NCBI GenBank assembly: GCA_000004695.1
Contig: CM000151.3
Location: 7,616,001-7,680,000 of the forward strand
DNA: 64,000 bases
From: Dictyostelium discoideum
Taxonomy: Eukaryota
Reading direction: 5' to 3'
Positions 1 through 64,000 of the stretch are shown one piece after another. Numbering within the stretch: the first letter of the stretch is position 1; each line of letters begins with the position of its first letter. Below the pieces are notes generated by a model. The model was not told the origin of the DNA and searched no databases. It saw only the letters and a list, made by a program, of their open reading frames with translations. A program made the position numbers and the translations under genes.

Positions 1-94
1 AACAACTACAACAACTACAACTACAACAACCTCAAATTCATCCGTTTCTCCTCAACCAACTCAAATAAATAAAACTGATAAATATTTACTTCCA

Positions 95-1080
95 ATGAGT
101 GCACCAAGAAGTTGTGAATTTTGTGGCTCATCACAAACCCCAACATGGAGAAGAGGTCCATCTGGCAAAGGTTCATTATGTAATGCCTGTGGTATTAAAT
201 GGAGATTAAAAGGTAAAGACGGTATTTTCAAGCCATCACAAAAACAACAAAATCGTCAAAAACCAATTATGTCTGCTCAAAAACAACCAAAACAACAACA
301 AAACCAACCACAACAACAACAACCACAACAACCACAACAACCTCAACAACCTCAACAACAAAATCAACAACAAAATCAACAACAATCTATTCAATCACAA
401 CCACAACAGAGACAAAATAACCATTTAATTTTAAATCAACAAACAATTAACCAACATCTTCAAATGTTAAGTAAACAACATCAACAACAAGCTTCCCAAT
501 CAATGTTCCAACAACAACAACTTCATAATAACCAACATAGTAATGATAGTAATTATAATTCTTATAACAATAACAATAATAATAACAATAACAATTACTC
601 ACAACATGAACAATTACCACCAATTTCTTCTTATAATTCAATGAATAATAATAATAATAGTAATAATAGTAATAATAACAATAACAATAATAATTATTCA
701 CAAATTCCACAATATGGTAGTGATGATAATGTATCAGTTCCAAATCAATCACCAGATTCTTATAAGCCATCTAAAAAAAGAAAGCCAGAATTTATCCATA
801 CCGACACCTCTGGCAATCCAATTGAATTTGAAAAAGGATACTATTGTAAATATTGTAAAAAAACTTGGCCTCAATCATCATTTAGAAATAGTCAACAATT
901 TGGTGCTCATTGTAGTAATTGCTCCAGAAAACCAAAAGGTGAACTTGAAGAATTAATCTCAATTAAAAAGAAACTCTCTAAAAAGAAATCAAAAGAAGGA
1001 AACTATTATCAAGAAGAAGATGGGGCTGTACCATATTGGGATATGAATAGATATAATAATAATAATAATAATAATAATGG

Positions 1081-1127
<47 letters not shown>

Positions 1128-1933
1128 GTAATAATAATGGTTCTTATAACAATAATAATAGTAATAATAACAATAACAATAATAGAATTGAACCTATTGT
1201 AAATAACAACATTAATAATTTTAATAGCATTAATAATAATAATAGTAATAATAATAATAATAATAATTCGACCTCTCAAAATGCTCCATTACTTCAAAGA
1301 TTAATTCATGTTGTTGAAAATCAATTATTAGAACCAAATGAATTAAGTTCAATAAGAGAAGATATTGATGTAAGTTTTTTTTTTTTTTTTTTATAATTCT
1401 ATTAAATAATTTTTTAATACTAATTTTTTATTTATTATTATTACTACTAGATAATGAAAAATGATTTAATTTTAAGAAAGAAAAAGAGAATTGCACAATT
1501 AAATGATTTAAAACAAAAAGCAAATAATGATGTTCAAATTTTGAAAGCAAATATTGAAAAAGGATCCAATCAACGTTCTAATGAGTCCAAGTCTTTCATC
1601 ACCGACTTAAAACAAGAAATCGATAAGAGACTCAATCAATACACCCATATATATATCCCACCTGACCATCACTTGGTACCATCTTCAACAAACTATCTAA
1701 GTATTGATAGTTTACAAAATTCTTCCTCTTCAAATAATTATGGAACCATCCATAATAGCAACAACAATAACAATAACAATAATAACAATAACAAAAGATC
1801 ACTTGTTAATTTATCCCCTGAACTTATTCATTCTCCATTAAAGAAACCAATGGTTGGTGGTTATCGTGATGAACAAGGAATGAAACATTTTTCAATTGAT
1901 GGTGATAATTTATCTTTACCATCAATTTCATAA
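95..1933 (+). CDS. GATA-type zinc finger protein, 2 exons: join(95..1369,1451..1933); 5' end probably partial
   Basis: [34 protein letters not shown] is a C-X2-C-X18-C-X2-C GATA finger. Exon 1 ends at a GTAAGT donor (1370) in phase 0. An 81-bp AT-rich intron ends at TAG (1448-1450). Exon 2 is in frame through the stop at 1933. The reading frame is open from position 2 to the ATG at 95 ([19 protein letters not shown]...), so the true start may lie left of the window. Confidence 0.6.
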
Positions 1934-2013
1934 TAAAATTTTAATAAATAAATAAAAAATTCATTTATATACATATAAAAATATATTTCTAAAAATAAAA
2001 CAAAACTAAAATT

Positions 2014-2059
<46 letters not shown>

Positions 2060-2078
2060 CTATACAATTTTTATTATT

Positions 2079-2510
2079 TTATTTTTTAAACTTTATTAAT
2101 TCTATATCTAAATGTGGAATTTCTATAATTTCAAATGCATTTTCAATGTTGTTATCATTATTATCGTTACTATTTTTTAAAACCATTGAAATGTCGGAAC
2201 TATTTAAATAATTACAACTGTTATTATTTTTACTGTTTGTTGTAATTATAGTTGAAGGTGATTGAGGAATTTTAATATCATTTATATTATATTTTTCTTT
2301 ATTTGATTTATTTTTTTGAATAATTGAACTAATCCTCTTTCTAAATAGAATACCTAAACATATAATTGTGAAAAAGATAGTTCCTGCTATTATTGGTACT
2401 GCAATTACAATTATATCTTTACTTGATTTATTTACGACTCTTCCAGAATAATATGCCACTAATTCAGCTTTACTATCAGTCATTAAACTAATTGTTGAAT
2501 TCGAATCCAT
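2079..2510 (-). CDS. Small single-pass membrane protein, 143 aa, hypothetical
   Basis: ATG-initiated ORF with one strong hydrophobic helix (VIAVPIIAGTIFFTIICLGILF) followed by RKR. The N-terminus is Ser-rich. No recognisable domain. Confidence 0.4.
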   Translation of the reverse strand: MDSNSTISLMTDSKAELVAYYSGRVVNKSSKDIIVIAVPIIAGTIFFTIICLGILFRKRISSIIQKNKSNKEKYNINDIKIPQSPSTIITTNSKNNNSCNYLNSSDISMVLKNSNDNNDNNIENAFEIIEIPHLDIELIKFKK

Positions 2511-2747
2511 TAATTTATATTTTTAGCTATATCCAACTGTTAAATATATATTGAATTATTATAAATAGAAAAATAAAATTATTTTACATATAAATAAAAA
2601 AAAATAAAAAATAACACACTTTTTTTTTATTTTATTTTATTTTTAATTTTATTTAATTTTAATTTAATTTTTATTTATTGTATATTTATTGTATTATTTA
2701 TTATTATTATTATTATTATAACAAAAATTGATTTTTTTTTTTTTTTT

Positions 2748-4976
2748 TTATAACCAATTTAAATCAAATTTATAATCATTATGATTTAATAATTCTTTTA
2801 ATAAATGATCAGATAATGTTTTATCATTTTTAATATTATTATTTAATAAATTTAAATGATGACCATTATAATAATATTTAATGATATGAATTTTTTGATC
2901 TTTAATTGCTTTTGTAATTGCAGATTTTGTAATTTTAAATTGAATTGGATGATAATAATGACAAAGTAAAAGGTCACACAATTTAATATCACCAACAATG
3001 AAAGCACTAAGAAACAAATTATCATCGGAATCCAAGTATTCAGCTTCTCCAGTTAATTTTTCTTTTTCTCTTTTTTTATCCAATTCTATTTTAAAATCAT
3101 CATAAATTGATTTTAAAAGTGATTGAGTTTCAGGTTGAATTAGAATTGCTCTACATTGTTTTTCTTTTTGGAAAGAAGTTTCAAAGTTAATATCATCGGC
3201 ATCCATATCATCATCAACATTTGATGCACCATAAGTATCTCTTTGAATTCTAAGTAATTTGATTAAAGCATCCTTACGAGTTTCAATATTCATAAATTTT
3301 TCATAATGATTTGAATTCTTTCTCTTTGATAAGAAATCGATTAAAACACTGAGGAATGCAATTGGAAAAGTTGTATCATTGAAAACATTTAAGTCATACT
3401 TGAATTTATTTGGGTATCTAACTTTATCAAAGTGATTGTTTAATATGAAGACAGCCTCTTGATAAAAACTATAATGAGTATCCAAAGCAAAACGTGGGAA
3501 TGAAAAGAATTGAATATCAAAATTTGCTAAAAGAAATGTTGAAATATCAAATCTGCTCCAATGTAATGATTTTGAGAATAAAGTATCTTCAAATTGAATG
3601 ACATGAAAATTATATTCTAAAAACTTTTGAATAAGTTCTAAATCTGTAATGACCATGAATATTAAATCCAATACCTTTTCAGAGTAATCAAATGAATTTA
3701 TGATTGTTAATGGTTTGAATATACAATGGTCATATTGTATTGTATTTCTTTCACAAAATGGTAGGTATGGTTTTGGAAATTCTCTACCACCACTAAATAA
3801 TTGACTTGTTGGTAATATCGTTGTCATTGGTGAATTATAGGAATACTCTTGAATTGGGAATGGATCATTTGATTTCAATACATAATCCTCAGATGTTGTA
3901 TCCTTTAAATGAGATTGAATTATATCTAAATGTTTAAAGAAAAGATCCACTCTTCTAATATCTAAACAAAATGATAAATCTGCATTCTTTGAAAGTTGAT
4001 AAAAATTATGAACTATATTCTCCTTGAAACAAATATCATTTGATAATTGATCGAAAAGATTTTGAAGAATTTCATCAAATGATGCTGCTGTTGATGATGC
4101 TCCTCCACTACTACTACTTTCGCCACCCAATACATAATCAAATGTAAACATTTCATACTTTAAATGATCTCTAATATCAAAACATCTTTCAGTGAAATAT
4201 TCTCTTGTACTATTATAACGAGAATCCATTGTTACATCAAAGAATGTTTCAATACCTGGTCTTGATAAAATGTACTTTATAAATTTGGCTGATCTAATCT
4301 TTAGATAATAGAAAGCATGAAACAATGAATGTTTGATTGGTATTGAATTTAAACAAAGGAATTGATGAGCCATCCTAACTTGTTCAATTGTTATATATTT
4401 TGTTTGAATTATCATTTCAAAGAAATAATTTAAAATTACTATACATGATTCTGGTAATGATTTTATAGTACCACTGCTACCACCACTACCACTACCACCT
4501 TCTTTCTGATGATCATTATTTACCGTACATCTCCATTTATTTACAATTGTTTTAAATATTGACATTACGAAATCAAATACCAATATTTCATCATGATTAT
4601 GATAAAGATTCAAAGAACTATTGAATAAATTTCTTTCAACTGATTGAATTCTTGTGAAATCTTGTTCTTCAAATTCTATTGCCTCTAAATTATTAATTAA
4701 AAATTCTACCATCTTTAAATTTAATGTAATGATTGAAGCTGTTAACCAACTATTTAGATAAAATTTAAGTGGATTTAAATTTACAACCAAAGTACTACTA
4801 ATTTCTCTTGGTAAATGTTCAATAACTTTTTTTAAAAATGCATGCATGCCATGCTGAATGAATTTGAAATTTGTTTTATTAAGATATTCAATTAAAGCAA
4901 CTATTTTCTTTTCAAAAACATCTGAATCAAATTGATCATCAACAATATTTTGATTGGGTTGTTTTTGTTGTTGTTT

Positions 4977-5062
<86 letters not shown>

Positions 5063-7136
5063 GATCAATTTTAAAATCAAAACTACCATAACTATCAACA
5101 TTTATATTAATTGGTGATGATGGATTTTCAAGACAATTTTTTGTTAAAAAATCTTCAATCTCTTGAAGTCTTTCAACGTTACAAAACTCCATTTCTTTTA
5201 AATAAAATTTAACAAACCAATTTTTCTTACAAAAATAAGATAAACTCTTTTTATTATCTTCCATATCTAAATTTGTGAAAGCTTCAGTAATTGCATAATG
5301 CTTTAATTCAATTAAAGAGTATGAGACCATAGTGAATGATGTACAAACTGCTGTATTAATGACAATTGAATTTGTATTTTTAATCCAATCTATAATTGAT
5401 TTATGTGTGATATTAAAATTTTCCAATTGACCAGGAACACATTCTATCGCTTTAAATAATAATGGGCACCATCTATCATTGGAAGTTGATGATTTCATTT
5501 TCTTTAAATCCTCCAAGAAATACTTGTGTCTATTTGGCATTTTATGGGCTACAAACTCACCCATATACCTAAGGAGTGCTAAAAACTTTTTACAATCACT
5601 ATCGAGATTTGATGAATCGATTCTATCATATGGAAAGTCCCTATGAAATTCATCGATTGACTCTTCATAATGTAGAATATATTGTTTATAGAAAGTTTCT
5701 TGACGTGAATGAATTACAACTAACCTTCTTAACTCTTTTAATTTGGCAGATTGATCCAATTTTTCATTATTTATAATTTCATTATTAATCTTAATTTCTA
5801 ATGTTTCATAAAGTTTTGAATAAAAGTAATAATCTTTTTTGAATAGTGATAAATAAATTCTAAGGTAAACTAATAATTGGTTTAATGAGAATTCAAATTT
5901 GAATAAATCCATTTGGTAATGCTGACGGGCAATTGGTTTCACTACTTTTAAATCCATTAATTTACTCATTGTATCGATTGAGGTAATTGTTAAAAACTTT
6001 TCAAATTTTATATATGGATATTCTGTAACTCTTTCTCTTTCAATCTCTGATAATGTTTCATGATTTCCAAAATAATCATCATAATAACTATCCAATATAT
6101 CTCTATTATCTTCTTCATAATCGTCACCAAAAATATAATCATCATCATCATCATCATCATTATCATTTTCATTATCATCATTACCATAATTATGATAATC
6201 ACTATTTGAATCTGGTTTAATCTTTTTATTTTGATTTTTTGATAATTGATCAATTTGCTTTTGATGTTGTGGTGATGATGATGTTGGTGGTGGTGGTGGT
6301 GGTGTTGGTGTTGGTGTTGGTGGTGGTAATTTATAAAGTGATTCATCTAATATTAAATTAATCATTTCATTTTGATAATGAGTATTAATTGATGCTAAAA
6401 AAAATGCTTTCTTTTTTATATCCTCAGTTAATAATTGTTTATTATTATATGTTAATAATTGTTTTACTATTGAACAATCACAATTTTCAATTGCCCATTC
6501 TAAAGTTGATGGATAAACAATGGTTGAATATTGTTCACAAAGTAGTAATGAAAGAGTATCTAAACAATTGGTTTTAACGGCCAATTGTGTTAGATCACAA
6601 ATTTCAAATTCCAATCTTCTCTTCTCTAACAATAATTTGATAATATATTTTAATGTTTCAATCTCTTTTTCATTTTCAATCTCTTTTTCAATCTCTTTTC
6701 TTTTCTCTTCTTTTTCTTTTTCTTTTACTGCTTTAAGTGTTAATGTTTTGGTAGTTGAATTGGATGATGGTGTTGTTGTAAGTGGTGGTGGTGGTGGTGG
6801 TTGTTTTTTTAATTTTGGAATCGCTGAAAATAAAACTTTGATCGATATTGTATCAAATAAAATAAAATCACCAAATTTAATTTTATTAATTAATAATGGA
6901 TATTGTTTCTTTAAAATCATCCAATCCAATGAATAAACATCTTTAAATTTCCAACGATTTTGAACATTTATCTTTTTATAGGCATCGTAAACTACCCATT
7001 CTGTTGTATGAATATGATGAAATATTAATTTCAATAAATAAACGTTACCAAAAACTTTCCAAAATAATACTTCTTCACTTGAACTTTTATTTAATCTTTC
7101 ACAATTATAATTATTTATCATTTTTAAACTTAACAT
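2748..7136 (-). CDS. Large hypothetical protein, 1462 aa, with poly-Q, poly-P and acidic tracts
   Basis: One uninterrupted ORF starting at ATG 7136..7134 with an A-rich upstream context. It contains a 36-Q tract encoded by (TTG)n on the plus strand at about 4957..5065, PPPPPPP runs, and a D/E/N-rich block. I recognise no catalytic domain. Confidence 0.7.
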
Positions 7137-7163
7137 TTTTAAATGTTTAGTTTTTATTATTAT

Positions 7164-7215
<52 letters not shown>

Positions 7216-7882
7216 TATTTTTTTTTTTATTTATTATTTTTTTTTTTTTATTTTTTATTTTTTTTAATTTTTTTAATTTTTTTAATTTTTTTAATTTTAT
7301 TATTTATTTATTTATTTATTTTTTAACTATTACACAATAGAAAAAAAAAAAAAAAAATAAAAAATAAAATAAAAAAAGAAATTAAAAAGAAATTAAAAAT
7401 TAAAAAAATAAAAAAAATAAAAAAAATAAAAGAAAATTTAAAAAAAAAATTAATTTTTTGATTTTTTTCTCATTAAAAAAAAGTTTCCAAATTTTTAAAG
7501 GAAAACCAAAAAATCTAGATTTTGTGGGACTTAAAAATAATTGAATCGATTATTGGTTATTTATTTTTAGGTTAATCAAATTTACATTTTTATTCCTAAA
7601 ATAAAGTTTTTTTTTTTTTTTTATTATTTTTTTTTTTAAAAAAATTTGTGAAAATAATAAAAAAAAAAACATATTTTGTTGATGATTATGTGTTAAATAA
7701 GATTGATTTTTTTTTATTTTTTTATGATAAATAATTAAATTCTAAAGATTAAAAAAAAAAAATCATTTTTTTATAAATAAAATTAAATCATTATTTAATC
7801 GAATATGAAATCAATAAATTATTTTAATTAACAAAAAAAGGTATGGTTTTTTATTATTATTATTTTATTATTTGTAATTTTA

Positions 7883-10465
<2,583 letters not shown>

Positions 10466-11360
10466 TTTAAATAATAATAATAATAGTGAAAGTGTATAAA
10501 ACGATTAATGAAAAAAGAAAATAAAAAAATAAAAAAAAAATTAAAAATGAAAAAAAAAAAAAAATAAAAAAAAAAAAAAATAAAAAAAAAATTTAAAAAT
10601 AATATTTTTGATAAATTTAAAAAAACGAACTATGTTAGGGGATCGAGTTTGTTGTAATATTTAACTTCAGTTTTTTTTCTTTAAATAGATAAAAAAAAAT
10701 TTTAAAAAAATTAAAAATAATTAAAAATAGTAAATAATTTAAGTCTTTATTATTTTTTTTTTCAATTAATTTTCTCATATTAATTAAAAAATAGGGATAT
10801 GTTTTTTTTTTTTTATTTTTATTTTTTTTATTTTTATTCAAAAATAGTAAAATAAATATGAACAAAAATTCAAATTACTAACAAAACTATTTTTAGCTAG
10901 AAGGAGTAAGATTGGGAAACTTTATATCTTAAAAAATTTTAAATTTAAATAAATAAAAATAATTAATTTTTTTTTTATTTTAAAGAAGTTGAAGAATGTT
11001 TGAGAATGAAGATTTTTTTAAAGGTTTTTTTTGTTTTCCCACCAATAACGTTATTTTTTTTCCCAGTTTTTTATAATTTGAAATTAAAATAAAAAAAAAA
11101 AAAATAATTAAAATTAATTACCATCCTAATAAAATTTGTAAAAAAGACAATCCTTTTTTTGATTTTTGGAAATTTAAAAATCAAAAAATCTGAAATTCCG
11201 AAAAAAAAAAAAAAAAAAAAACTTTACCTGGGTGGGTAACGATTTTTTTTTTTTTTTTAATTTAAAAAAAAAGTATAAAAGGATTTTTTTTTTTTTTAAT
11301 TGTATTATTAACGTTACCAACAAAACTAAAAACAAACAAACAAATAAATATATAAATATA

Positions 11361-11361
<1 letters not shown>

Positions 11362-11451
<90 letters not shown>

Positions 11452-11452
11452 A
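11362..11452. repeat. (TAAA)n microsatellite, about 22 units
   Basis: Perfect aaat/taaa tandem array directly upstream of the ATG at 11453. Confidence 0.95.
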
Positions 11453-11827
11453 ATGAATCAACAAGAATTAATTGAAGAAATAAATAAAATTGAAAGTTGT
11501 TCATTAGTGTTTGAAAGATTTTTTGGTTATTTACCAAACGATATTAAAGAAAGAAAACAATATATTCTCAAATTTAATAAAACTTTAAAAGATGAAAAAA
11601 GAAAATTAAAATGTAAAAAGACATTTAAAGGTGAAAAAAAAAATAAAAAACAAACCTTTTTAAAACATCACCAATCTGATGACCATTCAGAAAACAAGGT
11701 TTATAAAAGTAAAAAATTAGAAAAGAAAATTCAACAACTAAATAAAAAAAAACAACTCATTGATACAAAAATTAACTTTTTAAAAGAAATCAAAGAATCC
11801 AATAAAATTAATAAATCTAAAATATGA
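11453..11827 (+). CDS. Small Lys-rich hypothetical protein, 124 aa, predicted coiled coil
   Basis: ATG ORF of moderate complexity (MNQQELIEEINKIESCSLVFERFFGYLPNDIKERKQYILKF...). No similarity recognised. It could be spurious, given the K/N bias of AT-rich DNA. Confidence 0.35.
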   Translation: MNQQELIEEINKIESCSLVFERFFGYLPNDIKERKQYILKFNKTLKDEKRKLKCKKTFKGEKKNKKQTFLKHHQSDDHSENKVYKSKKLEKKIQQLNKKKQLIDTKINFLKEIKESNKINKSKI

Positions 11828-11912
11828 TAAAATAAATAAAACTCTATATTTTAATTTTGTTATTTAATTTTTTTAATTTTATTATTTTATTTATTTTTTT
11901 ATTTTTGATTAT

Positions 11913-14900
11913 TTAATTAACATATAAAGAAGAAGTGAAAACGATATCTCTTTTAATTAATCTCATTGCTTCTTCCATTTTTTGAAGTAATTTAGTATCA
12001 CCGATTACTCTAGCAGCATTTCTAACTTCTTGACAAGTTTCACCGATTCTAGTGATAGCACGAACGATTGAACCTTCTAAAACATTTGTGAGTGTACAAA
12101 TATCATTGAAAGGTGTACCTCTAGCCCATTCGTACACAACTTGCATAAGACCAAATTTAAGAGTTGTTTCTAATTTATCATCAGGTACAACATCTAAACC
12201 TTTATCAGATTCTACTTTATAAGTTTTTTCAGCAGTTTTGATAAGATTTTGTTTTGCTTCTTCTAAACGTGGTGTAAGTGAAGGTTGAACAGCATCCTTT
12301 TCTTGGAATATTAAACAAGATAAAACCGATACAACTTCTGAAGGTTCTAAATTGATGAAAGCATTTTCAAAGATTAATTCAGTGATAACTAAATCCTCGC
12401 AAGTGTTAATCTCTCTTGAAACACGTCCTTTCAAAGTGACAGTATTCTCATCATCAATATAACCCAACTCGTGTAAAATATCTAATCTGATATTAAATTG
12501 TGGCATTAATTTCAAATTTTCATCGGATGCTGTGTATTTAGCATCACGAATTGCGTATTGTAATTGATAACGTTTTTCAGTTTGTTCATAATGGTCATGT
12601 AATCTTGGACATTTATGGCATTTACTCTCTGGTATTAATTTTTCAATCGATTGTAAATGATCATAGGTTGAGACGAAATCAACATCTTTCAATTTCAATT
12701 GTTTAATTGGGTCAATTGATTTTGGACCTAATGGTAATGGATACTCTTCAATTAATCTCAATAATTGTTGCTCTAATGAGTTTATTAAAATTTCACTTTC
12801 ACCACCACTTTCAGCACCTGCTAAAATTGATTTCAAATCACTTTGTTTCAATTGTAATTTTTCATTACAAACTTTCATAATTTCTTTACCACCTGATGAT
12901 GTAATAATTTCATTACCAACACAAAGTACAATATCATTTTCAATCTTTAATTTTAAAGAGAAAATCTTAAATACTCTATCAACTTTTGTATTTGTATATT
13001 GCTTTATCAAAGTTGATTTACATTCTAAAATTAAACCAATTGTATATTTTTCATTTTCAAATATTTCATCATCATCATTATTATCATCATCATCATCATC
13101 ATCATCATTGACTTCTTTTTCAATATTTGATGATGTTGATAAAACTACAACTCTACCAATACTTAAATGATTATCATTTGGTAAATTTAAAATTATATTT
13201 TGAATTTGTTGATTATATTTCTTTGCTTGTGAGAATAGTTTATAATAATGATCAATATCAGGTTCACCCAAGATACAATCGACTTGAGCCAATTGTTTTT
13301 GTTGTTGTTGTAACTTTTCAATTTGTTTTTCAATACCTGGTAATTCTTTTTGAGATGAAAATTCTGAAAATGATCGTTTAATCATATCTTCAACTTTGAA
13401 ATCTGGTACTCTAAGTAAATTTAAAATCATATTATAAGTTAGACGGAATTGACTGTTTAATCTTGACGGAGTGCCGAGTATCATTGATTCGATTGTAGCT
13501 TGTTCTGGTATGTCTTTCCAATAGGTGATGATTACAGTACCAACTTTATCCAAACCTCTTCTACCTGCTCTACCAGACATTTGAGTATACTCACCTGGTA
13601 TTAAATCTCTGAAAGTGATACCATCATGTTTTCTAGTACTACTATAAACCACGGTTTTAGCAGGCATATTCACACCCATTGCAAATGTTTCTGTTGCAAA
13701 TAAAACCTTGACTAAACTCTTTGAGAATAAAATCTCAACCAATTCCTTCACGATTGGTAATAAACCACCATGATGAACACCAATACCACGTTCTAATAAT
13801 TCTTTCATTTGTAAGATTTGTGGTAAACTTTTATCATCTTCACAGAGTCTACCTAATGATTGTTCAATGAAAACTCTAATTTGACTCTTTTCATTACCTT
13901 GAGTTAAATTAACCGATTGTCCTAAACTACCAGCATACTCTTGACATTTATTCTTACTAAATGAAAATATAATAACTGGTAATTGTTGTTTATCTTTTAA
14001 TGTATTAATTAATTTTGACCAACCACTTATATTATTACCACTACCACCTCTTTGTTGTTGTTGTTGATTATGACCACCTCTACCACCACCTCCACCACCT
14101 TTATTATTATCTGTTTTATATAATGAATTATATGCAGAATTATAACCTGATGGTAAAAAATTTCTATTTGAATCTACAATTTTAAATAATTCATTTGAAG
14201 GTGTATGAATATAATGTTCTAATGGAATAGGACGTTTAGTTGTACCAATTACATAGATTGGTAATTGTTTAGTTCTACCAATCCATTGTGCAAATTCTAA
14301 TGGATTTGAAACTGTTGCTGATAAGAACACCATTTTCACATATGGTGGTAACATAATGATAACCTCCTCCCAAACCACACCCCTTTCTAAATCATTTAAA
14401 TAATGAACCTCATCGAAAATCACCCATTCAATATCTCTAATTAAATCAGCACCTTTATATAACATTGATCTTAAAATCTCTGTAGTCAATACTAAACAAC
14501 TACTCGAGGGTGAAATTGATACGTCACCAGTGATCAAACCAACATCGTTGAATGTATTTTTAAAATCTCTAAACTTTTGATTTGATAATGCTTTAATTGG
14601 CGACGTATAGATTGCTCTCGTCATATTCTTTGCAGCCATCGCAATTGCATATTCAGCAATCACAGTCTTACCAGCTGATGTATGTGCTGTAATAAACACA
14701 GACTCCCCTTGCTCCATATGAACGATAGCTTGTTTTTGAAATGAATCCAAATCAAATGGATACTCTATAGCTGGATTGGTTATTAAATCTGATAATGGTG
14801 AAGTTATCTCTTTCTGTTCCAAAAATGCCCACTGTTTCTCTTTTTTACTCTCTTCTTCTTTTCTCTTTGTTTCTTCTTCAATTTCAATTTCAATTTTATT

Positions 14901-15188
14901 TTTATCTTTTAATGTTGTTGACGATGATGATGATGAAGTTGATAATGATGATGAGGTTGGTTGAGGCGGTGATTTAATAATATCATCAATTTCTTCCTTT
15001 GTTTTTTCAATATCATCCAATTCATCCAATTCCTCTTCTTCAATATCTAAATCATCTTCTTGATCATCATCTTCATAAACTTCAGCTTCCTCAGCTTCTT
15101 CTCTCTTTCTTTCTTCTTCAATTTCTCTTTCTAAATCTTTTAATGTATATCTTAAATTAACTTCTTCTTCTTCTTCTTTTTCCTTTTC

Positions 15189-15251
<63 letters not shown>

Positions 15252-16171
15252 GTTATCTTGTTTATTAATATTTTCATTAAAATCTAAAATACCATTATCT
15301 AAACCAGGTGGTTTAACTAATAATGATTTTGAATGCCAAAATTGTACCCAATCAATTGGTGTTTGATTATTATTATTAGTACTATTAGTACTATTGTTAT
15401 TAGGTGATTTTATACCGCCAGGTAAAAATGGTAAATTTGAAGTATTACCACGATGAAAATTATCTTTTGATATTGAATTACTCCATGGTCTATCTAATGA
15501 AGTTGAATTTGAAGAAGTTTTTTCAGTATTTAAGAAAACTTCATGATAGTTTGTAATTGAAATTGAATATTGAATCTTATCAATAACCAATTCAACTGTT
15601 GAACATGGAATTGATAATGTACGCTCTGCAAGTAATTTAAAATCCCAACTATCAGTATCAATATTTCTTGGCCATATTAAATATGATTGTCTCTTTTGTT
15701 CATCATCATCATTCAATTTATGACTTTCAATTGAAAAATCTAAATATTCTCTTCTTATATCTGATAATATTTCTTCTTTATCTGAAAAATTAAATAATTG
15801 GATACACTTTTTTTTAAAAAAAAAAATAAAAAAAAATAAAAAAATTAAAAAAATAAAAAAATTAAAAAAATAAAAAAAATAAAAAATTAGTTTATTTATA
15901 TAATAAATAATAATAAAAATAATCTTACATTATTTGGAATGGTTGGTGAAATTATTGATGATTGAGGAGCAATTGGTGTAATTTCAGGTTGAGCTGATAA
16001 ACCTGTAGGATTTACATACCAATTTGGTAAATCAAAGGATTCTACATTTGTGTTATTACTATTATTTTTAATACTACTATTTGATTTATTTACTGGTGTA
16101 GTGTTTGTTGATGTTATATTTTCTAAATTATTTAATTCTTCTAAAAATGAATCAATGTTTAATTCTATCAT
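11913..16171 (-). CDS. Ski2-type DExH RNA helicase (SKIV2L/Ski2 orthologue, cytoplasmic exosome cofactor): join(16171..15929,15806..11913)
   Basis: Helicase core is near-identical to yeast Ski2 and human SKIV2L ([41 protein letters not shown]..., IYTSPIKALSNQKFRDF, DEVHYLND, FATETFAMGVNMPA). The Ski2-specific Gly/Arg-rich insert GGGGGGRGGHNQQQQQRGGSG is present, as are LPFLPGG and the C-terminal DSHCT region (VYEWARG...RDIVFTSSLYVN). N-terminal exon 1 runs from ATG 16171 to a GTAAGA donor after 15929. A phase-0 acceptor (aaaaaaaaag|TGT) at 15807/15806 gives a 122-bp AT-rich intron. The 11913..15716 'ORF start' in the track is a TTG, not an ATG. Confidence 0.8.
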
Positions 16172-16221
16172 TTTTAAATAAATAAATAAAAAACTTGATG
16201 AATTAAAATTGAAGAGTGAAG

Positions 16222-16256
<35 letters not shown>

Positions 16257-16257
16257 G

Positions 16258-16298
<41 letters not shown>

Positions 16299-16372
16299 GG
16301 ATTTAAAGGGGATATTTTATTTATTTATTTATTTATTGGATATTTACAGCTGTTGACCAAAATTAAATGGAA

Positions 16373-17095
<723 letters not shown>

Positions 17096-17366
17096 CTTTA
17101 AAATTATAATTTAATAATTGGAGAATAAAAATAAAAATAATAAAATAAAATAAAATAAAAAAATAAAAAATTAAAATAAAAAATAAAAAATTTTAAAAAA
17201 ATTAATATGTTTTTAAGAAGAAAAAAAATAATAATAAAATAATAAAATATAATTTTTAAATATTTATAAAAAAAATAAATAAATAATAAATTAATATTCT
17301 ACTTTACATTTTTTTTATAAAAGAATAAAAATAAAAAGTAAAAATAATTATTTTTATTAAATATGG

Positions 17367-17399
<33 letters not shown>

Positions 17400-18101
17400 A
17401 AAGTGTGAAAAAAAAAAAAAAAAAAAAAAAATTACCAAATAAAATATATTTTTTAGAACTCTAAGATGATTTAAAAATCTTTCAACATACAATATAATTT
17501 ATTGGTTGTTTTTTTTTTTCTAATAATTTTTTTGATTTTTATTTCCCAATTATTAAATGGTTCAGAAAAAAAAAAAAAAAAAAAAAAAAAGAAAAGTTTA
17601 AAAAGTTAATACCATACTTAAAAAAATAAAAAAAAAATAAAATTTTTAAAAAAACAAAATAATGATAATGGATTATTATTGGGCCACCTTTTATTCTTGC
17701 TTATTGAAGCAACAAATTAATACTAAAAACATAATTTTTGAGAAAAAATAAAAAACACTAAATAAAAAAGCGATAATTATGAGAAATAAACACCCAACCT
17801 ATTTTTAAAAATTCCAAAGTGAACCGATCATTTCAATGTTAATAACTATTTTTTTCTTTTTTCTTCAAATCACAAGAATTGTTAACAAATTTGCGAATGT
17901 GTTGGCTCTTGGCCAATGACAAGCATTTTTTTTAAAAAAAAAAAAAATAAAAAAAATTCAAAAAAAAAAAAATTTTAAAAATGCAACTATCGTTATAGGC
18001 CTCAAATAAAAAAAAAAAAAAAAAAAAAAAAGAAAAAAAAAATGATGGTTTGCTCACGAATTTTGGACTTGCATGAAATTTTTATTGTTTGACTAAAAAA
18101 A

Positions 18102-18134
<33 letters not shown>

Positions 18135-18313
18135 TTCTTTTTTTTTTTTTTTTCTCTGGTTGTTATTAATTTTGATTTTTAAAGATTTAAATCAAAATGA
18201 CAATAGTGTTGTACCATCTATAGACTTACACAAAATTAATAAAATAAATTTAATTTTTTTTTTTTTTTTATGCACATCAATTTTTATTTATTTTTTTTTT
18301 AAAATAACAATTT

Positions 18314-21093
18314 TTATTGTATGATAGTACTTTTAACTTCACTTTGATTTTCATTTTCATTTTGATTTTCTTTATTATCATTAAAAATTAATGGTTTTAT
18401 AGTTGAATCATTTGTAAAAGCAATTGAATAAACATCAGAATAATAATCTACCAAATAAATTTCAATACCTTCTTTAATGAAATCTGGAATTTCTTCCAAT
18501 TGTTTTTTATTCTCTTTTGGAATGATAATGGTTTTAATGGATTCCCTTTTAGCCAAAACTATTTTTTCAACAATACCAGATACACCAATGACCTTTCCAG
18601 TTAGACTAACTTCACCTACCATAGCAAGATCAGGTTTAACCAATTTACCAGTTGCCAATGATAATAATGATGAAACGATTGTAATACCAGCACTTGAGAT
18701 ATCTTTTTGAGTTGAACCATCTGGAGCATGAATATGAATTGAATTCTTGAGGAAATAATCATTTGAGGCATCCACTTTCAAAAGGAAATCCTTAACATAA
18801 CTATAGGATATATCAATGGATTCTCTCATTACCAAACCGAGTGAACCGGTTGTTGTTACGGTTGGACCATTGGTAAATCTATCCAAAGCGCTTTCAATAT
18901 GAATTAAACTACCACCTAAACCCATAACAATGCCTGGTTTTTGTTTTTGGAATAAACGACTTGATGGATATTTGATAGGACCCACATATTGTTCCAAATT
19001 GTCTGGTGTTATAATTACACTTTGTTCCATACCCATCGAGAGTTTATATGCCATCTTTCTGAATATTTTATCAATGAATTTCTTTAAATTTCTAACACCC
19101 GCCTCCCTACAATAGAGTTCGCAAAGCTTCTTAATTGCCTCTGGTGTGAATTGCAATTGCTCCTCGGAGATACCGGTTTCCTTACGTACCAATGGAAGGA
19201 GGTAACGTTTTGCAATCTCCATTTGTTCAGATTGAATATAGCCATTCAATGTCATAACTTCCATTCTATCCAATAGTGGAGCTGGTATTGAATCGGCATC
19301 ATTGGCAGTACAAATGAAAAGTACCCTTGAAAGATCATAAGGTACATCCAAATAGTAATCCACGAAATTCTTATTCTGTTGTGGGTCCAATACTTCCAAA
19401 AGTGCTGAATTTGGGTCACCTTGTGAAGAACGAGAGATCTTGTCAATCTCGTCGATTAGAATAACGGGATTTGAAGTTTTAACGGTTTTCAAAGCTTGAA
19501 TGATTTTACCTGGCATCGATGCTACATAAGTACGACGATGTCCTTTAATCTCTGAAACATCGGATAAACCACCCACTGAAATACGATGGAATTGACGACC
19601 CAATGCATTTGCTATCGATTTACCAACTGATGTCTTACCGGTACCCGGTGGTCCCACCAATAGAATCACTTTACCCCCAATGGAACCTCTCAATTTACCA
19701 ACTGCAATAAAAGTTTGAATCATTTCTTTAATATCTTTTAAACCATAATGATCTCTATCTAATATCTCTTTAACCTTTGAAATGTCGAAATTATCATTTG
19801 TGTATACATTCCATGGTAACAATGTCATCCAATCCAAATAATTTCTAGAGGTATTATATTCTGATGAATTTGATTCACAACTTGATAACTTATCCATCTC
19901 CTCTTTAAAAACTTGTAAGATTTGTTTATCCATTACGGCAATCTCTTTCCATCTACTATTAAATTTATTCTTTATTGTCTCTTTTTCATCCAAATCAATT
20001 CCCAACTCCTTTCTAATTAATTTCATTTGTTCGGTTAAAAAATATTTTTTTTGTTGTGCCATTGTTTTTTCTTCTAATTGTCTAACATATAAAAATAAAA
20101 AAAATAAAAATATTAATTTTTTGTTACTCTGCTTTTTTTTCAAAAATTAAAACATATTAATATTTACTTTTCAATTGAAAAATTGAAATCAAAAACTTCA
20201 CATTTTTTAACAAGCATTGATAAAACCATATTTAATTTCTCTTCTAAACTTTTACATTCTAATAGTTTTTGATATTCACTTGGTGAAGAGATACACAATG
20301 GACCAATTGAATTTAGTAAACTTGAATCATCCATTTTAAATATTGGTAACATACAAATTTGTTTTAAATGTTGAGCAAAACTGGAATCTTGATATCTATT
20401 GATAGCACTATAAATACATTTTACCAATTGAAGTCTTAATGCTCTAACGGTCAAAGAATCACCTAGTTCACTATATTCATGTGGTTCAATTGAAACTTTT
20501 AAATATTTACTTGTTGGTATTTGTGGTACAACTGGTGTAGTTATTGGTGTTATTGATGTTGATGGTGTTGTTGTTGTTGTTGTTGTTGAATCTGATGTAT
20601 CATTTTTTGATTCAGTAATTTCAACTAAATTTGAATTATTATTATCATGATCATTTGAAACACCAGTAATTTCAATTATTGGGCCACCACCTAATACGAA
20701 ATAACCTTGTGTTCGACAGACTGTTGCCAACATACCAACTTTATGAATTTTTGATAGATCAGGTGTGCCATGGGAAAAGGTTGTAAAATTTGATTTTGGT
20801 TTTGATGGTGGTTTAGATTTTGATGCCTCTTGCGATTTCAATTCCTCCATATGTACTTCCCTTTCAGCATCAGAAATTAAAAATAACCCGAAATGAGTTG
20901 GTGATCCCATCTCCCTATACTCTGCTTCTGATAATGTGAGTTGTACATATGATCCGTAAAATACTACATAATCAGTTATTGGTAGTGCTATAACCTGTTT
21001 GGGAATATATGACGCTAATGATGCTGGTGATGATGGTGATGGTAATGGTGGTGGTGGTGGTGGCAGTGGGGATGGTAGTGACGAAGCTGCACT
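18314..21093 (-). CDS. Lon protease (ATP-dependent protease La homologue): ...20168 spliced to 20081..18314; N-domain coding continues upstream to at least 21093
   Basis: AAA+ module ([58 protein letters not shown]...ILIDEIDK) and Lon proteolytic domain ([55 protein letters not shown]). The upstream ORF (20164..20910 and beyond) is the Lon N-domain ([28 protein letters not shown]..., [20 protein letters not shown]). An 86-bp intron, 20167..20082, has a GTAAAT donor in phase 2 and a TAG acceptor. The 5' end is unresolved (see findings). Confidence 0.85.
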
Positions 21094-21376
21094 CTACACT
21101 GCATTAACACCACCCCCCACTCTTGCTACTACTTCTACTTTTACTATTTAATTTTTCTTTTTTCTGTTTTTGAACTTTCTTTGAAACATTTTCTTCTTCA
21201 GTATCTATCCCTTTATCTGTAGCTCTACTTTTTAATAACTGATTTAAATTTTTTGTTTTTACTTTATATTTTTTATTTAATTGATTTCCTGTGGAAGTAT
21301 TATTGGTATATATTTTATTTAAAATTTTATTTGTATTTTTTTTTTTATTATTTATTTTATTTATTTTATCATTTCC

Positions 21377-21583
<207 letters not shown>

Positions 21584-22785
21584 GGTATTTGAAAAAGTCG
21601 AATATGATTTTAAAAATTCTTTTGGTTTATATATATAATTTACATAGGTTATTGTATTTGTTGTTGAAAAAGGGATTAAAGTGTTTGTTGGATTTTAACC
21701 AAGTAAATTTAACATTTTCCGTTTTTTTTTTTTTTTTTTTTTTTTTGGATTTGGTTTTTTTTATTTGGATTTGGTTTTTTTTTTTTTTTTTTTTTTTGAA
21801 AAGAAATTTAATTAAAAAAAAAAAAAAATTTTAATTTTAAATTAAATTTGAAGATGAAAATATAAGTTTATTTTATTTTTTTTTTATTTTTTTTTTTGTT
21901 TTCACATCAAAATTTTTTTTTTTTTTTTTTTTTTCTCATTAATCATTTTTTTTTATATTAAATATTATTTAAACTCTTAATTAAATTATTTTTTATTTTT
22001 ATATTTTTTATATTTCGAAATATAAATAAATATTTATTTATTTTTTCAAAAAAATTTTTAAATTTTTTCTTTTATTAATTTTTATTTGTATTTGGGAGTT
22101 TATTTCAATCAAAACTGAAGTTCGAGCGACCATTTTTTTATTTTTTTGAAAAAAAAAAAAAAATTAAAAAAAAATTAAAAATTTGACGAATTTTTTTTTT
22201 TTTTTTTAATTTTATTTTTTTTTTTTTTTTTATTTTTTTTCTTTTTTTTTTTTTTCAATTTTTTTTTCAATAAGTTGTATACATAAAGTATGTGTATTTT
22301 TTTTTTTTTTTGTGATACGCTATGAAAAGAGCGAGGGAGAGAGATTAGTGTATGTTATAGGATCACATGTCAAGCTATTGGTTATAGAAAAAGAAATTGA
22401 AAAATAATAATAAATAAATAAATAAAAAAACAATCAACATCTCATATAAAAAAAAAAGATAAATACCATCATAAATCCAAAAAAACAATTATCAACACAT
22501 CCTCAGCAATGAAAATAAAATAACTGGTTTTTTTTTTTTTTTTTTTTTAAAAATAAAAAAAAAGTCCATCATTTTATTTTATAAAACAAATCAATATTGA
22601 ACAAACATAATAAATGATTGCCACCACAACTTCACAATGAAATCAAAAAAAATTTTTATAAAAAAAAAAAAAATAAAAAAAATAAAATAAAACAAAATAA
22701 AAATAATAATAATAATAATAACACATTAATAATAACAATCAATAGCTTAAAACACATACAAAAATCTCTCACTCTCTTCGCTGGT

Positions 22786-22816
<31 letters not shown>

Positions 22817-22954
22817 GATATTTATTTCTGAAAAAAAAAAAAATAAAATAAAAAAAAAAAAAATTTTTTAAAAAAAAAAAAAAAAGAAAAAAAGAGAAAA
22901 GTAAAAGAAATATTAATTATTTATTTTATTATTAAAATATAGTTAATATTAAAA

Positions 22955-23970
<1,016 letters not shown>

Positions 23971-24019
23971 ATATACTCATTATTTTCTTAATGATGTGAC
24001 TTCAATTCGGTCATTTTCT

Positions 24020-24064
<45 letters not shown>

Positions 24065-24819
24065 GTAATATAAATAATATTAATCATGTATATATTGTCC
24101 ATTCATATGTACATGTATTTAATATTTGTTAAATAATATCTAAATTAATAATAACAAAAAAACAAAAAAAAAAAATTAACAAAAAAATAAAATAAAAATA
24201 AAAAACCTTTAATATAGTAAAATAAAAAAAAAAAACAAAATATCAATATGCATTTATATATAAAAAGTCTTTGAATTATTTATTATTTCACAACTATTAA
24301 AGATAATAATTGATAATTTTTTTATTTCATTTTTTTTTTTTTTAATTCTCAAAAATTTAAATTTAAAAAAAAGAGCATTCTGGAAATTACTTTCCAAGTT
24401 TTTTTTTAAAAAAAAAATAGACTTTAAAAGTTGTTTAAGATGTATATGTTTTATATTTTTAAAAATTATTAACCATTTCCAAGTTTCAAAAAAAAAAAAA
24501 GTTTAAAAATATAATAATATAAATAATTTATTTATTTTATTTGAAAAAATAAGGTCTACAAGAATGCCCATTTTTTTTTTTTTCAGTTAAGAAACCTACC
24601 AAATAATAAAAGTGTTTTTCAACCACCAAATATTTTTATTTTATTTTATTTTTTTTTTTTTATTTTTTCTCACACACCACACTTGATTTGGGAGTAAAAT
24701 ATTAAAATTAAAAACAAAGTAAATTCTATGATTGGTAGTTCTTTACACCTATTTTAATTAAGTTTTTTTTTTATTTTTTTATTTTTTTATTTTTTTTTTA
24801 TTTTTATTTTAAATAATAT

Positions 24820-24877
<58 letters not shown>

Positions 24878-24935
24878 AATTTAATCTTTTAAAAAAAAAC
24901 CTCAAACCAATAAAAAAAAAAAAAATTTATACCTA

Positions 24936-24977
<42 letters not shown>

Positions 24978-25136
24978 TTACCAATCTAATAAAAAAATAA
25001 ATTTAATATAAAACAAAATATTAATTTAAAATTAATTTTTATAAAAAAAAAAAAAAAAAAAAAAAAAATAGTAAATTGAATTAATTACTATTTTGCTTTT
25101 TTTTTTTTTTTAAAAAAAAAAGTAAATTAACTCATA

Positions 25137-27212
25137 ATGAGCATGAAAAAGTTTATGAATAAAATCTCGAATATGTTTGATGACTATTCTCACCAATCCA
25201 AACAATTACCAAGCCACCACCAAATTCCACAAAATCAACAATCAATGAATTACAATTCTCCAAACCCTGGAGTTTATAATATCCCAAATCAACAACATCC
25301 ACAATATCAACAACAACAACAACAACATCATCAGCAACAACAACAACAACAACAATATCAATACCAAAACCAAAGCCAACCTCCTCCATATGGCAATAGT
25401 TACCAAAATATGAACAAAAACTCACCCCAACCAGGTGTTTATAATAATAATAATAGTAATTCTCCAAAACAACAGCAACAACAATTCTGTTATCCTCCCC
25501 CACCACCAACATCTTCACATTCACAACAATTTACAAACTATTCTAATCATCAAGGATTACCATTACCACCACCTCCATTATCACCACCAATTAATAATAT
25601 AACAAATAATTATCATAATTATCATCACCACCATCATCATTATGATAACAATAATAACAATAATAATAATGGTAATTATCAAATAAACCCATCACAACCA
25701 ATATCACCATTACAACAAACAAATAAATTATCACCAACAATTACTGGTTCAGGTTCAATTTCAAGATATTCACCACCAAATTCAAGAAATAGTAATAATA
25801 ATTATCAACAACCAAAACAAGCTGTTAATCCAATTCCAGGTGCATATGGTGATGGTATTCATGATGATACTCAAGCAGTTTTAAATTATTTTAATACCTT
25901 TCCAACCAATGTTATTAATATACCACCTGGTAATTATTTAATAACTGCTCCATTGATCATTAAAAAGAATAATATTCAATTAATGGGTTCACCAAATGTA
26001 AAGTTTTTAACTAATTTCCCAATTTGGTTAACACCACCACTTTCCGAAGGTTTTATTAATACAGAAGAGTATGTATTCGTATTGACTGGTGATAACATTG
26101 TACTGGACTCAATTAATTGTTCATGTATAACTGCTGGTAGTTTATCATCATCATTTTTATATCTCTGTGGTAACGGTTTCATAATGAGAAATTGTATCAT
26201 TGATAATTTCAATCAAGGTGTTGTATTTGGTATACTAAATGATTGCAGTGGTAAAATTCCACCTGGTAGTCATTTCACAAATATCAAAATCACAGCAAAC
26301 CAAATCACAAATGTAATGGGTATTGCAGGTGGTAGTATATGTTACGGCGATGGTATTTCCTTTTTTGGTTGTTCAAATGTAGTAATCTCAAATAATTTCG
26401 TATCGGCAAAGGATGGATTCACACCTAGAAATGGTATAAACAGTGGTCCTGAAGGTTTCCTACCCTCTACAAACGTTCAAGTCATTAATAATACAATTCG
26501 TGGTGATTGGGATTATTCGTTAACCACTGAGGGTGGCAATCAATGTACAGTTAGTAATAATGATATCCAAGGTAGTTGTATTTGTGGTATCATTGAAAGA
26601 GGTACCGGTATTAAAGTTTCAAATAATACAATTCATATCATTGGAAGAGAGAAAGAAGGTCAAACTGAACCAACCGGAATTCAATTTTATGGTGTAGACA
26701 ATGGTGAAATCTCAAATAACTCCATCATGGGTAGTGCTAAATATGCCATTCTAATTAAACCATCACATGAAAGTGGAGGTGCTTCAAACTCTGTAGTTGA
26801 GAACAATACCATCGATGGCGAATTCTATAATTGTATATTTATGTCAAATGCAAATCAAGCTAAAATCCATGGAAATGTAGTTATGGGTAAAAGTGATGTT
26901 GACTCTTGTGTTGGTCTTCAAGTATGGTATTCCAATGGTTTAGATATTCAAGGTAATAATATAGATTTACCATCAGGTACAGCTTGTATTTGTTCAGGTG
27001 CTAAAAATGTAAATGTCCTCTCAAATACTATGATGACTTCAAGAGCTGGCTTTTATATTTGTCAAGGTAGTGATGATATTTGTATAGAAAATAATGATTT
27101 AATTGGTGTTACTCAAACTAAATTTGATCAATCGTCCGATAATAAATCTGTTACAACTAGTCAAAATTATGGTTTAGATTACAATCCACCATCAAATAAT
27201 TATAATAATTAA
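25137..27212 (+). CDS. Right-handed parallel beta-helix (pectin-lyase-fold, PbH1 repeat) protein with a Q/P/H/Y-rich low-complexity N-terminal half, 691 aa
   Basis: ATG ORF. The C-terminal 400 aa consist of repeated about 22-25-aa units of the form [IV]xNNxIxG (NNTIRGDWDY, ISNNSIMGSAKYAILI, VENNTIDGEFYNCIF, IHGNVVMG, IQGNNIDL, IENNDLIGV). This is the classic parallel beta-helix signature. The N-terminal region is poly-Q/P/H/N. Confidence 0.7.
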   Translation: MSMKKFMNKISNMFDDYSHQSKQLPSHHQIPQNQQSMNYNSPNPGVYNIPNQQHPQYQQQQQQHHQQQQQQQQYQYQNQSQPPPYGNSYQNMNKNSPQPGVYNNNNSNSPKQQQQQFCYPPPPPTSSHSQQFTNYSNHQGLPLPPPPLSPPINNITNNYHNYHHHHHHYDNNNNNNNNGNYQINPSQPISPLQQTNKLSPTITGSGSISRYSPPNSRNSNNNYQQPKQAVNPIPGAYGDGIHDDTQAVLNYFNTFPTNVINIPPGNYLITAPLIIKKNNIQLMGSPNVKFLTNFPIWLTPPLSEGFINTEEYVFVLTGDNIVLDSINCSCITAGSLSSSFLYLCGNGFIMRNCIIDNFNQGVVFGILNDCSGKIPPGSHFTNIKITANQITNVMGIAGGSICYGDGISFFGCSNVVISNNFVSAKDGFTPRNGINSGPEGFLPSTNVQVINNTIRGDWDYSLTTEGGNQCTVSNNDIQGSCICGIIERGTGIKVSNNTIHIIGREKEGQTEPTGIQFYGVDNGEISNNSIMGSAKYAILIKPSHESGGASNSVVENNTIDGEFYNCIFMSNANQAKIHGNVVMGKSDVDSCVGLQVWYSNGLDIQGNNIDLPSGTACICSGAKNVNVLSNTMMTSRAGFYICQGSDDICIENNDLIGVTQTKFDQSSDNKSVTTSQNYGLDYNPPSNNYNN

Positions 27213-27320
27213 ATACTATAGTAAAAATTAGAAAATAAAAAAATTAAATCAAACACTAAATTTTTTTTTTTTTTTTGTGAGAAATATATACATAAACAGA
27301 TAAAAGTTTTTATTTTAAAA

Positions 27321-28893
27321 TTAAAAAATTGAAGCTGTTGTTCCGCCACATGTATTTGATGTACATGCTTCATTAAAATTGTTATTATTATTGTTGTTGT
27401 TATTAAAATTATTATTGTTAAATTGAAAATTAAAAAATTGTTGTTGTTGTTGTTGTTGTGGTTGTATTGGATGAAAATTAAAATTTTGTTGTTGTAATGT
27501 TTGATTAAATAATTGATTATTTTGTTGTTGTTGTTGTTGTTGTTGAGGTAATTGTTGTTGTTGTTGTTGTTGTTCAGTATAAGATTTTGACTTTTTTAAT
27601 AAATTAATATTAAAATCACAATTAATAAAACTATTTAAAGTAGAGAGTGGACCATCAATTTGATATTTTGATTCTAAATGTAACCAATTGATATCAGAGA
27701 ACCATTTATGATTTCTAATGGAACAAGAATCAAAAGTACCCAATCTTTTTGAAGGATCAACAGAGAGTAATTGAAAGATGAAATCTTTAATTTCATCAGA
27801 TAAATAAGAGTTTTGAAAAATCAATTGGAAATCAGCCTTTCTATTTAATAAGGATTCCTTTGAATTGGAGAATGGTAATTTACCAGTGACCAACTCATAG
27901 ACTACAACACCCAAAGCCCACCAATCAACTGGTTTACCATGACCATTGCTTGAATTTAAAATTTCAGGTGCCATATAATCAAAGGTACCACAAACTGAGC
28001 TTGTATTCTTACCGCCGACAGTTTTTTTTGAAAAACCAAAGTCTGTCAATTTGATGTGACCCTTTTCATCGATTAATATATTCTCTGGTTTTAAATCACG
28101 GTATATTATATTTTCTGCGTGTAAATATTCAATGGCAAGTACGATTTCCGCAACGATTAATTTGGTAGTTTGTTCAGTGAAACATTTATTTGCACGAAGG
28201 TGATGGAATAAATCTTTTTTACCGGCATATTCCATTATGAAATGAATTTTAGTTGGTGTATTGAATGTGGAATAGGTTTTGACAATGTATGGATGACTGA
28301 TATTGAGCATGATATTGATTTCATTGTTTACATGCTCCTTATGTTTCTCATGGACAATCGTTTCACGACGTAATGTTTTACTACAGAAAAAGAGGCCACT
28401 ACCACGATGTCTACAAAGTTTAGCAGTACCAAATGATCCTGATCCAAGACTACCATAAAAGTTAAAATCGGATATTTTTGTTCTTTTCCAGTCAATATTT
28501 TCAACTGGATCAATTGATCCATCAAGATAAAATGGTGGTGGAATATTAACAATTGGTGATGAACATATTATTGGTTGTTTTGGAATATCATAAAAATTAT
28601 TTAAATTTGGTTGTGTTGTTGAAAATTGTAAACTTTGATTTGTTTGTTGAGAATTTTGTAAAAAATTATTATTTATTATATTATTATTATTATTATTATT
28701 ACTATTATTATTGGAATTATTATTATTTTGTAATTGTTGATTAAAATTATCTTGTGAAAGTGTAAAATTTGGATGAAATGGAATTGATGATGTTGTTGGT
28801 GATGATGGTGATGAATGTGATGGTGTTGAATTTGATGATGGTGCATTATAAAATTGTTGTTGTTGATTATTATTGTTATTATTGTTATTATTG

Positions 28894-28927
<34 letters not shown>

Positions 28928-29122
28928 CATTGTTAATCATATTACAACTATTATTAAGTGAAATATTATTATTACTTAAATCTAATGGTTGCATATACTC
29001 CATTGTTTCGAATGGAACCTCGCATGATAAACCTTTTAGCATTGGTGCTGGTGGTGGAGTATATAATTTATAATTATCATTTATTATAATTTGTGGTGTA
29101 TTAAAATTATTATTATTATTAA

Positions 29123-29191
<69 letters not shown>

Positions 29192-29364
29192 TAATATTAT
29201 TATTAATATTATTATTAATATTATTTAAATTTTTTGTTAGTGTTTCTAATAAGGATTTTATCGTTTTTACCAAAGATTTATTAATCTCACTGGAATTTTG
29301 ATTATAATCAAAAATTGGTTCATTAAATTCCTGTTTTTTTTGGATAAAAAAAAATTGTGGATTT

Positions 29365-29395
<31 letters not shown>

Positions 29396-29619
29396 AAAGG
29401 AACTTGGAAATTAATATTATTTTATTTTTAAAAAAAAAAAAAAAATTAAAAAGTAAAAAAAAAATAAAATAAAATAAAAATTACCCTCATTATTATATCC
29501 ATTAATTGAGTAGCATTGTCACATAGAGAAAGAATGGTACTATTATTGCCATTATTACTATTATTACTATTTAAACTATTATTTGGAATATATTGGTAAT
29601 TATTCAAAATTGCTGACAT
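27321..29619 (-). CDS. AGC-family Ser/Thr protein kinase with long N/Q-rich N-terminal region, 2 exons: join(29619..29485,29330..27321)
   Basis: Kinase subdomains present: GSLGSGSFGTAKLC, HPYIVK, YRDLKPENILID, TDFGFSK, GTFDYMAPE, DWWALGVVVYE. The track ORF starts at a TTG. Reading continues upstream to a phase-0 CAG acceptor at 29331. Exon 1 (MSAILNNYQYIPNNS...LMDIIMR) runs from ATG 29619 to AGG|GTAATT (29484), giving a 154-bp AT-rich intron. Confidence 0.8.
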
Positions 29620-30154
29620 TATTATTTTTTTTTTTTTTTTTATTTATTTATTTGTTTTTATTATTATTTATTTATTTTATTGTTTTTTTATTTTATTTTT
29701 TTATTTATTATTTTATTTTATTATTTATTTTATATTATTTTTTTTATTATTTTTTATAATAAATGTATTTTGTGAATTGATTAAAAAGAAAAAACAAAAT
29801 AAAAAAATTATTTGTTAGAAGTGAAGAAAAAAAATATGAAAAAACAAAAAATATTGCAAGGTCTGATTAAAAAAAAAAAAATTTTTTTGCAAATTTGAAA
29901 TTTTTGAAGATATAAAAAAATAAAAAAATAAAATTAAAAAAAAACCAGATAAAAAAAAAATTGGTTGTTGATATGTTATATATTTTATATTTATTTATGT
30001 TATTTATATTTATTTTTTATTTTATTATTTTTTTAATTTTATTTTATTTTATTTTATATTATTTTTTTTTTTTTTTTTTTGTTTTATAATCAAATTATAT
30101 TTATATTTATAATATGTTTGGAAAAATTAATAGAAAAAAAAACAATGAATTTTA

Positions 30155-30196
<42 letters not shown>

Positions 30197-30308
30197 TTTT
30201 TTTTTTTAATTATTTTTTTTATTTTTTTTTTATATTTTTTTTCATAATCACATGATTCCAATAAGATTGGATTGATGTGTATTTTTTTTTTTATTTTAAT
30301 TTTTTTTT

Positions 30309-30340
<32 letters not shown>

Positions 30341-31078
30341 TTTTTTAAAACAAAATTACAAATTAAAAAAAAAAAAAAATCTGATATCTCTTTTTTTTTC
30401 GTAATTTTGAAAACGATAAACTTTTTATCCGCAATAAACTGCACCATCAAACCCAAACAAACACTTTTTTTTTTTTTTTTTTTTATTTTTTTTTTATTTT
30501 TTTTTTTTTTTTATTTTTTTTGGTGTTAACGGCTAATTGGTGATTAATTATAAATTAGCCCAATAACCTTCAAAAAAAAAATCTCTTTTTTACTTTTTTT
30601 ATGAAAATATTACTATCAAAATTTCGCTTCAAAAGAAATTTGGGGTGTAGTTTGTCAAAAAATAAAAAATGCGCATAAAAACAAAAAACCCCATTAAAAA
30701 TTAAGATATATCACAAATTTTTTTTTTTTATTTTAAAATTTTTTTATTTTAAAATTTTTTTTTTTTTTTTTGGATTGAAAGAAACTCAGGTGATTAAAAA
30801 AAAAAAAAAAAAAGAAAAAAAAAGAAAAAAAAAGAAAAAAAATATTATTTTTATTATTTGCAACCACAAATGTTTTTTTTTTTTCTTTTTTTTTCTTTTT
30901 TTTTTTTTTAATATTTTTTGAACGCTGTTGGCAGGATCCCACCAAAATCAATATTTCTGATGACGATAATAAAAAGATTTGTTAGGGAGGGGTCAAATTA
31001 ATTTAAAATAATTTTTTTTTTTTTTTTTTTTTTTTAGCCATTTTTTATTAAAAATTAAATTTGGTTGTTTTGAAAAAA

Positions 31079-31110
<32 letters not shown>

Positions 31111-33208
31111 AAATAAAAAAATAAAAAAATAAAGAAAAAAAAAAAAAATAAATAAAATAAAATAAAAAAACAGTAAAGAGAATTTTTATTGGGAACCATT
31201 TTTTTCTTTTTTTTTTTTATCATAATAAAAAACAATTTCTAAAAAAAAAAAAAAGATTGAAAAAAAAAATTAAAATCCAAAAAAATATGTATTTTAAAAA
31301 ATATATGTAATATGATAATGACCAACATTAGTAATTTTGATTTAAAAAAGTTATTTTTATAATCAAAACATGAGCAGTAATTTACTCTTTTTTTAATTAT
31401 CATATGATTTAAGAATGTGATTTAGTGGTGGTGTTGAATATAATTCTTAAATTAACTAAAAAGGAATTAAGCCCCTTTATTCTATTGCAAATTTTAAAGG
31501 GGTGGGGCTTTGGTTTTTTTACATTTTTTTAACAAATTTTTTTTTTTTTTTTTTTTTTTAATTTTGGTCATTTTGATTTACCCACTACTATTTTTGTTAA
31601 TAGTAATTTTTTGTGTAACTGTAATATTTTTTTTATTTTTTCCCATTAATGACAGTTGGGGAGTAATTTAAATTTAAAATTAAACAATCAACAACAAAAA
31701 ACAAAAAACAAAAAAAAAAAAAAAAAAGTTAAATAATAATTAATATTAGAAATTTAAATTCAAATTGTGATATTTTTTTTTTTTTTTCATTTTTTTTAAT
31801 TTTAAATTTTTTAATTTTAAATTTGGGTTTAAAAAAAGGTAAAAAAAAAAATTTTTGGTTTTTTCTTGGACCTTAAATGGTTAAAATTCCTTTTCATAAA
31901 ATTAAAGTTTTTAACCGGTAAATTTTTTTAAAAATAATAATTTTTTCCAAAATAAAATTTGCAATTAACAAAAAAAAAAAAAAAAAACATTTTCCAAATA
32001 TTTACTTTTTTTTTTTTTTTTAATTGGATTTTAAAAAAAATATCTTTAAATTATTATTAATATTATTAATATTATTACTAATATATTTTTTTTTTTTTTT
32101 TTTTTTTTTCATTTTTTTTTTTTTAAAACCTACTTTACTTATTATTTACTTAGATTTCAACAAATTCCAAGTTCTTGATGATATCAATTTTTCAATCATT
32201 AGCAAAGTCCTCAGAAAATAAAAAGAAAATAATTCAAAAAATAAATAATGTTGGTTTTGTGTAATTTTGGATTTCATTTGAAATATAATCAACTTTAATA
32301 TGTATATAGTCAATTTAATGATTTATTATCCAATTATTCACCAATTGAAAAAAAGTGGCTCACCACAACAGACACTTTAAGCAATCATCTGGGAACATCC
32401 AATTTTTTTTTTTTTAAAGATTTTTTTTTTAATCAAATTACCCAATACTTTCACACTCATTTTAATCTTAATATTAAAATTTTTTCATTTCCATTTTTTA
32501 AAATTATTTTAATTATTTTTTTTAATTTTTTTTTTTTTTAATTTTTTTTTTTTTTTTTTTTGTAATTTGACCAACCAATCATATTCAACCATCGATTATA
32601 AATCTCTTCTTCTATTTTTTTTTTTTTTTTTTTTTTTTCTTTCACCTATATAAATATCTCAAAATGTTTCACGATCATCATTAATTTCATTATTTGAATT
32701 GCAATGATTTTATCTTCTTTTTATAATTTTTTTTTTTTGAAATCTTTTTTCAGAATTTGTTTCATTTTATTATTACCCAATAAAATAAATCAAATCCCAA
32801 CCCCACTTTATTTAATAAATCTGTCAATCAAAATTTAATTAATGATGATTATTTGAAAAAAAAAAAAAAAAAAAAAACAATCACAGAAAAAAGTGTTTTT
32901 ATTTTTTTTATTTTTTAAATATTTTTGTATTCTTTTCTCATAACTGACCAGAAATTTTTTTATTTATTTTTCTTTTTTTTTTTATTTCTTTTTTTTTCTT
33001 ATTTTATTTTTTCTTTTGTCCTTTTTTTTTATTTTTTTTATTTTTTTATTTTTTTATATTTTTCTATTTTTTTTATTATTTTTTTTTACTTGAACTGAAA
33101 TTCTAAATTAAGAAATATCTTAAAGATGGTTTGAGTATATTAATTGGGAGGGAAAAAATTGATGTTTTTTATTTTTAAATTTTTTCATTTTTTTCATTTT
33201 TTTTTTTT

Positions 33209-33242
<34 letters not shown>

Positions 33243-33276
33243 TTGTTCAACTATTTCGTAAATAATAAGGCAATCA

Positions 33277-34932
33277 ATGTATGACCTAAACACCAATAAA
33301 TATGGGTTTGGTACACCATCCCAGCAATCACAACCACAACAATTACAACAACAACAATTGCAACAACAACAATTACTACAACAATCACAATTATTACAAC
33401 CACAATATTTTGAAAAACAACAAATTGCAGATTACATTGACAAAACATTTGAAAAGAAGATAAAAGAATGGAAAACATGGACATTTTCATCAGTTTTCAT
33501 AATATTCTTACCACTATTATTATTTCAAATGTTATTTTTATCATTTATGTTTTCACCATCACCAAAGTCAACATCAACATCAATGATTTCAGTGATATTA
33601 AGAACAACTGGTAACCATATATTTGGAATAATATTATATGTTATTGGTCAATTGATATTAGGTGCATCATATCACTCAATTTGTAGTGTTTATAGACAAG
33701 TACCAGCCTCATTCAAAGAGCAATTCACTGTATTATCAATACCACATTTAATATTCATTACTTTAAATACATTAATTCAACCATTATTTTTATATTTCTT
33801 TTTCAGCATACCATTGAACAAATTTTCATTATCTTCAATAATTGAAGTTTGTTATCAAGATTTCTCTGAAACAATTCCAGTGTATGTATTTTTTTATCAT
33901 TATTAAATATATATATATAAATATAAATTAATATTAATTTTAATATTCTTATCATTTTTTTTTTTTATTAAAGAGCAAAATGTGAACTTGAATATAATTT
34001 ATTCTTTTATTTATTTGTTTTATCATGTATTGGATTAGTTTGTTCAGGTTTATTTAGAATTTATTCGAATCAAGAATTTGTTTATTCATTTCCAAAAGCA
34101 AATATACCAACATTCATTCAAATTAAATCTATGCTTTACAATAACTTTTGGATAAGTTTTTACACTTCATTTTATTTATTCTTTTTAGGTTCATTTTTAT
34201 TAGGTATTTTGTTTTTGTAAGTATTATTAATTCATAATTATTATATAAATAAATAAATAAATAAATTAATAAAATTAGATAAAAATTTACTAATATTAAT
34301 AAATTATTTTTAGAATTTTATTTAAAACATTTACAATTCAAATTTTAATATTTTCAATTAAATTATGGTGTTTTACATTTGCAATTATTTTCCAAAATTT
34401 AACAAGAAATAGATTATTTGAAATTTATTTTACACGTGGTCTTAGATTTACATTGGAAACCTTTAATAGTGTTACATTTGATTCTTCAAATAGTCAACAA
34501 CAACAACAACAACAACAACAACCACAACAACAACAACAACAACAACAACAAACATTATTTGATAATAAACCAATCATTGAAAATGGTAGTATCTTCTTAT
34601 TGAAAGCAATCTATAGTTGTGATCCATTAATTCAAGCATTGGGTTGGAAAGATTTCCTTCATCTATCAAAATACTCTCAACCAAGAAGAACTTATCTATA
34701 TAGAGAAATGAGTGAACTTTTAGATCAACCTTCAATTTTAAAAATTATTCGTCAATATGAAGATCAAATTAATGATTTATCTTTAAAATTATCTGTATGT
34801 ATTTATATTATTGATTATTTTAATTACTTTAAATTTTTAACTTTATTTTCATTTAAATTATTTAGTGTCCAAGAGAATATTATGAAAGTTTAAATAGTGG
34901 CAATATTAAAAAAGAAGATGATAAAAATAAAA

Positions 34933-35004
<72 letters not shown>

Positions 35005-35691
35005 GTAATAATAATAATAATTCAATAATTTTTAAAATTGGTAATAATATTGAAAAAATTATAAAGAAAACATTAAATTTTATAAGTGGTGTAAAGTTTG
35101 ATTATAATTTATATGAATGTGAAATTAGACAAGCATTATCAAATACACAATCTATACTATGGTCAATTGAATCAATTGGATCATTAATTGTATCAGCACA
35201 AATAAATGATGATAGAGAAACTATGGAACTTTTGCATAGATATCAAATTCCTCAAAAGTTTTTAATACCATTATTCCAAATTTTAGCATTGATAGATCAA
35301 TTGGAAAAAGATTTATCTCATCAAATCGAATTAGATAAATTCACAATCAATAGAGATTATTACTTTTTAAAATCTTTCTCAAATTTAATTGAACCACCTT
35401 TAAATTGTTTAGGAATTTTAAAAACTTCAAGACCTCATTTTAGAATTTTTAAACTTGGTAAGTTTTTTTTTTTTTTTATTTATTCAATTTTTTAATTATC
35501 TTTTTCACAGTACCTAATTATTACAATTATTATTATTATTATTATTATTATTTCATTATTTAGTTGGTAAAAATATGATTAGTCAAGTACTTGAAACTAT
35601 TGGTCATCAAATATCAGACATTTCGTTCCCTTATGATTTAAGAACAACTTTGAATAGTTACAGAAATGGTGAATTTAGTATTTATCAATAA
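33277..35691 (+). CDS. Multi-pass membrane protein with poly-Q/poly-N linkers, 5 exons: join(33277..33881,33974..34216,34314..34794,34866..35457,35564..35691), about 682 aa
   Basis: Five ORF segments join through canonical GTATGT/GTAAGT donors and AG acceptors with consistent phases (2,2,0,1). This includes the track ORFs 33277.., 34453.. and 35223... There are at least 6 hydrophobic helices in exons 1-3 and a soluble C-terminal region. No family recognised. Confidence 0.65.
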
Positions 35692-35927
35692 ATTTTTTTT
35701 TAAAGATTTATAATTAAAATATTTGTTTTTTGGGATCTTATTTTTATTTTCTGTTTTGTTTCATTTATTTTACCAAAGTTTTTTTTTATTAACCCTCAAT
35801 TTCAGGGCTTAATGTTTTTATTGTTTGAAAGCCTTCGATAAATGTTTTATATTATTTTCTTAATATTTTTTTCACAAAAAAATTACAACAAAAATTTTCT
35901 TAAATAACCAAAAATCATATGATTATA

Positions 35928-36000
35928 GCTCGATTAGCTCAGTCGGCAGAGCGTGGTGCTAATAACGCCACGGTCGCAGGTTCGATCCCTGCATCGAGCA
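35928..36000 (+). tRNA. tRNA-Ile (anticodon AAU)
   Basis: GCTCGATTAGCTCAGTCGGCAGAGCGTGGTGCTAATAACGCCACGGTCGCAGGTTCGATCCCTGCATCGAGCA. Features: 7-bp acceptor stem, D arm, anticodon stem TGGTG/CGCCA with loop CTAATAA (anticodon AAT), T arm with GGTTCGATCC B box, discriminator A. Confidence 0.9.
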
Positions 36001-36031
36001 ATCATCTTTATGGGGAATTGAAACGATCAAA

Positions 36032-36043
36032 GGTTCGATTTCC
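36032..36043 (+). promoter_or_regulatory. External B box (exB) downstream of tRNA-Ile
   Basis: GGTTCGATTTCC, 32 bp past the tRNA 3' end, duplicates the internal B-box consensus GGTTCGAnnCC. This is the characteristic dictyostelid exB element. Confidence 0.55.
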
Positions 36044-36506
36044 TTTGGATACACGTTCTTTGGTGCTTCCAAATCTTATCTCCAATTGGCCATCTAATCA
36101 ATTAAAATTTTTTTTGATTATATAATTTAACTTTTTTAACTTTCAATACTAACATATTTCAAAAGTAGATACCTAAAAAATGAAAATAATAATAATAATA
36201 AAAATAATATTAACTCTAAATTTTAACTAGACTATTTTGAAATTGTAAATTAAAATTTACAATTTGAAAATTCAAAATAAAAAAAGGAATAACTTTTTTA
36301 CATTTTGAAATTAAAATTCATAAATAAAACTATTAATTATTGTTATTTCCTTTAATATATAAACTTTGATTAATCAATATTATAAAAAAAATTAAAATTA
36401 ATTGCTGTTTATTTCTTTTAATGGATAAACACTGATTAATCAATATTAATAATAATTAAATAAAATTTTTATAATTAAATAATCAATATTAAATAATAAA
36501 CAAACT

Positions 36507-36572
36507 AACAAACAAACAAACAAACAAACAAACAAACAAACAAACAAACAAACAAACAAACAAACAAACAAA
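36507..36572. repeat. (CAAA)n microsatellite, about 16 units
   Basis: Perfect tandem array. Confidence 0.95.
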
Positions 36573-36687
36573 TAAATAAATAATTAATTATTTTAAAAAA
36601 ATTATTTTGAAGTATTAATTAAGAAATTTAAGTTTATTAAGAAATTTTTTTAAAACTTTAAAGTTAATTAAATTTTTTTTTTTTTTT

Positions 36688-37539
36688 TTAATTAATTTCA
36701 ATATTTTTTAAACAATATTCAATTGATTTTGGTAATTGTTTAATCAAGCTATCGATTAATTCAATTTGTGATAGTGCATAATTATAGTGAGCCAATGTTA
36801 TAGTTTCAATCAATTGTGATTGAATTTCATTTAAATAATTTGGATCCAACTTTGATGTTATATTTTTCTGATCATATTGCTTATCTAAAAAGTGAATAAC
36901 ATCTTCAATACCAACCAAACCAACTAAAGATATTAAAACTTGTTTAATTTTTTCATAATATTCTAAATTAATTTCTCCTTGAGCATTAACAGTTTTACCT
37001 TTATTTAAAATTCTTTTAACTTCTAAAATTTGAGAGTCATTTCCTTCTTCTGTTGGGAATAACATTTGAGAGACTCTTTTAAAAATTTTAGCTTTATATA
37101 ATTTATGATTATCAATGGAATCGCTGGGTCTAATATATATTACACAGGTGATTTTATAGGGAAGTTTATTAATTTTTGTGAGTAGCTCTTTTAACAAACT
37201 TATTGAGCCTCCTTCAAATATACAGCCATAACCCTTTTCATTTGGTAAATTTTGGGTGTCATAATTATTCTTTATTTCATTTAAAATGTTTATTAATTTA
37301 TTAACATAAAAAGTTTTTTTTATATTTTCATTCCCTGGTTCTACCAATAAATCGGTTAAGTAAATCCTTTTACTACCAAAATATTCGCTTTCATCGGGTC
37401 TACCAGATGTAATACTTAATTCTGGAAAACATTGAATTCTATCTAAAACTACAACAGGGGCATTATATTTTTTTGAATAATTTATTGACAAGTCTGTTTT
37501 GCCAACTCCAGTAGAACCGATAATTAATAAAATCTTCAT
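36688..37539 (-). CDS. iptA: Adenylate isopentenyltransferase (cytokinin synthase, Agrobacterium Tmr/Ipt type), 283 aa
   Basis: P-loop IIGSTGVGKTDLS, then VVVLDRIQCFPELSITSGRPDESEYFGSKRIYLTD. This is nearly collinear with Agrobacterium Tmr [35 protein letters not shown]. It is unlike tRNA-IPT/MiaA. D. discoideum is known to make cytokinin (discadenine precursor) with such an enzyme. The symbol is from memory. Confidence 0.8.
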   Translation of the reverse strand: MKILLIIGSTGVGKTDLSINYSKKYNAPVVVLDRIQCFPELSITSGRPDESEYFGSKRIYLTDLLVEPGNENIKKTFYVNKLINILNEIKNNYDTQNLPNEKGYGCIFEGGSISLLKELLTKINKLPYKITCVIYIRPSDSIDNHKLYKAKIFKRVSQMLFPTEEGNDSQILEVKRILNKGKTVNAQGEINLEYYEKIKQVLISLVGLVGIEDVIHFLDKQYDQKNITSKLDPNYLNEIQSQLIETITLAHYNYALSQIELIDSLIKQLPKSIEYCLKNIEIN

Positions 37540-37754
37540 TTTATTTTTTTAAAAAATATATTTTTTTTTATTTTTTTTTTATTTATTTAAAATAAATCTT
37601 TATTATTATTATTATTATTTTTTTTTTTTTTTATTTTTTTTTTAATATTATTTTTTATTTTTTTTTAAGTTGGCCATATAAATGGTTTTGTATGTGTAAA
37701 ATAATATATTTTATTTTTTATTTTTCTTAATCGAAAAATTGAGAGTAATAAATA

Positions 37755-37786
<32 letters not shown>

Positions 37787-38660
37787 TCTTATTTTATAGT
37801 TTTGACTTGTAATTTTTCCAAGTTTTTTTTTTTTTTTTTTTTTTTTTAGAAATAAAATTTAATTTAATTTAACTAAAATGAAATAGATCTCAATTTTTTA
37901 CTAAAAATATAAAAAAAAAATGAAAAAAAAATAAAAAATTAAAAAGAAAAAAAACAAAAAAAAAAGATTAAAATAAAATAAAATTAAAAAATTAAAAATA
38001 AAATAATAAAAAAAAGTCTTTTTTATATTTTGCATTTTAATTTGGCCGTATCAAAACTGCTGTTTTAGTAGTAGCATTAATGGTTTAAACCATTTTTTAA
38101 AAAAAAAATAATATTGAGGGTTAATAAGAGATTTTACCTTTATATAGTATGATCCCCAAAAAAAAAAAAAAAAAAATCTTTCTGCAGATCCTCCTAAAAA
38201 AAAAAATAAAAAAAAAAACAAAAAATACATTTTTAAATGATTTAATTAATTTTAGAAAACATAAAAAAACAAGTCATCCGATATCAAATATCTTTTTAAA
38301 AACTAATGTCAAAAAAAAAAAAACTCATTTTTGTGAGTGTGAGTGTAAAAAATATACATATATACAACTTCCAAATTAAGAAATTAAAAATTATTTTTTA
38401 AACACAAAATATCATATTTAATAAAGAGGCAAAAATGGTTAGAAAACAAATAGTTAACAATTTTGTGTTTATACTTAAATAACTTCTCTTTTTTTTCACT
38501 GGGAAACCTTTTTTGATATTCAGTTATTATATTTTTTAAAAGTCACTATTGTTTTTTATTTTAATAGATAACGAATAAATAACTTAAAATTAACAAGAAA
38601 TAATAAAATAAAATAAAATAAAAAAAATAAAAAAATAAAAAAAAAACTGTGGGTGTTAAA

Positions 38661-38802
<142 letters not shown>

Positions 38803-39047
38803 TTTATTTTTATGATTATTTTTATTTTTATTTTTATTGTTATTGTTATTGTTATTATTTTTTTTTTATTTTTTTTTTTATTTTTTTTTTTTACATCGGT
38901 AGTTACAATTATAATTAGGTAATTGAATAAATATCTTTTTATTTTTATTTATTTTGTTTTATTTTTATTTTTATTTTTAGATTTTTTTATTACTAAAAAA
39001 AAAATAAAAAAATAAAAAAAAACTGAGGGAGATAAGGTCTTGAATGA

Positions 39048-42000
39048 TTAATGTTTCCAAGATGGTTTATCATCTTCGTCGTAATCGTCCTCATCATCGT
39101 CGTCGTCGTCATCATTTGCGTTGTTATTAATGTTGCTTCCGGATTTTAAGATAGTTTCTGTTGGAATTTCTTCATAGTCTTGTTCTTCTTCGTCTTGATT
39201 TTCATTATTATTATTATTATTATTATCGTCATTCATGTTATCAGCAGCATCTTCATCTTGATTATCATAAGCATCTTCATCAAATTCATCATCGCTACTC
39301 TTTTCTTTTATAGTTTGTTTAAATTGAGATTGGAGTTGTTGTTTTTGTTGAAGTTGTTTTGCTAGTATTTGTTGTTGTTGTTGTTGTAGTTTTTGTTGTA
39401 ATTGTGATAGCTGTTGTTGTGGTAGTTGTGGTAGTTGTTGTTTACTGAATTGAGGTAATAGTTGTTTTTCTTTATCTTGAACCCACTGTATATTTAAACT
39501 CTTTCCTTTATAAACTTTGGCAACAACAAACACCCTTTCAGCGGATTGTCTTTTACCAAATTTAATTTGAATTGAATTCTCCTCTTGAATAACTGATTCT
39601 ATATCGGTGAATAATTGTTTCAATAATGACTCATTTTTAAATTCTAAAGGAGGATCAATAATTTGAATTGTAGTGGTTGTATTATCAATTAGTATACTAT
39701 TATTCTTTGGTTTCTTTGCTATTATTGGTTTTTGTGCCACTAATCTTGGTGGTAACTTTTTAAAATTAGGTTTATTTGGTATTATAGGAGTAGTAGTAGT
39801 TGTGGTTGTAGGTATGGAGGTAATAGTAGTAGTAGCTGTTGCAGCAGAGGTTATAGTATTTGGGTCAATACCTAAACTCTTTGCTTCAGATTCTAATTCT
39901 TTTAATGTATTTGATAATTGTTCAATATTACCACTACCAGGTGCACCTTCAATTTCAATAGAGGTAGATGTTGGTGTAGTTGGTGTAGTTGGTGTTGTTG
40001 GTGTAGTTGGTGTAGTTGGCATTGGTGTAGTTGGTGTTGATATATTATTAAGGGTAGTAATTGTTGTTGATGTTGATGGTTGTGGTGTTGATGTTGAAGT
40101 TGAAGTTGATGGTGGTATTAAAACTGTTGATGCTGTTGTTGTTGTTGTTGTTGTTGTTGTTGCTGCTGCTGAAGTAGTAGAATTTAATTGATTTAATTGA
40201 TTTGTAGTTTGTTGATCTTTTTGTAAAGATTCAGTGATTGACTTTGTTAATTGTTTAATTGATTCTTTTATTGCATCTTTTTCTTTTTCATCTTTACAGA
40301 TTGCCAATTTAGTGAGTAATTGCTTTTGAAGATCTAATTGTTGATTTCTTAATTCCTCTCTAGATTTAACGACTAAAACTAGTTCTTTCTTCTTTTCAGA
40401 TTGTTTTTCCAATAGTTTTTTTCTATCCTCTAGCTTCTTTAACAATTGCTGTTCACGAATTTTCATTAAATCTTGATCACGTTTCTCTTTCTCTTCTTTC
40501 TTCTTTTGAATTTGTTCTTGTTTCTCTTGTTGTTCTTCAAATTTAGTTTTCTTTGCAGTTGCATGATCGAATGAATCCTCCCAAAACAATTTAATGAAAC
40601 GATTATTCATTATTGCTTCTGGTGATTTCATAGCTTTCATAGCTTCAGAGTTATTACTAAATTCAATCATAGATTTTGCTGTTGATAATTTCGTTATATT
40701 TGTAATAGTTCCAAACTTTGAGAAATGTTCTCTTATCTCTTCTTCAATATTTTGTTGTAATGGTATGTTGGTAATAACCAATTTTGTTGATTCTGAACTT
40801 GGGCAATTTGATGATGTTTTAATATTATCATATTGTTTATTACCTCTATTATTGTTATTATTGTTATTTTGGAAATCATTAAATTCTTCATCATCTTCAT
40901 TATTATAATTATTGCTGTTATTATTATTATTAATATTATTATTGTTATTATTATTAATATTATTATTGTTATTATTATTATTATTGTTATTATAAATATT
41001 ATTATTGTTATTATTATTATTAATATTAAAATCCATATTATTGAAGTCCATATTATTATTATTGTTGTTATTATTATGATTATTGAAATCCATTTGATTT
41101 TGATTCATTTGACCTATATACATTTGATTTTGATCCATCATTGAGAATGATGGTTGATTATTATTTATGTTATTATTATTATTATTATTGTTATTATTAA
41201 ATGATGAGAAAATCATTTGATTTGGCGATATATTAGCATTGTCGAATGGGAATGGTGGAGAATTATTGTCACTAACATTATTGACTGGTATATTAAAATT
41301 ATTATTGTTATTGTTATTATTATTATCATCATCAAACCTATTGTTAAATTTCCTAAAATTATTATTATTATTATTATCAAAATCATTAAAATTACCACCA
41401 TTATACATATATCCATTATTATTATTATTGTTATTGTTATTGTTCATGTTTTGATTATTGTTATTGATCATATCAATATTATTATTATTATTATTGTTAT
41501 TATTATTATTATTATTTAATAAGCTAAGATCATGTGAGAAATTACAACTATCTCCACGTGTACAAATACCATTCTTTTCAATGTATTTACATATTCTTGT
41601 ACTCTTCGGGAACTTTTTAAAACTATTATTATTATTATTGTTATTAAACTCATCATTTGTCGATCTTCTTTTAAATCTGTTTGCACCACTACCATTTCTA
41701 TATGTGTTGTTACCTGTCATATTATTATTGTTATTATTATTATTATTGTTGTTGTTGTTGTTATTATTATTATTATTATTAAATTCATCAAGTGGTTGGG
41801 GTGAATTTGATCTTGATCTTGATCTTTTTCTTGTATGAGTTGTAAGTGATGATGAGGATGGAGAAATAGATCTTTCTCTTTCTCTTTCTCTCTCTCTCTC
41901 TCTATATCTATTAGAGGAGGAGGAGGAAGAAGAAGAATTGTTATTATAGTCTCTATCATTATGATCTCTTTCTCTACTATTTCTATTTCTATCTCTATCT

Positions 42001-42539
42001 CTATCCCTTTCACGATCTCTTTCTCTTTCACGATCTCTTTCTCTGTCCTTATTTCTATCCCTTTCACGATCTCTTTCTCTTTCACGATCTCTGTCTCTAT
42101 CTCTGTCTCTCTCTCTTTCAAGCCTGTCCCTATCTCTGTCTCTTTCTCTGTCTCTTTCTCTTTCTCTTTCTCTTTCACCTCTATCTCTATCACTTCTATC
42201 TCTATTTTCTCTTTCTCTTTCTCTCTCTCTTTCTCTACTATCTCTATTTGTAATTGTAATATTACTAGGTGATATTATTGGTGAAGTGGTTGATTTTGAG
42301 AAATAATTTGTTGAATTTAATTTTGAAACTAGAGTATTGATGAATGATTTTGTATTTTCATGTAAAAAATCCTCCAAATCTTTAGAGAATGTTTCCTCTA
42401 AATCCTTTCTTGTTTGAAATCCATTTGATAGAAATTCTTTAATGTAATCCGATAAGGATGATGGATCAAATTCACATATTGGATCTAAGGTTTGAATTAA
42501 AAACTTACTAAATTCTGGATCCTCTGTCAATTCTACCAT
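39048..42539 (-). CDS. RBM26/RBM27-like RNA-binding protein (N-terminal PWI-like domain, RD/RE dipeptide-repeat region, C3H1 zinc finger, RRM, coiled coil), 1163 aa
   Basis: N-terminus [37 protein letters not shown]...[21 protein letters not shown] parallels the RBM26/27 N-terminus (...LEPICDADPSALAKYV...LDVFLQKETQIFVEKLF). A long (RE/RD)n block is encoded by the (CT/CTCTAT)n region 41850..42240. C3H1 finger [54 protein letters not shown]-terminal K/E coiled coil and Thr/Pro tracts. Confidence 0.8.
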
Positions 42540-42737
42540 GCTTTTTTTTTTTTTTTTTATATTTATATTTATAAATATTTTAATAATTAAATATAATATT
42601 AGATATGTATATTATATATATACTAATAAATATACTAATAAATATATATCTATTTGATATTTAAAACAATATAATTTGAGAATTAATTTAATGAACGAAA
42701 AAAAAAATATATAAAAAAAAAAAAATCTTTTTTTTTT

Positions 42738-42798
42738 TAATTTAATTTTTAATTTTTAATTTTTAATTTTTAATTTTTAATTTTTAATTTTTAATTTT
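42738..42798. repeat. (TTTTTAA)n heptanucleotide tandem repeat, about 9 units
   Basis: taatttttaatttttaattttt..., directly upstream of the start of the RBM26/27-like gene. Confidence 0.9.
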
Positions 42799-42949
42799 CT
42801 TACCTTTTTTACTTTGTATTGGTATTATTAAAGGAAATATTTCCTCTTTTGTAAAAAAAAAAATTTTATAAATATTATATTATTTGTTTAAAAAAAAAAA
42901 AAGTAATGAAAAATAAAAAAAAAAAAAAAAAAAAATTTAAAAATGAAAA

Positions 42950-42983
<34 letters not shown>

Positions 42984-43065
42984 AATTAGGTTGTGGATGA
43001 CATTTCTAAAAAAAAAAATGATTGCCTCTTTTCGTTTATTTTTATTTTTAATTTTTTTTTTTCTT

Positions 43066-43337
43066 TTAATTGTTTTTTTTATCATTTGTTGTTGAAGTTG
43101 AGGTTGATGTTGTTGAAGTGGTATTTAATGAATTTGATGATGATGAAGATGATGATGATGATAAAATAGTTGTTGTTGTGTTATCATAATTGGTGGTTTT
43201 TGATAAACATTGACCGAGGATAATGATTTTTATAAATATTTTTAAAAGTACAAGACATATATAAATTTGAACCATTAAAAATATACCAAAAATACCTTTT
43301 GATGGAATGAATTTATGAAATACTCTTACAACCTAAA

Positions 43338-43375
<38 letters not shown>

Positions 43376-54937: not shown

Positions 54938-57900
54938 TTAACCTAATTTATCCATACTAAATTTACCTTTAGATTTTCTTCTTTTTGAGAATTTAAAAGT
55001 TTTACCATCTCTATAAATATAGAAACGTTTTTTAAATAATACATAACCAGTAAGGGCTAAAACTGTGATAGCAACTATTGGAACAACTACAGCAACTGGT
55101 ATAACCCATGCTCTTGAATTACTATTAGTAGCACCACAACCATCTCCACCATTGGATGAGGAGAATTGTGGATCAACCAAAACTGCATAATTTGGATCTA
55201 AAATACATTGATCACATTGTGGCATATTTATACCAACATAAGATACAGAATCTTTAATTCCCATATCTACAACTTTTGATATTGCAACTCTACCATTTGA
55301 AATCATTCTATCAATGAATGAACCAAATAATATACCACCATTTCTTGTTAATGTAAATGATAATAATGAGTTTGAACTATCAGTTTGTGAATCGATTGTA
55401 CCATTAGTTGATTTACATTTATCGTCATCGTCGTCAACTTTTATTGTCTTTGATTTAGAAATGAATACAGCACGTAATGTATTTAAAGAGGATTGATATT
55501 GCCAACCACTAATATTTAATGAGACTTTAACTTGATCTTTTTCAAGATTCATTGTAATACCTGCAAATTCATATTTCACTGATTTTGTAGGTACAACAAC
55601 CGATACTGATACAATGACATTGGATTGATTTGAATAATAAATAGAGGCAACACCAAGTTGATTGGCTTTATCTTCTTTATATTCCCAATTGTTAATTTTA
55701 ATCTCTTGAACTACATCATCATTAAAATCTAATTCTTGAAGACTTGATAATGAAAATTCAAATTCAACAGTTGAAAGTGAATAGGTAGCTTGTGGTTGAG
55801 TTTGATCGGTTACTAAACTATAAGTATTTGGTGCTGGTTTTTTAAATGTACATGTTGGACCATAATAATCACCAACACCACAATTACATTGACCTTCAAT
55901 ACATGTTCCACCATTTTCACAAGATGGTGAACATTGATTTGATTTTATTTTTTCATAATATACAATTTTCGATGAGGAAATGCTAAAACCATTATCATTA
56001 ATAGTGATTGAAGCATACCCACCTTGTGAAAATGTTGGTGCATTTACTATAATCTCTGAATTACTTATTGAAATAATTGCACAATTTTGATTGTTGATTG
56101 AAATAGTTGGTGAAACACCACCACTTAAATTATAAAATTTACCATATATTGTAAGTTGATTATTAGTTGGTGTTATAATTGAAGCAGAACTTATAATTGG
56201 GAAAGCTCTCTTAAATGTTTGTTTAACTATTGGTGATGAAACTTTTATTGATTTTATAAAAATTTCAATTGGACCTTCTTTAAAATCTAATGGTAATTCA
56301 ATGATGATATTTTCATGTGAATGGAATAATGGTGAAGTAAATGGTAAATTATTAATATAGACAATACCATTTTTATCAAATGTACCAGTTAAATTTAAAT
56401 TTAATAAATTTGGAAATTGAATGAAATCAATTTTTAAAATTTCTAAATTATAATAATTCCATTCGATACTAACAGATTGATCTGGTGTAAATTGAAGTAT
56501 TCTATTGGTGGTAGCTGGTTTTGGTGGGAAATCAAAAGTAAATTTACTATTTGGTATAACCATATTTAAGCCAGGTGTAGTTGAAGGAGTTTGCCAACCT
56601 AAATTTTCACCAGTAATTTCAAGAGTTTCACCAACTGATAACACATTGAAACTTGAAACGGTTAATATAAAATCACAAACAAATGATGAATTTGGTGATA
56701 AATCATTTTGATTATTAGCAAACCAATGACTTGCTAATGAACCCCAATGGCATTTAAAACAATCTGGAATTGATGTAAATTGATTGTTTGATAAATCAAT
56801 ATCAGGTATTGAGCAAAATGTTGATGGAATTGACCCACTTAATAAATTACTTGATGTATTTACTTTTTGTAATTGAATAAATGAAGGTAATTGACCCTGA
56901 ACTATATTATTTGGAATAATAAGTTGTTTCAACTCTAAATTTATACTTGATTTTAATTTTGATAGACGAGAAAATTCTACATCAAATATCTCTAAATTTG
57001 GTGGTAAATTTACAATTGGTGTTGTATATGATAATTCTCCATCTAAAAATACTAAACTTGTTAAATTAGTTCCTGTGAATGATAAACCACTATCAACAAC
57101 ATGGCAGTTTTTAAAATTAAGTGATCCCATTATATTATTTGTAAATTCAAATGATACAAATGTATTAGGGATTGTACAAAATATTGAAACAGTTGTTAAA
57201 TTATTCATATTGAAAATTGAAATTGGTGCTTCTGTATAAATAGTTCTTTTTTTTTTCATACCAATAAAAAATAATAATTAATAACATTTTTAAAAAAGAA
57301 AAAAAACTTTTAAAATATACTTACAAATGTTTTAATTTTTGCCAAGTATAACCATCAATATTAATATTTGAATTATTATTTAATCTGAGGAATAATGTAT
57401 TAATAGAGTTTGTTTCACTCCAATCAAATCTAATAATTGGGAAATCCAAAATAATATTTGTTAAAGGACCATCAGTTTTTGTGAAAAATACATCTGATAA
57501 ATGAGTTGCTGGTACATTTCTAACTATTAATGTTGTAACTTTTGGGCAATAAAAAAGGAATAAATCTGGAAAAGTATTTAAGTTTTGAATATTTGAAATT
57601 CTATTAAAAATAAAAAAATAAAAAAATAAAATAAAAAAATAAAATAAAAAAAAATAAAATGTTTAATTTACAAATTAATATTTTAAATATACAATTGAAT
57701 GAAATATATATGTATACATACTCTATATATTCCAAGCCTGTCATTTGATTAATATAGTCTAAGATGTTTACCGTATTAGTAGCAACACCATTAATTACTC
57801 TAAATAAAAATAAATAAAAAAAAAAAAAGAGGGTTAAAAAAAATATTAATAAAATTTTTAAAACAGTTAAAAATTACTCACAAAGAAGTTAAATTTTGGA

Positions 57901-59094
57901 GATTTAAAAAATTTATAGTTGGTTGATTTGTAAATGATTGAAGTTTTCTTGAAAAGTCAACAAGATTAAGTATTTCGGGTTGTACTGGATTTGGAGATAA
58001 ATTTCCTGATGTACCAATTGTGTAACCACTTGTAGTTGTTGTGGTTGGATCAATTGAAGTGGTTGATCCTGATGTACCACTTGAGTAACCACTTGAGTAA
58101 CCACTTGTACTTGTTGTAGTTGGATCAAAAGAAGTTGTTGATCCTGATGTACCACTTGTACTTGTTGTAGTTGGATCAATCAAAGTTGTTGATCCTGATG
58201 TTCCACTTGTACCTATTGTGGTTGGATCATTTGAAGTTGTTGATCCTAATGTTCCACTTGTACCCATTGTAGTTGGATCATTTGAAGTTGTTGAGCCTGA
58301 TGTTCCACTTGTACTTGTTGTAGTTGGATCATTTGAAGTCGTTGGTCCTGATGTTCCACTTGTACCTATTGTGGTTGGATCATTTGAGGTCGTTGATCCT
58401 AATGTACCACTTGTACCTATTGTGGTTGGGTCATTTGAAGTCGTTGATCCCAATGTTCCACTTGTACCTATTGTGGTTGGATCATTTGAAGTTGTAGATA
58501 AGCCAGAACTCAATGTTCTTGTCACTGAGCCACTTGAACCTAAAGAATTAGCTGTCCCAGTAGTTAATGCGAATTGAGTTGTTGATGTCGCACCGGGTGC
58601 AATAACACTGCCCAAAGGTATTGTTGAATTTAATGTCCTTTTAAAAAAACAAATTTAATTAATAATTTAATAATTATTTTAATTTTATTAATATTAATTA
58701 TTTTTTTTTTTTTTAAAACTTACAAACTCTTTACTGTTTTTAATGTCGAATCACAAACAATTCCAATATTTGAACATGCTTTTCCTAAAGACAAATTCCA
58801 TGCAAATCCATATTGGATTGCTATCCACCAAAGAGTATTTACTATATTATATATTTTAAAAAAAAAAAATGTAATTATTATTATTATTTATTTTTTTTTT
58901 TTTTTTTTTTTTTTTTTTATCGTCAAATATTTTTGTGAAAATAAACGAAAAACATTGGAAAAATAAATGAAATTATGTTTAAAAAAATTCCACTTACGTT
59001 CATTTTCATCAGTAATATCAGATTTAACAATATTATTAAAAGTTGTTAAAATTAATATTAAAATATAAATATAATTAACAACTCTTTTATACAT
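54938..59094 (-). CDS. Type I membrane glycoprotein with signal peptide, mucin-like Thr/Ser tandem repeats, LRR region, EGF-like Cys-rich module and TM anchor, 6 exons: join(59094..58998,58841..58724,58637..~57882,~57799..57713,57600..57325,57245..54938), about 1213 aa
   Basis: Exon 1 is MYKRVVNYIYILILILTTFNNIVKS, a signal peptide, ending at GAAC|GTAAGT. Exon 3 carries about 10 tandem 13-aa units TSNDPTTIGTSGT(L/S)GS and ends at a GTGAGT donor. Exons 4-6 encode leucine-rich repeats (LTIYTEAPISIFNMNNLTTVS..., LSGSIP, IDLSNNQFTSIP), an EGF-like module CSPSCENGGTCIEGQCNCGVGDYYGPTC, and a TM anchor AWVIPVAVVVPIVAITVLALTGYVLF followed by KKRFYIYRD. All phases are consistent (1,2,2,2,2) and the total is divisible by 3. 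Coordinates around 57800-57900 are ±1. Confidence 0.75.
58090..58490 (-). repeat. 39-bp coding tandem repeat, about 10 units encoding TSNDPTTIGTSGT(L/S)GS, within exon 3 of the mucin/LRR gene
   Basis: Near-perfect nucleotide-level repeats (ccacttgtacc[tc]attgt[ag]gttggatcatttgaag[tc][tc]gttga[tg]cctgatgt...). They generate the in-frame antisense ORFs 57913..58179 and 58218..58577. Confidence 0.9.
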
Positions 59095-59468
59095 TTTCAA
59101 TCTTTATATTTTGTAAGGTATTTTTGTGATACGAACAAAAAATTAAAAAAAAAAATTAAAAAAAACTTTTTTGATAAGTTAAAAAAACATTTAAAAAGAT
59201 TTTTTTATTTTTTTTTTTTTTTGATTGTAAAAAAAAAGCTTCAAATCGGAACGGTGAAAATTTTTCAAAGAAGATATTTATTTTTATTTTTTTTTTTATT
59301 TTTTTTTTTTTTTCAGATTTTGTTAATTGGAAAAAAAATATCTTTTACTTTTGATTAAAAAAAAAAAGTAAAAAAAAATAAAAATTCTATTAAAAATTAT
59401 ATTTGAAATAAAATAAATTATTTTTTTTTTTTTTTTTTTTATTTATCAATGCAGATATAAAGCATTTT

Positions 59469-59507
<39 letters not shown>

Positions 59508-59949
59508 AAGAATTTATATTTAAAGGGAAAAATGAATTGTAGTTTATTTATTTAGAAAATAAAAATAAAAATTTGGAAAATTAATAAATAAAAATAAATA
59601 ATTATTATTTAATATTTTTTACCATTGTTATTTTTTTTTTACCTATTTTTTTTATATAAAATTAATAGTATAATTTCTTTGTTAAATTATTTATTTAAAA
59701 AAAATTGTTTGCATGGTGTGAAGCTTACCTTTTATTAAGTTATAAATTATTTATTTAAATTATTTTGTTCAACTTCAACAATTATTTTTTTTTTTTTTTT
59801 TTTTTTCAATATTAATCAGTTTTCTATCCGATTGGGTGGTAATTGCAGCTTGTTTTTTTTTTTTTTTAATAAAAAACATGACACTCGGCTATGGAATTCG
59901 CCACCAGAAATCCACTCCCGAATTCTGAAGGGTCGCCGATTTATTAGTG

Positions 59950-59961
59950 AATCGAACCAGC
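59950..59961 (-). promoter_or_regulatory. External B box (exB) downstream of tRNA-Asp
   Basis: Minus-strand GGTTCGATTCAC, about 28 bp past the tRNA 3' end. Confidence 0.5.
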
Positions 59962-59987
59962 GTACATATTTTGTATTTGGATAAAAC

Positions 59988-60059
59988 CTCCCTGTCCGGG
60001 AATTGAACCCGGGCCTTTCGCGTGACAGGCGAAAATCCTCACCACTAGACCAACAAGGA
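59988..60059 (-). tRNA. tRNA-Asp (anticodon GUC)
   Basis: Minus-strand sequence TCCTTGTTGGTCTAGTGGTGAGGATTTTCGCCTGTCACGCGAAAGGCCCGGGTTCAATTCCCGGACAGGGA. Acceptor stem TCCTTGT/ACAGGGA. Anticodon stem TTCGC/GCGAA with loop CTGTCAC (anticodon GTC). T arm CCCGG GTTCAATTCC, discriminator G. Close to the metazoan tRNA-Asp consensus. Confidence 0.9.
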
Positions 60060-60089
60060 TAAAGATGATGATTTATTTTAAAATTATGT

Positions 60090-60850
60090 AAAATTTATAT
60101 AGCTTTAAAGACTAAACCAAGTCAAACCCAAATACGAAAACAAACAAAAATTAAAAGTAATCTATAGAAACATGATGGATATCAAATACAAGGGATGGAA
60201 CAAACACCAGCCAACAACAGGTCAAAAACTGATTCAAAAGAACATTAATCACCCAATTCTACCATTCAGAGAAGCCAGATCAATCACAACTATCAAAGGA
60301 AGAGACTTAGCATGGAGATATCTACTCAAGGCACTTCCAAAACACCATGGGGAGAATTGCCACTCATGTAAAGAAGAAGAATCGTCTATGCACATCTTCT
60401 TCGAATGCAAATCAATAAAACAGAATATCGACTCAATCTATCAAAAGGTCTGTAAAGACTCCAACAACACTTACCACGGTCCATGGAGCGAAAAAGTTCT
60501 CGGAAAACTACTCACACCATTCTCATCAAATCTGATAGGAGCCATTATGGAATCGATATGGTACAGAAGAAATCAAATAAAATTCAACGATAACACTACA
60601 ATAATAACAGAGAACCAAATAATTCATAAAATCAAAAAAGCGAGAGATGCCGAATGGGATAGAACAAGAAAGATAGTAGAAAAACAACTACGTCAAGAAC
60701 TAAGATGCACTGATAACCGAGAGTCAATCAATCGGACCGCATCAATAAAAAGAAGACTCGAAAAATTCAGCCACAACTGGAACTCGAAACTCATGACCAT
60801 AAACATCCCGGAACACTTCATACCATACTGCTCATATAACACCAACTACT

Positions 60851-60893
<43 letters not shown>

Positions 60894-61624
60894 ATAACAA
60901 TAATAATAATAATAATAATATAATAATAATAATAATATAATAATAATAATAATATAATAATAATAATAATAATAAAAAAAAATAAGAATAACAAGAAAAA
61001 AAGAAAAAAAAAAAAAAAAAAAAAAAAAAAAACAGATAAACTCTCCTAGAACACACTCAAATTGAGTGATGTTATTAAAAAAAAAAATATATAGCTTTAA
61101 CAACATGCCATTCCAACAGTGTGGGGAAGATGAGACTTCAGAACATATATTCTTCAACTGCAAAGCCCACATCAAAAACACACAAGAAATCTTCATATAC
61201 ACCCTAACTAAGTGTGGACACACCACTCACACCTGGAATGTGAAGATTTTAAACCATCTACAAATTGCACTAGTAGCCAATTTAATAGCTATTATATTCG
61301 AAAAAATCTGGCACAAAAGAAATAAACTCATTCACGATGAAAAAGAAATAATAATTCACAGACATCAAGTCATACGTGAACTAATTAAAACACAAAGAGC
61401 TGCATGGGACAGGACACAAGCGGTTATAAACAAAACATTAAGAATCAAATCAAAGCAACGGCCAGAAGAACAAAATAAATTAGACTCACTAATCTCGCTA
61501 AAGCTATTACAATTTAGCAGACAATGGAACTCACCTCTTCACGCAATAGAACTTCCTAAACATCTCAAAAAATACAATAATTCACTCAGTACTTTCTATA
61601 AATAAAAAAAAAAAAATAAAAAAA

Positions 61625-61673
<49 letters not shown>

Positions 61674-62230
61674 GGAACCCAAGTTAATCAGAAAATTTCT
61701 AGATTTTTAACTTTTTAAAGAAAAATATAAAAGATAGAAAGAAAATAAAATGAAAATCACAAACAACACCACAAATATTAAGCAACACAAATGCCTACAA
61801 AAAATAAGCGAAATTGTGGATAAAACTCAATTAAAAAAAAAACAATTCAAATACGTCATAAACATCAATCACGAACCAGACGATAAAATAAAAAAAGATT
61901 TAGAAAAAAGTTTGGACAAAAAAGATGTTTTAATCAAAAGTAATAATACAATTCAAAATTCGAAACAAAAAAAAAAAAAAAAAAAAAAAAAGGTAAACCA
62001 ACCCCTCTTTTAGAGACCCTGTAAAAAAAAACTAAAAATAAAATGAGATCTAACATCTCAAGGAGAAGCAACTAATAATTGCGTTATCCAATTCAAAAAA
62101 AAAATTTATATAGCTTCATCGAGCAAGAATTTCTCGAATTCAAAAAAAAAAAATTTATATAGCCAATTGTTATTCCATTCAAAAAAAAATTTATTCAGCC
62201 AATAAGTTAATTAAAGGAAAAACTGGTATT
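60090..62230 (+). mobile_element. Stack of 5'-truncated tRNA-gene-targeted non-LTR retrotransposon (TRE-type, probably TRE5-like) 3' fragments, about 35-50 bp upstream of tRNA-Asp
   Basis: Unit 1 is 60114..~61065: ORF 60172..60855 with a C-x2-C-x7-H-x4-C zinc-knuckle (CHSCKEEESSMHIFFEC), then IWYRRNQIKF...AEWDRTRKIV, ending in A(38) plus (TAA)n. Unit 2 is ~61079..61670: the homologous ORF 61066..61605 (CGEDETSEHIFFNC, IWHKRNKLIH...AAWDRTQAVINK, about 35% identical to unit 1), ending in A(~55). Unit 3 is 61671..62090, with an ORF and A(28). Each unit is preceded by A(n)TTTATATAGC, at 60098, 61088, 62101, 62149 and, degenerate, 62188. Orientation is constant, with the poly(A) tails pointing away from the tRNA. 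Confidence 0.6.
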
Positions 62231-62364
62231 TTATTTCAAAATAAATGAAATATATTAGAAAAACGATTCTTTTTTAAAAAATTTGTTTTCAGTTATTGAT
62301 ATTTGACAGTTTTTTTCTTTTTCAAAAAAAAAAATTTTTATTTTTTTTATTTATTATTTTTTAT

Positions 62365-63636
62365 TTATTTTTTTTTAATTATTATATCTTTTAAATCATC
62401 TGGAATTGGATGATTATAATTACGATCAACAATTATTTTTTTTAAATTATTTGAGAAAATATTTGAAGTTAATTTAGGAAGATGATTAAAACAATAACCC
62501 ATTTTAATTTTAATACAAGATTCTGGAATATCATTTGGTTTAATCTTTTGATTAAAGTTAATTGAAAAATGAATAGTCTTTACTGAAGAAGGAAATGAAC
62601 CTTGAATCAATGGTTTATTAAATGAAGATAGGAATCTAATTTTTTCAACACCAAAACTAATTGCACCAGGTTTAATTGGTTGATTGAACGAATGTAATGT
62701 TAATTTTTTAACTGATAATGGAATTGCACCAATTTCAATATCAGAATTGAAATCATTCATTTTTAAAAATTGAACACTTGATGGAATATCACCTTTTTTC
62801 AATGAATGGTCATATTTTGATAGTGTTAAATGCGTTACTGATGATGGTATAATATCTGATCCAAGTTGTTGATTATAGCAACCTAAACTCAAATAAGTAA
62901 TACCATTAGGTAAATCACCAGCATATAAAGGTTGATTATATTCAAATAGTGATAAATCAATTAAAGATGATGGTAATAAATTTGGTTTCAATGGTTGATC
63001 GAAATCTGAAAGCATCAGCCATTCGATTGAATTTGGGATTGAATTTAGTTGTAAAGGTTTATTAAATTTTACTAAATACAATTCAACCAATGATGATGGT
63101 AAATCGTTTGGATTAATATCATGATTAAAGTTTTCCAAAACTAAACATTTTAAATTTTTTAATACATTGAATGAATCTTTTCCAATTGGTTGATTGAATA
63201 ATGATAATGTTAATTTTGTTAAACTTTCTGGTAAAACCATTGGTTTAATGATTTGGTCATATTTAATTAACTCCAATTCTTCAATTGATGATGGTATTAT
63301 ATCAATTTCTAATTCTTTATTTAATTGAGTTAATGATAATTTTTTTAAAGATGTTAATGGTTTTAAATCTTCACTTTTGAATTGACCCTTAAATGAAATA
63401 ATCTCTAAATCAATCAATGATGATAGATCATTTAAACAACCATTTGGAAATGTAAATGGATGATATCTTAATTTTGAAATATACCCTTTATTTGCATGAT
63501 CTCTTAATTCTGTTAATTTATTAATTTTAATTTCAACTTGATAATTATCTCTAAATAATTCTAAATGTTTGGTAATTTCATTTCTAATATAAATATTTTT
63601 CCAGACTCTAAAAAATATATTTTCAAATTCTTCCAT
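62365..63636 (-). CDS. FNIP-repeat-containing protein, 423 aa
   Basis: ATG ORF made of about 14 tandem about 22-aa units of the dictyostelid FNIP repeat type (F[ND]QP[IL].....[IL]P.S[IL]..L.[LF]...FNQP...). Examples: SFNQPIKPGAISFGVEKIRF, SDFDQPLKPNLLPSSLIDLSLFEYNQPL. Confidence 0.8.
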   Translation of the reverse strand: MEEFENIFFRVWKNIYIRNEITKHLELFRDNYQVEIKINKLTELRDHANKGYISKLRYHPFTFPNGCLNDLSSLIDLEIISFKGQFKSEDLKPLTSLKKLSLTQLNKELEIDIIPSSIEELELIKYDQIIKPMVLPESLTKLTLSLFNQPIGKDSFNVLKNLKCLVLENFNHDINPNDLPSSLVELYLVKFNKPLQLNSIPNSIEWLMLSDFDQPLKPNLLPSSLIDLSLFEYNQPLYAGDLPNGITYLSLGCYNQQLGSDIIPSSVTHLTLSKYDHSLKKGDIPSSVQFLKMNDFNSDIEIGAIPLSVKKLTLHSFNQPIKPGAISFGVEKIRFLSSFNKPLIQGSFPSSVKTIHFSINFNQKIKPNDIPESCIKIKMGYCFNHLPKLTSNIFSNNLKKIIVDRNYNHPIPDDLKDIIIKKK

Positions 63637-64000
63637 TATTTATTTTTAAAAATTATTTAATAATAGTAATAATAATGAAATATAAAAAAAAAAAAATTCA
63701 GTTTTCAAAAAAGTTTTAAAAATAAATTGAAAAACAAATCGAACTTTTTTTAGTTTTTTTTTTTTTTTTAATCACAAATTAATTAATTAAATTTTGTTTT
63801 TTATTTTATTTTTTTTTTTATTTAGTTTTTTAAGGAAGATTTAAGGGAAATTGGTGTGGTGGAAATTTGTGGTGAATTTTTTTTTTTTTTTTTTTAAAGT
63901 TTTTTTTTTTTTTTTAAAGTTTTATTTTTTTTTTATTTTTATTTTTATTTTTATATTTTTTTTATTTTTATTTTTATTTTTTTTTTATTTAAAAAAAAAA

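Follow-up and report, generated by a model that had tools for sequence, protein, structure and literature searches.

The Lon protease gene considered here lies on the minus strand of Dictyostelium discoideum AX4 chromosome 2 (the strand to which all gene coordinates below refer), within the 64,000-nucleotide stretch of DNA that was analysed (the window). It raises a simple question: where does the protein start, when its conserved N-domain is encoded upstream of the first in-frame ATG? As the original prediction held, a TAG at 21096-21094 closes the Lon frame, which is open thereafter and has as its first ATG, GTG or TTG the ATG at 20910-20908. Comparison with the annotated D. discoideum Lon, which had been proposed as a check, shows that the 836-aa product from M20910 is exactly Q550C8/XP_642688.1 of AX4 (exact-sequence look-up), annotated as "Lon protease homolog, mitochondrial 2" with ATG 20910 as its start. 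A literature search on Q550C8, its accessions and Dictyostelium Lon protease or peptidase S16 found nothing on the gene.

As for the domains of the encoded protein, the AAA+ module, comprising Walker A, Walker B and the Lon lid, is recognised by PF00004 (3.2e-28) and PF22667 (7.5e-18), and the Lon_C Ser-Lys protease by PF05362 (5.6e-53), the latter with a variant active-site motif, KDISSAG, that is common to AX4 and its orthologues. An alignment with human LONP1 pairs the Ser of SSAG with that of PSAG and shows the EK lysine to be conserved. In AX4 both Walker motifs, the Ser-Lys region and the splice sites are intact. The N-terminal substrate-binding domain was also found, PF02190 (LON_substr_bdg) matching residues 35-296 of the translation from 21093 over profile positions 3-200 of 200, with a score that is borderline (29.0 bits against a cut-off of 28.7, E 1.2e-6). 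Since this match begins at I35 (20991), the N-domain starts 27 codons 5' of M62 (20910). The AlphaFold2 model (mean pLDDT 79, rising to 93 for residues 31-40) is in agreement, with a predicted strand at 33-39, a second at 49-51 and a helix at 56-61, all of which precede M62. While a phmmer search with the N-terminal 309 aa against the PDB matched no Lon, fold comparison succeeded, Foldseek aligning the predicted N-domain with the solved Lon N-domains 9jwa (E 4.5e-10), 3ljc and 7cr9 (both ~1e-9). Both Pfam and AlphaFold2 therefore place the beginning of the N-domain ahead of the first available ATG, as had been claimed.

The explanation came from related genomes. Our comparison set consisted of three collinear close relatives (loci L001, L002 and L005, at a dS of ~0.13), which share the gene order of the window over ~9.3 kb, together with D. 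purpureum (L004). The orthologous proteins are KAM9965891.1 (GCA_054859385.1), KAM9964400.1 (GCA_054859355.1), KAM9981900.1 (D. cf. discoideum, GCA_054859205.1) and D. purpureum DICPUDRAFT_154583. They are 1015-1066 aa long, with an intact presequence beginning MFKLL..., an extension and a linker, in contrast to the 836 aa annotated in AX4. In all four loci exon 1 is uninterrupted and starts with MFKLL..., and the relatives' lone intron sits at the same site as that of AX4 (Table 1). The ATG at 21713-21715 of AX4 is homologous to the starts of KAM9965891.1, KAM9964400.1, KAM9981900.1 and the D. purpureum protein (P0004). Overall, AX4 Lon is 94% identical to the orthologue P0001, and exon B differs from that of L001 and L002 by ~10 non-synonymous changes. 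The N-terminal part of AX4 Lon, taken by itself, is ~88% identical to P0001. Where AX4 departs from its orthologues is in the 5' part, which contains two nonsense codons, a frameshift and an (AAT)64 expansion. M20910 itself corresponds to an internal residue that is Met in L001, L002 and D. purpureum, and Leu in L005.

Table 1. Features of the AX4 Lon gene and its relic 5' end, in window coordinates
Feature	Position	Strand	Basis
Ancestral start codon (MLNLLG... in AX4, MFKLLG... in relatives)	21713..21715	-	DNA and protein alignments
Relic presequence, codons 2-44; changes include K3N, K11N and R12T	21584..21712	-	alignment
Lesion 1, nonsense TAA at codon 7 (TTA, Leu, in 3/3 relatives)	21695..21697	-	alignment
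(AAT)64 tract in the ancestral frame (polyAsn), AX4-specific expansion	21392..21583	-	alignment
Relic N-terminal extension in the ancestral frame (codons at 21106+3k), open, lacking ATG	21107..21391	-	alignments
Lesion 2, frameshift in a G6 run, net -5 nt, AGTGGGAGTGGTGGTGGTGTT to AGTGGGGGGTGGTGTT	21113..21118	-	base-level alignment
Lesion 3, nonsense TAG (GAG, Glu, in 3/3 relatives)	21094..21096	-	alignment
GC-rich, Pro/Ser-rich linker	20996..21093	-	homologous to relatives' translated linker SGSSSLPSPPPP...SLASHIPKQ
First predicted Lon N-domain elements (strand 1, strand 2, helix 1)	20911..20995	-	Pfam, AlphaFold2, Foldseek, dictyostelid conservation
Annotated start codon of Q550C8/XP_642688.1, an ancestral internal Met	20908..20910	-	exact-sequence look-up
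Rest of exon A (remainder of N-domain and long helix)	20168..20907	-	Pfam, AlphaFold2
Sole intron, 86 nt, GTAAAT...TTAG, AT-rich	20082..20167	-	site common to all relatives
Exon B (AAA+ module and Lon_C protease)	18314..20081	-	Pfam, human LONP1 alignment, motifs, dN/dS 0.07
Walker A, GPPGTGKT	19631-19654	-	motif coordinates
Walker B, ILIDEIDK	19439-19462	-	motif coordinates
Active-site motif KDISSAG	18686-18706	-	motif coordinates
Catalytic Lys region	18557-18577	-	motif coordinates
Stop codon TAA	18314-18316	-	end of exon B

The ancestor shared by D. discoideum, its close relatives and D. purpureum would have had an exon 1 that was one continuous coding sequence, leading from an MFKLL... start through a basic, acid-free presequence, a low-complexity extension and a Pro/Ser linker into the Lon N-domain. 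Read against the orthologues, positions 20911-21715 of AX4 are the decayed 5' part of this exon, that is, relic coding sequence, and represent neither an intron nor a concealed exon nor a site of recoding. The alignments show three derived AX4 lesions in it: the TAA at codon 7, a frameshift of net -5 nt, after which the old frame ends at a TAA at 21106-21104, and the TAG. Between the first and second of these the ancestral frame is open for 196 codons (21694 to 21107), and the relic extension is ~90% identical to residues ~60-160 of the relatives, which carry ~10 Asn/Asp codons at the position of the (AAT)64 tract. As an independent check of the lesions through Logan contigs, exact look-up of the ORFs overlapping them (248 aa, 50 aa on the plus strand, a 105-aa relic from the repeat edge and two of 32 aa) returned 0 records.

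Several peculiarities of the locus find their place in this history. The leader described as GC-rich does have a GC fraction of 0.52-0.60 at 21025-21124, against 0-0.25 further upstream (50-nt windows); judged from the alignments, this Pro/Ser leader, the AT-rich sequence and the (AAT)64 tract are all remnants of ancestral coding sequence. The AX4 linker is untranslated unless initiation is non-AUG. A further in-frame TAA noted upstream exists, at 21150-21148 instead of about 21141, as does the ATG of MFQRKFKNRKKKN, at 21189-21187 instead of about 21170. However, the suggestion that this ATG starts the presequence finds no support: it is out of the ancestral frame and reads ATG TTT TAA in two relatives.

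Could the frame be rescued by splicing? Enumerating GT..AG pairs gave nine frame-restoring options, the best being a 613-nt intron from GT 21699 to AG 21087 that is 85% A+T, would remove all three lesions and would yield MLNLL-A-SSLPSP.... However, the donors are all non-consensus (GTTAAA, GTTCAA, GTAGAG, GTGCAG, GTCACT), the short candidates are 44-65% A+T, unlike the real AT-rich GTAAAT...TTAG intron, and 0/4 related genomes have an intron here. A cryptic intron or upstream exon is thus very hard to credit. The doubt originally expressed about a conventional AT-rich intron at 21020-21130 was well placed, as the orthologues translate straight through the region, while the hidden upstream exon proposed alongside it finds no support in D. 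purpureum and the three close relatives, all of which encode the region as one exon. Programmed recoding, which would combine two stop readthroughs with a +1 frameshift at the G6 run, can be virtually dismissed: a +1 slip on GGG GGG would yield the required frame change, but three separate events would be needed, and at the three sites the relatives have Leu, Glu and an unshifted frame, with no conserved signal.

Errors in the AX4 reference, behind which the real gene would be intact, deserve scarcely more credence than a cryptic intron. The frameshift does fall in a G6 run within a GC-rich patch that lies beside a 192-nt simple repeat, all difficult templates. Nevertheless, the single sequence error put forward in the original prediction does not suffice, since each of the three lesions would have to be wrong and two of them are substitutions. 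Moreover, the first 44 codons carry nine AX4-specific substitutions, which are clearly real divergence, and should the codon-7 TAA be the one real lesion, 20910 would still be the next ATG in frame. The sequence adjoining the region is also identical in an independent assembly, AX4 and a Logan contig (L003) agreeing at 100% over 2348 nt, up to the end of the contig at 20587.

Selection along the AX4 branch bears on whether the gene survived these lesions. Because polarisation with D. purpureum left most sites undecided, changes were counted by parsimony on three nearly equidistant lineages, unrooted, and the branch counts are small. Over codons 1-44, the presumed presequence, where the relatives differ among themselves by only 1-2 nucleotides, the AX4 branch has accumulated 9 changes at the nucleotide level and 6 at the amino-acid level, where the other branches have 0-1 (binomial p ~0.001). 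Downstream, 15 synonymous and 4 non-synonymous changes map to the same branch in exon B (omega 0.07), and the rest of exon A has an omega of 0.32. All three lesions fall within the 20% of the coding sequence that lies 5' of M20910 (P = 0.008, or 0.04-0.05 if counted as two events), whereas the 2544 nt downstream have accumulated 0 lesions against 6.2 nonsense changes expected at the neutral rate (P = 0.002).

The main rival reading is a young unitary pseudogene, in which no part of the gene would still function in D. discoideum and the downstream ORF would owe its intact state solely to the short time elapsed. In its favour, AX4 carries two nonsense mutations and one frameshift relative to intact orthologues, all in the first 20% of the ancestral coding sequence, and has lost both start and presequence. 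The annotated start truncates the core of the N-domain, upstream ATGs are many, and the UniProt name "mitochondrial 2" implies a paralogue, "mitochondrial 1", that might cover the function. Outside codons 1-44, the upstream region has evolved no faster in AX4 than in the relatives, so the frameshift and the TAG may be recent. Against it, the gene as a whole is not evolving neutrally (omega ~1), as the values for exon B and the rest of exon A show: if the whole branch were neutral, ~56 non-synonymous changes would be expected in exon B where 4 are observed, and the downstream lesions expected are missing. In addition, divergence in the presequence (0.068 per site) is at least as high as the synonymous rate (0.042), so that its loss would be old relative to the branch. 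We therefore consider a dead gene unlikely.

The most likely reading, which we hold with reasonable confidence, is that AX4 makes a presequence-less, N-terminally clipped Lon from M20910, the gene having a decayed 5' end and being still under selection. The AX4 lineage would have acquired the three disabling changes, the in-frame (AAT)64 expansion and the substitutions that stripped the presequence of basic residues. Since no other Met separates residue 1 of the ancestral protein from M20910, the latter is the first usable AUG after the lesions, and translation would start there, where the gene is annotated. From the strong purifying selection on the AAA+/protease body we infer that the gene is still expressed, without its targeting sequence and without two strands and a helix of the N-domain; the start codon actually used is likewise inferred from sequence. 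This is the presequence-less product lacking the first strands that the original prediction listed among its options, and it fits the evidence best. Several considerations weigh against it. Besides the small branch counts and the unaccelerated upstream region outside codons 1-44, there are 11 upstream ATGs between 21715 and 20910, the one at 20948 opening a uORF that overlaps the annotated start, and these would depress translation if transcription from the old promoter is kept. A start at M20910 would also remove predicted core elements of the N-domain, which might then fail to fold.

This last difficulty would be avoided if the decayed gene used a near-cognate start between 21093 and 20991 (e.g., CTG 21066), keeping a complete N-domain. 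The frame is open from 21093, with CTG 21066, ATT 21006 and ATA 20991 in frame, and the 28 codons from strand 1 to helix 1 have only one AX4-specific replacement, V>A. However, the CTG is in a poor sequence context, and the conservation has low statistical power (2 changes in 96 nt, against ~4 expected if neutral), leaving such a start improbable.

No translated mitochondrial presequence was found in AX4: the TAA interrupts it at codon 7, and the changes in codons 1-44 remove three basic residues (K3, K11 and R12). Among the first 32 residues of the annotated product, 6 are acidic and 3 are basic. Having lost the ancestral targeting sequence, AX4 Lon is probably not imported by the ancestral route. 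A tentative extension, which we regard as possible but doubtful, is that a mitochondrial Lon paralogue turned into a non-imported protease through presequence loss, its AAA+/protease body being maintained by selection and translation starting at M20910, at a near-cognate codon or via a new 613-nt intron. If so, this would be natural re-targeting and remodelling of Lon within a very short distance, as relatives at a dS of ~0.13 keep the presequence. We also considered a peroxisomal Lon (LONP2). The PTS1 consensus is an SKL-like C-terminal tripeptide, and this identity was rejected because the protein has no PTS1-like C-terminus, ending in ...KSTIIQ in AX4 and ...STITQ in the relatives.

An important practical implication is that a decayed 5' end accounts for the unusual way in which this gene is annotated in a model organism's reference genome. 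The label "mitochondrial" of Q550C8 comes from homology alone, the AX4 sequence having no translatable presequence, and those studying LONM2 localisation or knock-outs in AX4, or using the gene comparatively, should be aware that the protein of close relatives is ~220 residues longer at its N-terminus. If the truncated protein is made, it would be a small natural experiment in the re-targeting of an AAA+ protease and in how much N-domain loss can be tolerated.

Compared with known systems, AX4 Lon has the same order of N-domain, AAA+ module and S16 protease as the mitochondrial LonA proteins human LONP1 and yeast Pim1, and human LONP1 matches it with an E of 2.7e-196 over residues 164-844. It differs from mitochondrial LonA in having no translatable presequence, in its motif (KDISSAG instead of KDGPSAG) and in that the annotated product would lack the predicted strand 1, strand 2 and helix 1 of the N-domain. 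For residues 33-307, fold comparison of the prediction with bacterial LonA N-domains (Escherichia coli 3LJC, Meiothermus 7CR9 and Thermus 7P6U) gave matches with E values of 1e-9 to 5e-10 and a TM score of at most 0.71 normalised to the target, although sequence identity is only 12-15% and AX4 has long low-complexity insertions (pLDDT <50 at residues 153-182). As for the process, partial decay of the 5' end of a gene followed by use of a downstream start is known to give rise to proteins that are N-terminally truncated or re-targeted, and also to pseudogenes. The 5' decay of AX4 Lon is an ordinary event of this kind and not new biology, mainly useful for annotation: on present sequence comparisons it resembles known cases in that the lesions are confined to the 5' end, the first downstream in-frame AUG is the annotated start and constraint is retained elsewhere.

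On the minus strand, splicing of 21093-20168 to 20081-18314, with removal of an 86-nt intron (GTAAAT...TTAG), yields a complete LonA protein, which matches human LONP1 with an E-value of 2.7e-196 and contains AAA (3.2e-28), Lon_lid (7.5e-18) and Lon_C (5.6e-53) domains. Each of the three domains tested (N-domain, AAA+ and S16) places it in the LonA family. Its 836-aa product starting at M20910 is exactly Q550C8/XP_642688.1/EAL68840.1, recorded as "Lon protease homolog, mitochondrial 2" on chromosome 2 of D. discoideum AX4. A product starting at this Met, the fourth option in the original prediction, is thus the annotated gene model. In AX4, the name "mitochondrial" could be justified only by a translatable presequence, and none was found; the AX4 Lon also lacks a PTS1-like C-terminus (...TIIQ). 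Beside the gene lies an ORF of 240 aa (16373-17095, minus strand), in which an unbroken run of ~48 Gln is followed by Asn/Lys/Tyr-rich low-complexity sequence.

The Lon frame is open from 21093, where a TAG closes it upstream, and it contains no ATG, GTG or TTG before the ATG at 20910. The Pfam LON_substr_bdg profile (29.0 bits, cut-off 28.7) aligns its position 3 to frame residue 35, at position 20991. An AlphaFold2 model made from 23 aligned Lon sequences (mean pLDDT 79) matches solved Lon N-domains with an E of about 1e-9, and places two strands (33-39 and 49-51) and a helix (56-61) upstream of M62, which corresponds to position 20910. Frame scan, profile, model and fold match together uphold the claim that the N-domain begins before the first in-frame ATG. 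The predicted upstream in-frame TAA and the ATG of MFQRKF... are also present, with their coordinates corrected to 21150-21148 and 21189-21187 (minus strand), respectively. G+C reaches 52-60% in the 100 nt around 21025-21124 and is 0-25% elsewhere in the region. The doubt that a conventional intron lies at 21020-21130 was well placed, since that reading failed its tests; a recoding reading of the same segment also failed.

Three longer proteins from newer assemblies share the 90%-identity clusters of the AX4 Lon: KAM9965891.1 (1059 aa) and KAM9964400.1 (1066 aa), both labelled D. discoideum, and KAM9981900.1 (1048 aa), from D. cf. discoideum. Two of the three loci, when compared with the window, are collinear over ~9.3 kb with 82-90% DNA identity. 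All three loci (L001, L002 and L005), like that of D. purpureum, read through exon 1 as one unbroken ORF that opens with MFKLL... and extends to the only intron, at the same site as in AX4. AX4 has instead, upstream of the TAG, a second frame of 196 open codons (21694-21107) with no ATG, which is preceded by ATG 21715 ... TAA 21697 and is the homologue of the relatives' N-terminal extension. The GC-rich Pro/Ser "leader" has a coding-like composition because it is homologous to the relatives' translated linker. Roughly equal distances (dS 0.12-0.14) separate AX4, the L001/L002 pair and L005 from one another. The assemblies GCA_054859355.1 and GCA_054859385.1 (L001, L002) and GCA_054859205.1 (L005) were deposited as D. 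discoideum/D. cf. discoideum, and blastn differences, intergenic DNA included, amount to 10-18% both between AX4 and these assemblies and between L005 and the L001/L002 pair. Such divergence at the locus is far above within-species expectation. The active-site motif at 18686-18706 (minus strand) is KDISSAG in AX4, the three relatives and D. purpureum, whereas the canonical KDGPSAG is found in human LONP1 and in three further Lons from dictyostelids (P0005, P0007, P0008).

Base-level alignment with the relatives identified three derived disabling changes in AX4, listed below with an AX4-specific repeat. Downstream of the frameshift, the old frame stops at TAA 21106-21104. At the site of the repeat, the three relatives' assemblies have about 10 Asn/Asp codons. 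L005 has an independent in-frame 15-nt deletion (RSGSR-----GVNAV) in the Gly/Ser-coding G-rich patch aligned to 21107-21125, and this patch, which holds the AX4 frameshift, appears prone to indels. The proposed presequence start MFQRKFKNRKKKN proved to be an accident, because ATG 21189 is out of frame relative to the ancestral reading and the matching ATG in L001 and L002 reads ATG TTT TAA.

Features of the decayed 5' end in AX4
Feature	Position	Strand	Basis
TTA>TAA, codon 7	21697-21695	minus	base-level alignment
Perfect (AAT)64 tract, ancestral frame (polyAsn)	21583-21392	minus	AX4-specific
Frameshift AGTGGGAGTGGTGGTGGTGTT > AGTGGGGGGTGGTGTT, net loss of 5 nt in G-run	21118-21113	minus	base-level alignment
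GAG>TAG	21096-21094	minus	base-level alignment

Errors in the reference could mask an intact ancestral ORF, but this would be restored only if all three lesions were artefacts, and an independent Logan contig is 100% identical to the reference across the adjoining 2348 nt, next to the lesions. Moreover, the first 44 codons carry nine nucleotide and six amino-acid changes on the AX4 terminal branch (F2L, K3N, L7stop, K11N, R12T and S41F), with none on the L001/L002 stem and one, synonymous, on the L005 tip, an AX4 excess with a binomial p of about 0.001. The presequence-like N-terminus (5 K/R, 0 D/E in 32 residues) is thereby down to two basic residues. These changes are genuine divergence, not base-calling noise, and a sequencing error that created the stops, as originally suggested, is very unlikely. 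Since presequence divergence in AX4 (0.068 per site) is at or above the neutral rate, the loss is not very recent. Among the three related lineages, the same codons (positions 3001-3132 of their loci) show 1-2 differences in 132 nt, against a dS of about 0.13 elsewhere, which suggests constraint on synonymous sites as well at their 5' end.

While disabling lesions are present, as in a pseudogene, neutral evolution along the gene is not observed. On the AX4 branch, exon B has 15 synonymous and 4 non-synonymous changes (omega 0.07; 0.04 on the sister stem), and the part of exon A that follows M20910, which evolves fast in all lineages, has 8 and 9 (omega 0.32). With neutrality set by the AX4-branch synonymous rate (0.042), the 2544 nt downstream of M20910 have 36 substitutions where about 106 are expected, and no nonsense mutation against 6.2 expected (P = 0.002). 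None of the three lesions lies outside the first 20% of the CDS, upstream of M20910 (P = 0.008; with the frameshift and TAG, 19 nt apart, taken as one event, 0.04-0.05). Splice sites, Walker motifs and catalytic region are intact. Together with the age of the presequence loss, this evidence, in which counts are small, makes a product on which selection still acts more probable than a dead gene. Pairwise dN/dS among AX4 and the three relatives is 0.4-1.2 in the faster N-domain part (20168-20910 and homologues), where the L005 tip has 22 non-synonymous versus 2 synonymous changes, and 0.05-0.09 in the AAA+/protease part.

Where might translation of such a product start? After residue 1, the next Met of the ancestral protein is the one at 20910, which became the next in-frame AUG once codon 7 was a stop. 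This Met is an ordinary, replaceable internal residue, because L005 has Leu (RELGSPTH) at the codon aligned with 20908-20910. Eleven ATGs lie upstream, between 21715 and 20910, the uORF from ATG 20948 overlaps the annotated start, and the M20910 product would be missing the first two strands and the first helix of the modeled N-domain, all of which argues against efficient use of AUG 20910. Near-cognate initiation at in-frame CTG 21066, ATT 21006 or ATA 20991 could provide a full N-domain. A cryptic intron could also be involved: a candidate 613-nt excision, GT(21699)...AG(21087), would clear every one of the three lesions, but it would depend on a non-consensus donor, GTTAAA, and none of the relatives has an intron at this place.

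The anomaly is thus real and is explained by decay, specific to this lineage, of the 5' fifth of a Lon paralogue, after which the annotated start is the first surviving in-frame AUG, within the N-domain. The finding is of use for annotation and raises the testable possibility of a re-targeted, N-terminally clipped Lon in D. discoideum; 5' decay of a gene is itself a known kind of event.

Follow-up and report, generated by a model that had tools for sequence, protein, structure and literature searches.

TRE5-A.1, formerly called DRE, is an L1-like non-LTR retrotransposon of Dictyostelium discoideum that targets tRNA genes. On tRNA genes, TFIIIC sits at the A and B boxes and places TFIIIB upstream of the gene; the ORF1 protein of TRE5 makes contact with TFIIIB. 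Insertions of TRE5 are often 5'-truncated, and sometimes carry a few extra nucleotides at the 5' end.

The published position of TRE5 elements is 47 ± 3 bp or 40-54 bp upstream of tRNA genes, in a strict 5'-to-5' orientation (PMC5391098, PMC5911963), and their target-site duplications (TSDs) range from 10 to 16 bp (PMC9012585). TRE5-A.1 has the structure AB-ORF1/ORF2-BC, in which the B-module of 290 bp holds the ORF1 start and the C-module measures 134-137 bp (PMC3159450). A TRE is carried by 61% of tRNA genes, and where a TRE arrives at a tRNA gene that already has one, the typical result is a TRE-TRE tandem in which the resident element is not entered (PMC5391098). Tagged TRE5-A lands between the target and the resident element (PMC5391098, PMC9012585), as in the case of a new copy placed between the target and a resident TRE5-A.2 (PMC9012585, Fig. 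1D).

The tRNA-Asp gene and the stack upstream of it

The window, that is, the whole 64-kb stretch of DNA that was analysed, contains a tRNA-Ile(AAT) gene and a tRNA-Asp(GUC) gene. The lengths of both genes and the spacing of 24060 bp between them are exactly those listed for IleAAU-7 (chr2 7651928-7652000) and AspGUC-10 (chr2 7675988-7676059) in the S2 Table of PMC5391098, and the two were therefore identified as these genes of AX4 chromosome 2, which places the window at 7,616,001-7,680,000 of that chromosome. Contigs of TRE5-A(bsr) have been mapped experimentally at AspGUC-10 (3, 49 and 8; S2 Table, PMC5391098). The tRNA was the sole match in an Rfam scan of positions 59000-62400. Its promoter boxes were read from the sequence against the consensus TRRYNNARYNG (A box) and GTTCRANNC (B box) quoted in PMC5391098; external B boxes of dictyostelid tRNA genes are described in PMC5911963.

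35928-36000, plus strand: tRNA-Ile(AAT), IleAAU-7 (ARAGORN)
59948-59958, minus strand: external B box of tRNA-Asp, fitting GTTCRANNC, read from the sequence
59988-60059, minus strand: tRNA-Asp(GUC), AspGUC-10, the target gene (ARAGORN; Rfam RF00005, 61 bits)
60009 to 59999: internal B box GGTTCAATTCC of tRNA-Asp, read from the sequence
tRNA +8 to +18: A box TGGTCTAGTGG of tRNA-Asp, read from the sequence
62365-63636: FNIP neighbour gene

The protein of the FNIP neighbour, rebuilt in spliced form, has 1210 aa. The interval from this gene to a ComC-like gene covers about 7,675,000-7,678,400 of AX4 chromosome 2.

A stack of inserts starts 35 bp upstream of tRNA-Asp +1 and runs from 60094 to about 62200, entirely on the plus strand. 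All four inserts face the minus-strand tRNA gene head-to-head with their oligo(A) ends distal, which is also the orientation at four other loci (L004, L006, L007 and L008). These ends are A11 in unit 1, A10 in unit 2, A12 in mini-tail 3 and A9 in mini-tail 4. The 5' junction of unit 1 is 49-50 bp from tRNA +1 (60059), and the three older junctions, once reconstructed, are at -45 to -47; three of the events have their first-strand nick at -34/-35, and the remaining event at -36/-37. Position, orientation, oligo(A), 5' truncation, TSD, extra 5' nucleotides and ORF2 C-terminus are all those of TRE5. An earlier note on this DNA had placed TRE-type tails, all in the same orientation, about 35-50 bp upstream of tRNA-Asp, and the junctions and orientation bear this out. 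The stack was very likely built by serial target-primed reverse transcription of TRE5 non-LTR retrotransposons at one RNA polymerase III gene.

Three exact copies of the 10-mer TTTATATAGC are present in the 64 kb (60094, 62105 and 62154), with an expectation of 0.29, and three or more copies were seen in 0 of 100 shuffles. Degenerate copies are present at 61086 (AATATATAGC) and 62190 (TTTATTCAGC). A run of 9-12 A directly precedes each of the four distal copies, the proximal copy (60094) being the exception. Five copies had been claimed for this motif; the five sites are there, but only three are exact and two are degenerate, and the coordinates first given were 0-5 bp off.

Identity of the inserts

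The two units and two mini-tails comprise the following parts.

60109-61087, plus strand: unit 1, a 5'-truncated non-A TRE5 (TRE5-B/C group), about 0.98 kb
60109-60110, plus strand: extra 5' nucleotides AG of unit 1 (homology to the L004 copy begins at 60111)
60172-60855, plus strand: ORF of unit 1, an ORF2 C-terminus with a CCHC knuckle; stop at 60853-60855
60854-60891, plus strand: internal A-run of unit 1
61034-61076, plus strand: 43-nt tail of unit 1
61077-61087, plus strand: terminal A11 of unit 1
61101-62104, plus strand: unit 2, a single 5'-truncated element assigned to TRE5-A.1, about 1.0 kb
61105-61605, plus strand: ORF of unit 2, an ORF2 C-terminus, DDB_G0277297, identical to P0033 / XP_642702.1
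61606-61669, plus strand: A-rich run of unit 2
61670 to about 61957, plus strand: B-module of unit 2 with the ORF1 start (ATG 61750)
about 61958 to 62094, plus strand: C-module of unit 2
62095-62104, plus strand: terminal A10 of unit 2
62115-62153, plus strand: mini-tail 3, TTCATCGAGCAAGAATTTCTCGAATTC followed by A12, with TTTATATAGC on either side
62164-62189, plus strand: mini-tail 4, CAATTGTTATTCCATTC followed by A9 (compare TAATTGCGTTATCCAATTC)

Judged by its sequence, unit 2 is a TRE5-A.1, with which its module order, ORF1 start, module lengths and C-module positions agree. The B-module with the ORF1 start and the C-module form its 3' UTR, and together (61670-62094) they measure 425 bp, compared with the published 290 + 134/137 bp. 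The ORF at 61750-62013 corresponds to residues 1-67 of TRE5-A ORF1, which has 444 aa (67/68 identical). Four C-module stem positions that were mutated in PMC3159450, numbered from the 3' end (T15, C26, A35 and C38), all match when counted from 62094, which is the case for only 3 of 1300 offsets. The order ORF2 end-A(n)-B-A(n)-C-A(n) recurs in L008, in the TRE5-A.2 of L001 and, in a deleted version, in L007. At the 5' end, unit 2 has the extra nucleotides TA(A) at 61098-61100. Its ORF is 98% identical to P0009 (AX4 copies), and the first Cys of its knuckle is replaced by Phe (MPFQQCG, compared with MPCQQCG). More distant are the L007 copy (P0011, 78% identical to unit 2), an older TRE5-A copy of D. 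discoideum, and the L008 copy (P0013, 60%), a TRE5-A from the sibling species D. cf. discoideum. Both had been considered as TRE5-C-type copies that could identify mini-tail 3, and were rejected as such because both are TRE5-A.

The knuckle of unit 1 has the spacing C-x2-C-x7-H-x4-C (CHSCKEEESSMHIFFEC), and its 3' UTR is (TAA)n-like and A-rich. Another assembly (L004) contains a second copy of this element, which, like unit 1, lies head-to-head with a tRNA gene, here 47 bp upstream of one for tRNA-Ala; over 978 nt the DNA of the two copies is 96.6% identical, and their 227-aa ORFs do not differ. The L004 copy retains the internal A-run, the (TAA)n-like stretch, the A-rich stretch and the 43-nt tail, so the internal A-run and the microsatellite are sequence of the element itself. 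A relative that is 53% identical (P0004) directly follows an RVT_1 ORF upstream of a tRNA-Arg gene (L006) and has a related tail. The protein matches to the ORFs of both units come from D. discoideum, and homologues are named RT zinc-binding domain proteins; a Pfam search with the ORF fragments returned no significant family. The ORF2 fragments of units 1 and 2 are homologous, with 35% identity over 155 aa (E = 6e-30), the value that had been estimated beforehand for these C-terminal regions.

Unit 1 resembles TRE5-B and TRE5-C in targeting position, orientation, 13-bp TSD and an ORF2 C-terminus of CCHC type, and this C-terminus is 35-38% identical to that of TRE5-A. It is without a 3' B-module, as published for both TRE5-B and TRE5-C. 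The C-module of TRE5-C is about 78% identical to that of TRE5-A, and TRE5-B is without a C-module. The tail of unit 1 is about 72% identical to the last 87 nt of the TRE5-A C-module, in a gapped and A-rich alignment. Two non-A TRE5 are named in the literature, whereas the D. discoideum assemblies contain at least three non-A ORF2 C-terminal lineages (those of unit 1, P0004 and P0007), with mutual identities of 53-65%.

In a 3'-anchored alignment, the bases preceding the A-run of each mini-tail were compared with the 3' terminus of TRE5-A, and the scores were set against those of 337 controls preceding other A-runs of the window. Mini-tail 4 scored 9.0, a value reached by 0/337 controls, and all of its 17 nt align; it is probably an extremely 5'-truncated TRE5-A-like 3' end, and the oldest event of the stack. 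Mini-tail 3 scored 7.0, reached by 1/337 controls, and is probably likewise an extremely 5'-truncated TRE5 3' end, of 27 nt. Beyond its last ~11 nt it matches none of the element sequences compared, and no second copy of the 27-mer was found in the window or in the retrieved loci. In the earlier note these two hits were treated only as repeats of the motif and not as micro-tails of 17-27 nt.

Target-site duplications and the order of events

The copies of the motif coincide with the boundaries of the inserts, where they form the following TSDs.

60094-60108, plus strand: proximal TSD copy TTTATATAGCTTTAA, -35 to -49 from tRNA +1; repeat family D19
60096-60108, plus strand: left TSD of unit 1, TATATAGCTTTAA, inside the proximal copy
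61088-61100, plus strand: right TSD of unit 1, TATATAGCTTTAA; family D19
62105-62116, plus strand: right TSD of unit 2, TTTATATAGCTT, the last 2 nt of which are nt 1-2 of mini-tail 3
62154-62163, plus strand: TSD between mini-tails 3 and 4, TTTATATAGC
62190-62203, plus strand: distal degenerate TSD TTTATTCAGC, then CAAT, running into the original upstream flank; family D18

The TSDs measure 13 bp for unit 1, 12 bp for unit 2, 10 bp for mini-tail 3 and 10-14 bp for mini-tail 4. Because they overlap, they give the order of events directly. The right TSD of unit 1 consists of 10 nt of the left TSD of unit 2 plus the 3 junction nucleotides (TAA) at the 5' end of unit 2, so unit 1 is the younger of the two; the left TSD of unit 2 (TTTATATAGCTT) is now split by unit 1. 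The TSD of unit 2 contains nt 1-2 of mini-tail 3, which must therefore have been in place before unit 2. The TSD of mini-tail 3 is TTTATATAGC without extension into another insert. That of mini-tail 4 is TTTAT(AT/TC)AGC, optionally with CAAT, again without further extension, and its distal copy has two mismatches. As the overlapping TSDs reach into the junction of the previous insert, the order of arrival would be mini-tail 4, mini-tail 3, TRE5-A.1 and finally the non-A TRE5. We infer four integration events, the oldest being the most distal from the tRNA gene. At least 4-5 independent hits at exactly the same position had been proposed; a number of about four stands, with the first nicks within 2 bp. 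The reconstructed empty site reads ...GTAAAATTTAT(AT/TC)AGCCAATAAGTT..., and the predicted form of the allele is GTAAAATTTAT(AT/TC)AGCCAATAAG.

In each round, the ORF2 endonuclease would first cut the strand that is sense for the tRNA, some 35 bp upstream of +1; copying of the element RNA would begin at its oligo(A)/3' UTR end, and a second nick 10-16 bp further out would give rise to the TSD. Each newcomer would thus enter the proximal TSD copy, between the tRNA gene and the older element, pushing the older copies outward and duplicating the same ~10-13 nt once more. The primer end expected from the inferred nick (…TATAAA-3') is T-rich only if as many as 4 A of the flank are counted as TSD, which leaves an ambiguity of up to 4 nt in where the nick falls.

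The record of repeated targeting would be lost if TTTATATAGC were a conserved 3' or 5' end of the elements themselves. The motif does always adjoin an element end, and A-runs with T-rich sequence after them are frequent in this genome. In independent copies of both element types, however, the terminal oligo(A) is followed by duplications that are specific to each locus and unrelated to the motif: at L004, the copy of unit 1 has its own 12-bp TSD TCCTATAAAATA and not TTTATATAGC, and in the other TRE5-A copies (L001, L007 and L008) the oligo(A) is followed by CCAACAAGG, TAATTATTT or GGCTCGTTC, and in none by TTTATATAGC. Since the sequence at this point differs in the other copies of these elements, TTTATATAGC belongs to the target and not to the element. 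Moreover, the motif has no further occurrence in the window, and its proximal copy (60094) lies between the tRNA gene and unit 1 with no element 3' end before it. An origin of the motif in the elements is thus extremely improbable, and its reading in the earlier note as a regenerated duplication of the target, which was to fall if the motif were part of the element consensus, held when compared with independent element copies. Hardly any likelihood is left either for that note's account of the inserts as three ORF2 3' fragments from three subfamilies, each with its own poly(A). New sequence does begin after three long A-runs, and there is a third ORF at 61750-62013. This ORF is not ORF2, as it matches the TRE5-A ORF1 N-terminus at 67/68 positions and is encoded by the duplicated B-module. 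The succession ORF2 end-A(n)-B-A(n)-C is the published AB-ORF1/ORF2-BC (PMC3159450) and recurs in other copies, including that of the sibling species. The A-runs at 60854-60891, 61606-61669 and 61966-61992 were rejected as element ends because they recur internally in independent copies, and no TSD copy follows those ending at 61669 or 61992. There are accordingly only two ORF2 fragments, from one non-A TRE5 and one TRE5-A.1, and the supposed third unit (61670-62104) is the B- and C-module 3' UTR of unit 2.

An improbable, though less remote, alternative is that only two events took place (units 1 and 2), and that the units at 62105-62203 arose from the 3' junction of unit 2 by local duplication or slippage, followed by divergence. 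The source would be the junction …CCAATTC-A(n)-TTTATATAGC, in AT-rich DNA. Three units share a block of ~23-30 nt, C(C/G)AATTC-A(9-12)-TTTAT(AT/TC)AGC (family D18), the repeat periods, 49 and 36 bp, are short, and mini-tail 3 is without an element match beyond its terminal ~11 nt, all of which would suit such an origin. Simple duplication cannot, however, yield the interiors of the units (20 nt and 11 nt), which are mutually unrelated, and the alignment of mini-tail 4 to the TRE5-A terminus over its whole length speaks for a separate insertion. Copies made by slippage would also have to postdate unit 2, whereas the TSD of unit 2 implies that mini-tail 3 came first. Serial integration by TRE5 elements is hence the preferred reading for the mini-tails as well as for the two larger units.

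Other alleles and comparison with known systems

Alleles of the locus were searched for by way of the FNIP neighbour gene (62365-63636), which led to one D. discoideum assembly (L001, GCA_054883475.1) and one sibling species (L002, D. cf. discoideum); an exact look-up of both unit ORFs led to the same single assembly only. Neither of these two copies of the locus is an empty-site or partial-stack allele. L001 comes from a very close relative, and its copy of the locus has 0 substitutions in the 5.5-kb left flank. Its stack is the same, differing only in homopolymer lengths and one substitution. In L002 the tRNA-Asp gene is retained and there is no TRE5 stack, but this copy was rejected as an empty site because its sequence upstream of the tRNA gene has diverged beyond alignment. 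Two direct repeats of 220 nt (93% identical) start there ~14 bp from the tRNA gene, and a duplicated piece of 39 nt contains the tRNA 5' end.

A private TRE5-A.2 of ~2.1 kb is present in L001. It has an ORF1 of 444 aa, a large deletion in ORF2 and, relative to unit 2, a deletion of 74 bp at the BC junction, compared with the published 72 bp. The element replaces window positions 59989-60048, with deletion of tRNA nt 11-72: its oligo(A) adjoins tRNA nt 10-11, its 5' end adjoins the tRNA 3' end, and ARAGORN finds no tRNA there. Between the oligo(A) junction and the external B box (59958) there are 90-91 bp; for the four canonical events, the distance to the internal B box (60009) is 85-87 bp. 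A possible explanation is that the external B box directed this insertion and that a target-site deletion accompanied it. A tentative, and on balance doubtful, proposal covering both unusual features of the locus is that the productive-looking integrations of a mere 17-27 nt plus oligo(A) represent almost wholly aborted target-primed reverse transcription with intact TSDs, and that TFIIIC on the external B box mis-registered the TRE5-A.2 of L001, so that the element destroyed its own target. Both the micro-tails of 17-27 nt and a junction inside the tRNA gene go beyond what was found described in the TRE literature. The removal of the tRNA gene by this TRE5-A.2, which would be a case of a 'safe-site' element damaging its own landmark, is the only item possibly worth a closer look.

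The stack itself adds a clean but unremarkable example to the TRE-TRE tandems known from the AX4 reference genome. The locus is part of that reference, the underlying biology has all been published, and AspGUC-10 is a gene at which tagged TRE5-A has already been mapped. As a natural record of the precision of TFIIIB/TFIIIC-guided TRE5 targeting, it comprises four events from at least two families with nicks within 2 bp. The earlier note had called such arrays informative about targeting; the record of precision is a tidy one, but its importance was overstated, as tandems of this kind are explicitly described (PMC5391098, PMC9012585).

Among single elements, TRE5-A.1 is matched by unit 2 in the ORF2 C-terminus, the 3' B-module with ORF1 start, the C-module and the oligo(A), as well as in the 12-bp TSD, the position at about -47 and the 5' end pointing toward the tRNA 5' end. 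Unit 2 differs in its 5' truncation to ~1.0 kb and in the Cys to Phe exchange of its knuckle, and otherwise has nothing unusual. The Ty3 and Ty1 elements upstream of yeast tRNA genes are similar in that TFIIIB/TFIIIC guide them and the same pol III gene is reused. They differ in being LTR elements that use an integrase and not target-primed reverse transcription, and they have no oligo(A) tails or 5' truncations. With the described TRE-TRE tandems the locus shares the placement of the newcomer between the tRNA gene and a resident element that is left undisrupted; the stack at AspGUC-10 differs from them in being four deep, in mixing families and in including two micro-tails of 17-27 nt.

Insertion into the tRNA-Asp gene of a sister assembly

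The tRNA-Asp gene (AspGUC-10) was largely replaced at the same locus of the sister D. discoideum assembly GCA_054883475.1 (L001) by an element private to that assembly:

L001 13570-15745 (reverse strand of the locus), replacing window 59989-60048: 5'-truncated TRE5-A.2

This element had the same orientation as the stacked TRE5 elements and took the place of tRNA-Asp nucleotides 11-72, and the tRNA gene was thereby destroyed. The distance from the external B box to the oligo(A) junction of the TRE5-A.2 was 90-91 bp, which is close to the 85-87 bp that separate the internal B box from the canonical nick sites of the stacked inserts. Elsewhere, five differences between the window and L001 were clustered within 23 bp (63872-63894), upstream of the FNIP-repeat gene; in the kilobases around this cluster the two sequences were identical except for homopolymer lengths.

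Close to the external B box, on its downstream side, lies a block with a GC content above that of its surroundings:

window 59853-59945: T16 run, then ~77-bp GC-richer block (…CATGACACTCGGCTATGGAATTCGCCACCAGAAATCCACTCCCGAATTCTGAAGGGTCGCCGA)

It may represent a minus-strand fragment that is 5'-truncated and ends in oligo(A), at a TRE3-like position. Rfam gave no match, and the other loci compared contain no copy of it.

The window contains a second tRNA gene:

window 35928-36000 (+): IleAAU-7 tRNA gene

No TRE5 was found upstream of it in the region examined (35700-36260), and a B-box-like sequence, GGTTCGATTTCC, is present ~30 bp downstream.

Unit 2 and the non-A TRE5 lineages

In unit 2, the 5'-truncated TRE5-A.1, the first zinc-knuckle cysteine is changed to Phe (window 61105-61125; MPFQQCG, as against MPCQQCG in other TRE5-A copies). 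This copy carries the AX4 gene annotation DDB_G0277297, a "gene" that is a dead transposon fragment. The predicted protein P0003 (ACTFIT_007334), in which a TRE5-A B-module ORF1 start is joined to an ORF2 C-terminus of the type found in unit 1 (a non-A TRE5), is probably a gene model running across a further TRE5 tandem of mixed families. In the D. discoideum assemblies, the ORF2 C-termini of non-A TRE5-like elements fall into at least three lineages (unit 1, P0004 and P0007 types), with mutual identities of 53-65%, whereas only TRE5-B and TRE5-C are named in the literature.

The orthologous locus in D. cf. discoideum

In D. cf. discoideum (L002), the orthologue of the tRNA-Asp gene was accompanied by other repeats:

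L002 11419-12440: two 220-nt direct repeats and a 39-nt tRNA duplicate

The direct repeats are 93% identical and lie 407 bp apart, and the duplicate, 927 bp away, comprises the first 27 nt of tRNA-Asp plus 12 nt of flank. This arrangement resembles what is left of a DGLT-A-like LTR element, and not of a TRE5. The direct repeats begin ~14 bp upstream of tRNA-Asp; the published insertion distance of DGLT-A is 13-33 bp upstream.
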